A stretch of DNA of 64,000 nucleotides from an uncultured Atopobium sp. (GCA_947252455.1 CAMXVQ010000002.1:18549-82548); one strand, 5' to 3'; positions 1 to 64,000 are shown, counted from the stretch's first letter. The notes: a model not told the origin generated them from the letters alone. Program-made: numbers and translations.

Positions 1-452
1 TGAGTACCGCAGAATCATGCACGGGTGGCATGATTTCAACAGTTCTTACAGCTGTTCCTGGTTCATCTTCGTGTTTCTTGGGTTCATGTGTCAGCTATGC
101 CATCCCAATCAAAAAACGGATTTTGAGAGTGTCGTCAACGCTGCTTGATACTAAGTCTTTGGGTGCTGTTTCTTCATTTTGCGCACTTCAAATGGCTTTA
201 GGCGTTCGTAAAAAGTTTTTAAGCGATGTAAGTGTGTCAGTTACGGGTATTGCAGGACCTGGTGGAGAAGAGCCTCACAAGCCCGTTGGTACCGTTTGGA
301 TTTGTGCAAGCTCTGCTTGGCATACTACCTTGCGCTGCATTCATGCCAAAGGCACCAGATTTGCAGTACGTGCATATACCACAAAGGTTGCTCTCTCTAT
401 GATGTCTGATGTGCTTGATGAATATCTTGGTGCACAAGGTGCTCATGCTTGA
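1..452 (+). CDS. cinA: CinA-family protein, C-terminal (PncC-like) domain; 5' end lies outside the window
   Basis: Open frame from the window edge to the stop at 450-452. The motif VSVTGIAGPGG...KPVGTVWI is typical of the CinA C-terminal deamidase domain. It sits immediately upstream of recA, the classic cinA-recA arrangement. Confidence 0.6.
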   Translation, partial: STAESCTGGMISTVLTAVPGSSSCFLGSCVSYAIPIKKRILRVSSTLLDTKSLGAVSSFCALQMALGVRKKFLSDVSVSVTGIAGPGGEEPHKPVGTVWICASSAWHTTLRCIHAKGTRFAVRAYTTKVALSMMSDVLDEYLGAQGAHA

Positions 453-642
453 TCGAAATTACAATAAGCGAATGATTATGGTTTAAGCTGCACATCTATT
501 GTGCTTGTACTCTGTATTGGCTGATCTTTTCTGTTTGTGTTCCAGGTATTGTTCATTTGTCGGTCGAATGGTGGTTGTTCTCTAATCGTGCAAGTTAGCG
601 CCAAGTTATGTGCACGTTTTGTTGAGTATTATAAAACTGTAA

Positions 643-670
643 TTGACATAGAACGCATGTTCGTTATATA
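643..670 (+). promoter_or_regulatory. recA promoter (-35 TTGACA 643-648, -10 TATATA 665-670) with a LexA/SOS box AGAACGCATGTTCG (650-663) in the spacer
   Basis: The GAAC-N4-GTTC palindrome read directly in the sequence matches the Gram-positive/actinobacterial LexA consensus. It lies about 40 nt upstream of the recA ATG, between sigma-70-like hexamers with a 16-nt spacer. Confidence 0.55.
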
Positions 671-700
671 CTGTCGGATAAATCGATATAAGGAGAAGCC

Positions 701-1792
701 ATGAGCAAAACCAAGCAAGTTTCACGTGAGATACATGAAAAAACCTATGGCGAAGAACGCGATAAACAGCTGGAAACCACTACAGCTGAAATCGAAAAGC
801 GTTTTGGTAAAGGCTCTATTATGAAGTATGGTGATTCGGGTCCAGATCTCGAAGTTGAAGCTATACCAACAGGCGCGCTTTCTTTGGATGTTGCTTTGGG
901 CATCGGCGGAGTTCCTCGTGGCCGTATTATAGAAATTTACGGTCCTGAGTCATCGGGTAAAACCACACTATCACTTGAAATTCTTGCTGAGGCTCAAGCT
1001 TTAGGTGGAGTTGTTGCATTTATCGACGCAGAGCATGCGCTGGACCCTAATTATGCTGCACGTATAGGTGTTGATATTGATGAAGTATTAATATCGCAAC
1101 CCGATACCGGCGAGCAAGCATTGGAGATTTGTGACATGTTGGTACGCTCAGGTGCTATTGATGTTGTTGTCGTCGACTCCGTTGCTGCGTTAGTTCCGCG
1201 CGCCGAAATTGAAGGTGAGATAGGGGAGACAACCGTAGGTCTTCAAGCTCGCTTAATGAGTCAGGCATTGCGCAAATTGGCTGGTTCTTTATCTAAATCA
1301 AAAACTACCTGTATTTTCATCAATCAGTTACGTGAAAAGATTGGTGTTATGTTTGGTAATCCTGAAACCACTCCTGGTGGACGTGCACTTAAGTTTTTCT
1401 CCTCTGTACGCTTGGACATTCGTCGTGTTGAAACGCTTAAAAAGAATAACGATATGATCGGCAACCGCGTGCGCGTAAAGGTTGTAAAAAATAAAGTTGC
1501 TCCTCCATTTAAACAAGCAGAATTTGACATTATGTACGGAACAGGCATTTCTAAAGAGGGAACCGTTTTGGACATGGCTGCAGAACTTGGTATTGTTCAA
1601 AAAAGTGGTGCATGGTTTAACTATGGAGAACAGCGTTTGGGTCAAGGTCGCGAAGCTGTTAAGGAATTTCTCGTACAAAATCCCGATCTGCTAGAAGAAC
1701 TTACCAATAAAGTTAAAGTTGCATGCGGATTAGAGTTTGCTGATGATGACGTTGCACCTGCTCCTGTGGAAGATGCGCCTGCAAAGAAGTAA
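701..1792 (+). CDS. recA: recombinase RecA
   Basis: 363-aa ORF with the Walker A motif GPESSGKTT and a RecA signature throughout. AGGAGA Shine-Dalgarno 8 nt upstream of the ATG. Confidence 0.97.
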
Positions 1793-1850
1793 ATTATTGC
1801 TTGAAGTTTTCGGAACGTGCAAGGTATCATTGAAGTGAAAAGAGCTTAAC

Positions 1851-2540
1851 GTGTGTACAGATAACGCTGCATGGAAATGGAATGTCGAATTTCCTCAACT
1901 AACCTATGATACCTTGAATACTCGATCAGTGAAAAAGCGTGCAAACGTTATTGTTTCTCAATCAAATGGTGCTGAGGTTAAGTTTTCAGTACCGGTAGCA
2001 GTGGGACGTAAACTCTGCACGCTTACTCGTAACGAGCCATGTTCAATCTCTTCAAAGGAAGAGCTTAGAACAAAGATTGATGTGCTTTCTCGTAACATGC
2101 TTCATCAGCTCCTAGAAACGGCTCTCAACAAGCGTGATTATTCATATTATGAACTTAAAGAAAAATTTATTCGTTTGGGGTATTCAAACAGCTTAGTACA
2201 AGAGATTCTCAGTCATGCTCAAGAGGTTGGTTTAATAGATGACCTTCGCTTTTCACGTATTTTTGTTCAACAAAAGCATGCTAGTGGTTGGGGACCAAAG
2301 AAAATTTCGTTGGAACTCAGGCGGCGTGGAATAGATTCTTCGATCATTAATCAAGCATGTGCAGGTTATGGACTAGAAGAAGACGAATTTCAAACTGCAT
2401 TGCGCATCTGTCAGCATAAAGTTTTTCATGCTCGTGATCCATATGCTCAGATAGTCCGTTTTGTTTGTTCAAAAGGATTTTCTCCTTCGGTTGCTTACAA
2501 AGTTGCCAAGCGTTTATTATCTAGTGACAAAGATGAATAA
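1851..2540 (+). CDS. recX: RecA regulator RecX
   Basis: 229-aa ORF directly downstream of recA. The C-terminal helical repeats (LRRRGID, KGFSPSVAYKV) are typical of RecX. The exact start is uncertain. Confidence 0.75.
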   Translation: MCTDNAAWKWNVEFPQLTYDTLNTRSVKKRANVIVSQSNGAEVKFSVPVAVGRKLCTLTRNEPCSISSKEELRTKIDVLSRNMLHQLLETALNKRDYSYYELKEKFIRLGYSNSLVQEILSHAQEVGLIDDLRFSRIFVQQKHASGWGPKKISLELRRRGIDSSIINQACAGYGLEEDEFQTALRICQHKVFHARDPYAQIVRFVCSKGFSPSVAYKVAKRLLSSDKDE

Positions 2541-2641
2541 GAATACGTGTGCATGTGTTTTACCATGTAGTATCGAAGCATTGGTATAGTAACGTTGGTT
2601 TGTACTACATGAGTGTAATTAGAGGTAATCTGCAATGTTTC

Positions 2642-2697
2642 AAGGGGCCTCATTGAACTGCATATTCAATTTGACCCCTGTCCATTTTCTTTTTTAC
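2642..2697 (+). terminator. candidate rho-independent terminator after recA-recX
   Basis: AAGGGG (2642-2647) pairs with CCCCT (2675-2679). It is followed by the T-rich tract ccattttctttttt (2682-2695). The stem is short. Confidence 0.3.
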
Positions 2698-2731
2698 GCT
2701 TTGTATCTTAGTTCAATACTTGTGTTACCAG

Positions 2732-3712
2732 CTACACATTGCATTTTGTCTCAAAGGTTAAGCTTGAAGAAGCCAAGCGACATGCATCCTTCATGGCATG
2801 TACAAATCTTCCAACATGTTGTGGTGCATCTTGATGATATTGTCCAACCATTTTTACGATGGCAGATCCTACAATTACACCATCGGCTAATCGAGCCATG
2901 CGTTCTGCCGCCTTAGGGGTAGAAATGCCAAATCCAATAGCACAGGGAATGTTTGTATTTTTTCTAATAAGCGCAATCATGTCGGCTAAGTTGTTTGAAA
3001 ATTCACTCCGTTCGCCTGTTACGCCCAAGCTTGAAACCACGTAGATAAAGCCTTGTGCACCTTGAGCAATGCGTTCAATTCTGTCTTTTGAAGTCGGAGC
3101 AACCAAAGAGATGAGCGCAATCCCGTATTTTTTGCAATCAGGCAAAAATTCATTGCGTTCCTCAAAAGGCACATCGGGCAGAATGATTCCCGCAATTCCT
3201 GTTTCTTTGCAGCGCTGCATAAATCGCGTGGAGCCGTAGGAAAAAACAACATTAGCATAGGTCATAAATACAAGTGGTACATGGACAAGTGGTGCCTGCG
3301 TAGGCGCGTTTTTATCTGGGCATGTAGTAAGAGATTGTACAAAGTCAAATATATCGTCGGTGGTAATACCTGTTTTCAGTGCGCGTATATTCGCTTCTTG
3401 AATAGTGGGACCTTCTGCACAGGGATCAGAAAAAGGAATACCTAATTCAATAAGATCGGCTCCTTGCGCCTGCATTTCAAGGATAAGAGCCCGTGTTGTA
3501 TCAAGATCGGGATCTCCGCAGGTAATAAAGGGAATAAACGCTTTTTCTTTTCTCTTTGTATCAGATGTATTTGAATAGGTTACACAATCGTTTAATTGTC
3601 CGCTCGCATCGGTACCTGTCGTTTCAATTTCACCTTCAGTATGAGATTGATTTTTTGCACTCTGTGTGTCCGTAAAACCAAACGCTTCGGCAATTCTAGA
3701 CATATTATTCAT
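2732..3712 (-). CDS. trpA: tryptophan synthase alpha subunit
   Basis: The conserved core [13 protein letters not shown]...[11 protein letters not shown] is present. I set the start at the ATG at 3712 ([11 protein letters not shown]), which has an AGGAGAG Shine-Dalgarno. It overlaps the trpB stop at 3705-3707. Confidence 0.85.
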
Positions 3713-4895
3713 CGATCTGCTCTCCTCTAAAACGCGCAACTGCTGCACAGTCTTTATCTCCTCGGCCAGATATAGTTACCACTAAAATTTTATCTTTGCT
3801 CATTTTACCTGCTATTTTTTTCGCATATGCTACTGCATGCGCCGACTCAAGAGCAGGAATAATTCCTTCCATCTTTGACAAATATTCAAAGCTGTCAACT
3901 GCTTCGTCATCGGTAATAGACACATATTCACTTCTACCAATATCGTGCAGATAGGCATGCTCGGGCCCAATTCCGGGATAGTCCAGACCTGCTGAAATTG
4001 AATATACAGGCGCAATTTGACCGTAGTCATTCTGACAAAAATAGGATTTCATGCCGTGGAAAATTCCTAAACGCCCCGTTGCAATTGTGGCAGCCGTATC
4101 CTTAGTTTTAACTCCTCTTCCTGCGGCCTCGCATCCGATAAGACGTACACTTTTATCGCCTATAAAGTGATAGAACGAACCCATTGCATTAGAACCTCCC
4201 CCTACGCACGCAATCACAGCATCGGGTAGGCGCCCCTCACGTTCAAGCATTTGCGCTTTGATTTCAGAGGAAATGACTGCTTGAAAATCACGAACCATAG
4301 TAGGGAAGGGATGCGGCCCCATAACTGACCCCAAACAGTAATGTGTGTCGCTAATCCGTCTTGTCCATTCGCGCAAAGCTTCATTCACGGCGTCCTTAAG
4401 CGTTGCGGTACCCGTATCAACAGGATGCACCTTTGCACCTAACAGACGCATTTTATACACATTGAGAGCTTGGCGCTCGGTGTCAGCGCGACCCATAAAA
4501 ATTTCGCACTCCATGCCAAAAAGCGCAGCGGCAGTAGCTGTCGCTACACCATGTTGTCCAGCTCCTGTTTCGGCAATGAGTCTTGTTTTACCCATTTTCT
4601 GAGCAAGAAGGGCTTGACCAAGCACGTTATTAATTTTGTGTGCCCCTGTATGATTGAGATCTTCTCGCTTGAGATAGATCTTAGCCCCACCCAAATCTTG
4701 AGTCATCTTCTTTGCGTAGTAAAGAAGGGAGGGACGATTAGCATACTCATTGAGAAGCTTTGAGAGTTCACGGGTAAAGACGGGATTATCCTTATAGTGA
4801 TTGTAGGCACTTTCAAGCTCAATCACCGCGTTCATAAGTGTCTCGGGGATATATTGCCCTCCATGTACACCAAATCGACCTGCTTGATTATCCAT
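3705..4895 (-). CDS. trpB: tryptophan synthase beta subunit
   Basis: Strong TrpB similarity with PLP-binding motifs ([15 protein letters not shown]). I chose the internal ATG at 4895 ([18 protein letters not shown]), which has an AAAGAGGTG Shine-Dalgarno. It overlaps the trpF stop by 8 nt. Confidence 0.93.
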
Positions 4896-5544
4896 GTTGC
4901 ACCTCTTTCTTAGACGCTTTGTTTGCATTAACCACCGCGGTACAAAACGTGTTCATTTTTAATTCACTTTTATGACCTTGTTCTTCCACGCCCGAACTTA
5001 CATCTACTGCATAAGGGTGAAGTAACGTAATGGCTTCTGTTACATTTTGGGAATTAAGCCCACCAGCTAGGAAGTAAGGACGTGTCATCGCCTGCGCAAA
5101 TGTCCAGTTAAAACACTTTCCATCTCCTGCTCCTGCATCAAGGAGTACATAATCTGCTTCGCTTTGTTGTGCTTTTGCTACATCGTCAGCACTTGTTATA
5201 CGAAAAGCTTGGATACAGGGCTTGTCAGTGAGCTTGCGCAAACGTGCAATATAATTTTCGTCTTCAACACCGTGTAGTTGGCATATATCGCAAACACCAC
5301 TGTTTAAGCAATGAGCTACCACATCCACAGCTTCATTAACAAAAACTCCTACCGTAGCAGGTGCTATTTTATGTTTATTGGCGCATACACACAGAAGTTG
5401 TTTGCGCAAAGTTTTTGCTTGTTCAAAAGTTATTGCTCGTCTGGACGCACGTGCAAAAACAAATCCCACGTACGAGCAGGGAAGAGTGGCTATCACTTGG
5501 ATGTCTTGAACTGTTCTGAGGCCACAAATTTTAATTCTAGTCAT
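4888..5544 (-). CDS. trpF: phosphoribosylanthranilate isomerase
   Basis: 218 aa. The N-terminus MTRIKICGL matches TrpF, and the gene sits in the trp operon. Confidence 0.85.
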
Positions 5545-5571
5545 AACTTATAGTTCCTGTCCCTCAATCGT

Positions 5572-6420
5572 TTAAGCATTATTGTGACCTTGCATATTTT
5601 GGGGTAATAAGGATTTGAGCTCACAAAGCTTTTGCTTCTTATCTTTTGCGCGCATCAAAGCCTCGCCAATAAGCACTGCATCAGCCTGCGCGTCAAATGC
5701 TTGCCGCACATCTTGAGCTTGCGTAATTCCACTTTCACTTACAAGAAGAACACCATCTGGTACAGCTTGGGCAAGTTGAGACATACATTGAGTATTAACG
5801 CTAAAATCATGCAGATTCCGGTTATTGATGCCTATAATTTTTGCACCAGCTAAACAAGCCTGGTCTATTTCGTCACGTGTATGCGCTTCTACAAGCGCAC
5901 TTAAGCCTAGAGAGTGACAAAGCGCTAGATAATTGGCAAGCGGGTTATCATCCAAAAGGGCACAGATCAAAAGCACTGCACTGGCACCTAAAACTTTTGC
6001 CTCGTAGATCATATAATCATCGATGATAAAATCTTTTCTCAGAACCGGTAACGTCTGTGCGCGTACCACATCTGCCAGATAATCTTCAGACCCTAAAAAA
6101 CGCGTATGCTCAGTAAGCACCGATATAGCATCTGCTCCTGCGACTTCATAATCATGCGCAATGCCTGTATGGTTAAAATCAGGCGCAATAAGTCCGCGAG
6201 AAGGGCTTGCGCGTTTAACTTCACAAATAAACGAAAGCCCAGGGTGCGCACACGCTGCATAAAAAGGAAATGAAAATTTTTGTTCTTTTTGATTGAGCAG
6301 TTCAACATCAGCTTTCTCAACCGCTCTTTGAGCTACCTCTTTATAACTTTTTCCAGGGCATGATTTTCTAAGTTTTACCTGCTCTTGCGAAGACTTCGCT
6401 AATTCTTCCAATATAGACAT
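5572..6420 (-). CDS. trpC: indole-3-glycerol phosphate synthase
   Basis: 282 aa. The IGPS motifs ICEVKRASPSRG and IGINNRNL are present, and it lies in the operon. Confidence 0.9.
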   Translation of the reverse strand: MSILEELAKSSQEQVKLRKSCPGKSYKEVAQRAVEKADVELLNQKEQKFSFPFYAACAHPGLSFICEVKRASPSRGLIAPDFNHTGIAHDYEVAGADAISVLTEHTRFLGSEDYLADVVRAQTLPVLRKDFIIDDYMIYEAKVLGASAVLLICALLDDNPLANYLALCHSLGLSALVEAHTRDEIDQACLAGAKIIGINNRNLHDFSVNTQCMSQLAQAVPDGVLLVSESGITQAQDVRQAFDAQADAVLIGEALMRAKDKKQKLCELKSLLPQNMQGHNNA

Positions 6421-6422
6421 AG

Positions 6423-7481
6423 TTACCTCGAACTTTCATCAGATTTGAGGCTTTCCTCTAAAGCATAGCTCTGGCTCAGACGTACAAATTTATCCAAAAG
6501 CGCACGCGCAGCTCCGCTGTCGATAAACATTTCAGCTTGCCGTACGCCCTCTTCAATACTTGCAGTTTTACCTGCAACATAGAGCGCTGCTCCTGCATTA
6601 AGAACCGCAGCGTTTCTATAATATCCGTGTTTACCTGCCAAGATGTCACGTGTTATTTGTGCGTTTTCCTCTGGATTACCTCCTTCAAGATCTTCTTTTT
6701 TACAGAAGTCAAAACCAAACTCTAAAGGTGAGATCTCATAGCTTGTACATTCACCATGCTTAAGCTCACAAACACGTGTAGGAGCTGAAAGTGAAATTTC
6801 GTCTAGGCAATCGGTTCCGTAAACAACAAGGGCATGTGTAAGCCCCAAATTTTTAAGAACCGCAGCGAGTGGCTCTAATAAACGCTCATCATAAACGCCT
6901 AAAAGCTGCATACGAGGATGCGCAGGATTTGTCAGGGGCCCTAAGATATTAAAAACTGTTCGTACACCAAGTTCTTTACGAATAGGAGCTACGTACTTCA
7001 TCGAGGGATGATAACTTTGAGCAAATAGAAAGCACATGCCCACCTCATCGAGTAGCTTTTTGCAAGTAGCAGGCGTTTGCTTTATATTAACTCCCAAAGC
7101 TTCAAGCACATCGGCTGCTCCACAAAGCGAACTCGCAGCTCGATTGCCATGTTTAGCAACTTTAACGCCAGCTGACGCTGCAATAAGCGCGCCCGTTGTT
7201 GAGATATTAAAACTTTTTGACTTATCTCCGCCCGTCCCAACGATTTCAAGAACTGCCTGATCATAGGGAACTGCCGTAGCACATTCACGCATTGCCTCCG
7301 CACATCCACAAATTTCGTCAATCGTTTCAGCATGGGTACTTTTGGTAGATAACGCAGCAAGAAAAGCGGCATTTTGTGTCTGCGTAGTTTTCCCCTGCAT
7401 AATTTCTTTCATAACCTTGTAAGCTTCATCATAGCTTAAGTCATGTTTGTCTACGATTTTCTTAATTGCTTCACTAATCAT
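6423..7481 (-). CDS. trpD: anthranilate phosphoribosyltransferase
   Basis: 352 aa. The GTGGD motif and TrpD-like sequence run throughout. It overlaps the trpG end by 8 nt. Confidence 0.9.
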
Positions 7482-8064
7482 GATTTGCTCCTTTGTGTGC
7501 GATGTTAATAAAATTGTTCAATATCGTGTATCCATCTGGTGTCATGATTGACTCTGGATGAAATTGCACGCCATACATTGGTAAATTCTTGTGCATGACA
7601 GCCATAATCTCGCCATCTTCTGCACGCGCGCAGATTTTGAGAGTGGAAGGGAAACATTTATCTTCCACGGCAAGGGAATGATAACGTGCTACATCGATCT
7701 TTTTGGGAAGATCTTTAAAGAGTGGACAACTTAGATCAAGTTCAATATGAGATGGTTTACCATGCATAAGCTTTTTTGCATGAACAATCTTTGCGCCAAA
7801 TGCTTCGCAGATTGCTTGATGACCTAAGCACACGCCCAGTATAGGGGTCTTATCGTTGAGGTTTTGAATAAGCTCTTCGCACATACCTGCATCTTTTGGA
7901 GCTCCCGGTCCTGGCGAGATAATAATTGAGGAAAAATGCTCGCGCAGAATATCCTCAACCTTGACTTCGTCATTTCTTATCACGCGTATCTGTGGGTCAA
8001 TGGAACCAATGAGCTGGTAAAGATTGAACGAAAAACTGTCATAGTTATCGATAAGTAAATTCAT
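7474..8064 (-). CDS. trpG: anthranilate synthase component II (class I glutamine amidotransferase)
   Basis: GATase motifs (GVCLGHQ, HPES). I chose the start at the ATG at 8064 ([11 protein letters not shown]), which has an AAGGAG Shine-Dalgarno 5 nt upstream. Confidence 0.85.
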
Positions 8065-8118
8065 ATTCGCTCCTTTCGTGATGTCCAAAGAATTAATTTT
8101 GCAATTGTAAAGGTGTGT

Positions 8119-9606
8119 TCAGGTGAGATCACGCATGTTCTCGTCATCTATGTGAAGTGCTGCAAGCGAGCTTCTGGCTTTGTTCATGCACTCCTCATAC
8201 TCTTTCTCTGCCTGCGAATCAGCTACAATTCCTGCACCTGTTTGCACATGTACTTCACCGTTTTTTGTATATAGCAAGCGAATCCCTATACAGGTGTCCA
8301 TGTTCCCCGAAAAATCAAGGTAGCCAAGGGCGCCTCCATATATTCCGCGCCGTGTCTTTTCAAGTTGAGCAATAAGCCTACACGCCGAAATTTTAGGAGC
8401 TCCGCTTAACGTTCCTGCAGGCATCGTGGCAACAATTGCATCAAGTGCATCTTTATCTGGAGAAATGCAACCACGCACAGCTGATCCTAGATGCATTACA
8501 TGAGAAAATCGCTCAATGCTATGCAAACGTTCTACGCATACACTTCCAAACGTGCTCACTTTTCCAAGATCATTGCGACCAAGATCAACCAGCATATTAT
8601 GTTCGGCAAGTTCTTTTTCGTCGTGTAAAAGTTGCTTTTCTTGCTGTTTGTCTTCAAATGCATTCTGCCCGCGCCGTCTTGTACCTGCAAGGGGATAGGT
8701 GTGAAGCACTCCATCTTGGAGCTGCACAAGTGTTTCTGGTGAAGACCCTGCAATTTCTAGATCGTCGCCCGAAAAGTAGAACATGTAAGGAGATGGATTG
8801 ATAGTCTTAAGCTCTTCATAGGTATCGAGCAAACTGCCATGATATACTGCTGAAATTTTATTAGAGAGAACAATTTGAAATATATCTCCGTCCATGATAT
8901 GCTCCTGCGCGCGTACAACCATTTCACAAAATGACTTCTTGCTGTGTTGTATGTGAAGCTCACCTGTTAGGCTTCCTGCCTCAATATGAGCAGGTTTACC
9001 TCTTGTAATGAGTTGCTCCAATTGTTCAATTTTAAAAAGCGCTTTGTTATAACTTGTTTTCAGATTTTTGAGTTCCACCTGCGCTGTAAGAAGAATTTTG
9101 TTTTGTAGATGGTCAAATGTAATAAGTTGATCAAAAAGCATGAGATCAACGTCTCTAAATTGCTTATCTATATACTTATCCGCACAAATAGATTTTTCTT
9201 GATAGCCAAGATACTCAAATGAAAAATACCCAACTAAACCCCCACAAAAAGGAGGAAATTCAGGTACCTTATATGAGCTATGCTCATGCAAAATTTGACG
9301 AATGTAGAAATTGGGATCATCGGTCAAAAAATCCACATCGCCTATGTGCATGTGGCCTTGTTGACAATAAATCTCAAGCGTAGGGTCAAAACCCAAGAAA
9401 GAATAACGCCCACGGTCACCATGCTGAGCCGATTCAAGTAAATAACAATGTGTTGATATCCCTTTAAGCACACGTAACACCTGAGTAGGCGTGTAATTGT
9501 GCATAGGGAGCGCATAAACAAGGGGTACTTGTTTGTAGCGAGCCTCATCTTTGAGGCGCATGAGCTGCGCAAAACTTAAGTTTGCAGCAAGAGGCTGTGC
9601 TTCCAT
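8119..9606 (-). CDS. trpE: anthranilate synthase component I
   Basis: The chorismate-binding domain is conserved. I set the start at the ATG at 9606 (MEAQPL), preceded by a perfect GGAGGAGG Shine-Dalgarno. The 24-codon in-frame extension back to 9678 has no Shine-Dalgarno. Confidence 0.9.
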   Translation of the reverse strand: MEAQPLAANLSFAQLMRLKDEARYKQVPLVYALPMHNYTPTQVLRVLKGISTHCYLLESAQHGDRGRYSFLGFDPTLEIYCQQGHMHIGDVDFLTDDPNFYIRQILHEHSSYKVPEFPPFCGGLVGYFSFEYLGYQEKSICADKYIDKQFRDVDLMLFDQLITFDHLQNKILLTAQVELKNLKTSYNKALFKIEQLEQLITRGKPAHIEAGSLTGELHIQHSKKSFCEMVVRAQEHIMDGDIFQIVLSNKISAVYHGSLLDTYEELKTINPSPYMFYFSGDDLEIAGSSPETLVQLQDGVLHTYPLAGTRRRGQNAFEDKQQEKQLLHDEKELAEHNMLVDLGRNDLGKVSTFGSVCVERLHSIERFSHVMHLGSAVRGCISPDKDALDAIVATMPAGTLSGAPKISACRLIAQLEKTRRGIYGGALGYLDFSGNMDTCIGIRLLYTKNGEVHVQTGAGIVADSQAEKEYEECMNKARSSLAALHIDDENMRDLT

Positions 9607-9736
9607 AAAATTCCTCCTCCACAGTCTATACTCTATGGGGGAGTAAAACAGGTTGAGCACAACCCGAAGCACGCGCATTTACGTTGCGCTGACAACAAAC
9701 GCTCATCCACAGATTGAAGTGGCAAGCAAATTTGTT

Positions 9737-10015
9737 AAAAAAAACGCCCCCAACAGAAACTACGTTCTATCAAGGACGAACTTCTTAGCTTTTATGCACA
9801 TATGCAAAAAGATAAGAATCCGCGGTGCCACCTTGAATTCGCGCATGCGCTTAAGCTCTGCGCGCACTTAAAGAATACCATCATATTCCCGACAACTAAC
9901 GCGTGTCTGACGTCACAGAATACTCTAGAGCCAAGGTGTAAAACCAAGGATTCTATTTGACTGCGCCCTCAGCGGTCCATTTGACAATTTGTTTCCAGCC
10001 TGATTCTCAGCATCG
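9737..10015 (-). promoter_or_regulatory. T-box riboswitch leader (tRNA-Trp responsive) upstream of trpE
   Basis: The minus strand reads AATTCAAGGTGGCACCGCGG (plus-strand 9818-9840), which matches the T-box consensus AAnnnGGGTGGnACCGCGG. About 150 nt upstream there is a stem-I-like helix, CTGCG...CGCAG. Its K-turn-like UGAGA/UGA elements flank a loop reading AAAUGGAC. That is a UGG Trp codon followed by a purine (plus-strand CCA at 9977-9979). A U8 tract lies at 9737-9744, but I could not draw a clean terminator helix. Confidence 0.55.
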
Positions 10016-10289
10016 CAGACTCTCTGTATGGGCTTAAATTGCCGTTATCTCCGCATCAACGGTTTAGGTGCTATTCGATTGAATCATATTAAAGACCCTG
10101 TTAGTGTTTTCGTCAACTAGTTTTCCAAATGGTAACAATTGCGCTTTTGTATACTTACATATACACGTTAAGTAATGGTTTGGTAGTACCGTTTACAGCG
10201 TCAGCAGAACTAAGCTAAACCTCTACCGAGCAAAAACCTACATGTGAATGGATTTTTTTCGCGTTTTTCCTACAACACCACTCTTATAT

Positions 10290-10318
10290 TGACATCACCT
10301 TCATATAACCGTACTATT
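10290..10318 (+). promoter_or_regulatory. candidate rny promoter (-35 TTGACA, 17-nt spacer, -10 TACTAT)
   Basis: Hexamers read directly from the sequence. They would give a roughly 200-nt 5' UTR. Confidence 0.25.
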
Positions 10319-10515
10319 AGATAGTCTTTTGAGATATTTCTCGCAGGTCACTATGACTGCGCTAACTTTGTTCGATTTGTTTTGATTATTAAATGCTGCC
10401 TTTTAACTGCAGTTTAATTATGTTTCGAATACTTGCTCTAGGCGAGATATGCCTCAAATGGCGGGCTCCGTTACGGATTCCTGAACTCATATTTATTTTC
10501 ATTTGAGGAGTTTAT

Positions 10516-12081
10516 ATGGATCATATGGTTTTATTAGTTGTAGTTGGTGTCGTCTGTTTTGTCGTTGCGGCTTTGTGTGTTTATGCCTACCTTACTCAGG
10601 TGGGAACTTCCAAGCTTGAACAGGTAAAACGCGACATTTCAGCAGCAGAGCAAAATGCTAATCGTATTATTCGCGACGCCGAACGCGAAGCAAAAACTAC
10701 CAAGAAAACTGCGCTTGTAGAAGCAAAAGAAGAAATTTATCAGCTCAAACAAAAAGCAGAATCTGAAGAGAAGCAACGCAAGCGTGATTTGCAATCTATG
10801 GAAAATCGCATCATGCAACGCGAAGAAACACTTGATAGAAGAAGTGAAACCTTAGATAAAAAAGAGCATCAGCTCTCTAGTTTGCAAGGTCAGCTTGATC
10901 GCAAGAAACACGATGTAGATGAGTTGTTTGTAAAACAAACTACAGAACTAGAGAGAATTTCAACACTTACGCGTGATGAAGCTCACAATGAGTTGTTACA
11001 AAAAGTTCGTGAAAGCACGCTTAAAGAAGAAGCTCAGATTATTCGTGACTCCGAAGCACGTATTAAGTTTCAAACAGATAAAATGGCGCGTGAGATCATC
11101 TCTGTTGCAATTCAGCGTTGTGCCGCTGATCAAGCTGGTGAAATTACGGTAACAACCGTTCACATACCATCAGATGATCTAAAAGGTCGTATTATTGGAC
11201 GCGAAGGACGCAATATTAGAACATTTGAACAGATTTCAGGCGTTTCTCTTGTTATCGATGACACACCTGAAACTGTTGTCCTTTCTAGTTTTAGTCCCGT
11301 CCGCCGTGAAATTGCACGCGTTACTTTAGAGAATTTAATTGCCGATGGCCGCATTCATCCTGCGCGTATTGAAGAAATGTTTAAAAAAGCTCAAAGTCAG
11401 GTTCGCGAGCAGGTTCAAGAAGCTGGTGAGCAAGCTGCGTTTGATGTGGGTATTCATGATATGCATCCCGAGCTTATGCGCGTGTTAGGTGCACTTAAGT
11501 ATCGTACGTCGTTTGGTCAAAATGTTTTGCAGCACTGTGTTCAGGTTGGAATTTTGTGCGGCATTATGGCTTCAGAACTTGGTTTTGAAACAGGTCCTGC
11601 AAAGCGTGCTGGATTATTGCATGACATTGGTAAGGCCATAGATCATGAGGTTGAAGGACCGCACGCCGTTATTGGTGCTGAGCTTTGCAGACGCTATGGC
11701 GAAAAGCCTGAAGTTGTGCATGCTGTTGAAGCTCACCATGCAGATATCGAACCTACAACGGTGCTCGATGTTTTAGTTCAAGCTGCAGATGCTATTTCTG
11801 CTGCACGTCCAGGCGCTCGTCGTGAGTCGGCTGAAAATTATATTAAACGTCTTGAAAAACTTGAAGAGATTTCTAATGCCCATGAAGGCGTTGCTCGTAC
11901 CTATGCTATGCAAGCAGGTAGAGAACTCCATGTTATGGTTGAACCTGAAAAAATCTCTGACGCTGCGGCTACTGTTCTTGCTCATGATATTGCAAAACAG
12001 ATTGAAGAAGAGATGGAATATCCCGGACAGGTTCGCGTGGTTGTTATTCGTGAATCACGTGCATATGATATTGCAAAATAA
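10516..12081 (+). CDS. rny: ribonuclease Y
   Basis: 521 aa. N-terminal transmembrane helix, coiled coil, KH domain (GRIIGREGRNIR) and HD domain (HDIGK...HH). GAGGAG Shine-Dalgarno. Confidence 0.92.
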   Translation: MDHMVLLVVVGVVCFVVAALCVYAYLTQVGTSKLEQVKRDISAAEQNANRIIRDAEREAKTTKKTALVEAKEEIYQLKQKAESEEKQRKRDLQSMENRIMQREETLDRRSETLDKKEHQLSSLQGQLDRKKHDVDELFVKQTTELERISTLTRDEAHNELLQKVRESTLKEEAQIIRDSEARIKFQTDKMAREIISVAIQRCAADQAGEITVTTVHIPSDDLKGRIIGREGRNIRTFEQISGVSLVIDDTPETVVLSSFSPVRREIARVTLENLIADGRIHPARIEEMFKKAQSQVREQVQEAGEQAAFDVGIHDMHPELMRVLGALKYRTSFGQNVLQHCVQVGILCGIMASELGFETGPAKRAGLLHDIGKAIDHEVEGPHAVIGAELCRRYGEKPEVVHAVEAHHADIEPTTVLDVLVQAADAISAARPGARRESAENYIKRLEKLEEISNAHEGVARTYAMQAGRELHVMVEPEKISDAAATVLAHDIAKQIEEEMEYPGQVRVVVIRESRAYDIAK

Positions 12082-12180
12082 AACTTGGCGCGGCGCATCT
12101 GCCGCGCCACTCGTTTATCCTTCTTTTTTACATCCTAACCTGCTCATACGTCAAAAACGTTGTGAAAACTGAGTGTTATT

Positions 12181-13311
12181 ATGAGTGAATCACATAAAGA
12201 TATGAAAGATTTTCTCGATAGCGTAGCCCCACAAAGCAATCTTCGTGTTGAAGAAAAGCTTGGGTGTGGTTTTGTTCGGCTACGTATTAGAGAAGCAGAG
12301 CGCAGGCAAGCCCAACAGGATATTCGTTGTGTAGAAGATATTGTTATTGAGCTTCTTCGTAACAGTCGTGATGCTGGTGCTCATCATATTTTTGTTGCCA
12401 CCACCAAACAGGATGCTATACGTACCATAACTGTCTTAGATGATGGGGCGGGCATTCCGCAATCCATGCATGACAAGATTTTTGAAGCCCGCGTTACCTC
12501 CAAGCTCGATAGCGTTCACAGTGATCACTGGGGGATTCATGGTAGAGGAATGGCGCTTTACGCCATCAAAGAGCAAGCACAACAAGCTTATGTTGCATCT
12601 TCTCTGCCAGGTCTTGGCACGGCACTTGTCGTACGGGTTAACACCGATAAAGTTACCGAAAAGCGCGATCAATCAAGTCGGCCGCTCTATCATGCACTTA
12701 AACAAGATTCGGGCGATACCCAATCTAAAACTCAAATCAAACAAGCAACCACATCTGATTTTGAACTGGTAGGGCCGCATAATATTATTCGCACCTGCTG
12801 TGATTTTGCCCTTCGTGAGTCAAAAAATTGTGAAGTATATTTAGGGACACCTACCGAAATCATTGCTACGTTCTATGCATTAGTCTCAAAACGCACGGAT
12901 GTACAAGACTTTTTGTTTGCTGATAGTTTAGATTCTCTTCCCATTATTGATCGTTTTTTTGCCGCAAGCGATTCACATGAGCTTATGGATGTGGCCCATC
13001 ATTGTGCACTTGAAGTATCAGAACGAAATATACATCGCATTTTATCTGGACATATTAAGCCATTAAAATCACTTTGTTCGTATTTTCGTAAAACTTATCA
13101 AAGTACTCCTGCGCCCGTTAACATCTATGACACCAAACGTACTGTACACTTAACGCCAGAGGATAAAGCCTTGTTTGCGCGCAATTTGTCTTCAACGTTT
13201 GATAAGCTAGCGCAAAAATACTACATTGGCTTGGTGCATGAGCCGTCAATCGTTATGCGGAATAATAAGATTATTGTTACGTTTGACTACGACGAATCAG
13301 ATTTCGTATAA
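12181..13311 (+). CDS. uncharacterised protein with an N-terminal GHKL (histidine-kinase/anti-sigma-factor-like) ATPase domain
   Basis: N-box ELLRNSRDAGAHH, G1 box VLDDGAGIP and G2 box GIHGRGMALY, all read from the translation. The roughly 200-aa C-terminal region has no motifs I recognise. The Shine-Dalgarno is weak. Confidence 0.5.
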   Translation: MSESHKDMKDFLDSVAPQSNLRVEEKLGCGFVRLRIREAERRQAQQDIRCVEDIVIELLRNSRDAGAHHIFVATTKQDAIRTITVLDDGAGIPQSMHDKIFEARVTSKLDSVHSDHWGIHGRGMALYAIKEQAQQAYVASSLPGLGTALVVRVNTDKVTEKRDQSSRPLYHALKQDSGDTQSKTQIKQATTSDFELVGPHNIIRTCCDFALRESKNCEVYLGTPTEIIATFYALVSKRTDVQDFLFADSLDSLPIIDRFFAASDSHELMDVAHHCALEVSERNIHRILSGHIKPLKSLCSYFRKTYQSTPAPVNIYDTKRTVHLTPEDKALFARNLSSTFDKLAQKYYIGLVHEPSIVMRNNKIIVTFDYDESDFV

Positions 13312-13403
13312 TTTTGAAATATATCGTGCATTACCTGCTTAAATTCGCTAAACTACTATACGTGTGTTTATAGTTTATTTGATGTATAAATGGAGTCTCA
13401 ACT

Positions 13404-13688
13404 ATGGAATTTCTTAAGATCTCAACCAAATCGTCTCCTGCTTCTATTGCAGGCGCCATAGCAGGCATGGTAAAAGATGGTGTTCCTGTAAATCTGCAGG
13501 CAGTTGGTGCGGGAGCAGTTAATCAAGCAATTAAAGCAGTAGCAATTGCACGAGGTTTTTTAATTCCTGTTGGTCTAGATATTTCATGTTCTCCTACCTT
13601 TGCAGATATTAACATAGAAGGTCACGATCGCACCGCTATAAAAATTGCCGTTTTGGTGCACCATATATCACAAAATACTACACTTTAA
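13404..13688 (+). CDS. spoVS: SpoVS-family protein (stage V sporulation protein S homolog)
   Basis: 94 aa, alignable along its length to SpoVS (KISTKSSPASIAGAIAG...GAGAVNQAIKAVAIARGF). TGGAG Shine-Dalgarno. Confidence 0.8.
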   Translation: MEFLKISTKSSPASIAGAIAGMVKDGVPVNLQAVGAGAVNQAIKAVAIARGFLIPVGLDISCSPTFADINIEGHDRTAIKIAVLVHHISQNTTL

Positions 13689-13808
13689 CAATCAAGTATT
13701 GACGCGCCTTATAGCCGAGCAATATATTTTGAGCAAAATTATAGTTGCTCGATGATGTTCACTATCACATTATGTTACAAACACATGTAACGAGTCTTCA
13801 AAGCTTCA

Positions 13809-15191
13809 ATGGAAAGGATTTTTGTGGCTAGAGCAAGCAAATTAGTTGGGAAAACGTATCTTATCAAAACCTTTGGTTGTCAGATGAACCTTCATGACTC
13901 TGAGCGTGTTGCCGGTCTTTTAGACGATTGTGGAGCAAATGAAGTCGCCACGTTTGAAGAAGCTGATATCGTTATTTTTATGACCTGCTCTGTTAGAGAA
14001 AAAGCCGATACACATTTGTATGGCGCAGTTTCTAATTTGGTAACGCTTCCACCTTCACCTTGCGGCAAACGCGTAATTGCTGTTGGAGGTTGTATTGCTC
14101 AGCGTGACGGTGCTAAGCTACGTGAACATGTCCCAAATGTTGATGTAGTCTTTGGAACCTCTGCGCTTGCAAGCGTGCCCGAGCTTTTATGCGAAGCCTT
14201 TGAAAGCAACGATGACGAAGTATTTGTAGACACCATTGAGCAAAATCGCGGATTTTCAACTGATCTACCTTCAAAACGCGACCAAAGCTTTCATGCGTGG
14301 GTGCCTATTATGACCGGCTGCAATAATTTCTGTACATTTTGTATTGTGCCATATGTACGTGGCCGTGAACGTAGCCGTGTTCTTGAACGCGTTGTTGATG
14401 AAGTTCGTCGTCTTAAAGATGATGGAGTTCGTGAAGTAACGCTTCTTGGACAAAATGTTAATTCCTATGGTAGAGATCTTTACAAAAAACCTTGTTTTGC
14501 AGAGCTTTTAAGAAAAGTGGGGGAGGTAGGCATCGAGCGTATTCGCTTTACGTCTTCTAATCCTAAGGATCTTTCTGACGAAACGATCGCAGCTATGGCC
14601 GAAACACCTGCTGTTATGCCACAGCTTCACCTAGCAGTTCAGAGTGGATCAACTCGTATACTTAAAGCTATGCACCGAAGCTATACCCGTGAGAAGTATT
14701 TAGAGGTTATTGACCATCTCAAGAGCGCAATGCCCGATATTGCACTTTCAACTGATATTATCGTTGGCTTTCCAGGAGAGACCGAAGAAGACTTCGAAGA
14801 AACCTTATCACTTGTGCGTGAAGTTGAATACAGTTCTGCGTTTACATTTATCTATTCAAAACGTCCTGGCACACCTGCCGCAAACATAGAAGATACAACG
14901 CCACATGAGGTTATTCAGCAACGTTTTAATCGCTTAACAGATCTTATTGAAGAGCTTGCTTATAAAGCAAATCAAAAGGAACTGCATACCTTTGTTACCT
15001 CGCTTGTTGAAGGTACATCAAAAAAGGATTCCCACGTTTTGGTTGGTCATAGTCCAAAAAATCAAACAGTTCTTTTCTCGCTTCCCGAAGACGCCTCACC
15101 TCAAGACTATATTGGCAAAATGTGCGATGTCTATGTTGAAGAGGCAAAAACGTGGTATTTGCGCGGTAAACTCACAGGTCAGCCTAGGTGA
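13809..15191 (+). CDS. miaB: tRNA i6A37 methylthiotransferase MiaB (radical SAM)
   Basis: 460 aa. N-terminal MTTase domain (TFGCQMN), the radical-SAM motif CNNFCTFC, and a TRAM domain. Confidence 0.9.
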   Translation: MERIFVARASKLVGKTYLIKTFGCQMNLHDSERVAGLLDDCGANEVATFEEADIVIFMTCSVREKADTHLYGAVSNLVTLPPSPCGKRVIAVGGCIAQRDGAKLREHVPNVDVVFGTSALASVPELLCEAFESNDDEVFVDTIEQNRGFSTDLPSKRDQSFHAWVPIMTGCNNFCTFCIVPYVRGRERSRVLERVVDEVRRLKDDGVREVTLLGQNVNSYGRDLYKKPCFAELLRKVGEVGIERIRFTSSNPKDLSDETIAAMAETPAVMPQLHLAVQSGSTRILKAMHRSYTREKYLEVIDHLKSAMPDIALSTDIIVGFPGETEEDFEETLSLVREVEYSSAFTFIYSKRPGTPAANIEDTTPHEVIQQRFNRLTDLIEELAYKANQKELHTFVTSLVEGTSKKDSHVLVGHSPKNQTVLFSLPEDASPQDYIGKMCDVYVEEAKTWYLRGKLTGQPR

Positions 15192-15197
15192 TGATCC

Positions 15198-16115
15198 ATG
15201 GCGGCTCCCATTATTGCCATTGTTGGCCCAACTGCCTCAGGTAAATCATCACTGGCCGATGCGCTTGCGCTCCATTATAATACCCATGTTATATCTGTTG
15301 ATGCACTACAAATATATAAGGGTATGAATATCGGCGTTGCCAAACTGCCGCCAGAAGAGCGCAAAGCTAAGCTTGATATGGTTGACTGTGCCGAGCTTGA
15401 AGAAACATATTCAGTCCAACGTTTCCAACTTGAGGCGCGCACGTGTGTGGAGTCGCTTCGTGCAAATCATAAACAGGTAATTTTATGTGGAGGAACAGGG
15501 CTTTATCTCAATGCAGTTATAGATGATATGCACTTTCCTCAAGGCTCTTTTGAAAATCCTCAAAGACACTACTATGAATCTCTCGTTGAGGTTGAGGGTT
15601 CTGATTTTGTTTTTAAGCTTTTATGCAAACGCGACCCAGCATCTGCTGCACTCATTCATCCTCATAATGTTCGTCGTGTTATTCGCGCGCTTGAAATGCT
15701 CGATGATGGTATTTCCTACGCTGAACATGTAAAGGGATTACAGCGTTTGAAACCATTCTATACGGCACGTATATATGGACTTTCCTGGCCTCGTGAAGAG
15801 CTGTACAGCCGTATTGAAAAGCGTGTTGACGCTATGATTGAACAAGGCCTTGTTGATGAAGTGGTTCGTCTCAAAGCACGTGGGCTCCAGCAGAGCAAAA
15901 CTGCATCGCAAGCAATAGGCTATCAAGAGATTTTGTCCTATTTAGACGGAACTTATTCACTTGAAATGGCTGTTGACCTGATAAAACGCCGTACGCGTCA
16001 TTATGCAAAGCGCCAAATCTCGTGGTTTTCCCGTGATCCGCGAGTTGAGTGGCTCGATTGTACAACGCAATCTTTAGATGATATGTGTCACAAAATTATT
16101 AACGATATAAGCTAA
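15198..16115 (+). CDS. miaA: tRNA dimethylallyltransferase
   Basis: 305 aa with the P-loop GPTASGKS and MiaA similarity. It follows miaB after a 6-nt gap. Confidence 0.9.
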   Translation: MAAPIIAIVGPTASGKSSLADALALHYNTHVISVDALQIYKGMNIGVAKLPPEERKAKLDMVDCAELEETYSVQRFQLEARTCVESLRANHKQVILCGGTGLYLNAVIDDMHFPQGSFENPQRHYYESLVEVEGSDFVFKLLCKRDPASAALIHPHNVRRVIRALEMLDDGISYAEHVKGLQRLKPFYTARIYGLSWPREELYSRIEKRVDAMIEQGLVDEVVRLKARGLQQSKTASQAIGYQEILSYLDGTYSLEMAVDLIKRRTRHYAKRQISWFSRDPRVEWLDCTTQSLDDMCHKIINDIS

Positions 16116-16124
16116 GAAGATTAT

Positions 16125-17510
16125 ATGGCTCGATTTTCATTTTATAACCCACATGAAAACAGTTCGCGCGCTCTTGTTGTTGCAGTTGAAACACCATCGG
16201 CTGCCTGTGATTTTACGACGCAAGAAAGTTTATCAGAACTTTCACATTTGGCAGAAACACTTAACATTACAACTGTTGGTAAGCTTGTCCAAAAACTTGA
16301 TGTGCCTGTACACTCAACCTATATTGGTTCAGGTAAATTGCTCGAGCTTAAACATATGGCACAATCATTAATGTGCGATTTTATAATTTTTGATGATGAA
16401 CTAAGCCCGTCTCAACAAAGTAATATTTGCCATGCTGTTGGAAAATCGTTTCAAGTTATTGATCGCTGTTCGCTTATCTTAGATATTTTTGCAGCTCATG
16501 CCACTACTAAGGAAGGCAAACTTCAAGTTAAGCTTGCGCATATGCAATATATGCTTCCTCGCCTTAAAGGAATGTGGAGCCATCTATTAGGCGAACAAAC
16601 CCGTGGTGGTATAGGATCACGGTTTGGTCAAGGGGAAAGCCAGCTCGAAATCGATAGACGCCTTTCACGCGAAAAAATAGCCCACGTTAAACAGCGGCTC
16701 ACGGCTTTAGAGACCCAACGCAACGTTCAACGCAGCATTCGATCATCTTCACCTTTGTATAAAATTGCACTCGTAGGGTACACGAATGCAGGTAAATCTA
16801 CCTTGCTCAACCGTATAAGTCATTCTTCAACCTACGTAAAAGATGAATTATTTGCAACTTTAGACTCAACAACACGTTCGATTACCCTTCCTGACACTCG
16901 TCGTGCAGTACTGAGCGATACGGTAGGCTTTATACAAAAATTACCCACTGAACTTATAGATGCATTCAAATCTACCTTGCTTGATGTTGTTTCAGCCGAT
17001 CTCCTACTGTGCGTTGTAGATGTTTCATCTGCTCATGCAGAAAAAGAAATGAATGTGGTTCTCTCTATTCTCAACGACATTGGTGCAGGCTCAATCCCAT
17101 ATCTTATAGTGGCTAATAAAATCGATCGTATTGCATCAAACTCTTATGCTCAAGCAAGCGAGCATGAAGTGTCTCCATGTGTAGAGAATCTCACTCCTTC
17201 AGATTCATCTAGTGCCCACACGCAGCCCAACGAGCTCGCATTATTCAATTCAATAGACCCCACTAATATCGCTTATATTTCTGCCGAAACAGGACAGGGG
17301 ATAGAAACACTATTACAAATGATTTCTCATAAACTTATGAGCCAAGAGACGTATATGGTTTTACATGTTGCGTACAAGGATTCTTCGTTTATTCCGTTAA
17401 TTCATACGTATGGCAGAGTAGTACATGAAACGTATGACGAACAAGGTACTCAGCTTTGCGTATATGTTCCTCATAAGCTTGTGGAGCGGCTTAAACCTTT
17501 TGAATTGTAA
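16125..17510 (+). CDS. hflX: GTPase HflX
   Basis: 461 aa. HflX N-domain and GTPase motifs (GYTNAGKST, DTVGF, NKID). Confidence 0.9.
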   Translation: MARFSFYNPHENSSRALVVAVETPSAACDFTTQESLSELSHLAETLNITTVGKLVQKLDVPVHSTYIGSGKLLELKHMAQSLMCDFIIFDDELSPSQQSNICHAVGKSFQVIDRCSLILDIFAAHATTKEGKLQVKLAHMQYMLPRLKGMWSHLLGEQTRGGIGSRFGQGESQLEIDRRLSREKIAHVKQRLTALETQRNVQRSIRSSSPLYKIALVGYTNAGKSTLLNRISHSSTYVKDELFATLDSTTRSITLPDTRRAVLSDTVGFIQKLPTELIDAFKSTLLDVVSADLLLCVVDVSSAHAEKEMNVVLSILNDIGAGSIPYLIVANKIDRIASNSYAQASEHEVSPCVENLTPSDSSSAHTQPNELALFNSIDPTNIAYISAETGQGIETLLQMISHKLMSQETYMVLHVAYKDSSFIPLIHTYGRVVHETYDEQGTQLCVYVPHKLVERLKPFEL

Positions 17511-17514
17511 GTTT

Positions 17515-18393
17515 TTATGCGCTCCGACTCATACATAAAAATATAAGGACACATAAAAGCGGTTGATGAAGCACATATATTTGTAACGAGTGCCTTCCCA
17601 TGAGTGCAAGAACATTTTTAACAAATGCTAAACCGTAAAAAAGCAACGCACGAGGGGAGCAATGAGTAAGCGTAACTGACTCTTTGCACCTCCGCGCCGT
17701 TTGTAAGGTCATCATATACGGTTTGCTTAACCATCCTGCTAAAGCACCACCACTATATAAGAACAGATACGGAAAAATGGGGTAGTAATCACCTGATTGA
17801 AAGTAGCTCGGAGCAAACCCAAATGCTGCTGTAAGGTATGAGGAATATAGACGTGCAGGTAAACGCCACGTATACTGAAAGAAGCTTATATATCCATGCG
17901 GTATATGATACGTGATTCCAAAGAGGCCAAGCATAACACAAAGCAAAATAAACGTACCTACTTTGCCCGTAAACGAAGGCACAACTGTGCTCAGTTTTAC
18001 GAATGCAGCTGTTTTAACAACACGTAAAAGCATGTATGAAACAAGCGTAACAACAGTTGTTGACATACCTAAACAAAAAATTATGCCAAAATTGATAGGA
18101 ATATCCACAGCCACTAAAGTTGTAACTACATAAATCAAGAAAGCACATACAAGATAGACAACACAGCGTTTAATCTTATGCATTGAGTATGAGCACATCA
18201 TACCTGCAAGAAAAATAAACACCCATGCGATACTGTTACGCCATAGATCAATATAGGGAGAAACAAACCAGGTAAGCGATACACCATACAGCGATACCAG
18301 GTCATAACACGCATGAAAGGCAATCATAGATACAAGTGAAAAGCCTCGTATTACATCAAAAGCTTCTGTGCGTTGAGACCCATACACGCGCAC
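17515..18393 (-). CDS. polytopic membrane protein, DUF1624/acyltransferase-like (about 8 TM helices)
   Basis: The N-terminus carries the DVIRG motif typical of HGSNAT/DUF1624 proteins, followed by multiple hydrophobic helices. GTG start 5 nt downstream of the lexA stop, on the same strand. Confidence 0.5.
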   Translation of the reverse strand: MRVYGSQRTEAFDVIRGFSLVSMIAFHACYDLVSLYGVSLTWFVSPYIDLWRNSIAWVFIFLAGMMCSYSMHKIKRCVVYLVCAFLIYVVTTLVAVDIPINFGIIFCLGMSTTVVTLVSYMLLRVVKTAAFVKLSTVVPSFTGKVGTFILLCVMLGLFGITYHIPHGYISFFQYTWRLPARLYSSYLTAAFGFAPSYFQSGDYYPIFPYLFLYSGGALAGWLSKPYMMTLQTARRCKESVTLTHCSPRALLFYGLAFVKNVLALMGRHSLQIYVLHQPLLCVLIFLCMSRSA

Positions 18394-18398
18394 GCCCT

Positions 18399-19043
18399 TT
18401 ATGAAACAACCGCTCTGAACAAACCTGTTACCTTACCAATAATTGTTGGATGTTTAGCAATAATAGGCTTCATTGTATCGTTTTCTGGTTGTAGGCGAAT
18501 ATAGCTGCTTTCTTTAAAGAAACGCTTTACCGTGCATTCATTATCAATCATCGCAATGACAATTTCGCCGTTACGTGCATCATGCTGTTCTTTTACAACA
18601 ACATAATCGCCGTCAAAAATACCAGCGTTAATCATAGACTCGCCTTGAACTTTAAGGATAAACGAACTTGAATCTGAGCTTATAGAAGTAGGAACCGCAA
18701 GATGATCTTCGATATTTTGTTCTGCAAGAATAGGTACACCGGCAGCTACACGACCAACAACAGGAAGAATAGTTACATTAAGCTCAACATTGTCCTTTTC
18801 AACACGATGTTGTTCACCTTCGTCTTGTACAAGCTTGGGAAGCACAAGTGCACGTGGTTTTTTAGGATCTCTACGAATGTAACCAAGATCCTGCAGGGCG
18901 TGCAAATGCATGTGCACGGTAGAGGGAGAGGCTAATCCAACCGCTTCTCCGATTTCTCGCACTGAAGGTGGATAACCATGCTCTGAAACATAGGAACACA
19001 GATAGGAATAAATTTGCTCTTGTCGTTTTCCAAGTTTTCTCAT
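18399..19043 (-). CDS. lexA: SOS repressor LexA
   Basis: 214 aa. N-terminal winged HTH, the AG cleavage site context, and the S24 peptidase Ser/Lys motifs (GESM, KRF). AGAGGAG Shine-Dalgarno. Confidence 0.92.
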   Translation of the reverse strand: MRKLGKRQEQIYSYLCSYVSEHGYPPSVREIGEAVGLASPSTVHMHLHALQDLGYIRRDPKKPRALVLPKLVQDEGEQHRVEKDNVELNVTILPVVGRVAAGVPILAEQNIEDHLAVPTSISSDSSSFILKVQGESMINAGIFDGDYVVVKEQHDARNGEIVIAMIDNECTVKRFFKESSYIRLQPENDTMKPIIAKHPTIIGKVTGLFRAVVS

Positions 19044-19099
19044 AGAACACGCTCCTCTTTTTGTAGTTAATTTAGTATAGCATGAACATTTTTAAATTA

Positions 19100-19113
19100 C
19101 AAACATATGTTCT
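19100..19113. promoter_or_regulatory. candidate LexA box CAAACATATGTTCT in the lexA promoter region
   Basis: An AAAC-N4-GTTC palindrome, one mismatch from GAAC-N4-GTTC. It lies 57 nt upstream of the lexA ATG and 157 nt upstream of the divergent gene. A further GAACAT half-site lies at 19084-19089. Confidence 0.45.
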
Positions 19114-19269
19114 TAATTTTTATAAAATTATTTTTACCATACTGATCACAAACTTTTCCTCGTCTATATCCTATAAATCATTTTACGTAATGACTTTACT
19201 ACCTGCGATTTTAATTAATGTCCGTGGCCTCGTGTATATATAAGTTAAGAAAAAAAGAAAGGACAAAAG

Positions 19270-19632
19270 ATGAGCATGCACACAACCGATTTAACAGAGA
19301 AAAACTTTCACGACCTCAAACGTATTAAGGCACAGCAATTATCTTGGAGCTTAACAATTCTGTTTTCTTTTGTATTTATCACAAGTTTTCTTATCAGCGC
19401 TTTAAGCACCAACTATCGATTAGCCCATGATTCCACGCTTCTCAAAGCAAGTATTCCTTCGGCTACAATTGTCCAAAAAGGAGAAGGAATCGACTCACTA
19501 GTTAATGAGTCTAACCTCAAGTGCATTGAGCGCTCGGCAATTGAATCCTGGATCATTTCATACAATAATTTAGAAGGTTTTCGTCTACGCGAAGGTCAAC
19601 TCATATATATACCAATGCAATTTTCCAACTAA
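19270..19632 (+). CDS. small single-TM protein with a degenerate C-terminal LysM-like domain (candidate YneA/ChiZ-type SOS cell-division inhibitor)
   Basis: 120 aa with one TM helix (WSLTILFSFVFITSFLISAL). The C-terminal segment GIDSLVNES...NNLEGFRLREGQLIYIP fits the LysM pattern. It is divergent from lexA, and the candidate LexA box lies between them. Good Shine-Dalgarno. Confidence 0.5.
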   Translation: MSMHTTDLTEKNFHDLKRIKAQQLSWSLTILFSFVFITSFLISALSTNYRLAHDSTLLKASIPSATIVQKGEGIDSLVNESNLKCIERSAIESWIISYNNLEGFRLREGQLIYIPMQFSN

Positions 19633-19818
19633 AATATTCATTGACTCATCCATATTATTATCTGTACATGCAATAATGTCTAAAACCATACACAAGAACA
19701 TACAGTTTCATGAATTGTTTCGAGATTGTTTACGCTTAGAGTCAAAATGATTACCTCTGTAGGTGATAAACCGTTATTATGTTACATTGATATCGGAGTT
19801 TTAATCGTTAGGAGTTGT

Positions 19819-20271
19819 ATGCACTGCCCAAAATGTGGATGTGATGTATCTAAAGTTGTAGACTCCCGTTCCTCTGAAGGAAACGATGCAATTCGTCGTC
19901 GTCGCGAATGCATAGGTTGCCAAACGCGTTTTACAACCTATGAACGACGTGAGGAAATGCCCATTCTTGTTATTAAGAAAGATGGCACCAAGGAACCTTT
20001 TAGTCATGAAAAGTTGCGTCGTGGTCTTGTAGCGGCAACTATTAAACGTTCCATCGATCTTAATCGCATCAATCAGCTCATTGATTCTATAGAAACTGAA
20101 CTACGTGATAACGGAAAAACAGAAATCACGTCACAAGAAATTGGTATGCGCGTTCTTCAAAAACTTATTGATATAGATAAAGTTGCTTACGTACGTTTTG
20201 CTTCGGTATATAGAGATTTTAAAGATGTCGAAGAATTCAGCGAAGAGTTAAGGAGTTTATCAAATGAATAA
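19819..20271 (+). CDS. nrdR: transcriptional repressor NrdR
   Basis: Zinc ribbon (MHCPKCG...CIGC) plus ATP-cone domain. I set the start at the ATG at 19819, which has an AGGAG Shine-Dalgarno. The longer ORF from 19726 is not supported. Confidence 0.9.
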   Translation: MHCPKCGCDVSKVVDSRSSEGNDAIRRRRECIGCQTRFTTYERREEMPILVIKKDGTKEPFSHEKLRRGLVAATIKRSIDLNRINQLIDSIETELRDNGKTEITSQEIGMRVLQKLIDIDKVAYVRFASVYRDFKDVEEFSEELRSLSNE

Positions 20272-20719
20272 CCCTTCATCTGACACCATTCAACTTCCTA
20301 TAAAACGCCTGCACGAAGATGTAATTCTTCCTCGGTATGCATATTCAGGTGATGCAGGCCTTGATTTGTGTTCCTATATTGACCTTGTTTTAAAGCCTTT
20401 TCAACGCTTCTTGGTTCCCACTGGTTTAGCCATTGCAATTCCAGATGGTTATGCTGGTTTTGTACAGCCACGAAGTGGTTTAGCATATAAATGTGGTCTT
20501 TCTATGCCTAATACTCCAGGCCTTATTGATGCTCACTATCGCGGAGAATTATTTGTGAGTGTCGTCAATTTAGATCCTCATAACGATATTCATATCTCAA
20601 AGGGGGATCGAATTGCCCAGCTTGTTATTCAAAAAGTTCCCGTTGTAGAGCTTGTTGAGACAGCTGAGCTTTCTTCTACCGACCGTGGCGATAACGGTTT
20701 TGGTTCCAGTGGTAATTAA
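20264..20719 (+). CDS. dut: dUTP diphosphatase
   Basis: 151 aa with the dUTPase motifs GDAGLDL, RSG and GFGSSG. It overlaps the nrdR end by 8 nt. Confidence 0.9.
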   Translation: MNNPSSDTIQLPIKRLHEDVILPRYAYSGDAGLDLCSYIDLVLKPFQRFLVPTGLAIAIPDGYAGFVQPRSGLAYKCGLSMPNTPGLIDAHYRGELFVSVVNLDPHNDIHISKGDRIAQLVIQKVPVVELVETAELSSTDRGDNGFGSSGN

Positions 20720-20773
20720 CCGGTAGTGTTTTCACTATCGGTTTTTTTATGTTTCTATAGGAATTCAGAAAGG

Positions 20774-22093
20774 ATGGAGATGGAAACATTTTTTAAGGCA
20801 AGTGAGAGAGGATCTTCTGTTTCACAGGAATGTAGAGCCGGTCTTACTACGTTTTTAGCGATGGCATATATTATTGCAGTTAACCCTGCAATTTTGGTAC
20901 ATGCTGGTATTCCTTTAAACGCTGCTATTACAGCAACCTGCATTGGTTCAGGTATTGTAACCATTCTTATGGGACTCATTTCAAATCGTCCTGTTGCACT
21001 TGCAACAGGCTTAGGTCTTGACGCTATTGTTGCGTTTACCTTGCCTCTTATAACTAACAACGATTGGCATACTTCTATGGCAATCGTATTCATCGAAGGT
21101 ATTGTCATCCTTCTGTTAGTGTTCTGTGGTCTGCGCGAAGCTATCATGGACGCAATCCCTGTTTCATTGCGCCATGCAATCTCTGTGGGTCTTGGAATCT
21201 TCATTGCATTCATCGGTCTAAAAAACGGTGGTGTTATTGTTCCGAGCCCTGCTACCTTTGTTACGCTTAACAAAATTACCGATCCTGTTTTCATCGTTGG
21301 TGTTATTTCTGTTGCAGTAACGCTTGCATGCTATGCCCTCAAAGTTAAAGGTGCTTTGTTAATTGGTATTGCTCTTGCGGTCATTGCAGGTATTCCTTTA
21401 GGCGTTACTTCACTTCCTACGGGCTTTGTTGCTCCGCTTGATTTCTCTACCTTTGGTGCTCCTTTTATGGTTGACGAAGAGGGGACTATGGGAATTGTTA
21501 AAGCGCTTATCAATCCTGTTTGCCTTGTATGTGCATTTTCTCTTCTTATGTCCGACTTCTTTGATACCATGGGTACAGCAACCGCTGTTGCTAAAGCCGG
21601 AGACTTCCTTAACGAAGACGGTACCGTAGAAAATATCAGCGAGATCTTAACTGTTGACTCTGCAGCTGCAGCACTTGGTGGTCTTTTTGGTGCATCCTCA
21701 ATTACTACATTTGTTGAATCTGCATCTGGTGCAGCCGATGGTGGACGCACTGGTCTCTCTGCGGTTGTAACAGGAGTTCTTTTCATTTTAGCGGCAATCT
21801 TTGCGCCCATCATTTCGGTAGTAAGTGCTGCTTCTACCTGTGGTGCCTTGGTTTTGGTTGGCTACCTTATGATCAGCGATACCGTTGAAATTAACTGGAG
21901 CGATCTATCAGAAAGCTTCCCTGCATTTGCAACGATCATCGGTATTCCTTTAACCTTCTCAATTTCTGATGGTATCGGATTTGGTTTTATTTCCTACATC
22001 ATTGTTGCCCTTATTACCGGCAATGTTAAGAAGATTAAACCTCTTATGTGGGTTGCAGGAGTTATGTTTATCGTCTATTTCTTCCTGCTTTAA
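20774..22093 (+). CDS. NCS2-family nucleobase permease (AzgA-like adenine/guanine/hypoxanthine type)
   Basis: Polytopic permease with AzgA-like motifs. The start is the ATG at 20774 (MEMETFF) with an AGGATGG Shine-Dalgarno. Confidence 0.8.
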   Translation: MEMETFFKASERGSSVSQECRAGLTTFLAMAYIIAVNPAILVHAGIPLNAAITATCIGSGIVTILMGLISNRPVALATGLGLDAIVAFTLPLITNNDWHTSMAIVFIEGIVILLLVFCGLREAIMDAIPVSLRHAISVGLGIFIAFIGLKNGGVIVPSPATFVTLNKITDPVFIVGVISVAVTLACYALKVKGALLIGIALAVIAGIPLGVTSLPTGFVAPLDFSTFGAPFMVDEEGTMGIVKALINPVCLVCAFSLLMSDFFDTMGTATAVAKAGDFLNEDGTVENISEILTVDSAAAALGGLFGASSITTFVESASGAADGGRTGLSAVVTGVLFILAAIFAPIISVVSAASTCGALVLVGYLMISDTVEINWSDLSESFPAFATIIGIPLTFSISDGIGFGFISYIIVALITGNVKKIKPLMWVAGVMFIVYFFLL

Positions 22094-22203
22094 AATATCG
22101 CTTTAATTTTTACCGAATGCATGATCGGTAAATCTTAAGATTGTATGATACTATGCGCGTGTTCTCAAAGGTAGAGCATGCGCATATATCTGAAGAAAGG
22201 AGT

Positions 22204-23469
22204 GTTATGGGTAGAGCGGACAATGCAAAAATCATCGGTGTTGATGACCATGTATCCGTTGCACGAGCTATTCCTTTAGGAATACAGCATATGATGAGTA
22301 TGTTTGGAGCTACCGTTTTAGTTCCAGTGCTTACCGGTCTTGATCCAAACTTGGCTATCATGTGTTCGGGTATTGGTACCATTGTGTATCTTTTGGTTAC
22401 TCGTAATAAAATCCCTAGTTATTTGGGTAGTTCGTTTGCATTCATCAGTCCAATAATTGTTGCTACCGCAGCTACAGGAAGCTTACACACAGCATTATCG
22501 GGTGTAGTTGTAGCAGGTTGCGTCTTTTTAGCGGTTGCAGGAATTATTAAAATTGCAGGCACCAACTGGCTTAACACTTTGCTTCCGCCTGTTTTGGTTG
22601 CATCGGTTATGGTTGTTATTGGTGTTGGACTCTCAGCAGCGGCTGCGCGTATGGCATTGCTTGGTCCTGATTCCAAATTTGCGGCTGTAAGTGCTTGTAT
22701 TGCAGGTATTACGCTTTTAGCTGCTGTAATTTTTTCTGGACAAAAAGGAATCGTTGGTACGCTTCCGGTTCTCTTAGCAATCCTTGTTGGATATATTGCA
22801 TCTGCGTGTGTAGGCCTCATCAATTTTCAAGCTGTTGTTGATGCACCATGGATTGGCCTTCCACCTATTCAGATGCCTCATTTTGACCCACACGCAATCG
22901 TTTTGATAGCTCCTGTTGCAATTGTGGTTGTTATCGAACACATTGGTCACTTGCTTGCTGTTGGCGAAATTGTAGGTAAAGATTATAGAGCAATGCTTCC
23001 TCAGTCCTTAGCCGGTGACGGCATTTCAACCTGTATCTCAGGTTTCTTAGGAGGACCTCCAACAACAACATATGCAGAAAACATTGGCGTTATGAGCGTT
23101 ACACATGTTTTTGCAACTCAGGTCTTTTGGTACGCTGCCGGATTTGCACTTATCGTTGGTGGTTTTTGTCCCAAAGTTGCTGCATTTATTGGAACAATTC
23201 CTGTGCCTGTTATGGGCGGCGTAAGCTTGTTACTCTTTGGCTTGATTGCGTCTAATGGCTTGCGTATGTTTGTTACCAATAAGGTTGATTTTGACGACAA
23301 TCGTAACCTTATGATTGCCTCAGTTGTCATTATTTTAGGTGTAGGTATGGAAACCGCACAAATTAACATCCCACTGGGAGGCTATACCTTACCAGGCATG
23401 GCAACGTCTACCTTAGTTGGTATCGTGTTAAACGCTGTTCTACCACGTCATCATAAAGATAAAGCATAA
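22204..23469 (+). CDS. NCS2-family uracil/xanthine permease
   Basis: Carries the UraA/PbuX-like signature. The start is at 22204 (MGRADN) with a GAAAGGAG Shine-Dalgarno. Confidence 0.8.
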   Translation, partial: VMGRADNAKIIGVDDHVSVARAIPLGIQHMMSMFGATVLVPVLTGLDPNLAIMCSGIGTIVYLLVTRNKIPSYLGSSFAFISPIIVATAATGSLHTALSGVVVAGCVFLAVAGIIKIAGTNWLNTLLPPVLVASVMVVIGVGLSAAAARMALLGPDSKFAAVSACIAGITLLAAVIFSGQKGIVGTLPVLLAILVGYIASACVGLINFQAVVDAPWIGLPPIQMPHFDPHAIVLIAPVAIVVVIEHIGHLLAVGEIVGKDYRAMLPQSLAGDGISTCISGFLGGPPTTTYAENIGVMSVTHVFATQVFWYAAGFALIVGGFCPKVAAFIGTIPVPVMGGVSLLLFGLIASNGLRMFVTNKVDFDDNRNLMIASVVIILGVGMETAQINIPLGGYTLPGMATSTLVGIVLNAVLPRHHKDKA

Positions 23470-23554
23470 ACGCACACAGATATTTTAGAGCGGTTAAACA
23501 ACTGTATATATCCGTTCAAATGCATAAAGTTTTGTGTTTGTGTCATTTAATATA

Positions 23555-23600
23555 CTCCAGCGTACGTATCCACAACTGATACCTACGCTGGAGTTTTACA
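23555..23600 (+). terminator. rho-independent terminator after the permease pair
   Basis: A perfect 10-bp stem, CTCCAGCGTA...TACGCTGGAG (23555-23593), followed by TTTTAC. Confidence 0.6.
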
Positions 23601-23752
23601 TTGTTTGAACTACAACTCTATAGATTTAGCGACCTTACTACTACAAGTCCAAGTTTTGCTCGTTTATATAAGACTTACACTTTCCATGTTACGCTAGATG
23701 ATATATGGGTATGTATACTGCAGTCATTTAATTGCATACATGAGGAGAAGGC

Positions 23753-24772
23753 ATGAATACAACTACAACAGAACAAACTGAGCAACCCACGTTAAAAGAT
23801 TTGGTTATTATCGGAGGCGGTCCTGCAGGTTTGTCTGCTGCTTTATATGCCCAACGCGCGCTTTTGGATATTGTAATTCTCGAACAAGAAGCGCTGGGCG
23901 GACAAATGATCGTTACCGATAAAATTGATAATTATCTAGGCGTTCCTCATATTAATGGTTATGAGTTCTCAGAAATTATGCGCAACCAAGTAAAGGACAT
24001 GGATGTTCCACTCTGTATGGAGCGTGTTGACTCACTAAAACGTATTGAAAACGAGCAAGAACCACCATATTTCCTCGTACATACCTCACGTCATGTATTT
24101 AAAGCCAAAGCTGTGCTTATTGCGTGTGGAGCTACCGCAAAAGAGGCAGAATTTAAAGGTGAAAGCCGCTATACTGGTCACGGTGTTTCGTATTGTGCCA
24201 CCTGTGACGCTATGTTTTATCGCGATAAACCAGTGTATGTAGTTGGTGGAGGTAATGCTGCATGTGAGGAAGGCCTTTTTCTCACACGCTTTGCTAAAAA
24301 GGTAACGCTTTTGGTAAGACGAGATGTCTTACGCGCACAAGATGGTGTTATTCGTCAAGTAAAAGAAAATCCAAAAATGCATATTGTATACAATACTCGA
24401 ATTAAAGAAATTGCAGGGGAGTCTGACGAAGGCTTTACATCTATTACCCTCGAAAATACTAAAACTCGCTCTACCGAAACTATTACCTGTGAGCCACACG
24501 GTATTGGTGTATTTGTATTTGCAGGTAGAAAACCTATGAACCAGCTTGTTGGTCAGTTTGTAGATACCGATAAAAATGGATTCATTAAAACTGATGATCA
24601 TATGCAGACACGTACCGAGGGCTTATATGCCGCAGGCGATGTCCGAGATAAAGTTTTGCGCCAACTGATTACAGCGGCTTCAGACGGTGCGGTTGCTGCA
24701 ACAAGTGCTGCAAGTTATATTAGAAAACTTAAACGTACGTCTCAAATGAACGCACAGACTCACAAGGCTTAA
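23753..24772 (+). CDS. trxB: thioredoxin-disulfide reductase
   Basis: 339 aa with FAD and NADPH Rossmann motifs (GGGPAG, GGGNAA) and the redox-active CATC. GAGGAGAAGG Shine-Dalgarno. Confidence 0.88.
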   Translation: MNTTTTEQTEQPTLKDLVIIGGGPAGLSAALYAQRALLDIVILEQEALGGQMIVTDKIDNYLGVPHINGYEFSEIMRNQVKDMDVPLCMERVDSLKRIENEQEPPYFLVHTSRHVFKAKAVLIACGATAKEAEFKGESRYTGHGVSYCATCDAMFYRDKPVYVVGGGNAACEEGLFLTRFAKKVTLLVRRDVLRAQDGVIRQVKENPKMHIVYNTRIKEIAGESDEGFTSITLENTKTRSTETITCEPHGIGVFVFAGRKPMNQLVGQFVDTDKNGFIKTDDHMQTRTEGLYAAGDVRDKVLRQLITAASDGAVAATSAASYIRKLKRTSQMNAQTHKA

Positions 24773-24906
24773 AGGTTTACCATAAGTTTAAGCGTCTGCT
24801 CTATAAAGTAAGACATAAACTGCATGTATATAGCTTAGTACTAACGTTGTAAACTAATCCGATACTAAAACATGATAATATATCTTATGTAAAGTAGTTA
24901 AACAGC

Positions 24907-24945
24907 AGAGGTTGAGAGGCATAGCTTCTCTTCCTCTTTTATTTC
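24907..24945. terminator. candidate bidirectional terminator between the convergent trxB and ClC genes
   Basis: An imperfect stem, AGAGGttGAGAG / cTTCTCttCCTCT, followed by TTTTATTTCTT. Confidence 0.35.
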
Positions 24946-24970
24946 TTGAGTGAAATAACTCAGATAAAAC

Positions 24971-26620
24971 CTATGCACCATCGACAAAGTGACTATCAAG
25001 TAATTTTTGAACTTTAGTTTTTGTTGTTAATTCTGTTTGAGTTATAAATGAACATAACAACTCATCGCCAGCCACGAGCTTTGAATCACCTGTTGGCAAT
25101 ATGGTCATTCCTTCTCGATTAATTGTGATAATGCGCATATCCTGAGGAAAATTAATCTCCGCAAGACATTTATGTTCAACGCTTGAGTTTACACCCACAT
25201 GAAGCGTTTGAAACACCAGCTCTTTTTTATGCGGAAGCTTTTTAGCAATTAGTTCTTTATGTGAATCCACACGCATCATTTTCTGAATAGCATGGGTTTG
25301 CTCGGTAGAAATATTTTGTATCAAACGCATTGTTAAATGCTCATAAAATGGATCAACTTTGCACATATTTGCGCAGATATACGACACGATAGATACAATT
25401 GATACTGCTAAAAGTGCATTGAAACTACCAGTTAGCTCAAAAGCAAGAATAACTGCTGTAACAGGAGCTCGCACAACTGAGGCAAATAATCCAGCTATGC
25501 CAAGCACAACAAAATTGACAAGATAGATCTGAGGAAGTCCTAAATAAGTGCAGGCTATGACACCAAAAAGGCAACCTGTAAGAGCGCCCATTGCACAAAG
25601 AGGAAACAAGGTTCCTCCAGGTGCACCTGAAGCAAAACAGAATGTGGTAAAGAGATATTTACCCAACAATAAAGCAATAATCGCCGAAAGTGCAAGATTT
25701 TGCGCATGAGATAAATATTCAAAAATTTTATCTCCACCACAGCATAACGTGGGAGCAAAATAAATAGCTATACACGGAATACAGCTTGCAAAAATAAGTG
25801 GTGCATACGCATGAAATTTCTCGAGCTTTGCATAAAACGTTTCCTGAATAAAAAACATACCAGCATTATGCGCTGCTCCTAAAAGCCCACAAAATACACC
25901 AAGAAGCAGGATATACGCATAATATGCATGATTAATATTTTTAATAAAGTGAAAAGCTAAGACAGGCTGGACACCTAAAATTTGAGATACTACAAAATCT
26001 GATGCAATACTTGAAATCATAGCAGCTATCAAGAGTGCCGGCTTAAATTCTTTATGAATCTCTTCGAGTGCAAATAACGTTCCGGTAAGAGGCGCATGAA
26101 AAGCTGCAGCCATACCTGCAGCTGCACCACAAGTAATAAGAAGACGTTTTTCTATGCGACGACGCCTAAAAAGCTTTGAAACTGCCTTACCAACAACAGC
26201 TCCAAGCTGTACACTTGGTCCTTCTCGGCCAAGTGACATGCCTGCAAGCGAGCACATACTCCCCTCTAAGAATTTAACGGGTAAGACACGCCACCACTTC
26301 ATTGAAAGCTCGCCTTTTATTTCTGCATCAACATGAGGAATACCAGACCCTTTAGAATGAGGCTCCCAACGAGTTAAGAAACAAACAGCACAGCCTAAAC
26401 ACACAGCGATGACGAGCCAAAGGATTATAACTAATGGCATCTCGTGCATATAATTATGCAGCCATATTACAAATTCTTCGGCTTTATCAAGGGTAATACG
26501 GTAAAGAGTTATAGTTAGTCCTGCTAAAAGACCAACTATAACTCCTTCAACAACAAGGTCAATTTGTAAACGCCTTGAAAATTGTTTATTAAGTTCATAC
26601 AGTATAGAAGATTTTGACAT
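24971..26620 (-). CDS. ClC-family chloride channel/antiporter with a C-terminal TrkA-C (RCK_C) domain
   Basis: ClC selectivity motifs GSGIP, GREGP and GxFxP. The C-terminal soluble domain is of the type (RCK_C) found in Cl-/H+ transporters. Confidence 0.8.
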   Translation of the reverse strand: MSKSSILYELNKQFSRRLQIDLVVEGVIVGLLAGLTITLYRITLDKAEEFVIWLHNYMHEMPLVIILWLVIAVCLGCAVCFLTRWEPHSKGSGIPHVDAEIKGELSMKWWRVLPVKFLEGSMCSLAGMSLGREGPSVQLGAVVGKAVSKLFRRRRIEKRLLITCGAAAGMAAAFHAPLTGTLFALEEIHKEFKPALLIAAMISSIASDFVVSQILGVQPVLAFHFIKNINHAYYAYILLLGVFCGLLGAAHNAGMFFIQETFYAKLEKFHAYAPLIFASCIPCIAIYFAPTLCCGGDKIFEYLSHAQNLALSAIIALLLGKYLFTTFCFASGAPGGTLFPLCAMGALTGCLFGVIACTYLGLPQIYLVNFVVLGIAGLFASVVRAPVTAVILAFELTGSFNALLAVSIVSIVSYICANMCKVDPFYEHLTMRLIQNISTEQTHAIQKMMRVDSHKELIAKKLPHKKELVFQTLHVGVNSSVEHKCLAEINFPQDMRIITINREGMTILPTGDSKLVAGDELLCSFITQTELTTKTKVQKLLDSHFVDGA

Positions 26621-26634
26621 AATGAACGATAGTT

Positions 26635-27807
26635 TTACAGGATAGATCCGCCACCATAGAAGCTGCTATACCTAAGATAACCTGACAGAGAAACGCAAAC
26701 GGGTCCTCTTGAGCTGCTTGAATGTATAAACTGATCGCCACCAACATAGATACCCACATGGTTGCATCCGTTAAAGAATACAAGGTCGCCAGCAACAAGC
26801 TGAGAAGGACTTGTTTTCCAGTTGCCTTTTGCTTTGATTTCGTCACGTTGCGTCCATGTGGTTCTGCTTATAGAATAACCCGAAAGACGGAATATGTATT
26901 GTGTAAATCCAGAACAGTCGAAGCCGCCATTAGATGGGTTATTGCTTCCCCAAATATATCGGTAGCCTTTTCCTAAAAATTGATAAGCATTGGAAACAGG
27001 ACCGCCTGCATCACTGTAAGAATTTGAGTGCGAAGGAGAAAGCGTAGAACTACTACCGCCATTATTTTGATTATTACCTTGATTATCACTTTGAGCAGAT
27101 GAATTACCAGCGGCTGGCTGAGTGTTATCCGAGTTCTCTTGAATAACCCCCATCACGTATGCAGCCTGTGAATCAGTATTTTCTGCCTGTTTTTGGATGG
27201 CTGCCTGCGCTTCTGCGCTTAAGCTGTTGTAATAGCTTTGAGCTTCACTAAGTTTTGACTGAATATCATCAATTTGAGACTGAAGTTTTTCGCCCTGTGC
27301 TTTTTCTTTTGCCTGCTGCTCTTCCAACGCTGATTTTTGGCTGGCAAGCTCGCGCGACAAATCACGTACGTCATTAATGGTGCGTGCATCTTCTTGCGAA
27401 ACAGAATCCATATAATGAATACGACTTACAAGATCTTCCATACTTGTTGAGCCCATAATAAGCTCAAGCATAGATGCAACACCCGATTTATAGCTACTCC
27501 GAACACGCTTGCTCAGTATTTCTTTTGCAGTATCAAGCTTTTGAGTTGTCTGTGCAATTTCTTGTTCTTTATCAACAATTTCGGTGGCGATCTTTTGAAG
27601 ATTTCCTTCGTTTTCATCCAAACTATTCTGACAATCTTTAAGTTCTGCTGCAAGCGAATCAATCTTATCAGATGCAGCCTGGATCTCCGACGGCTGCACG
27701 GCATAAGCAGCGGTTATAGGATAGGATGAAGTTAATGTAAGGGCACAAACAAGACCAGCAGTTACAGCTTTATAACCAAGCTTGTTATTCTTGGTAGTTA
27801 GTAACAT
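26635..27807 (-). CDS. secreted NlpC/P60 peptidoglycan endopeptidase with an N-terminal coiled coil (RipA/CwlO-like)
   Basis: Signal peptide from the ATG at 27807, with a GGAAGG Shine-Dalgarno. A long coiled-coil region is followed by a Gln/Asn/Ser-rich linker. The C-terminal NlpC/P60 domain carries the catalytic motif DCSGF...H. Confidence 0.75.
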   Translation of the reverse strand: MLLTTKNNKLGYKAVTAGLVCALTLTSSYPITAAYAVQPSEIQAASDKIDSLAAELKDCQNSLDENEGNLQKIATEIVDKEQEIAQTTQKLDTAKEILSKRVRSSYKSGVASMLELIMGSTSMEDLVSRIHYMDSVSQEDARTINDVRDLSRELASQKSALEEQQAKEKAQGEKLQSQIDDIQSKLSEAQSYYNSLSAEAQAAIQKQAENTDSQAAYVMGVIQENSDNTQPAAGNSSAQSDNQGNNQNNGGSSSTLSPSHSNSYSDAGGPVSNAYQFLGKGYRYIWGSNNPSNGGFDCSGFTQYIFRLSGYSISRTTWTQRDEIKAKGNWKTSPSQLVAGDLVFFNGCNHVGIYVGGDQFIHSSSSRGPVCVSLSGYLRYSSFYGGGSIL

Positions 27808-27925
27808 TTTATTACCTTCCAAAATATACGGACTTCACAGTTAGAGTTCGATTTTTGTACGTATAGTGGTTAAAATGATACGATGCACATGAGCATAAGT
27901 CAAGCAACGGGCAGATAAATCCATA

Positions 27926-28459
27926 TTAATTGACCTGCACAAGTGTGTACATTTCTTGGTCAAATTCCTTTTTAATAATGTCACGAGGATGCAAAAAGGC
28001 AAGCTCTAAAAGAAAAGAAAAACCGATCAGTTGTGCTCCTGTTTGCTCTATGAGATGCGCGGTTGCAACAGAGGTTCCTCCAGTTGCAACTAAATCATCT
28101 ACAATAAGAACGCGATCCTCCTTTGTAAGAGCATCTTTGTGAATTTCAAGCTCATTAGAACCGTATTCCAAATCATAGGCTTCGCGCAAAACCTCTCGAG
28201 GCAACTTTCCTGGCTTACGAGCAGGGACAAAGCCTGCATGAAGCTTATAAGCAACGGGCGCTCCCAGTAAAAACCCGCGAGCCTCAGCACCAATCACCTT
28301 GGTAATGTGTTTATCAGCAAAGTGATCAGCAATCGCATCGACAGCAGCCGCAAATCCTTCGGAATTTCCAACTAAAGGCGTAATATCTTTAAACACAACA
28401 CCTGGTTCAGGATAATCTTTGATGTTGTAAATAAGTGACTCAAAATCAAATGAAGACAT
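27926..28459 (-). CDS. apt: adenine phosphoribosyltransferase
   Basis: 177 aa with the PRTase motif VLIVDDLVATGGT. Confidence 0.9.
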   Translation of the reverse strand: MSSFDFESLIYNIKDYPEPGVVFKDITPLVGNSEGFAAAVDAIADHFADKHITKVIGAEARGFLLGAPVAYKLHAGFVPARKPGKLPREVLREAYDLEYGSNELEIHKDALTKEDRVLIVDDLVATGGTSVATAHLIEQTGAQLIGFSFLLELAFLHPRDIIKKEFDQEMYTLVQVN

Positions 28460-28504
28460 ATCTGTCCTTTCAAAACAAAAAATCGAAGCTTAAACATGTA
28501 GTGG

Positions 28505-29233
28505 TTACTTTATATCCTCTTTATGCGTGTTAAACGTTTTCTGGATCTTTTTGCGTATGAGCTGATTTCTAATAGATCCCGTAAGCGAAAGGATTGTATC
28601 AAAAGCTTTCTCAAATCTTTCACGGCTTTGCTTTGTTTGCTGCACATCTACCCCACCGGCTTTAGTTGCAAAAATAACAAGCGCATGTTCAAACAGTGCT
28701 GACTCACGATTAGAAGCAATTACGTATTGCCGCAAATTTTTTGGTCCAATACTGTAATGCGTTAACTCATCACATGTCTTAATGAGATCAAAGTCTCTAC
28801 TATCAACCAACTCTCTACCATGAGGTGAACGTTTAAAGTCAATGAGACCAGCATCAGCTAGCTGCCGTGTAAAGCTAATAGAAACTCCCACCAACTCTGG
28901 TATTCTATCTAAAGGATACAGCCTATGCGAAGGTGCTAGGATTTCTTCTTGTGTAGCGTCTGCGTCCATTCCACGTGATTGCAACTCTTGCGTACGCTGC
29001 AATTTTTCTTTTATAACCGACAACGGCATAAATTTATGTTTTTGCAGGTAAAGAATATCTTCTAAACGCTTAATGTCATAACTTGAATAAAGCCGATAAC
29101 CAGTTTTAGTACGCGCGGGCTCTATAAGGCCTTCGTTTTCTAAATACCGAATTTTAGATATGCTAATATCCGGATAACGTTCTTTAAGGTGAGCTACCAC
29201 TTTTCCAATGGTAAGACAAGCTGGATGTGCCAT
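28505..29233 (-). CDS. MerR-family transcriptional regulator (FtsR/Rv1828-like)
   Basis: N-terminal MerR HTH (LTIGKVVAHL...ISKIRYLENEGLIEP...GYRLYS). It sits directly downstream of the FHA protein, as in the actinobacterial garA-Rv1828 and odhI-ftsR pairs. Confidence 0.7.
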   Translation of the reverse strand: MAHPACLTIGKVVAHLKERYPDISISKIRYLENEGLIEPARTKTGYRLYSSYDIKRLEDILYLQKHKFMPLSVIKEKLQRTQELQSRGMDADATQEEILAPSHRLYPLDRIPELVGVSISFTRQLADAGLIDFKRSPHGRELVDSRDFDLIKTCDELTHYSIGPKNLRQYVIASNRESALFEHALVIFATKAGGVDVQQTKQSRERFEKAFDTILSLTGSIRNQLIRKKIQKTFNTHKEDIK

Positions 29234-29241
29234 GGCAATAC

Positions 29242-29685
29242 CTATCTGCTCAGCGCAGACGAATCATGCGTAGACACATGCTTGTTAGTATGGAAAATCA
29301 TACGAAACGTGCCAATTTGAATGGTGGAGCCATCTTTAAGAAATGCTTTATTGACAATAGCACCGTCAATCCAGGTGCCATTAAGAGAATTGAGATCTTC
29401 TATAGTGACATAGCCTTGATCTAAAGAGGTGAAATCGATACGTGCATGTTTTCTTGAAACAGTCATATCATTAAGAAAAATACTGTTAGACGGATCGCGC
29501 CCTATAGTAATAATTGATGTATTTAGTTCAAAAACCATGCCAGTTTGGGGACCTTTGACAATAGCAAGTGTAGGATACACTGGATCTGGTTTATCAAAGA
29601 TACTCGGTGAAGTAACATCAGTTGCTGGCATGCGAAAAATCTGCGTAGATCCTGCAGTAGTTGCGTTGTTTGGTTCTTGTTGCAT
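29242..29685 (-). CDS. FHA-domain protein (OdhI/GarA-like)
   Basis: 147 aa. The N-terminal Thr-rich segment ATTAGSTQIFR resembles the ETTS phospho-acceptor motif. The C-terminal FHA domain reads IGRDPSNSIFLNDMTVSRKHARI. Confidence 0.8.
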   Translation of the reverse strand: MQQEPNNATTAGSTQIFRMPATDVTSPSIFDKPDPVYPTLAIVKGPQTGMVFELNTSIITIGRDPSNSIFLNDMTVSRKHARIDFTSLDQGYVTIEDLNSLNGTWIDGAIVNKAFLKDGSTIQIGTFRMIFHTNKHVSTHDSSALSR

Positions 29686-29748
29686 AGTATCCCTTTCAAA
29701 AGCAATTCATATACTATCATAGCGCTAAGTAAGGCCTTTTGACTAGAC

Positions 29749-30162
29749 TTATCTACAGGCAATACAGCTAATTTCAACGCGAGCATCATCAGGCAGTGAA
29801 CAGACGTGGGCTACACTTCGTGCAGGCGCAGGTAGATCAAAATGTTTGCGCAAAACAGCGTCAATTTCTGGTACGTCTTCAGGCGAAGTAACAAAAATAG
29901 TCATCTGTGCAATATCGGAAAGCGTACAATTTACTTCGTCTAAAAGCTTTACAAACGTTGTAATAATCTTTTCGGTTTGTTCAGCAACACTCAAGTTTAC
30001 TTGAGTGTTAGTTGAGTGTTGGTTTATAGAAGAGAACGCGTGGTCTTGATCTTTTTCAATTCCTGTTTGACCCGATATAAAGATAAGACGACCTGCAGTA
30101 GTGGCTTGAGAATAAAAACCTTTGCTTTGACTGACATCTGCCGAGCTAATAGCATACTTCAT
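29749..30162 (-). CDS. ridA: RidA/YjgF-family enamine/imine deaminase
   Basis: 137 aa with the YjgF/chorismate-mutase-like fold signature. Confidence 0.8.
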   Translation of the reverse strand: MKYAISSADVSQSKGFYSQATTAGRLIFISGQTGIEKDQDHAFSSINQHSTNTQVNLSVAEQTEKIITTFVKLLDEVNCTLSDIAQMTIFVTSPEDVPEIDAVLRKHFDLPAPARSVAHVCSLPDDARVEISCIACR

Positions 30163-30172
30163 TGTTTACCCC

Positions 30173-31027
30173 CTAGCCTTTAGTGGTTTGTAACTCACGT
30201 GCTCCAATATAGGACATATCCGAACGAACTAGATTATAGTTGTTTAGAACCCTATACGAAAGGGTTAGTTTATCGTTACTGTTAACGTTAAGTTCCTCTG
30301 GTAAGCTTAAACAAAGGCTGGTGCATGCATGTTGATATGGCTGAGGCTCTACATACGCAAAGGACAAAAAACTTCTCCACATAAGACGTGCATACCGTGC
30401 AGGTACAAACAGCAAATACCAAGATTGGCTCGGATGAAGACACAAACATGTTATATGACCATCAAGTGAGATAGCAAAAACGCTCCCATTCTCAAAAACA
30501 GCACTATCATGGTCTATATAATCAAGCAAAAGTTGGTCTGCCGCACTTCCATAAAGTGCAATTGGCACAAGTTTTTCGTCATAAGTTGCTATACGTACGT
30601 GAGCAAATGGCTCGTAGGTATCCTGTTTTATATGTTGCACAAAATCCATCCACATGCTAAGCGTTTGCGCGCGAGAACTGGTATCAAGAATAACGTATTC
30701 ATTATCTCCACTATGTGCTATATAAGGATACGAAATAACGCTACCGTCACCCGATAAAACACAGGATAGGCGTGTATCCCCTATTCCAGCATGATCTGTT
30801 GCACTCAACATACTTATGTACGCCTGCGCATCCACGCCAGAAATTACACGATAAAAGACGCCAGACATATCTGCTATACAGCACTCGTGATCTGCAAGAT
30901 CTTTGCTATCTGCTGCATCAGAAGATTGCTGAGGGTAGGACGTAACATGCTCAGTACCACCCTCATCGAGGGTAAAATTTGCACCTAATATCACGTGTTC
31001 GTCGTAAAGAATTCCATGATGGGTCAT
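30173..31027 (-). CDS. hypothetical protein with a GcvT/YgfZ-like folate-binding (aminomethyltransferase-fold) pattern
   Basis: 284 aa. I see only weak pattern similarity to the GCV_T domain (ISGVDAQAYISMLSATD). Confidence in the function is low. Confidence 0.45.
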   Translation of the reverse strand: MTHHGILYDEHVILGANFTLDEGGTEHVTSYPQQSSDAADSKDLADHECCIADMSGVFYRVISGVDAQAYISMLSATDHAGIGDTRLSCVLSGDGSVISYPYIAHSGDNEYVILDTSSRAQTLSMWMDFVQHIKQDTYEPFAHVRIATYDEKLVPIALYGSAADQLLLDYIDHDSAVFENGSVFAISLDGHITCLCLHPSQSWYLLFVPARYARLMWRSFLSFAYVEPQPYQHACTSLCLSLPEELNVNSNDKLTLSYRVLNNYNLVRSDMSYIGARELQTTKG

Positions 31028-31036
31028 ACTGTGTCC

Positions 31037-31807
31037 TTAATGTTTACTTTTTATAATTTTTAGACCTTGCGTTATGTAAGTTATTGCAGTTACTGAAGAA
31101 AAAACAACGCCAACATATATGAAGAACATACCCAACGGTACACTTTGAGCGTCAATTCCTGGCATAAATTCTAGGTTATAAAGTCCAAGTCCGTGAACGT
31201 ACGGCAAACCAAACAGCGCGTCGCAAAACCCAAACATTAAACACGCAGTAGCAATTTTACCGATGTAAATTACATCAAGTGGTCGACGCTGGTAACGCTG
31301 CAGAATAAGCGCCCCACAGGCCATAATGGTATCTCTTAAAATCACAAAAACAGCTATCCAAACTGGTATTTCTCCTGTTATTACAAGGCCTAAAACGCCC
31401 GTGGCAAGCAATACCCTATCCATAATGGGATCCATGATTTTACCCAACCAACTCACCGTTTGCGTTCTACGCGCAACTTGTCCGTCTAAAAAATCAGTAA
31501 CCGCAGCAATCATATAACACATGAAAGCAAGAATTCTGTTGGTGCGAGAAATAAAGAGAACTAAAAAAATAAAGGTAAGAATGAGCCTACAAAAAGTTAT
31601 ACCATTAGCCACCGTATAAATTTGGTATGAAGGGTTAGATGAAGTACCAACCGGTGCGGTAGAGTCTTCGGCAACCATATAGTTTTTAACGGTAGACTTT
31701 GCGTGCTCTTTTGTAGTATGAGCTTGTGCTTTTATAGCATGCGCCGAGTGCGCAGCTTTATCCTTCAAATAGGACGAAATCTGTTGATTGTCTAAACCAG
31801 CCTTCAT
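31037..31807 (-). CDS. CDP-alcohol phosphatidyltransferase-family enzyme (PgsA-like)
   Basis: Contains the motif DFLDGQVARR...G...G...D. A roughly 60-aa soluble N-terminal extension precedes the TM region. Confidence 0.75.
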   Translation of the reverse strand: MKAGLDNQQISSYLKDKAAHSAHAIKAQAHTTKEHAKSTVKNYMVAEDSTAPVGTSSNPSYQIYTVANGITFCRLILTFIFLVLFISRTNRILAFMCYMIAAVTDFLDGQVARRTQTVSWLGKIMDPIMDRVLLATGVLGLVITGEIPVWIAVFVILRDTIMACGALILQRYQRRPLDVIYIGKIATACLMFGFCDALFGLPYVHGLGLYNLEFMPGIDAQSVPLGMFFIYVGVVFSSVTAITYITQGLKIIKSKH

Positions 31808-31939
31808 AAACGATATCCTTTACGATTTAATACTAGTCTCTATTATAACCTAGATGAATAGGTCTATGAATTTACAGTACAGATTTCTATTATTCTTTGC
31901 GAAGCTTACCACAATTTGTTACCATGGTTAAAGCTACGC

Positions 31940-32014
31940 GGGCGATTGGCTCAGGGGTAGAGCACTTCCTTCACACGGAAGGGGTCGTGGGTTCAAATCC
32001 CGCATCGCCCACCA
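31940..32014 (+). tRNA. tRNA-Val (anticodon CAC)
   Basis: I folded the cloverleaf by hand. The acceptor GGGCGAT/ATCGCCC pairs perfectly. D stem GCTC/GAGC, anticodon stem CTTCC/GGAAG with loop TTCACAC, T arm GTGGG TTCAAAT CCCGC, and an encoded CCA. Confidence 0.9.
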
Positions 32015-32187
32015 CTTTTTTCCTTCCTTTTTACCCAGGTAAACATACTTATTTACATGATAGCAAAATAACACCCGACCCATTTTTGTCCCATGATATT
32101 AAGGAATGACTACGTAAAGATATAGGAAAACTTACTTTTATTGCAAAATAATTGCATAAATTACGTGGTTCAAAACCAGTAGAAAAA

Positions 32188-32226
32188 ATGGGTTTCGCTT
32201 ATACCAGCAAAACCCATTATTTTGTT
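32188..32226. terminator. bidirectional rho-independent terminator
   Basis: A perfect 8-bp stem, ATGGGTTT...AAACCCAT. It is flanked by AGAAAAAA upstream and TATTTTGTT downstream on the plus strand, about 90 nt downstream of the MIP gene stop on the minus strand. Confidence 0.5.
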
Positions 32227-32308
32227 CTCTGCAAGATGAAACACTTGTACAAATATCTCGGCATGAGAGGAGCTTTGAACAGTCTTTTCATCAGCATGAA
32301 ATCAGTAT

Positions 32309-33028
32309 TTAGAGCAACATTAAAAGACTGTGATATAAAAACGCACCAAGCGTTGCACCCATAAGTGGTCCAACTACAGGGATCCATGAATATTCCCAAT
32401 GTGAAGTACCTTTGTTGGGAATGGGCAGAAGTGAATGCATAATACGAGGCCCTAAATCGCGCGCTGGATTCATAGCATATCCTGTTGTTGAACCCAAACA
32501 CAATCCAATAACTAGAATGAGAATACCTATGACAATTGGTCCAAGTCCATGTTCAAGACGATTAGGCCCAAGACACAAAACACCAATAATAAGCACCGAT
32601 GTAGATAATACCTCGCCAAATAAATTAGAAGGCGTGTGACGAATAGCAGGCGCTGTACAAAAACATGAAAGAATAGCATCTTGATTTGTGGTTTGCTTCC
32701 AGTGAGGATAAAAATGGAGCCATACGCATACATTGGCGCACATAGCACCCAGAAATTGTGCCAAGATAAAAGAAGGAACCTGCTCCCATGAAATCTCCCC
32801 TACGTATGCAAGTGCAACACTAACAGCAGGATTTAAATGTGCTGGTCCAAAAATTCCTGCAACATATACCGCAAGTGTAATTGCCATCGCCCAACCAGTA
32901 GCTGTTTGCATCCAGCCAGTGCCATATGATTTTGTTTGCTTTAATTCAACAGAACAAATAACGCCCTCTCCTAAAAGCATCATAATAAATGTTCCTAAAA
33001 ACTCACCTATCATAGGTAGCGTAATCAC
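32309..33028 (-). CDS. MIP-family channel (aquaporin/glycerol facilitator)
   Basis: 239 aa with six TM helices and two NPA boxes (HLNPAVS, AMNPARD). Confidence 0.85.
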   Translation of the reverse strand: MITLPMIGEFLGTFIMMLLGEGVICSVELKQTKSYGTGWMQTATGWAMAITLAVYVAGIFGPAHLNPAVSVALAYVGEISWEQVPSFILAQFLGAMCANVCVWLHFYPHWKQTTNQDAILSCFCTAPAIRHTPSNLFGEVLSTSVLIIGVLCLGPNRLEHGLGPIVIGILILVIGLCLGSTTGYAMNPARDLGPRIMHSLLPIPNKGTSHWEYSWIPVVGPLMGATLGAFLYHSLLMLL

Positions 33029-33207
33029 GAATAATCGCCTTCTTTCCTAAGGGGAAACGATATGTCCCACATGTTTGACAAACGGTAAAATTATACGTGA
33101 AAAAACTTGGTTTTGACCGAAATGTATGCAAAATAGAACCGCTTCACTAGGTATACAAAAAATTTGGTATAGAACTAGGTAATGTAGGCTGTAAATTCCA
33201 AAATAAT

Positions 33208-33282
33208 GGTGGAGAATACGGGGTTCGAACCCGTGACCTCATGGCTGCCAGCCATGCGCTCTCCCAACTGAGCTAATTCCCC
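33208..33282 (-). tRNA. tRNA-Ala (anticodon GGC)
   Basis: The reverse complement folds as GGGGAAT TA GCTC AGTTGGGA GAGC G CATGG CTGGCAG CCATG AGGTC ACGGG TTCGAAC CCCGT ATTCTCC A CCA. It has the G3:U70 Ala identity pair. Confidence 0.9.
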
Positions 33283-33479
33283 ATTACGGTCATCAAGACC
33301 TATTAATAATATCAAAACTTATAATTTCGTCAACGCAGAATTTTTATGCTTCAAAAATTATGCTATTTCTTCACGAGCGCCAACTCTGCAAACAGATCGT
33401 ATGATCGACAGAGGCAACGCACCAAAAAGCCTATAAACGCACTATAACAAGCACTCACCAAAAGCTGGTGCTAAGAAAA

Positions 33480-33504
33480 AACCCAACAGGCTTTCTGTTG
33501 GGTT
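33480..33504 (-). terminator. rho-independent terminator 3' of tRNA-Met
   Basis: A perfect 10-bp stem, AACCCAACAG / CTGTTGGGTT, followed on the minus strand by TTTTTTCTT. Confidence 0.55.
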
Positions 33505-33515
33505 ATATGTCTTAT

Positions 33516-33591
33516 GGTGGGCCCAGTAGGACTTGAACCTACAACCAAAGGATTATGAGTCCTCTGCGCTAACCGATTGCGCTATAGGCCC
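33516..33591 (-). tRNA. tRNA with CAT anticodon (elongator Met or lysidine-modified Ile2)
   Basis: The reverse complement is GGGCCTATAGCGCAATCGGTTAGCGCAGAGGACTCATAATCCTTTGGTTGTAGGTTCAAGTCCTACTGGGCCCACCA. It has a G1:C72 pair and no three-GC anticodon stem, so it is not an initiator. Confidence 0.85.
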
Positions 33592-33791
33592 GTAAATACT
33601 GCAGCAAAATCATTGCAAGTACGTTAGTAGAATACGCAAGAAAGCTCATTTTGGCAAGCATCAAATTAAAAATAGCTACGACTCTACGTAATTCACACGG
33701 GTTAAACAAGCAATTAAACAAGGCAAGTTAAACGCTATGCAGAGCGTTTAAACGCTCCAATAACGCATATACAGCCATTAGACACCTATAC

Positions 33792-35501
33792 CTATGCCTG
33801 CAATCCTTGACGCTGAGGCACGATCTCATGCACAAGATGGTCAACAACCTCATCTACAGGCACTTCTGTGCGCTCACCCGTAGCGCGGTTTTTAACCTCA
33901 ACACACGCATGTGCAAGAGCCTTTTTACCACAAACAATCTGATACGGAAAGCCCATAAGATCGGCGTCATTAAACTTGATACCGGGTCGCTCTCCTCTAT
34001 CGTCTACGATAACTTCAATACCTGCTTTAATAAGACCTTCAGCCAAACGCTGCGCCACAGGCCATACCGTTTCATCGTGAACATCTAGCGGAATAACAGC
34101 TACTTCATAAGGAGCAACAGATACAGGCCAAATAATACCGTGCTCATCGTGTGACTGCTCTACAACCGCTGCAAGTGTTCTGGAAACACCAATACCATAG
34201 CAACCCATGATAAAAGGCTTTTCGGTACCGTCTTCATCCATAAAGGTTGCACCCATAGCCTTTGAATATTTGGTTCCAAGTTGGAAGACTTGAGAAATTT
34301 CAATACCACGTGCTGATTTAAGAGCAGCAGAACAACAAGGACAGCTATCCCCAGCTTCGGTAACAATGAGGTCTTGCCACTCGTTAATAGAAAAATCTTT
34401 TCCAAGACAAGCATGACGAAGGTGATAATCTACTTCGTTAGCACCACAAATCCATTGACTGAGATCCTTCAAAGACGAATCAGCCACTACATGAATTCCT
34501 TGAGGCAAGCCAACAGGTCCAATGAAACCCTTATGCAGCCCAAACTGTACAAGCTCTTCATCGCTCATCATGTGATAATCACCAAAAAGATGACTTGCTT
34601 TTACTTCGTTAAGACTACGATTACCCGGAACAAAAACTACAACCGGGTTACCTGCTTCATCAACAAGCGCAAGAGCTTTGCGCGTGAGACGAACATCAAC
34701 CTGCAAAAATTGTGCTAGATCTTCAATAGTTTGACATGCAGGTGTTTTGATTTTTTCGCACGCGGCAACCTCATCGTCTAATACGTCTATTTTGCCAACT
34801 GCTGCTTCGGTATCTGCGGCATAATCACACGCGTCACAATAGATAAGCTCGGCTTCTCCTGCATCTGCCAAAGCCATAAATTCAACAGATGTATCGCCGC
34901 CTATTTGGCCAGAATCGGCAACCACTGGCACGGCACGCAAACCGCAACGACGAGCAATTGTTGCATAGGCATCTTTTTCTTGCTCATAACATTCATGCAA
35001 AGATTCCTGATTGGCGCAAAATGAATAACCATCTTTCATGATAAACTCGCGACCTCGCATCAAACCAAAACGCGGACGACGCTCGTCTCTAAATTTGTCT
35101 TGAATATGATAAAGCGTAACAGGCAAATCCTTATAGCTTTTAAGTTCATTACGAATAAGATCGGTAAACGTTTCCTCATGAGTAGGACCAAGCGCATACT
35201 CATGGTCGTGCCTATCGGTAAGACGCATAAGCTCTGGACCGTATGCACCCCAACGACCACTTTGATGCCACAATTCAGCATCGGTTAAAATAGGAGCAAG
35301 CATTTCCTGAGCGTCAATTGCTTCCATCTCTTCACGAATAATGGATTCAATTTTTTGTATTGAACGCCATGCTAAAGGCAAATACGAATATAAACCTGCA
35401 GCAGCTTTGCGTATCATACCAGCTCGTACAAGTAATTTATGAGAGGCAATATCGGCATCAGTTGGGTCTTCCTTAAGAGTTGGTGCATAAAGTTTTGACA
35501 T
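33792..35501 (-). CDS. proS: proline--tRNA ligase
   Basis: Class II synthetase motifs with an INS editing domain. I set the start at the ATG at 35501 (MSKLYAPTLKEDP). The 55-codon upstream extension in the ORF track is not supported. Confidence 0.92.
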   Translation of the reverse strand: MSKLYAPTLKEDPTDADIASHKLLVRAGMIRKAAAGLYSYLPLAWRSIQKIESIIREEMEAIDAQEMLAPILTDAELWHQSGRWGAYGPELMRLTDRHDHEYALGPTHEETFTDLIRNELKSYKDLPVTLYHIQDKFRDERRPRFGLMRGREFIMKDGYSFCANQESLHECYEQEKDAYATIARRCGLRAVPVVADSGQIGGDTSVEFMALADAGEAELIYCDACDYAADTEAAVGKIDVLDDEVAACEKIKTPACQTIEDLAQFLQVDVRLTRKALALVDEAGNPVVVFVPGNRSLNEVKASHLFGDYHMMSDEELVQFGLHKGFIGPVGLPQGIHVVADSSLKDLSQWICGANEVDYHLRHACLGKDFSINEWQDLIVTEAGDSCPCCSAALKSARGIEISQVFQLGTKYSKAMGATFMDEDGTEKPFIMGCYGIGVSRTLAAVVEQSHDEHGIIWPVSVAPYEVAVIPLDVHDETVWPVAQRLAEGLIKAGIEVIVDDRGERPGIKFNDADLMGFPYQIVCGKKALAHACVEVKNRATGERTEVPVDEVVDHLVHEIVPQRQGLQA

Positions 35502-35763
35502 TCTTGCATAGCGTTTCAAGATAAATCCTTTCGCTACAGGTATATAACAGTGTTTAATTATACAAAGAAAAACACGAACGAGCATGGTGACAATGCGTAC
35601 AAGTGCATAACTTACAAAAATATCTCCTTTAGGAGTTAGCACGAGAATCTTTAAACCACGTACCATACCTAAGAAATAAACTAACCTGAAAAGAGAATAT
35701 AATTATAAACAGTCGCCTGCTTAAAAACTTACCTAGATAGTATCTTGCATTATTAATAAATCA

Positions 35764-36108
35764 CTATGGTTGTTGACTTTTAAACACCAACGCAAACATA
35801 CTTATAAGTGACCAAATAAATAATATCCACGAGATAATAAAAGCGATTAGAATATACTCACTCGAAATAGTTAAACCTAAAAAATTGATACCATACACAC
35901 ACATAAGCAAACTGGTAGCTGCCATAGTCTTTGCCTCAGCAATAGCATACGGCCTTACATCTATTTTATCTCTCTCTTCCTTAAGCATGGTATTATAACC
36001 TGAAATCAGCATTAACCACTTATTTCTAAACAGCTGAATGGATATAATAAGAAAAGAAATTGAGAATGAAAAGAAGACTAATGTTTCCATTGCACTCCTA
36101 AAATACAC
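35764..36108 (-). CDS. small integral membrane protein (3 predicted TM helices), unknown function
   Basis: 114-aa ORF with strongly hydrophobic segments. No family assigned. Confidence 0.35.
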   Translation of the reverse strand: MYFRSAMETLVFFSFSISFLIISIQLFRNKWLMLISGYNTMLKEERDKIDVRPYAIAEAKTMAATSLLMCVYGINFLGLTISSEYILIAFIISWILFIWSLISMFALVFKSQQP

Positions 36109-36184
36109 AATGATTTTCTGTCTGTCTTACGATGCGGAAAGCTTATGATCCTTTAACGATTCTTTTTAAATCATACACCTAACT

Positions 36185-37312
36185 TTAGATATCTTTTGAC
36201 ACGTCATAACCATAACGATCCTGAATCTCTTTAAAGAGTTCGGATACAATGTTTTCGGCAGCAACACTGCGAATTGGTTTACCGTTTTGAAAGAGCACAC
36301 CTTTGTCTTTTCCGCAGGCAACACCAATATCAGCATCACGCGCTTCTCCAGGACCGTTAACTGCACATCCCATAACTGCAACCGAAATAGGAGCCTTTAA
36401 TTTAGCGAGTCGCTCGGATACAACGTTAGCCATTTCAATTAAATTGACCTGGCAGCGCCCACACGTAGGGCAACTTACCATTTCTGGAGTTAGTCGCCTC
36501 ATGCCAAGAGAGGACAATAAATCCCATGCAACGTATACTTCCTCCACAGGATCTGCAGTTAAGGAAAGGCGAATTGTATCGCCGATACCTTGTTCAAGAA
36601 GAATACCTACACCCACACAATTTTTTACGGTACCCTGCCTTAAGCCTCCGGCTTCGGTAACTCCAACATGTAAAGGTATATCTGGCAACGCTTGCGACAA
36701 GTTTCGATAGGTTTCAAGCGTAGTGGGAACAGAGTGAGCCTTAGCGGACAAAACAATGTCATTAAATCCACGGTCTCTAAAATGCTCAACATATCCAGTA
36801 GCAGAGGCAATCATTTTTTGAGAAAGCGTTAAATCATCGCGCACGTCAAATTTGCGATCCAAAGAGCCTGCATTAACACCAATACGAATGGGAATATGGG
36901 CCTGCTTTGCAGCGTCTATAACCTTATCAACTTTTTCCATAGAACCAATATTTCCCGGATTGATACGTAGTGCAGATGCCCCACGTTGTGCTGCCTCGAT
37001 AGCTAAACGATAATCAAAATGTATGTCAGCAATAACAGGAAGCGGACTTTTGCGACAAATTTCTTCAAAGCCATCTAGATCACTTTTAAGCGGAATTGCA
37101 ACACGAATAAGTTCGCAACCAGCATTCATAAGTTTGTTAATTTGTTCAAGTGTTGCAGCAGCATCTGAGGTCTTAGTTGTACACATCGACTGCACAGATA
37201 CGGGTGCTCCCCCACCCACTGCAACATCTCCCACAAAAACCTGATGTGTTTTAGAACGAGCTTTCACTATACTATCTTTCTGTTGTAACCAAATTTTTAA
37301 TGCACGCAGCAA
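36185..37312 (-). CDS. ispG: 4-hydroxy-3-methylbut-2-enyl diphosphate synthase (flavodoxin)
   Basis: GcpE signature (VGDVAVGGGAPVSVQSM) and a C-terminal 4Fe-4S Cys cluster (CPTCGRC). Confidence 0.9.
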   Translation of the reverse strand: MLRALKIWLQQKDSIVKARSKTHQVFVGDVAVGGGAPVSVQSMCTTKTSDAAATLEQINKLMNAGCELIRVAIPLKSDLDGFEEICRKSPLPVIADIHFDYRLAIEAAQRGASALRINPGNIGSMEKVDKVIDAAKQAHIPIRIGVNAGSLDRKFDVRDDLTLSQKMIASATGYVEHFRDRGFNDIVLSAKAHSVPTTLETYRNLSQALPDIPLHVGVTEAGGLRQGTVKNCVGVGILLEQGIGDTIRLSLTADPVEEVYVAWDLLSSLGMRRLTPEMVSCPTCGRCQVNLIEMANVVSERLAKLKAPISVAVMGCAVNGPGEARDADIGVACGKDKGVLFQNGKPIRSVAAENIVSELFKEIQDRYGYDVSKDI

Positions 37313-37362
37313 CAGCGCCTCTTAGATGACTTATTGTTTTAAACAGAAGCCATATCGTTTTA

Positions 37363-38730
37363 TTACCCCTGAATAAGAGCTGCTATATCATTTCGCAGCG
37401 CAAAAACAAAAAGCAACAAAAAGAGCGCAATTCCAATGTAGGTAACAAACGTTTGAATCTTAAGTGGTACGGGCTTTCTAATAACTACGCCAATGATTTC
37501 AAAGAGCGCCTTACCACCATCTAAAGGAGGTATGGGCAAAAGATTCATACAACCAAGTGACATCGAAATCATAGCAGCAAGCATGAAAAACTGTTGAGCG
37601 CCCTCTTCTGCTGCACGGGCAGCCATCGTTGAGATTCCCACCACGCTTGAACTTTGTTGCACAGTTTGTAGTGCATATTGAGGCATAATCAGTCTACACA
37701 CAAATTGGGTAACCTGAACCGTATACGCAGTAGCAAACTGCAAAGATTGCCCAATGCTTGGATACACTACTTTTGTTTGGGCATGAATACCAAAAAGCTC
37801 ATGAGGCTCAAGATGAGAAAAATCAACTGTTGAGCTGAACTGTTGCTCATCGTGCACATACTTCATTTCAAACGTGGCGCGGTCTTTCATTTTATCCGAC
37901 AAAACGCGAACAATATCGGACCATGAGTGTACGAACTCGCCATCAAGTGCCACAATTTTGTCACCAGTAGATAAACCAGCATTTTGTGCAAGAGAATTTG
38001 CCTCAACACTACCTAAGACATTGGAATCAACCGTAGTAGTCACGCCTGCTAAGCTCAGTGTGGCAACAAGAACCACAAACGCAAATACAATATTTACGCA
38101 TGGCCCTGCTGCAAGCGCTATAAAGCGTTTTATAAAACTTTTACCCGTATACGTGCGCGCTTTTTCACTTAGAAAAAATTGATGAGAATCAGAAAGCGTA
38201 TAAGCACTACCAGCAGGTTTTACCTTCTCGGGCAAAAAATGATGCCCTGTATCAAAAAGCGTTAACATCTGATCGTCACGTGCAACAGTGGTATATATAA
38301 TGTCTTGTTCACTATCACCAGAATCGCTCGTCGCTTTTTGTATCGAAGCCCAATCGGCCAACACGGCTAAAAGCTCATGCGCATACGCAGTGCTACATCC
38401 AAGTGCCTCGGCACATGCGCCGGCTGTTGTGCGTCCTTGTGTATAAACAAAGGTAAGACACTGCTCTAACAGTTCATCATCAACATGCGCCATGCCGCAG
38501 ATACGTGTATATCCACCAAGCAACAAAGGAGTAATGCCAATCTCGGTTCCCCATCGTTTGAGCTTATAGGACCATCTATATTTACAGGGCATGCCGATAA
38601 AAAATTCGGTCACGCGCATCCCAAACAGGCGAGCAGCAATAAAATGCCCTGCTTCGTGAATAGCCACAAGAAACGACAAGACAACTGCTCCCCAGAATAT
38701 AGGCAGTATAATTTGAAGGACTAACGTCAT
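37363..38730 (-). CDS. rseP: RIP zinc metalloprotease RseP (site-2 protease)
   Basis: HEAGHF (HExxH) in TM1, a PDZ domain, and the LDG motif (LLPIPPLDGG). Confidence 0.85.
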   Translation of the reverse strand: MTLVLQIILPIFWGAVVLSFLVAIHEAGHFIAARLFGMRVTEFFIGMPCKYRWSYKLKRWGTEIGITPLLLGGYTRICGMAHVDDELLEQCLTFVYTQGRTTAGACAEALGCSTAYAHELLAVLADWASIQKATSDSGDSEQDIIYTTVARDDQMLTLFDTGHHFLPEKVKPAGSAYTLSDSHQFFLSEKARTYTGKSFIKRFIALAAGPCVNIVFAFVVLVATLSLAGVTTTVDSNVLGSVEANSLAQNAGLSTGDKIVALDGEFVHSWSDIVRVLSDKMKDRATFEMKYVHDEQQFSSTVDFSHLEPHELFGIHAQTKVVYPSIGQSLQFATAYTVQVTQFVCRLIMPQYALQTVQQSSSVVGISTMAARAAEEGAQQFFMLAAMISMSLGCMNLLPIPPLDGGKALFEIIGVVIRKPVPLKIQTFVTYIGIALFLLLFVFALRNDIAALIQG

Positions 38731-38743
38731 ACATTCTCCGAAA

Positions 38744-39958
38744 CTAAGATAGATAAGTTTGTGCGCACATACGTGCCTGCGTGTCTACTTCGCGAAGTTG
38801 TTCAAGCGATTCAACGGGTGCAGGCTCACATTTTTGCATCGTTTGGGCAACAATACGTTCGATATCTAAAAATGAACAGCAACCTTCTCTAAATGCTTTA
38901 TTAGCTACCTCATTTGCAGCATTCATAATACATGGCATGGTTCCACCCGTTTTACCTGCTTGTAATGCAAGTTTTAGGCAACCAAACGTTGTGGTGTCAG
39001 GAGCCGCAAAACTAAGATCAGAAATAGTTCGCCAGTCGGGTAACTTTGTTGATGGCGTATCCCAACGATTAGGATAGCTGAGCGCATATTGAATGGGAAT
39101 ACGCATATCAGAAGGTCCAAGCTGCGCCTTTGTTGTACCATCTTTAAATTGAACCATAGAATGAATCATGCTTTGTCGGTGAATGACAACATGAATGTCA
39201 TCAATTGGCAGTTCAAACAGACGTGTCGCCTCTAAGACTTCTAATCCTTTATTCATAAGTGTTGCCGAGTCAATCGTAATTTTTGAACCCATTTTCCACG
39301 TAGGGTGACGAAGTGCATCGGCGGCAGTAACGCTGCCAAGTTCATCACGCGTTTTAGCGTAAAACGGTCCCCCTGAACAGGTAAGCCAGATATCACTGAG
39401 CTCACGTAAAGACTCGCCTTGAAGACATTGAAAAATTGCACTGTGTTCGGAATCAACTGGGATAAGCTTCCCAGGTTTAACAAGCGGCATAATGAGATCG
39501 CCAGCCACAACAAGCGATTCCTTATTAGCATAAGCAAGTGTCTTACCGCATTTGAGCGCGTGATAACCCACTTCCATGCCTGCAGCTCCAACAATGGCAC
39601 ACACAACAAGATCAATGTCGTCTCTTTGAACAATATCAAGGAGTGCTTGAGAACCAAATTTGCACGAGCACGTGGCAGGAAGATTATCCAGGATGGCATC
39701 ATCTTTATGTGTTACATCAACTACGACAACGTGCTGTGCGCCACATGTACGCGCCGCTTTAACAAGCGCGTCGCACGAATTGTAAACAGAGAGCGCAACG
39801 ACATCAATCTTATCGCGGTGTTGGAGACATACATCAAGCGTTTGAGTGCCAATTGAACCCGATGAGCCTAAAATTGCCACACGCAAACGTTTATGAGCAT
39901 ATTCATCAGATGAAGATGAATCAAACTGCTGAGAAGAATTTGTAGTAAATAAACTCAT
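38744..39958 (-). CDS. dxr: 1-deoxy-D-xylulose 5-phosphate reductoisomerase
   Basis: NADPH-binding motif GSSGSIG and Dxr similarity throughout. The start is the ATG at 39958, overlapping the cdsA stop (ATGA). Confidence 0.9.
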   Translation of the reverse strand: MSLFTTNSSQQFDSSSSDEYAHKRLRVAILGSSGSIGTQTLDVCLQHRDKIDVVALSVYNSCDALVKAARTCGAQHVVVVDVTHKDDAILDNLPATCSCKFGSQALLDIVQRDDIDLVVCAIVGAAGMEVGYHALKCGKTLAYANKESLVVAGDLIMPLVKPGKLIPVDSEHSAIFQCLQGESLRELSDIWLTCSGGPFYAKTRDELGSVTAADALRHPTWKMGSKITIDSATLMNKGLEVLEATRLFELPIDDIHVVIHRQSMIHSMVQFKDGTTKAQLGPSDMRIPIQYALSYPNRWDTPSTKLPDWRTISDLSFAAPDTTTFGCLKLALQAGKTGGTMPCIMNAANEVANKAFREGCCSFLDIERIVAQTMQKCEPAPVESLEQLREVDTQARMCAQTYLS

Positions 39959-40944
39959 ATAAGACCACCTAAAACAAGCAAAAAATATGCTGCAGTGCAC
40001 CCAAAAAGCATGGAATCGCTGCGGTCAAGCAAACCACCATGACCAGGCATTATAGTGCCAGAATCTTTAAGGTGCACCGAGCGTTTAATACGAGATTCAA
40101 ACAAATCGCCTATAACAGAAACAATACCCACAACTAAACCGCAGATAAGAGCATATCCAAGTGAAATATGAACAAGTCTAAAATAATAAATACCAAACCA
40201 CACCGCAACAGAGGCAGCAAGACCACCATAAAACCCTTCGATACTTTTATGCGGAGAAATGGTAGGTGCAAGTGGATGCTTACCAAAATTACAGCCTACA
40301 AAATACGCCGAAATATCATTTGCCCAAACCGAACACATAACTACAAGGGTTAAAACAGCAGCATTAAAATTTGGCTGGCTACATCTTAAAAGTACGATAT
40401 GTGAAAAGAGCAGCGACGTATACATGGGAGCAAAAAAACTCAGGGCGGTATCAGCTATCGTAACATGCGGAGACGCAATATAAAACACGCTCAACACCAA
40501 CGCATAAAGTATTGCCGTACCCAAAAGAAGCGTATACGAATTAAAAAGGGCTAATATTGGAAAAAGCAACGCAACAAATAATCCCACAAAATCATAAGGA
40601 TTATAGTGCGCAAGCTTAATCATATGAAAAAATTCTGAGCAGCAAAGCCAGGCCATAGCTGCAATCGCAAATGCAGTACTTGCAGGATCAGCATAAATAC
40701 AACTCACCACAGCAACCGAGTATAAAACACCTGAAAATACACGAAGTAAAAGCTTTTCGGTCCATGCACGAGCACGTTGCGTTTTGAGCTCGCCTTTTTG
40801 TCTAACAGATTCTTTTTGACTGCGTCTTTCTTCGAGCTTTTTTATACCACGCTCTAAGCCAAGACCAGAAGTAAGGCGCGGGTGCATCTGTTGCTCTGAT
40901 TCATGAGCAGAACCTCTTTTAGTAAAAACGTGCAATTTACTCAC
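39955..40944 (-). CDS. cdsA: phosphatidate cytidylyltransferase
   Basis: The C-terminal CTP-transferase signature (SxxKRxxxxKDxGxxxPGHGGxxDRxD) is present. Confidence 0.8.
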   Translation of the reverse strand: MSKLHVFTKRGSAHESEQQMHPRLTSGLGLERGIKKLEERRSQKESVRQKGELKTQRARAWTEKLLLRVFSGVLYSVAVVSCIYADPASTAFAIAAMAWLCCSEFFHMIKLAHYNPYDFVGLFVALLFPILALFNSYTLLLGTAILYALVLSVFYIASPHVTIADTALSFFAPMYTSLLFSHIVLLRCSQPNFNAAVLTLVVMCSVWANDISAYFVGCNFGKHPLAPTISPHKSIEGFYGGLAASVAVWFGIYYFRLVHISLGYALICGLVVGIVSVIGDLFESRIKRSVHLKDSGTIMPGHGGLLDRSDSMLFGCTAAYFLLVLGGLI

Positions 40945-41720
40945 GAACGAACACCCCCAAAACGGCGCGTTCGCTCTTGATATGATTTAATTGCTCGCAA
41001 GAAATCCCATTTAGTAAAATCAGGCCATAACGTTTTGGTTATATAAAGCTCAGAATATGCAATTTGGTACAACAAATAATTTGAAAGACGCATCTCACCC
41101 GATGTGCGTATAACCAAATCAGGATCAGGAAGGCCGCTGGTATAAAGATACGACGAAAGCACTTCCTCATCAATATCTGACGGCTTAAGTTTTCCATCTT
41201 GCACCTGGGTAGCTATACTTTGAGATGCCTGAACAAGATCATAACGTCCACCATAATTTACTGCCAACGCAAATACCATGCCCGTATTATGCTTGGTCTG
41301 TTGCAACCCTTGTTTAAATACATTACGCGTAGTTGCAGGAAGAGCGTCAATATTGCCAAAGAAACGCAAACGAACATTTTCTTGCGCAAAAAGAGGTAAC
41401 TCCTTAACCAAAGTCGTAGCAAACAAGTGCATAAGCAGGGTAACTTCGTGCTGAGGACGTTTCCAATTTTCGGTAGAAAACGCGTAAACGCTCAGCACCT
41501 TAATTCCCAAACGAACCGAAGCAGTTACAATTTCTTTAAGCGAGGAAACTCCAGCTTTATGGCCTAAAGCTCTATCCAAGCCACGCGCCTGCGCCCAACG
41601 ACCGTTTCCGTCCATAATAATGGAAACGTGCGAAGGCAAACGATTCAACGAAATATCAGATAAGCTCGTATCGTCTGGCGGACAAGAAAAATATGATTCT
41701 AACTCTTGTGAAATAGACAA
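40941..41720 (-). CDS. uppS: isoprenyl transferase (undecaprenyl diphosphate synthase family)
   Basis: Cis-prenyltransferase motifs (HVSIIMDGNGRWA, ENWKRP). Confidence 0.9.
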   Translation of the reverse strand: MSISQELESYFSCPPDDTSLSDISLNRLPSHVSIIMDGNGRWAQARGLDRALGHKAGVSSLKEIVTASVRLGIKVLSVYAFSTENWKRPQHEVTLLMHLFATTLVKELPLFAQENVRLRFFGNIDALPATTRNVFKQGLQQTKHNTGMVFALAVNYGGRYDLVQASQSIATQVQDGKLKPSDIDEEVLSSYLYTSGLPDPDLVIRTSGEMRLSNYLLYQIAYSELYITKTLWPDFTKWDFLRAIKSYQERTRRFGGVRS

Positions 41721-42266
41721 CTAAATCTCCATGACCTCTTGTGATTTAGTTTTAAGCATTTCGTCGATCTTTGCTACAAACTCGTCTGTCAGCTTTTGGA
41801 TAGCCTTCTTTTCGCGATTAACATCGTCTTCATTAAGCTCTTCGTCACGTTCTGCTTTATTATTAGCATCGCGACGAGCATTTCGCACAGCAACTTTTGC
41901 ATCTTCTGCATATTGTTTACATTCTTTAACCAGTTCACGGCGACGCTCTTCGGTTGGCTTAGGAAACGGCAAGCGAATAGAAGTACCGTCATTACTAGGC
42001 GTTATACCTAAATCAGACGATTCAATAGCTTTTTCAATAGCTTTAAGCGAAGACTTATCCCAAGGCTCAACAACCAACATTGAGGGTTCGGGAACTTTAA
42101 TGCCAGCAAGCTGCACAATTGGAGTAGGTTGACCATAGTAATCTACCCGAATACCATCAAGTACCTGAGGATTTGCACGTCCGGTACGAACCTTAGAAAA
42201 ATTATTCTTAAGTGCATCAATACATTTATTCATGTGTTTTTGTGCTTGATCGGTATATGCGCTCAT
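41721..42266 (-). CDS. frr: ribosome recycling factor
   Basis: 181 aa with RRF similarity over the full length. Confidence 0.92.
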   Translation of the reverse strand: MSAYTDQAQKHMNKCIDALKNNFSKVRTGRANPQVLDGIRVDYYGQPTPIVQLAGIKVPEPSMLVVEPWDKSSLKAIEKAIESSDLGITPSNDGTSIRLPFPKPTEERRRELVKECKQYAEDAKVAVRNARRDANNKAERDEELNEDDVNREKKAIQKLTDEFVAKIDEMLKTKSQEVMEI

Positions 42267-42332
42267 ATATCCTCCTCATGTTGTTGTCTATGCTACCTCG
42301 AAAAAACTTCCCATAATATCTGCGTGCTAAAC

Positions 42333-43061
42333 CTACTTAGACACGTCTTCACAAACAACCGTACCAACATTTTCGCCCTGTAGTGCACGATCAAAAATAC
42401 CCTTTGCATCAAGATTGAAGACCATAATAGGCATATGGTTATCGTTACATAATGCAGTTGCTGTAGAATCCATAACTTGCAATTCCTTTTTAAGGACGTC
42501 CATATAGGTAATTTTGTCGAATTTCTTTGCGTTGGGATTCTTAACAGGATCACAATCGTAAATACCGTCGACTTTAGTTGCCTTCATAAGAACTTGCGCC
42601 CCAATTTCGCAAGCGCGCAAAGCAGCTGCTGTATCGGTAGTAAAGTAAGGATTTCCCGTACCAGCCGCAAAAATGGTGATACGGCCTTTTTCCAAATGAC
42701 GTATTGCACGACGTCGAATATAAGTTTCTGAAACCTGATGCATTTCAATTGCGCTCATAACGCGACATTGCATATCGTTATGCTCAAAGGTATCCTGAAG
42801 CGCAAGCGCATTGATAACAGTTGCAAGCATGCCCATGTTATCGCCTTGAGCACGATCCATACCTGCAGCTGCACCAGAAAGACCGCGAAAAATATTGCCT
42901 CCCCCAACTACTACTGCAATTTCGAGCCCTGCATCATAGGCTGGCTTAAGCTCATGTGCTATATGCTGAGGAACAACAGGATCAATACCAAAGTCTTTAT
43001 CACCCATAAGGGCTTCGCCTGAGAGTTTAAGAAGAACGCGCTTATATTTGTAAGCCGACAT
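42333..43061 (-). CDS. pyrH: UMP kinase
   Basis: Start at the ATG at 43061 ([16 protein letters not shown]) with a GGAAAGG Shine-Dalgarno. Amino-acid kinase fold motifs are present. Confidence 0.92.
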
Positions 43062-43272
43062 AGTAAACCTTTCCATATAAACGTACATGCAAAAAAGCCG
43101 CATATATCTGTGCATCACATGTAATGCATGTTTTTCTCATTTTAACAGAAGAGCACGCAAGCTCAGTAGGGAATGTACGCAAAGCAAAGAAGTTACAAAG
43201 TAATGAGCAAGAAAAACCCGACTTATCAAAGATAAATCGGGTTAACACTACGTATACAAACGATGAAAGAAC

Positions 43273-44148
43273 TTATTCTTCACCAAAGGCATAACGAACA
43301 AATGAAACGATCTTGATAGAGTCATCACCAACAGACTTACCTACTTTTTTAGCAAGTTCAATAACCGTTACGCTTGAATCCTTAATGAATTCTTGCTCGC
43401 TTAAAACGCTTTCTTTAAAGTATTTCTCAAGTTTGCCTTCAGCCATTTTTTCTTGAATAAATTCAGGCTTTCCACTTGCTGCAGCTTGAGCCATGTAAAT
43501 GCTTTTCTCATGAGCAATAACATCGGCTGGAACATCTTCACGACGTGCACTCACAGGGGCAGATGCCGCGACTTGCATAGCAACATCGTGAGCAAAAGTC
43601 TTGAACTCTTCGCTTTCAGCAGTTTGAGGATTGTCAAAACTGAATTGACAAATATCTGCGAGCTTACCACCAAGATGAATGTAGCTGCTCAAGCAACCAT
43701 CCTCAGCAACAACACGCTGAAAACGAGCAACTTTCATGTTCTCGCCAATGACGTGAATCATTTCGGTTAATTCGTCAGCAACCGTAGAATTATCCAAAGG
43801 GCATGCTTTAAGAGCCTCAACGTCAGCAGGATCCTGCTGTGCAACACATTGGGCAAGTTTATTTGCAAAAGAAGTAAACTTAGGGTTAGTACCTACAAAG
43901 TCTGTTTCGCAGGTAAGCTCCAAAAGTGCACCAGTTTTACCGTCTTCAGAGACATAAGCAGCAATGGTGCCTTCATTCGTATCACGACCAGCGCGTTTAA
44001 CAGCCTTTGCAACGCCCATCTTGCGAAGTACGTCTACAGCTTTTTCGATGTCACCATCGGCTTCTACTAAAGCTTTTTTGCACTCCATCATAGGCGAGTC
44101 GGTCATTTCACGGAGTTGTTTTACCAATGCTGCGCTAATTTGTGCCAT
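43273..44148 (-). CDS. tsf: elongation factor Ts
   Basis: N-terminal UBA-like motif (LVKQLREMTDSPMMECKKAL) and EF-Ts dimerisation domains. Confidence 0.92.
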   Translation of the reverse strand: MAQISAALVKQLREMTDSPMMECKKALVEADGDIEKAVDVLRKMGVAKAVKRAGRDTNEGTIAAYVSEDGKTGALLELTCETDFVGTNPKFTSFANKLAQCVAQQDPADVEALKACPLDNSTVADELTEMIHVIGENMKVARFQRVVAEDGCLSSYIHLGGKLADICQFSFDNPQTAESEEFKTFAHDVAMQVAASAPVSARREDVPADVIAHEKSIYMAQAAASGKPEFIQEKMAEGKLEKYFKESVLSEQEFIKDSSVTVIELAKKVGKSVGDDSIKIVSFVRYAFGEE

Positions 44149-44184
44149 GATTTCTCCTTTATAGGATTAGAGTCTACAATACTA

Positions 44185-44958
44185 CTACTCAGAAACAGAT
44201 TCTTTATCTGAAGAATCTTCTTGTGCCTTTTCTTCCTGGCTACCCTGCTTCATTTCTTCCTCAGAAATTTGTTCTTTACCCTTACCAGCAAGAACAGCAT
44301 CAGCAACAAGTTCGCACATAAGATTTACCGAACGAATTGCGTCATCGTTAGCAGGAATACCATAATCAACTACATCAGGATCAGAGTTAGTGTCAAGCAA
44401 TGCAACAACAGGAATGTGAAGACGATTTGCCTCACGAATTGCAATTTCTTCACGCTTTGAATCTACAATAAAGAGTGCCTGAGGAAGTGCGTGCATATCA
44501 CGAACACCACCAAGATTGCGCTGAAGCTTTTCAAGTTCTTTACCCAAAACAGCTTGCTCTTTTTTAGGAAGCGCAGCCATACGACCGTCTTCTACCATAG
44601 CCTCAAGCTCTTCCATACGATCGATACGTGAACGCATGGTTACAAAGTTAGTAAGCATACCGCCCAACCAACGCTGATTGATGTAGGGCATATCACAACG
44701 TTTTGCCTGTTCAGCAACTGCCTCTTGAGCCTGTTTTTTAGTACCAACAAAAAGAATACGACCTTTTTTTGAAGCGCAATTCTTAAGAAAAGTATATGCT
44801 TTATCTGCATTTACAACAGTTTGCTTAAGATCAAGAATATAAATACCGTTACGCTCACCAAAAATATATGGTTTCATTTTTGGATTCCAGCGACGGGTTT
44901 GGTGTCCGTAGTGGCAGCCAGCTTCAAGAAGCGTACGAATATTAATCTTTACAGCCAT
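44185..44958 (-). CDS. rpsB: 30S ribosomal protein S2
   Basis: Start at the ATG at 44958 ([28 protein letters not shown]) with a GGAGG Shine-Dalgarno. The C-terminal acidic tail is present. Confidence 0.93.
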
Positions 44959-45239
44959 AATAAAACCTCCATTGGTTGATCCTCCGTAAACAATCATCCC
45001 TGAGCACTACTTTAAATTTGGCTGAATTTAAAGCACCAGAGTACACAAGTCCTGCTTACGTGTGTATTTTTACACTGCGCACGTGCACAGCAACAATAAA
45101 GTATACCAAGCTCCAAACGTTTTTTCTATACTTATTTTTAGCCACTATACAGATTCATATGATGAGCATAACCACCAAAACTACCCACAAATTCAAGACA
45201 ACATGCATACATTTCAATTCCGTGTATACCAATCCAAGA

Positions 45240-46268
45240 TTACGCGCGAGGATTTGCGCGACGCGCAGCGTCTTTTAATGCATTAACAGAAACATGTGTA
45301 TATATCTGTGTAGTTGCCAGGCTTGCATGTCCTAAAAGCTCCTGCACACTGCGTAAATCTGCACCATGTGACAGCAACTCGGTTGCAAACGAATGACGCA
45401 TCGTATGAGGAGTTGCTATTTCTTGAAGATGACTTAAGCGCATGTAATGTTCAAAAACGTATCTTAGAGCTTGATCACTCATGGCCTTACCACGTGTTGA
45501 AATAAAAACGCGTTGATTAGTTTGAGCTTGCGCTTGATTTTTTTGTTTAGATAACAAAACTGGCCGCGCGTTTGTCAGATACATATGCAAAATACGGGCA
45601 CATTCGGGATATATTGGCACAATGCGCTCTTTTGAGCCTTTACCAAATAGCCTTACCTGCAGTGTATCAAAGGATATGTCAGAAATACACAAGTGAGCCG
45701 CTTCAGATATACGACAACCTGTTGCATAAAGGAGTTCCAAAAGCGCGCGATCTCGTATACCGCATGCCGTATCTTCATGACAGGTGGTAAGTAACTTTTC
45801 AATGGAAGATTCACTTAAAACATGAGGTAATGTCTTGGGAATCTTTGGGCTTGAAAGCGCTGACGCACAATCTTTTTCGGTCAGTCCTTTTCGAACAAGC
45901 CATTTATACCACGCTCGAATAGCAGATAAATGCCTATTAATGGTACGAGAGGCATAGTGAGCTGCATATAATTGTGCCAAATATGACCGTAGCTGCTTAT
46001 GCGAAATATCTAAGAGATCATAGGAGTTTTTTATAAGCCAACGCACATACGCTTTAAGATCTGTTTCATATGCACGAGTTGTGTTTGGCGATAAATTTTG
46101 AGTATTCATAAGGTGCTGAATAAACGATTCCATAAGCTGCTGCACATATGCGGAATATGAATCATCATCAGGTTTTATGCCACAAGCAGGTATAACTTGT
46201 GAACAATTTATCTCTGTATGTTCGCTCGTTTTAGAAGATATATCATCACTCATAAAACACTCACCCAC
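45240..46268 (-). CDS. xerC: tyrosine site-specific recombinase, XerC/XerD type
   Basis: The R...HxxR...Y catalytic residues (HTMRHSFAT, LGHASLATTQIYTHV) and an N-terminal core-binding domain. The housekeeping context and synteny with rpsB argue for Xer rather than a phage integrase. Confidence 0.8.
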   Translation of the reverse strand: MGECFMSDDISSKTSEHTEINCSQVIPACGIKPDDDSYSAYVQQLMESFIQHLMNTQNLSPNTTRAYETDLKAYVRWLIKNSYDLLDISHKQLRSYLAQLYAAHYASRTINRHLSAIRAWYKWLVRKGLTEKDCASALSSPKIPKTLPHVLSESSIEKLLTTCHEDTACGIRDRALLELLYATGCRISEAAHLCISDISFDTLQVRLFGKGSKERIVPIYPECARILHMYLTNARPVLLSKQKNQAQAQTNQRVFISTRGKAMSDQALRYVFEHYMRLSHLQEIATPHTMRHSFATELLSHGADLRSVQELLGHASLATTQIYTHVSVNALKDAARRANPRA

Positions 46269-47685
46269 ATATATTGTTTAAAGTTGCAACATCTTGCACA
46301 ACGTTTTCAACGAGAAGCTCAGGATGATTTTGAATGTAGGCACTCAGATCTGCTTCTGCACGAAGTGCATAAGCTTTGTATCTATCTGCTTTTGATTTAA
46401 TTCTATGCTCAAGTACAGGCATAAGACCAAAATTAACATGCATCGGCTGATAGGTGCTTGTTTGAGGATTGGTTGCATAAGCTACAAGAGAGCCAAATGC
46501 ACCCGTAACAGGTAGCTGTATAGAAGGGTAATCCACAAGCTCGCAATAAGTATTAAGAGCAGCCAACAAACCAGAAGCTATAGCCTCTGTATATCCTTCT
46601 GTTCCTGTAATTTGCCCAGCAAGACGTATCTTTGTTTGAGGAATCTTAAACGTAGAATCCAAACATTTTGGAGCATCAACAAAAGAGTTTCGGTGCATAA
46701 CTCCATAACGGAAGAATTCTGCTTCTTCAAGGCCCGGAATCATACGAAACACGCGCTTTTGTTCTCCCCAAAGCAAGTTTGTTTGGAAACCCACAAGATT
46801 ATAAGCCGTTCTTTGAGAGTTTTCACTTCGCAATTGACATACGGCATATGGTCTTGTAAATGCTGCACCAGAAGTATTAATGTGCAGATGGGGATGGCTC
46901 TTTGGATACGAAATTCCAACGGGTTTTAAAGCTCCAAAACGCAGGGAATCAACGCCTGTTCTTGCAACTTCTTCAACAGGTTGACATGCCGAAAAAAGGT
47001 CTTTTTGCTCAAAGTCTTTTGAAATAGCTCGCTTTGCATTGATAAGCTCATGATAAAAGGCAAGATATGTATCCTTGGTAAACGGACAGTTAAGATAGTC
47101 ACCTTGTGCAGCTGATTGAGTGTCACAAGCGCAACTGTGCGCATATCGAGATTGCTTAAAAACAAGGTTAAAATTTATACTTTCAACATCAACAATAGGA
47201 GCAGCAGCATCAAAAAACGATAATGATGAAGAACCAAGATAAGAAATAAGCTGATTAAAAAGAGCATCAGAACAAAGAGGACCTGCAGCAATAACTACGT
47301 TTCCTTGAGGAATGTCCACTACTTCTTGATGATGTATTGTTATAAAGGGATTTTGTTCAAGTGCGCACGTAACCAGACGAGAAAAAATATCTCGATCAAC
47401 TGCCAGTGCCCCACCAGCTGGAACTTGGGCTTGAAACGCAAACTTCACCAGATATGAACCCAACATTGAAAGCTCATGTTTTAATAAGCCCGCAGCGCTT
47501 TCTAATTTAAGACTCTTTAAAGAATTAGAACAGACAAGCTCTGCAAAATTAGGACTATGATGGGCAGGACTCATTTTTGAAGGCTTCATATCATAGAGAT
47601 CAACATAGATGTGTCGAGCTGCCAGCTGCAAAGCACATTCGCTACCTGCCAGACCTGCTCCTATGATAGTTACGCGCGATTCCAT
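46261..47685 (-). CDS. trmFO: methylenetetrahydrofolate--tRNA-(uracil54-C5)-methyltransferase TrmFO
   Basis: FAD-binding N-terminus (VTIIGAGLAGSE) and TrmFO/Gid similarity. The start is the ATG at 47685 with a GAAAGG Shine-Dalgarno. Confidence 0.88.
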   Translation of the reverse strand: MESRVTIIGAGLAGSECALQLAARHIYVDLYDMKPSKMSPAHHSPNFAELVCSNSLKSLKLESAAGLLKHELSMLGSYLVKFAFQAQVPAGGALAVDRDIFSRLVTCALEQNPFITIHHQEVVDIPQGNVVIAAGPLCSDALFNQLISYLGSSSLSFFDAAAPIVDVESINFNLVFKQSRYAHSCACDTQSAAQGDYLNCPFTKDTYLAFYHELINAKRAISKDFEQKDLFSACQPVEEVARTGVDSLRFGALKPVGISYPKSHPHLHINTSGAAFTRPYAVCQLRSENSQRTAYNLVGFQTNLLWGEQKRVFRMIPGLEEAEFFRYGVMHRNSFVDAPKCLDSTFKIPQTKIRLAGQITGTEGYTEAIASGLLAALNTYCELVDYPSIQLPVTGAFGSLVAYATNPQTSTYQPMHVNFGLMPVLEHRIKSKADRYKAYALRAEADLSAYIQNHPELLVENVVQDVATLNNICG

Positions 47686-47765
47686 GTGTACCTTTCTCAA
47701 GATGAACTTATAAACTCATACCTCACATATATAAGTTTATCGTAAATTATTCCCAACAAGAGAAC

Positions 47766-48785
47766 CTACAATCTATCTTCGCTCTTTTTCCCATAGTATA
47801 GATAAGCTTGAGACGTTGGAGAAAAGCGCCCGTCAATTAAGCGTTTAACTAAACCTTGTGCTTCAAAATCGCCTAAGGTAGAAAGAATCGTTATAATCTT
47901 TTCGTCGAGCTGTTGCGCTAAATCATCTGCACGCATAGGATTTGCAAATAATGCAGACATAATTTTACCTAAATGCGGCTTGAGAGATTCACAAGTTAAA
48001 CGTAGCGAATTGAAATCCAAACTAATGCGCTCCTCAAGATCTTTTTCTGAGGTGATAATCGCCGCTCCGTTGGCAATAAGTGCATTCGTACCATTTGAAA
48101 GTGGAGAAAAAATTGAACCTGGACAAGCATACAACATACGATTTAATTGCACGGCAGTTTCGGCAGTGCTCATCGTGCCCGACTTATGATTTGCTTCACA
48201 GATAATAAGCACACGTGATAGAGCAGCAATGATCTTATTTCTTTTTGGAAATGCATAGCGCTTTGGTGAAGACCCCCACGTTTCAAGGGCAATAACACAA
48301 CCTCTACCATCCTTTGCTTCTTCAAAAATGTCTTTTGACGATGATGGATATATCTTATCGGCTCCACATCCCGAAACGATACAAATACTCCCCTTTGCAT
48401 CAAGCGCAGCACGTAAGGCAGCGTAATCACAGCCTTTAGCACCACCTGAAACTACTGTTAAACCGCACTCCGCAGATATACGTCCTGCAAGTTGTGCTAA
48501 TGATTTTCCATAAGGCGTGGCATCGCGAGCGCCAATAATAGATATGCACGGCTTTTGGAGGACATCTGGATTACCTATTCCATACAAACGCTGCGGAGGA
48601 TGCTCAAGGTCGTGTAGTGCGTAAGGATAGTACGAATCTGCGTCCGTAAGCTCCCAACGTGCAGCAGCACTCGGAGCATGTGTATGAGACAAAGGCACGT
48701 GACCCTGAGGCATGCAAGCTTGTTGAATTACTTGTGACTCTATGACGGCAGATAAGTTATTGTCTATGGTTATAGATCTTCTCAT
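47766..48785 (-). CDS. dprA: DNA-processing protein DprA
   Basis: Rossmann-like DprA core (GGAKGCD...RNKIIAALS). Confidence 0.8.
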   Translation of the reverse strand: MRRSITIDNNLSAVIESQVIQQACMPQGHVPLSHTHAPSAAARWELTDADSYYPYALHDLEHPPQRLYGIGNPDVLQKPCISIIGARDATPYGKSLAQLAGRISAECGLTVVSGGAKGCDYAALRAALDAKGSICIVSGCGADKIYPSSSKDIFEEAKDGRGCVIALETWGSSPKRYAFPKRNKIIAALSRVLIICEANHKSGTMSTAETAVQLNRMLYACPGSIFSPLSNGTNALIANGAAIITSEKDLEERISLDFNSLRLTCESLKPHLGKIMSALFANPMRADDLAQQLDEKIITILSTLGDFEAQGLVKRLIDGRFSPTSQAYLYYGKKSEDRL

Positions 48786-50347
48786 AAACTCCCTTTTCTA
48801 TTCCTTAGCATACAAGCTTCCAACATGTCCTCAACTTCAACGCGTTCATGTTCTGCCAAGTCTGCTATCGTTCGAGCAACATGTACAATACGCGACAAAC
48901 CCCTACCCCCAAGTCCTGTTCTCAATGCTATTTGGTTAAGTTTGGATTTGGCTTCAGGCGACAGAGCTTCACACGCAATACCTTTATTTTTTGATTGGTT
49001 GCCACCTGATTTTTGATCCATAACAGACGAAGCACGCGAACATACACCAGTTAAAGAGTCTTTTAGTTTCTCTTCACGTTGAGCTCTAAACGCACGAGCT
49101 TTTTCTACCATTGCTTGCATTTGGGCAGATGATAGACCTTGTACTCCATTAAGTATTTTTTGCGGTGAGGGACGTTGTATATCAATACACATATCGATAC
49201 GATCAACTAAAGGTCCACTCAACTTAGATTGATACTTTAAAATTTTTGCCTCGGTGCATACGCATTCATGATCACTATCACCTAAATATCCGCAGGGGCA
49301 AGGATTTGCAGCAGCAATAAACATAAACTTACCAGGAAAAACATACACTCCTTCTGCGCGAATAAGACGCACCTCACCCTCCTCGAACGGTTGGCGTAAG
49401 GTTTGTAACACATTCGAGGCAAATTCTGGTAATTCATCAAGAAAAAGTACACCCGTATGAGCAAGCGATATTTCTCCTGGTAAAACTGGCCTTCCCCCAC
49501 CTATAAGCCCTGCAGTTGATATAGAATGATGCGGCGCTCTAAAAGGTGGAATTCCTTGAGAAAGCAAGTCTAAAGGAAGTCCTGCTACCGAGTGAATAAG
49601 CAAAGCTTCATCTTTCTGTGCCACACTTAAAGGTGGAAGAATCGAAGGAATACGTTGCGCAAGCATCGTTTTACCTGCACCTGGAGGTCCTATCATCAGC
49701 AATCCATGATTGCCTGCTGCGGCTATCACACATGCACGTTTTGCAGCTTCTTGGTCTATAACGTCTATAAAATCATAGGTATGAACAGATTGGCGTAGGC
49801 GCTTTTTAAGAACCACCGCACTTGTATCGCTACATTTTCGCATAAGCCAAGGAATACCATTCATAAATACGCTTAGACGCTGACAGTAAAGCGTATGCTT
49901 GGTATGAATATCGTTTACACTTAAAGCTGAACAAACCACCATTTTATGTAACGAGCGCGCTAACTTATAATATGCCATATACCCTCGTATAGGACACACG
50001 CTTCCATCCAAGGCAAGCTCACCTATAAATAGACACTTTTCAATATCGGCTAAAGGCATCGAGTGCGTTAGATAGAGCAGTGCCACCGCAATTGGTAAAT
50101 CAAATCCAGCTCCCGTTTTTCTTATCTCACCAGGTGAAAGATTGATAGTAATATGTTTTCTGGGTAAATTAACTCCTATGCTTTTAAGCGCACAGCGCAC
50201 GCGCGAGCGAGATTCTAAAACCGATATATCAGGATTTCCCACAAGCGTTATCCCAGGAATACCACTTGAAGTAGAAACTTCAACTTTAACCGGAATTGCT
50301 TCTATTCCTCGCAGCATGGCCGTGTGAATGGTAACAGCCTCACTCAT
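48782..50347 (-). CDS. comM: Mg-chelatase-like AAA+ ATPase YifB/ComM
   Basis: Lon-like N-domain, AAA+ Walker A (GPPGAGKT), Walker B (LFLDE), and a C-terminal ChlI domain. The start is the ATG at 50347. Confidence 0.85.
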   Translation of the reverse strand: MSEAVTIHTAMLRGIEAIPVKVEVSTSSGIPGITLVGNPDISVLESRSRVRCALKSIGVNLPRKHITINLSPGEIRKTGAGFDLPIAVALLYLTHSMPLADIEKCLFIGELALDGSVCPIRGYMAYYKLARSLHKMVVCSALSVNDIHTKHTLYCQRLSVFMNGIPWLMRKCSDTSAVVLKKRLRQSVHTYDFIDVIDQEAAKRACVIAAAGNHGLLMIGPPGAGKTMLAQRIPSILPPLSVAQKDEALLIHSVAGLPLDLLSQGIPPFRAPHHSISTAGLIGGGRPVLPGEISLAHTGVLFLDELPEFASNVLQTLRQPFEEGEVRLIRAEGVYVFPGKFMFIAAANPCPCGYLGDSDHECVCTEAKILKYQSKLSGPLVDRIDMCIDIQRPSPQKILNGVQGLSSAQMQAMVEKARAFRAQREEKLKDSLTGVCSRASSVMDQKSGGNQSKNKGIACEALSPEAKSKLNQIALRTGLGGRGLSRIVHVARTIADLAEHERVEVEDMLEACMLRNRKGSL

Positions 50348-50870
50348 AAGGCCCGTCCCATTCAAATGCAGACTGTATATGTCTTAGCTGAGCATGCGAA
50401 TCATCTAAAATTGCCAACGCAATAACATCAAAACGTATGTTTTCGCACATAGGATAAGCAGTGTTATAACTACGAGCCAAGGCAATATAGCGCGATTGTT
50501 TTTGTTTATCAACAGCAATCTCGGGAAAGAGCTCCCCTGATTTGTTCTGCAGCCGTGTTTTTACTTCAACAAAAACGGTCTCATCACCTTTTGAGGCAAT
50601 GATATCAACTTCACCATCTGCGCATTTCCAATTACGATCCAAAATTTCAAAATCCTGCCGTTCTAAAAAACAACAGGCAAGATTTTCACCCAACGTGCCA
50701 AGTTCCTTGCTATTTAAAGTGTTAACTGCGGACTTGCGCGGAGTATCAACCGAATCGTTGGTTTTTTCTTTCGTCTGTCTCTTATCGCGTTTTGTAGTTT
50801 TTTTCTTGTGTGGTGCACAAGACTCGATAGGATCTGCAGAAGCTATCTCTGACCCAAAATGTTCCTTCAT
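50340..50870 (-). CDS. yraN: YraN-family (UPF0102) endonuclease-fold protein with a Lys-rich N-terminal extension
   Basis: The core LGTLGENLACCFLERQDFEILDRNWK...DGEVDIIASKGDE...FVEVK matches YraN. A roughly 55-aa basic N-terminal tail is present. Confidence 0.65.
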   Translation of the reverse strand: MKEHFGSEIASADPIESCAPHKKKTTKRDKRQTKEKTNDSVDTPRKSAVNTLNSKELGTLGENLACCFLERQDFEILDRNWKCADGEVDIIASKGDETVFVEVKTRLQNKSGELFPEIAVDKQKQSRYIALARSYNTAYPMCENIRFDVIALAILDDSHAQLRHIQSAFEWDGPYE

Positions 50871-51032
50871 GCTGCCTTCTTTCCTGAAGCTTTACCTAAA
50901 GGACATTTTGAACCTACAAACATGCACAAAACTTGGCGCTAACTTGCAAAAAAGCCAAAATAAAACCTGCAAGTTTCCAAAATATTCAGATACTTACAGG
51001 CTTAAAAATTTCCTCAATGTATGTATATACAA

Positions 51033-52031
51033 TTATCTGGTAATAAACTTATGGTATGCGCTTTCATCAACAACAACATCCAGCTCGCCAATCCATAAAA
51101 ACGGCTCATGGGATTTGCAAAAGCCATACTTAAAGAAGTAAAGCCCATCATTAACATCTAAAGAGTACACAGCTCCCATGTTAAAATATTTTTTACCAAG
51201 CTCACGACCCCATTTTATAAGCTCCCAAATAGTGAGATATCCAGGACTAACTTTTCCCTTCATGGTTGTTGTGGCTCCATAAACATACCAGAGCGTATCC
51301 TTATAAGGAAAACCAAGCATACTAGATATAGGTTGACCTTCATATTCAGAAGTACAAATTCGAATATCAGGAAAAGCTTCTAAGAATCTATCAAAATACT
51401 CTCTTGGACGATAGGTAATGCCATGTCGGTGAGCCATAATTTCGGTAAGATGATAAAAGGTATCAAGATCCTCTTTTGATCTACTCCAACGCGAGGTAAC
51501 ACCTGCTTTTATAGAAGATCTAATATGTCTTCGAGTCATGGTACTAAAACTTGCAAGCAAGTCATCAGTAGATTTGCCTTCAAGATCAAGCATCATTTCA
51601 CAGTGAGGATTAGAAAACGAATGAGGGCTTACTCCATCGCTTCTAAACGTAAAACCAGCATCACGATACTTTTTTACTAATGCCTGATCGTTCTCTACAC
51701 AGGGATCGAGTCTGAGTAAGAAGGCATCGTACTTTTTAAAAAGTAGCCGCGCTTCATCAATAAGTCTTTTAGTAGTTTCGATATCATAAAAATCACAAAC
51801 AGGACCTCGTGGAGCATAAAGGAACATTTTGTCATCCGATGCCTTAATACCAAGGACAGACATACCCGCACAAATTTTTCCATCCTTCTCAAGATAAACA
51901 AATTCATTAATCCAATTGCTTTTAACTTTAGACCAGTTCATATACTGCATAACATGGCCATACGGCGAATGTTTAACAAATTCATCTTATTCTTGAACTT
52001 TTGCTGCGTCATTTTTATCAAGTATCGGCAT
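51033..52031 (-). pseudogene. FemX/FemAB-family peptidoglycan interpeptide aminoacyltransferase gene interrupted by an in-frame TAA at codon 15
   Basis: Minus-strand translation from the ATG at 52031 reads MPILDKNDAAKVQE-TAA-DEFVKHSPYGHVMQYMNWSKVKSNW... in a single frame. Both the 14-codon N-terminal piece and the 305-aa ORF from the ATG at 51950 match FemX. The stop codon is at 51987-51989. Confidence 0.55.
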
Positions 52032-52293
52032 CGATTCTCCTTCTTGCCTAATACACAATTATGCATATAAACCGCAAACAATAACATCAAATACAAATTG
52101 ATTGCATCAATTCCTTGTCCCTAACTAAATCTAGCATAGTCTAGTTCATCAAATAAGTAAGGTCAAGAAATCATAAATACCATAACAAGTTTACGGCTTG
52201 TAACAAAAATTCTCCTCATTATTTTGCATTAATATGATCAATCAAATTGTGTCAAGTCAAATGATTGAAAGAAATTAAAGCATGCCATACAGG

Positions 52294-53100
52294 TTATACA
52301 AAATGTTTACAAAATGATTTGCGATGTACAGGGCTTAAACCATAGGTTTTAATCGCATCAATATGTGCTTTGGAACCATAACCTTTATTTTCAGCAAAAT
52401 GATATTGAGGATAGCGCGTATCCAAATCTTGCATAAGACGATCACGAGCAACTTTTGCAACTATTGATGCGGCGGCGATAGAGGCAATACGGCTATCACC
52501 TTTTATCAGCGTTTTCTCTTTGGGATGTGCGTGAATAGGATTGCCATCAATCAACACACAATCTGGTTCAACACCAGTTTGCAAAATAGCACACTTCATG
52601 GTTTCACGTAGGCATGAAACAATACCAAATCTGTCTATATCCTCAGGACTTGTAAATGCAATTCCAACCGCACGAGCATGCGCGCGAATTTGTGTATCTA
52701 GGCGCTCACGTTCCAAAGAGGTAAGTTTCTTTGAATCGTTAAGACCCCAAATGTGAGGCTCTTGGGGAAGAATCACCGCAGCTACTGCCAAAGGTCCGGC
52801 AAGAGGACCGCGTCCAACTTCGTCAACACCTATGATGGTGCCCACACCGCCTAGCTCCTCTTGAAGCTCATACATATCATTAACACGAGCGCGCTCCTTG
52901 CACGCAAGGTCATAGCGCTTGACGGCTCTTGTAACTGCTGCTTGTACGCTCTTGCGCTCGTCATGTGCATAGTGCTCAATTACCGCATTGAGCTCCTCAA
53001 AAGGCGTCACGCGCAGAACGGTAATAATATCTGAACATGTGGGTGTCTTTGTTTTACTCACACCCTGTTCAATTTGTGTGTGAGATGTTACATTATCCAT
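52294..53100 (-). CDS. rnhB: ribonuclease HII with an approximately 80-aa N-terminal extension
   Basis: The catalytic core begins at GVDEVGRGPLAGP. The C-terminal region is conserved. Confidence 0.85.
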   Translation of the reverse strand: MDNVTSHTQIEQGVSKTKTPTCSDIITVLRVTPFEELNAVIEHYAHDERKSVQAAVTRAVKRYDLACKERARVNDMYELQEELGGVGTIIGVDEVGRGPLAGPLAVAAVILPQEPHIWGLNDSKKLTSLERERLDTQIRAHARAVGIAFTSPEDIDRFGIVSCLRETMKCAILQTGVEPDCVLIDGNPIHAHPKEKTLIKGDSRIASIAAASIVAKVARDRLMQDLDTRYPQYHFAENKGYGSKAHIDAIKTYGLSPVHRKSFCKHFV

Positions 53101-53221
53101 GATAAGCTTTCATGACGTGCCTGGTAAACAGTGCATAAGAGACAATTTTTCACTTGTCCCAAAATAAAATAAAGGCGATAACAAAAAAGCCACCCGAAGG
53201 TGACTTTTCATGCGGCTTAGC

Positions 53222-53563
53222 TTAGCGTTTCTCGCGAATGCGTGCTGCTTTTCCAACACGATCACGTAGATAGTAAAGCTTAGAGCGATTAACGTCACCA
53301 TGACGTACAACCTCAAGCTTTGCAATCTTAGGTGAGTGAAGCGGGAACGTACGCTCAACACCTACACCAAAGCTCATTTTACGAACAGTAAATGTTTCAC
53401 GCGCGCCTGCACCGCTCATACGGATAACGTCGCCTTGAAACACCTGCTCACGCTCACGTTCACCCTCTTTAATACGATAGTGAACTTTAACATTGTCGCC
53501 AGGAATTACGTGTGGCAAATCTTCACGTATTTGCTGACGCTCAAGTGCTTGAATGTAATCCAT
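53222..53563 (-). CDS. rplS: 50S ribosomal protein L19
   Basis: Start at the ATG at 53563 ([13 protein letters not shown]). The full-length alignment to L19 ends ...[17 protein letters not shown]. Confidence 0.93.
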
Positions 53564-53950
53564 TACACATCCATTCTCTAGAGGTGCCGACACATGTGAA
53601 CGACACATAGCTATACATACGAATTTAAATATTACCGCACAATTTAGGTTCAAAGGCGATAAAACTAAAAATATATGAAATCCTTCGCAATATACACATG
53701 GAACCGCGCGTAACTACGACGGATGCACACGTAAAATGCGTGCATCCTTAGACATTACAACACAATGAAACACGTTTAGCTGCGTGGTTGTTTCTTTAAA
53801 ACACAAGGAGACGCATGTGCACAAGACGAAAAACGGTACAACCTTCATACAAAGATTGTACCGAATTTACGCGGCGTCGGCATGTGCGCATAAAATCAAA
53901 AGAACTGTGATCTCCTACGAAAGCTCACATACCGTGATTACGCACAGCAA

Positions 53951-56716
53951 CTATTTAACCTGTGCAGGTCCGCCATTAGAATTGATCTTAGCCTGCGCTC
54001 CTGCCAAACGAGCAATAGGAACACGATAAGGCGAGCAGGATACATAATCTAATCCAAGGTCATAATACATCTGGATAGATTGAGGATCTCCTCCGGTCTC
54101 ACCACACACACCACACACGATAGTTGGATTAGCTTGGTGACCACCCTTAACAGCTACATCAACTAATTTTGCAACACCTGAGTCAAGCGTTTCAAATGGG
54201 TTACTCTTCAAGATCTTTTTATTAAGATACTGAGGAATAAATGCAGACTCAACGTCATCACGCGAGAAACCAAATACGGTTTGAGTAAGGTCGTTGGTAC
54301 CAAAGCTAAAGAAGTCTGCATATTTACCAATCTCATCTGCCGTTACAGCTGCACGAGGAAGCTCAATCATGCATCCAACAGGAATGTGGAGTTCAACACC
54401 TTCTGACTCGGCAACAGCTTCGACAACATCTTCAATTTGGTTGCGTACAAGCTTAAGCTCTTCAACGGTGGAAATAAGCGGAACCATGATTTCAGGACAT
54501 GGATTAAATCCTTCTTTTTTAAGACGTGCAGCAGCGCCTGCAATAGCACGAACTTGCATGTCGTTAAGCTCGGGATACACAATACCCAAACGGCAACCGC
54601 GAAGTCCCAGCATAGGGTTAGCTTCTTGGAACGAATCAAGACGAGCAAGGTGTGCACGCATAGCTTTAAGAGTTGTGTCGTGCTCACCGCGTGCTTCAGC
54701 ATGTGCAAGCTGTACAGCCACTGCGCGTGGATCATCCAAGAACTCGTGCAGAGGTGGGTCAAGCAAACGAACGATAACATTTCTGCCGTCCATAGCTTTA
54801 AACATACCAACAAAGTCCTCGGTTTGAACACGAAGGAGCTGACCTAAAGCTTGTTGCTTTGCGCCATCGGACTCAGCCAAAATAAACGACTGAATAATTT
54901 GTTTACGCTCGCCCAAGAACATGTGCTCAGTACGATCCAAACCAATACCATCGGCTCCAAAATCAACAGAAAGCTGTGCGTCAGCTGGATTATCAGCATT
55001 GGTACGAACACCAAAGATGCGCCCACGAGATGCATCACGGCGGACATCATCTGCCCATGTAAGAATGGTCTCAAGGTCTCCTGTAAGCTCAGGACGAGTT
55101 AGAGGAACCTCTCCGAGAATAATGTCGCCTGTTGTTCCGTTAATGGAAATGACATCGCCCTCATGAAGAACCACGCCAGTACCACTAATTTCTACTTGTT
55201 TGGCTTTTGCATCAATACGAAGTGCTTCAGCACCACAGACACAAGGAGCACCCATACCACGTGCAATTACAGCTGCATGCGAAGTTTTTCCACCATGAGA
55301 AGTTAAAATACCTTCTGCCGCAACCATACCACGAAGGTCATCTGGAGTAGTTTCCCAACGTACAAGAATGCAAGGCTTCTCGATATTGTGATAGTGAACT
55401 GCAGCGTCAGACGAGAATACAACAGCACCTACTGCAGCACCAGGTGAGGCATTCATACCTTTAGCAATGACGTCAACTTTTGCTTTTGGATCAAATTGTG
55501 GGTGAAGCAGTTGGTCAAGTTGCTCGGGCGCAACACGCATAATTGCTTGCTCGCGAGTAATACGTCCCTCATCGACCATTTGAATGGCAACACGAAGCGC
55601 AGAAAGTGCAGTACGTTTACCAACACGAGTTTGCAGCATCCAAAGTTTGCCTTGTTCAATGGTAAACTCGATATCCATCATGTCGGCATAGTGATCTTCC
55701 AAGATCTCAAAGACATGGAACAGTTCTTTACCAGCTTCTTTAAGTGCAGGAACTTTTACCAAATCGGCAATGGGCTCGGTATTACGAATACCTGCAACAA
55801 CATCTTCACCTTGTGCGTTAATAAGGAAGTCACCATAGCGCTCGTTGGTACCATCGGCAGGATTACGCGTAAAAGCAACACCAGTTGCAGATGTTTCGCC
55901 TTTATTACCAAAGACCATAACCTGCACGTTAACAGCAGTACCAAGATTATCATCGATCTTATTTTGCTTACGATAAATGCATGCACGCTCATTCATCCAG
56001 CTTCCAAATACAGCTTGCTCGGCAAGACGAAGTTGAAGATATGGATCTTGTGGGAAGGAAGCTTTACCGTCGGGAGCAACCTCAGGGTGAGCTTGGGAAT
56101 CAACGTTTTTAGCAAAGATTTTCTTAAATGTCTGCGTAAGATCTTTAAGATCTTCTGCATTTAGTTCGGTATCTAAGCGAACGCCTTTTTCTTCCTTTTT
56201 CTCATTGATAGCCTCTTCAAACAAGTCACCATCAATACCCATAACAACGTTAGAGAACATCTGAACAAAACGACGATAAGAATCCCATGCAAAACGTTCA
56301 TTATTGGTTTGTTTAATTAAACCTTGAACAGAAACGTCGTTAAGACCAAGGTTTAAAACAGTATCCATCATACCAGGCATCGAAAAAGGAGCACCTGAAC
56401 GTACTGAGACAAGCAGTGGGTCTTGTGGATCGCCAAGTTTTTTGCCCATTCGACGTTCAAGATCTTTACGAGCGACATCAATCTCGTCCAAAACACCTGC
56501 TGGCCACGTATTGTTATGCGTAGCATACGCAACACATGTTTGGCAGGTAATAGAAAATCCGGGAGGAACAGGAAGACCAATATTTGCCATCTCGGCAAGA
56601 TTGGCACCTTTACCACCGGTTATCCATTTTGCTTCATCAACGGAAGCACCGGCAACTTCGGTAACGTTATTACCGTTTTCATCATTACCAAAACGGTATA
56701 CGTGCTTTTCAGCCAT
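53951..56716 (-). CDS. ppdK: pyruvate, phosphate dikinase
   Basis: Start at the ATG at 56716 (MAEKHVYRF). PEP-utilising enzyme motifs are present, including the catalytic His in GGKTSHAAVIARG and a C-terminal TIM-barrel domain. Confidence 0.92.
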   Translation of the reverse strand: MAEKHVYRFGNDENGNNVTEVAGASVDEAKWITGGKGANLAEMANIGLPVPPGFSITCQTCVAYATHNNTWPAGVLDEIDVARKDLERRMGKKLGDPQDPLLVSVRSGAPFSMPGMMDTVLNLGLNDVSVQGLIKQTNNERFAWDSYRRFVQMFSNVVMGIDGDLFEEAINEKKEEKGVRLDTELNAEDLKDLTQTFKKIFAKNVDSQAHPEVAPDGKASFPQDPYLQLRLAEQAVFGSWMNERACIYRKQNKIDDNLGTAVNVQVMVFGNKGETSATGVAFTRNPADGTNERYGDFLINAQGEDVVAGIRNTEPIADLVKVPALKEAGKELFHVFEILEDHYADMMDIEFTIEQGKLWMLQTRVGKRTALSALRVAIQMVDEGRITREQAIMRVAPEQLDQLLHPQFDPKAKVDVIAKGMNASPGAAVGAVVFSSDAAVHYHNIEKPCILVRWETTPDDLRGMVAAEGILTSHGGKTSHAAVIARGMGAPCVCGAEALRIDAKAKQVEISGTGVVLHEGDVISINGTTGDIILGEVPLTRPELTGDLETILTWADDVRRDASRGRIFGVRTNADNPADAQLSVDFGADGIGLDRTEHMFLGERKQIIQSFILAESDGAKQQALGQLLRVQTEDFVGMFKAMDGRNVIVRLLDPPLHEFLDDPRAVAVQLAHAEARGEHDTTLKAMRAHLARLDSFQEANPMLGLRGCRLGIVYPELNDMQVRAIAGAAARLKKEGFNPCPEIMVPLISTVEELKLVRNQIEDVVEAVAESEGVELHIPVGCMIELPRAAVTADEIGKYADFFSFGTNDLTQTVFGFSRDDVESAFIPQYLNKKILKSNPFETLDSGVAKLVDVAVKGGHQANPTIVCGVCGETGGDPQSIQMYYDLGLDYVSCSPYRVPIARLAGAQAKINSNGGPAQVK

Positions 56717-57054
56717 AAAACACCCCTCATTTCGCCTGGTTGAACACATCGTTGATTGATGTGTTTATATCCTTATCCTTTATACACGTACAAGCTCGTT
56801 CAAAACGAGCATGCGTATAAACACTGTTTTTGTAACAAAATTTATTGTACTGGTTACACAGCAAAAGGTATTATGTGTTCGATAAGCGGAATGTTTTTTT
56901 CTGTAAATAAATCTATAACAACAGATTCCAAAAATTACGCTATACTAAGAAGCGATTTCGCAATTTTTGCCTTAGACATCCCTATATAAAAGGCCAAAGT
57001 ATTTAATTCATTCTCCGTTCTGCAAATAGGCCTGTAGCTGTCTTAAAAAATCTG

Positions 57055-58677
57055 CTATTTTTTATGAACCAATGAGCGTATAAAATCTATCTCGGGCATG
57101 TGAAATATCCACGCACAGCCAAAGGTAGTTATAAGTGCAGGCACACCCGAAAGTACCAATAAGCCCAACACATAAACTAAACTGACAGGTACATGAGAAT
57201 CAAATAACAAAGCCGAATGGCCTGAAAGCCAAAAGATAATTCCACCTACCAAGCATCCTGCAACACCACAGAAAAATGCACGTAGACAAGATACTAGCAA
57301 CGAAATACATGAAAGCTGGTGCAGCTTTGCAAAAAGCATTATAAACGTAAGAACGTCTACCACTATAAACATGACAGAGCTTGAAAGAGCAACCATGCAC
57401 AAACCAAAAAGAGGTGTGAGATATATACAAAATGCAATTTGGATTACCGAAGCCACAAGCACAGAGAATGCATAATACTTCATTGCGCGCAGCGATGAAC
57501 ATATCTTTTGCAAGTACATGCACACACCAAATCCAGGCAGACTAATAGCTAAACCTGCCAAATATAAAGCGGTATCTTGTAATTGTTGTGGACTAAACTT
57601 TCCTGCAGCCATAAGGTGGATAAGAGGTAAAGCATACATAATAAGAAACAATGAAAACGGTATCATTAAAAACAAGATTTTCTGCGTACCCGTTTGTATA
57701 CCTGCGCAATATGACTTCATATCATGTTTTGCAATATCATATGAGAGCTCGGTAAACATAGCTGTAGTTATAGGTACTGCAAGAATTGCATAGGGCAAAG
57801 TATACCAAAGACGTGCATAAAATGCTATGGATGCACCCTCGGCGCACACTGAAAGAGCTGAGCTTGTTTGCACGGATACCGTTACAAATGATCCAACCAT
57901 AACAAGTAAAGACGGAATGCCTATGGAAAGCGTATCTTTAAGTGCAGGATCTTTAAGATCAACGTGAAAACGCAAACGAATACCTTGCTTAATAAGAGAA
58001 GGAATTTGAAGCACAACTTGAATTAAAACACCAAGTGGATTACCAAGGGCTAATATAATAAGCGCTGCTACAGGGTATGAATTTACCAAAAATGCATAGG
58101 CTAAAAACGAAGCAATCGTTACAAAGTTATTAAAAATGGGTGCCGCACTACTCCAAAAATAGTCGCGTTCGGCGTTAAGAATACCTGAAAAAATAGAGCT
58201 CAATGCGTAAAGTAATACTTCGATAACAAAGAACTTAAAGAAATACACAGCTAAAGCAGTATCGAAATCGCTTCGGGCTGAAAATGACTGAGTATAAACC
58301 ACTTCACCTGCAAAAATAAAACCAATGACTGTAACGGCCGCCATAAGAATAACAACCAAAGACGTCAAATTAGAAGCGTATTCACTTGCCTGGTGTATTC
58401 CAGATTTCTTTTTAACGCTTAAATATACGGGAAGAAAAGCAGTTACGAGCATTCCACCAATTACCAATTCATAAAGCTGATTGGGCAAATTGTTAGCAAC
58501 AGAATAGCAACTGGCAATAACGGTAGCACCTAGCGCATATGCCTGAGCCCACGTTCTAATAAAACCTGTTATTCGGCTTATAATAACGAGCACGCTGATG
58601 AGCGCCGCGCTTTTCCCAAGTTGCTGCTCTCGGTTTTGGGAGCTTACATCAGAAGAAGACTGCTTGTATGTTTCCAT
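57055..58677 (-). CDS. murJ: lipid II flippase MurJ (MviN family)
   Basis: 540-aa polytopic protein. The N-terminus AALISVLVIISRITGFIR is characteristic of MurJ. Confidence 0.75.
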   Translation of the reverse strand: METYKQSSSDVSSQNREQQLGKSAALISVLVIISRITGFIRTWAQAYALGATVIASCYSVANNLPNQLYELVIGGMLVTAFLPVYLSVKKKSGIHQASEYASNLTSLVVILMAAVTVIGFIFAGEVVYTQSFSARSDFDTALAVYFFKFFVIEVLLYALSSIFSGILNAERDYFWSSAAPIFNNFVTIASFLAYAFLVNSYPVAALIILALGNPLGVLIQVVLQIPSLIKQGIRLRFHVDLKDPALKDTLSIGIPSLLVMVGSFVTVSVQTSSALSVCAEGASIAFYARLWYTLPYAILAVPITTAMFTELSYDIAKHDMKSYCAGIQTGTQKILFLMIPFSLFLIMYALPLIHLMAAGKFSPQQLQDTALYLAGLAISLPGFGVCMYLQKICSSLRAMKYYAFSVLVASVIQIAFCIYLTPLFGLCMVALSSSVMFIVVDVLTFIMLFAKLHQLSCISLLVSCLRAFFCGVAGCLVGGIIFWLSGHSALLFDSHVPVSLVYVLGLLVLSGVPALITTFGCAWIFHMPEIDFIRSLVHKK

Positions 58678-58768
58678 ATAAACCTTTCAAACATATAAAC
58701 CTTGTAACATCAGTATCTAAAATGCATGGATCTATATGTACAAATAATCAAAATGCATCTGCCGTAGC

Positions 58769-59287
58769 TTATGATTTTAATGCATCGTGGCAAATATCTT
58801 CAAAATGAAACTGAAAATGCGTTTGTAAATCACGTGGATTAAGTTTAAGCGTAATACCTCGTTTGCCGCCAGAAATCGTAATAAGATCAAACAATAATGC
58901 TGTTTCATCGATAATGGTATAAAATTCTTTTTTCATGCCAATAGGGCTACATCCACCGCGAATATAACCTGTAAGAGCTTCTAGATCTTTGACATGCACC
59001 ATTGACAAAGATTTTTCTTGCGAAACTTTTGCAGCCTTCTTAAGGTCAAGCTCTGCATTGACGGGAATGCAGCATACAACATACGAAGAGCCGCCATGAG
59101 TGGTAACCAACGTTTTGAAGGACGCGTCAACTTCGTTGCCTAATGATTGGGCAATACGCACGCCAACACCTGTTGAGGTATCTTCGTGCTGCGCATCATA
59201 GGTTTGAACGGTGTAACTCACACCTTTTGTATCAAGTTCACGCATGGCATTTGTTTTTTGCACACGCGGCTGTTTTGTATGCTTCAT
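58769..59287 (-). CDS. ybaK: Cys-tRNA(Pro)/Cys-tRNA(Cys) deacylase, YbaK/EbsC type
   Basis: YbaK fold motifs (GGCSPIG, KTL). The start may be the internal ATG near 59245. Confidence 0.8.
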   Translation of the reverse strand: MKHTKQPRVQKTNAMRELDTKGVSYTVQTYDAQHEDTSTGVGVRIAQSLGNEVDASFKTLVTTHGGSSYVVCCIPVNAELDLKKAAKVSQEKSLSMVHVKDLEALTGYIRGGCSPIGMKKEFYTIIDETALLFDLITISGGKRGITLKLNPRDLQTHFQFHFEDICHDALKS

Positions 59288-59406
59288 CCAACGTCTTTCT
59301 ATCTAACAAGAAACAGAAATATCCATATGCAATTCTCGCAATTCATATTTCATTATAATACGCGAATACTTTCTTCATCTCATTTGCGAAAGTATCGCGT
59401 AAGAAA

Positions 59407-62298
59407 TTATGCTTGGGCAGGTAAAACTCTTTTTAAATAGAGACCTGTATAACTTTTATCACAGGCCGCAAGCTCCTCGGGCGTACCCGTTGCGATAACG
59501 TTACCACCGCGCGCTCCTCCTAAAGGACCTAAGTCGATAAGATAATCAGCAACTTTAATAACGTCTAAATTGTGCTCGATAATAACCACGGTGTTCCCAG
59601 CATCTACTAATTTTTGCAGAACCTCAATAAGCATACGCACGTCCTCAAAATGCAAACCCGTTGTAGGTTCGTCCAAAATATAAAACGTTTTTCCCGTTTG
59701 CTGACGGTGTAATTCGCGAGACAGCTTGACGCGCTGCGCTTCCCCACCAGAAAGCGTTGTTGCACTTTGGCCTAAATGAATATAGCCCAAACCAACATCA
59801 TAGAGTGTTTGCAGTTTCCGCGAAATCTTGGGAATTGACGCAAAAAAGGCAAGAGCTTCGTGAACAGTCATGTCTAACACATCGCTTATAGATTTTCCTT
59901 TATAGCAAATCTCAAGCGTTTCGCGATTATAGCGCCTGCCATGGCAAACTTCACAGGGAACATAAACATCAGGTAAAAAGTTCATCTCAATTTTGAGTTG
60001 GCCGTCACCTTTACATGCCTCACACCTACCGCCTGAAACGTTAAACGAAAACCGTCCAGCGCTATAACCACGCGCGCGACTATCTGGAAGAGAAGCAAAC
60101 AGGGCGCGCAAATCATCCCATAATCCAATATAGGTAGCAGGATTAGATCGAGGTGTACGACCAATAGGCGACTGATCTATATTGATAACTTTATCAATAT
60201 AGGATTTATGCTGACTATCATAGAGGCCCGAAAAACTTTTATACGCCCCTATACGCTGTTTTGAATGATTGATTTCATGGGCTAAAAGTGGCGCTAAGGT
60301 ATCTGTAACCAAAGAAGATTTACCCGAACCCGAAACACCTGTTACAACGGTAAATGTTCCATACGGTATTGACACCTTTATGTTTTGTAAATTATTTTCG
60401 GTAGCACCTGAAAGAGTAAACGCTTGTCCTGTACCTGTTCGGCGCATGCGTGGTACGGCAATTTTTCGTCGACCCACAAGATAGTCTGCTGTCAGCGAAT
60501 GCTTTGCACGCATAATTTGTGAGGGCGTGCCTTGAGCAATTACATCTCCGCCCAGCTCACCTGCGCCTGGTCCCATATCAATTACATAATCGGCAGCACG
60601 AATAGTATCTTCATCATGCTCAACCACAATTACAGTATTGCCCTGATCACGAAGCTGTTTAAGCGTAGTGATAAGACGATCGTTGTCTTTTTGATGAAGA
60701 CCAATTGAAGGCTCATCCAAAATATAAAGCACGCCTGTTAATCCCGATCCAATTTGCGTTGCAAGGCGAATACGTTGTGCTTCCCCACCAGAAAGGGTAG
60801 ACGCACTTCGTGCAAGCGTAAGGTAATCCAAGCCAACATGTACCATAAATTCAAGTCGTGTACGAATTTCTTTAAGAAGCGGTTGTGCAATCGCAGAAAG
60901 TCGCTTGTCAAAATGAAGCGACTGCACAAAGCACAGAGCCTCGGCACATGAAAGTTCACAAAGTTGCTGGATATTTTTATCGCCAACAGTAACCGCCAAG
61001 TATTCGGGCTTAAGACGAGCACCTTTACACGTTGTGCAGGGAACTTCTTTAATAAATTTTGCAAAATGCTGCTTCATGGTTTCAGAGGTACTTTCTTGAT
61101 ACTTATCAAAAAGTACATCACAAACACCTGGAAAAGTTGTTTTCCACTCGTTAATGCGTCCATCTTTTGTGTGATACCTAACGGGAATTTCCTGTGATCC
61201 TAACCCATAGAGCAGCGCATGCTGACACGAATCTGACAAATCTTTATACGGAGTTGCGGATGAGGCACCCATAAAATTACAAACAGCATCGAGGATCTGA
61301 GAATAATAATTTGAGCGCGCAAGAACACCACCAAAAACGCCTTCTGCAACCGATAAACGTGGATCTTCTATAATTGCATCAACATCAATGGATCGCTTAC
61401 TTCCAAGGCCATCACAATCTGGACATGCACCATAGGGAGCGTTAAATGAAAAATCTCGTGGTTGGAGCTCATCTATAGAGTGTCCATGAACAGGACAAGC
61501 CAGAGCTAATGAAAATTGCGCCTCAAATGCACTCTCATTCTTTGTTGTATCTGCGTGTTGACCCGTCTGCTCACGCGCTTCTAAGACATAAAAAATAACG
61601 CGACCAGCGGATAACTTGGTAGCATTCTCACATGCCTCAGCAATACGAACCCGACTCGTTGTACGTAAAACCAAACGATCAACAACAACGTCTATAGTGT
61701 GTTTTACCTGCTTCTTTAAGGAGATATCGTCGTCAAGCAGCATAAAAGTGCCGTCAATACGAACACGAGAAAAACCCTCGCGCCTTAAATCATCTAACAA
61801 CTTGGTAAACTGTCCTTTTTTACCTATAACAACAGGTGAAAGTACATATGCACGTCGGTTAGGCGCTTGTTCAAGAATGCGATCGATAACTTCGTCAACG
61901 GTTTGTTTTTTTATCACGCACCCACACTCTGGACAATGTGCACAACCAAGCCGCGCATATAACAGACGTATATAATCATAAATTTCTGTAACAGTTCCAA
62001 CGGTAGAACGAGGATTATGACCGGTTGTCTTTTGATCTATACATATTGCTGGAGAAAGACCTTCGATAGAATCTAGATCGGGTTTATTCATACGACCTAA
62101 AAACATGCGCGCATAGCTTGACAAAGACTCAACATAACGCCGTTGGCCTTCCGCATAAATGGTGTCAAATGCAAGACTTGATTTTCCTGAACCTGACAGT
62201 CCCGTGATAACAACCAATTTATTGCGAGGTATGGTGACTGAGATATTTTTTAGATTATGTTCACGCGCGCCCTTAATCGAAATTACCCTGTCACTCAT
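59407..62298 (-). CDS. uvrA: excinuclease ABC subunit A
   Basis: Two ABC ATPase modules ([20 protein letters not shown]) and zinc-finger Cys clusters. The start is the ATG at 62298 with a GGAG Shine-Dalgarno. The ORF track's TTG at 62301 is also possible. Confidence 0.95.
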
Positions 62299-62373
62299 CA
62301 ATATGCTCCCATTTAAAGCTGGCTACAAAATTCTCTCGTAATGATATCAAGGATACCCATGTTTTTGCATGTC

Positions 62374-63318
62374 TTACATTTGTCTATCAGTTTGAGGTAA
62401 AAAGACCGACCAATCAGGTGTTGCCGATAAAATGGTACCTACAAATATAGCAATACAACAAATAATACTTATAAGATTAGGCATAGTAGCTGCATACAAC
62501 GATGAAAAAATGAGAGCCCATGCGCAATAAGAAATATTGCACGCCATCGCGCGTGCAGCACCTGTAACGTCGATTGCTTTGTAGTAGAACAAATACGACA
62601 AAGCACCTGCAATACCTGCGCCTATAACAAATATGCTAGCAGGCGCAACTGACATCTGTGCAACAAAACCCCATGCACCAACTAAAGGCAGCACAATTAA
62701 AGCGTAGGTAAGACTGGAAGTAAGCTCATGAATTAAAAGCGCTACATCGCAATCTAGATCTTGGGTAGACTGTAGCCCCCATGAGGCAAAAACAGCACCA
62801 GAACCCCATGCAAGAACACAGATAAATGCTGCCGCAACACCAATAATCGTGTTTCCTTCAACCGAACCTTGTGCAGTTTGCAAGCCAACCATAATAACAC
62901 CTGCAAGCGCCACAAAAAGGGCAACAAGACGTTGAGTATTCATTGATTCCTTAAGGAAGAATACCGCAAGAAATGTACCAACCGCGGGGTAAAATGCCGA
63001 GATAATTGCAGTTGGTGCCGGTCCTATATTGTTGATACTCGACATATACGCATTCATGCCAACAGGGCCGCTCATAAGAGCACCACAACATATGATGAGA
63101 GCTCCTTTTGTACGCAATGCCTGCAAAAACTGAGAAAATTTTCCGCGCACAACAACAAGTGTAATCAAAACTAACGCACTTATAATGTCGTGAACAGCCG
63201 CACACACCAAAGCCGCGTCAAGGGCACTATTAAACGGATGATACAAAAATGCAATGCCTAAAATACAGGTATCTAAACCCCATAAGATACCGCTTAAAAG
63301 ACCAAATTTCATACACAT
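62374..63318 (-). CDS. DMT-superfamily membrane transporter, GRP (glucose/ribose uptake, GlcU-like) family
   Basis: 314 aa with about 10 TM helices. The overall similarity is to sugar-uptake GRP proteins. The family assignment is tentative. Confidence 0.5.
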   Translation of the reverse strand: MCMKFGLLSGILWGLDTCILGIAFLYHPFNSALDAALVCAAVHDIISALVLITLVVVRGKFSQFLQALRTKGALIICCGALMSGPVGMNAYMSSINNIGPAPTAIISAFYPAVGTFLAVFFLKESMNTQRLVALFVALAGVIMVGLQTAQGSVEGNTIIGVAAAFICVLAWGSGAVFASWGLQSTQDLDCDVALLIHELTSSLTYALIVLPLVGAWGFVAQMSVAPASIFVIGAGIAGALSYLFYYKAIDVTGAARAMACNISYCAWALIFSSLYAATMPNLISIICCIAIFVGTILSATPDWSVFLPQTDRQM

Positions 63319-63394
63319 CTCCCCTGCTTATACTCAAAAGCACATCATGCACTCATGGCATATAGTCATTCAAGAATACAAATAATTACAATGT

Positions 63395-63999
63395 CTAGTT
63401 TTTCCAAGCTGGAGCAATGCCACTTTCATACCAAGCCAAAATTTTATCGACATACTCGCCAGCATAACGGTAGTAAATATAGAGCCACACATCAACATTT
63501 TCGCCTTCGGCCTCTTTTTCAAGCGACCAAATATACCAACACCAGCCTGCAAATATAACGTACGCCCAGAAATGTCGACGTTCTTTGTCTGAAGCTTTTC
63601 TCCCAAAATAATAATCAATACATCTATTAGCACGTTCTTCGTCAAGCGAGCAGCATACACAAAACGTTCCAAAGTCATTGGCAATATCAGACATGCCTGC
63701 ATATTCCCAGTCGATAAGCGTCATGGTGTCGTGCTCGTCTAACAGAAGATTAAGCATATAAAAATCATTATGTGATATGCATAAGGGATACCCATCAGCC
63801 TCTGCATACGATTTAAGTAAGGTAACTTTTTCTTTTAATTCATCGTAGCCATAAATATCAATAGGTCCATGCTCTTTAAGAAGTTGCTCGTAGCGCAAGC
63901 CTTCATCAAAGAAATCAAAGTGACGAGCAAGTTGTGCCGAGCTGTCATGAAGCGTTCTGCACATCTGCATCGCACGTTTAAGCTGAGCGTCATCGGTTG
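63395..63999 (-). CDS. aminoglycoside/choline-kinase-family phosphotransferase, C-terminal part (5' end beyond the window)
   Basis: The catalytic loop HNDFYMLNLL and the metal-binding IDWEYAG lie in an open frame that continues to the window edge. Confidence 0.55.
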   Translation of the reverse strand, partial: TDDAQLKRAMQMCRTLHDSSAQLARHFDFFDEGLRYEQLLKEHGPIDIYGYDELKEKVTLLKSYAEADGYPLCISHNDFYMLNLLLDEHDTMTLIDWEYAGMSDIANDFGTFCVCCSLDEERANRCIDYYFGRKASDKERRHFWAYVIFAGWCWYIWSLEKEAEGENVDVWLYIYYRYAGEYVDKILAWYESGIAPAWKN

Positions 64000-64000
64000 G

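Follow-up and report, generated by a model that had tools for sequence, protein, structure and literature searches.

A premature stop codon in an accessory femX gene of a Fannyhessea vaginae-like lineage: probable recent loss of a peptidoglycan-branching transferase

The locus considered here is part of a stretch of 64,000 nucleotides from an uncultured Atopobium sp., analyzed at its full length and referred to below as the window, which appears to derive from a vaginal metagenome assembly. Between rnhB and a yraN-like gene, both intact, it carries a 332-codon frame of the FemX type on the minus strand (Table 1). Read from its ATG, the frame gives MPILDKNDAAKVQE, then a TAA as codon 15, and resumes past this stop in the same register as DEFVKHSPYGHVMQYMNW..., to end on its natural TAA at 51035–51033. 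A preliminary description of this DNA had drawn attention to the in-frame stop, and its coordinates and reading were confirmed from the sequence. In tblastn searches the homology runs across the stop, with residues 1–332 covered in the window, and the window frame is 98% identical to an intact 332-aa orthologue (P0001); the stop is thus situated inside a conserved N-terminal domain and not at a gene boundary, as had been proposed. The longest open piece of the femX frame in the ORF list of the window is the 305-codon segment behind the stop. Measured by the presence of an uninterrupted frame for the whole enzyme, the window copy would be without Fem function, owing to the TAA at codon 15. Normal endings on TAA, TAG or TGA, likewise asserted beforehand for the other genes of the window, were borne out across 59 tiled ORFs (36 TAA, 15 TAG, 8 TGA), among which no other split gene was apparent.

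Table 1. Features of the femX locus (window coordinates) and one-base lesions in femX of related loci (positions counted in nucleotides from the ATG).
Feature	Position	Strand	Remarks
rnhB (RNase HII, 268 aa)	52294..53100	minus	Pfam RNase_HII; intact upstream neighbour, core-genome context
femX island, about 1.35 kb, between rnhB and yraN	50953..52299	minus	replaces about 76 nt of intergenic DNA of typical F. vaginae
Three weak sigma-70-like promoter candidates upstream of femX	52138..52260	minus	3 found versus 6.3 expected in shuffles; not above chance
Shine-Dalgarno AAGGAG	52037..52042	minus	5 nt upstream of authentic start ATG 52031-52029; identical in 16 of 16 aligned sequences
femX pseudogene	51033..52031	minus	332-codon frame of a FemX-type aminoacyl-tRNA-dependent peptidoglycan branch transferase, broken at codon 15
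Premature TAA (codon 15)	51987..51989	minus	TAC (Tyr15) to TAA, single C-to-A at 51987
Residual 305-aa ORF from Met28 (ATG 51950)	51033..51950	minus	no Shine-Dalgarno upstream; lacks N-terminal 27 residues including helix alpha1
Terminator-like hairpin and U-rich run downstream of femX	50954..51003 (stem 51003-50963)	minus	RNA fold -22.2 kcal/mol, z = -3.94 versus shuffles
yraN-like UPF0102 gene (176 aa)	50340..50870	minus	Pfam UPF0102; intact downstream neighbour, syntenic in all loci
-1 (GGGAAAA to GGGAAA)	nt 777 from ATG		L002-L005; ERR11779539, SRR26038906, SRR35270011, SRR35270007
+1 A (A6 to A7)	nt 356 from ATG		L012, L013, L030; three ERR117796xx runs
+1 A	nt 401 from ATG		L006, L007; SAMN25037444, ERZ14212716
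-1	nt 128 from ATG		L008-L010; three SRR248898xx runs
-1, outside any repeat	nt 194 from ATG		L014; one contig

With codon 15 filled by Tyr, the 332-aa product matched the Pfam family FemAB (PF02388, E = 4.6e-36, 125 bits against a cut-off of 24) as well as PF13480 (Acetyltransf_6), and its residues 1–329 aligned with residues 1–333 of Weissella viridescens FemX (3gkr; E = 3e-56, 36% identity). The window frame is therefore certain to belong to the Fem family, and this end-to-end alignment together with the Pfam match upholds the original identification of the gene as a FemX-type branch aminoacyltransferase. In the alignment with the W. viridescens enzyme, MPVLNLNDPQAVERYEEF pairs with MPILDKNDAAKVQE*DEF, which places the stop on Tyr15. 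This residue is at least 90% conserved in an alignment of 38 homologues, all 38 of which begin with the N-terminus MP(I/V)L, with M1 and P2 invariant.

The AlphaFold model of the intact orthologue P0001 (pLDDT 94, pTM 0.89) displays the two tandem GNAT-like domains of the Fem fold, with residues 9–21 forming the first helix (pLDDT 91–96) and Tyr15 within it. Foldseek superimposed this model on W. viridescens FemX (1xe4, 1ne9) with TM scores of 0.90–0.91 and an rmsd of 2.1–2.3 Å, while the target-normalised TM against the 402-aa S. aureus FemX was only 0.71. A length of about 335 aa, the absence of the coiled-coil insertion and collinearity from residue 1 place the protein among the short forms of FemX. 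Lys36 and Arg211 of W. viridescens FemX, which hold UDP-MurNAc-pentapeptide (PMC2655667), correspond to K37 and R208 here; both are invariant in alignments of 17 and 38 sequences and are kept in the window frame. Together with D109, Y251 and K301, also invariant, they all fall within the residual 305-codon frame. By homology, the encoded enzyme would be assigned a Fem-type transferase activity: a short-form FemX is expected to take glycine or an L-amino acid from its aminoacyl-tRNA and attach it to the ε-amino group of the third residue of the peptidoglycan precursor, and the residue so added would be the first of the cross-bridge. The NCBIfam equivalog for UDP-N-acetylmuramoylpentapeptide-lysine N6-alanyltransferase (NF047883) has a cut-off of 500 bits, below which both P0001 (272.9) and the 305-aa remnant (226) remained, so that the protein counts as a relative of the alanine-specific enzyme and not as that enzyme itself, and its amino acid and acceptor (nucleotide precursor or lipid II) are less certain than its family. 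Of the earlier designation as a FemX-type lipid II aminoacyltransferase the first part can be kept, whereas the mention of lipid II goes further than the homology allows, since the nearest solved homologue acts on UDP-MurNAc-pentapeptide. A second Fem gene was not found by tblastn in the 64-kb window.

Seven proteins of the window (RNase HII, EF-Ts, S2, ProRS, MurJ, a ClC exchanger and RNase Y) fall into clusters of at least 90% identity that are named Fannyhessea (Atopobium) vaginae, a key organism of bacterial vaginosis. Since the DNA flanking femX is 89–95% identical by blastn to an assembly of F. vaginae (GCA_019400135.1), we regard the window as part of a sister lineage of F. vaginae sensu lato, here called Fannyhessea vaginae-like. 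Gardnerella had been considered as the host, in view of a G+C content of about 41% and of the best named FemX matches, and was ruled out by the clustering of the housekeeping proteins with F. vaginae.

The femX gene itself stands apart from this background. When the same F. vaginae assembly was compared with the window by blastn, with the junctions aligned, homology stopped at 52300 and restarted at 50952; in the four loci of typical F. vaginae analyzed (this NCBI assembly included), rnhB is followed by 145 nt and then yraN, and femX is absent. The segment between the two junctions is a one-gene island that ends on a terminator-like hairpin; a scan for consensus terminators found none near femX, probably because it takes simple loops of 3–8 nt and so missed this hairpin. 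Upstream of femX, Rfam scans detected no T-box or riboswitch. We found no direct or inverted repeats at the island junctions, nor does a recombinase mark them, the nearest such gene (45240–46268) being of the Xer type, part of the core genome and 5 kb distant. What marks the island as probably acquired is that a core locus is polymorphic for its presence and that the closest homologues lie in another taxon. The 90%-identity cluster of the window FemX has 20 members, compared with 84–656 in the clusters of the housekeeping proteins, and among the best 120 homologues listed none carries a Fannyhessea name. The nearest clusters with named members are from Gardnerella (75, 74, 74 and 67% identity) and a Clostridiales MAG (72%), and in a neighbour-joining tree, which has no support values, the window protein nests among the FemX proteins of Gardnerella, themselves mutually 70–79% identical. 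A scan of one genome per species with P0001 returned only Mobiluncus homologues (42–43% identity) and a scan of JGI metagenomes two distant homologues only (43–46%). In view of the Gardnerella matches and the tree, a Gardnerella-like bacterium is the most probable source of femX, the closest sampled candidate being no more than 75% identical.

To place the stop in a population context, the syntenic locus (rplS – rnhB – femX – yraN – comM) was collected from 15 other contigs, which originate from vaginal metagenome runs of several projects. The femX alignment comprised 16 sequences, namely the window, an ENA scaffold from sample SAMN25037615 (L001) and 14 other loci; one further locus (L030) was compared separately. 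All 14 other aligned loci have TAC as codon 15, and Tyr15 is likewise encoded in L030. The only sequences with TAA are the window and L001, both from the same sample. Comparing orthologous loci had been proposed at the outset as a check on the stop, and its outcome, Tyr at codon 15 in 15 other loci, implies that TAA is the derived state, which arose through one C-to-A transversion of the minus strand (a plus-strand change of G to T) and is restricted to one sample. Lesions aside, the window allele is the same over all 999 nt as the allele of L002–L005, which keep TAC and carry instead a deletion at nt 777; this identity indicates that the codon-15 mutation is very recent.

Inactivation of femX is not confined to the window. 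Five further independent one-base frameshifts were found in the gene among the related loci (Table 1), which with the TAA makes six lesion types in all. A protein (P0128) that had been considered as a possible seventh lesion proved to carry the +1 insertion at nt 356, the same as in L012. All but one of the five frameshifts were met again in independent runs. Those at nt 777 and nt 401 span different accession series and are therefore not assembly noise; for the one at nt 777, four runs from at least three run series are tabulated, and six contigs were read in all. Intact alleles also circulate (L011, L015, P0001, P0124, P0125, P0130 and P0132), and rnhB, yraN and comM are full-length in every locus wherever they lie inside the locus bounds. 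The listed cluster members amount to about 19–20 broken contigs versus about 9 intact ones, a broken share that is biased upward by the selection of loci via truncated proteins; the number of lesion types is unaffected by this bias. Thus, femX is a decaying accessory gene that has been lost repeatedly in natural populations, through at least six independent inactivating lesions.

The divergence between femX alleles tells of a different past. At dS values of 0.035–0.12, dN/dS ranged from 0.055 to 0.147, and these low values indicate that femX was under purifying selection while the lineage diversified and that the breaks are recent. Within a near-identical haplogroup (the window, L005, L013 and L007), four loss-of-function lesions face two synonymous and two nonsynonymous changes. 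This pattern would fit a complete, recent relaxation of constraint, and there may be a hint of an excess of knock-outs in the haplogroup, with the numbers being small and the sampling biased.

The stop at codon 15 would have a technical origin if the organism truly had TAC and the A were a sequencing, assembly or consensus error, or a minor variant. The apparent derivation of the window from a metagenome assembly and the confinement of the TAA allele to one biological sample speak for such an artefact. Against it, the ENA scaffold of that sample matches window positions 48033–54950 (6,918 nt) at 100% identity, TAA included, and exactly the 305-aa remnant is on record as a protein (P0126) from NCBI and Logan assemblies. 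The change is, moreover, a substitution in a non-repetitive context and not a homopolymer indel, the rest of the window is free of split genes, and replicated loss-of-function alleles of femX in other samples make a broken copy nothing unexpected, so that we give an artefact no more than a slim chance. The one-base indels among the six lesions, five in number and including one that expands an A6 run to A7, bring to mind a phase-variable contingency locus that switches through hypermutable repeats, of which the window would represent the ‘off’ state. Yet the window itself was hit by a base substitution, runs of at least 6 nt harbour just one of the five indels (the rest sit in runs of 1–4 nt or in none), and no simple-sequence tract typical of contingency loci is present; phase variation was accordingly rejected as very improbable.

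Two other readings would rescue the enzyme despite the stop. Translation might reinitiate at Met28 or Met31 and yield a truncated protein of 302–305 aa that is still an active transferase. The ATG at 51950 is indeed the next in-frame start behind the stop, as the preliminary description had noted, although its use would cost the protein 27 residues and not the roughly 28 given there. The frame behind the stop is intact over 305 codons and retains all five invariant residues named above, and an out-of-frame ATG located 2 nt after the TAA opens a 15-codon ORF whose TGA overlaps the ATG of Met31 (ATGA), making translational coupling conceivable. However, neither Met28 nor Met31 is preceded by a Shine-Dalgarno sequence, the missing residues 1–27 include helix 9–21 and the conserved MP(I/V)L N-terminus, and the population's five remaining lesions, all frameshifts, are beyond rescue by reinitiation; an active truncated transferase is accordingly very unlikely. 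Programmed recoding, in which the TAA is read through or decoded to give full-length FemX, draws its sole support from the otherwise perfect preservation of the frame on both sides of the stop. This preservation can be explained by the recent origin of the lesion, the allele being identical to another one over its entire length when lesions are set aside. The stop is not conserved, in that 15 other loci encode Tyr at this codon, TAA is the commonest terminator of the window and all three stop codons are used normally, and an RNA structure or Rfam element is absent from the vicinity (in the window, three tRNAs were all that Rfam recognized at the gathering threshold, and a permissive scan of the locus yielded a single match, at chance level). 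A reassignment of TAA in the genetic code is likewise at odds with its role as terminator of 36 of the 59 ORFs. Recoding, the third of the explanations offered in the preliminary description, is therefore hardly credible, and it is the first of them, a real nonsense mutation creating a pseudogene, that is favoured by TAC in the conspecific alleles and by the five other disruptions.

We thus consider it very probable that the TAA is a genuine, recent nonsense mutation and that the window carries a null allele of a dispensable, horizontally acquired femX gene for peptidoglycan branching. The sequences establish the lesion and its derived state, the parallel lesions, the island structure and the family membership, whereas dispensability, the direction of transfer, the loss of activity and the consequences for the cell wall are inferred. 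Translation from the authentic ATG would end after 14 residues, and a product reinitiated at Met28 or Met31 would be devoid of helix α1 and is expected to be non-functional. As for the order of events, the island would have been acquired by the Fannyhessea lineage, maintained under purifying selection during its diversification, and would now be undergoing repeated loss. Given that typical F. vaginae does without femX and that broken alleles are retained in several samples, a Fannyhessea vaginae-like background can evidently dispense with the gene; as femX is accessory and absent from typical F. vaginae, its loss would be less consequential than that of a core Fem enzyme.

Whether such losses are neutral decay or bring an advantage is a separate matter. 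That a borrowed, Gardnerella-like cross-bridge has repeatedly been selected off, so that femX loss would be adaptive, seems to us doubtful, if still worth entertaining; two of the broken alleles occur in runs from different projects. Such selection might, as a speculation, be exerted by host recognition, by phage endolysins or by peptidoglycan hydrolases specific for the bridge. Endolysins selective for Gardnerella have been described (PMC9841237), and in Streptococcus dysgalactiae the accessory Fem-type transferase ScrI alters bridge composition and sensitivity to a peptidoglycan hydrolase (bioRxiv 10.1101/2024.09.27.615381). With hydrolase sensitivity set by Fem-type enzymes on the one hand and endolysins directed at Gardnerella on the other, selection for femX loss becomes a speculation that is open to testing.

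At the level of the cell wall, loss of femX should remove a branched muropeptide species. A comparable effect is described for S. pneumoniae, where deletion of murM left only linear muropeptides and MurM was dispensable for growth (PMC12632259). The description of the genus Fannyhessea gives no peptidoglycan type (PMC6113628), and our literature search returned nothing on F. vaginae FemX or on the peptidoglycan type of F. vaginae. In isolation, the stop amounts to an ordinary pseudogene mutation for which no special mechanism is needed; the recurrent loss is of moderate interest. The distribution adds to this, with one FemX sequence family occurring in three distantly related groups, namely Gardnerella, a Clostridiales taxon with the arrangement aspS-femX-glyA and one Fannyhessea lineage. 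By analogy with other Fem enzymes, cross-bridge chemistry could affect the susceptibility to β-lactams and to peptidoglycan hydrolases, including the Gardnerella endolysins in development. The intact and broken femX alleles on near-identical backgrounds provide ready-made comparisons for the role of the enzyme.

Among characterized proteins, W. viridescens FemX (1ne9, 3gkr, 4ii9) is alike in length class (332 versus 335 aa), in fold, in the lack of a coiled-coil insertion and in the substrate-binding Lys/Arg pair; it differs in that the window copy has a premature stop and in that the score of the family studied here stays under the alanyltransferase equivalog cut-off. FemX (FmhB), FemA and FemB of S. 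aureus belong to the same Pfam family, with a looser fold match (TM 0.76–0.84; 6snr, 1lrz). These staphylococcal enzymes are about 420 aa long, include a coiled-coil domain and work on lipid II with Gly-tRNA. Whereas the Fem-built bridges of S. aureus are reported to be essential for cell integrity (PMC6428869) and loss of femAB to need compensation (PMC2045680), natural strains of the Fannyhessea lineage evidently tolerate the loss of femX. For a Fem enzyme whose loss can be borne, MurM (and MurN) of S. pneumoniae would offer the closest functional parallel; it is a dispensable branch enzyme of the Fem family, nevertheless distant from femX, longer and lipid II-acting. MurM is, in addition, encoded by a species-wide gene with mosaic alleles and not by a foreign island, and it is not known for recurrent natural knock-outs. 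Fem-like immunity factors of the ScrI type share with femX the character of an accessory Fem-type transferase and show how gain or loss of such a gene could meet selection, with the difference that the window contains no hydrolase gene in linkage with femX. Closest in sequence are the Gardnerella proteins annotated as ‘lipid II:glycine glycyltransferase FemX’ or ‘FemAB family protein’, at 67–75% identity over the full length; here, in contrast, the host is a member of the Coriobacteriia (Fannyhessea) and not of the Bifidobacteriaceae, and the gene is a one-gene island that is often inactivated.

The two lineages differ reciprocally at two genes within 3 kb: typical F. vaginae loci (L019-L022) carry an Acyl_transf_3 (PF01757) gene between ppdK and rplS, and of the two lineages only that of the window has femX. 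The window lacks the acyltransferase gene, and it is likewise missing from those femX-bearing loci that span this interval (L001, L002, and L011). Possibly, both are cell-envelope-modifying genes. Between the window and typical F. vaginae, the rnhB-rplS segment is the most diverged part of the flank, with 89.4% identity versus about 94% elsewhere. RNase HII comprises 268 aa in all femX-bearing loci with a complete gene, including the window (rnhB, 52294-53100), and 270 aa in L019-L022.

Within femX itself, an out-of-frame ATG located 2 nt past the premature TAA starts a 15-codon ORF, whose TGA overlaps the in-frame ATG of Met31 as ATGA, a geometry that could serve putative coupled reinitiation. 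Among the six lesion types, the one of L014 (-1 at femX nt 194), represented by a single contig, is the least secure; a second 1-nt deletion is present in the femX-yraN spacer of this locus, and assembly errors could have affected the contig.

Positions of features in the window and in related loci
Feature	Position	Strand	Remark
15-codon out-of-frame ORF	window 51939-51985	minus	read from sequence
Second 1-nt deletion in L014	about 2520 (nt 1054 from femX ATG)		femX-yraN spacer
Genes for tRNA Val(CAC), Ala(GGC), Met(CAT)	window 31940-33591		
837-nt stretch free of ORFs of at least 80 aa	window 9679-10515		upstream of rny
Acyl_transf_3 (PF01757) gene, 350 aa	L019-L022, about 2276-3328		between ppdK and rplS
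Junction at site of missing Acyl_transf_3 gene	window 53807-53829		
aspS-femX-glyA arrangement	e.g., L025 2212-6269		femX of P0005/P0006 type

Across the window, three tRNA genes were the only RNA genes found. Upstream of rny, which encodes RNase Y, an 837-nt stretch devoid of ORFs of at least 80 aa separates genes of divergent orientation, and Rfam gave no match in it at the gathering threshold.

Two FemX homologues, P0005 and P0006, share 72% and 69% identity, respectively, with the window protein, and their genes are embedded in a tight aspS-femX-glyA order with gaps of 1-30 nt (L025-L029). As the members of the P0005 cluster include Clostridiales MAG names, these loci place one femX family in three distantly related groups. 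To judge from the position of femX next to glyA, the gene for SHMT, FemX may use Gly or Ser as its substrate.
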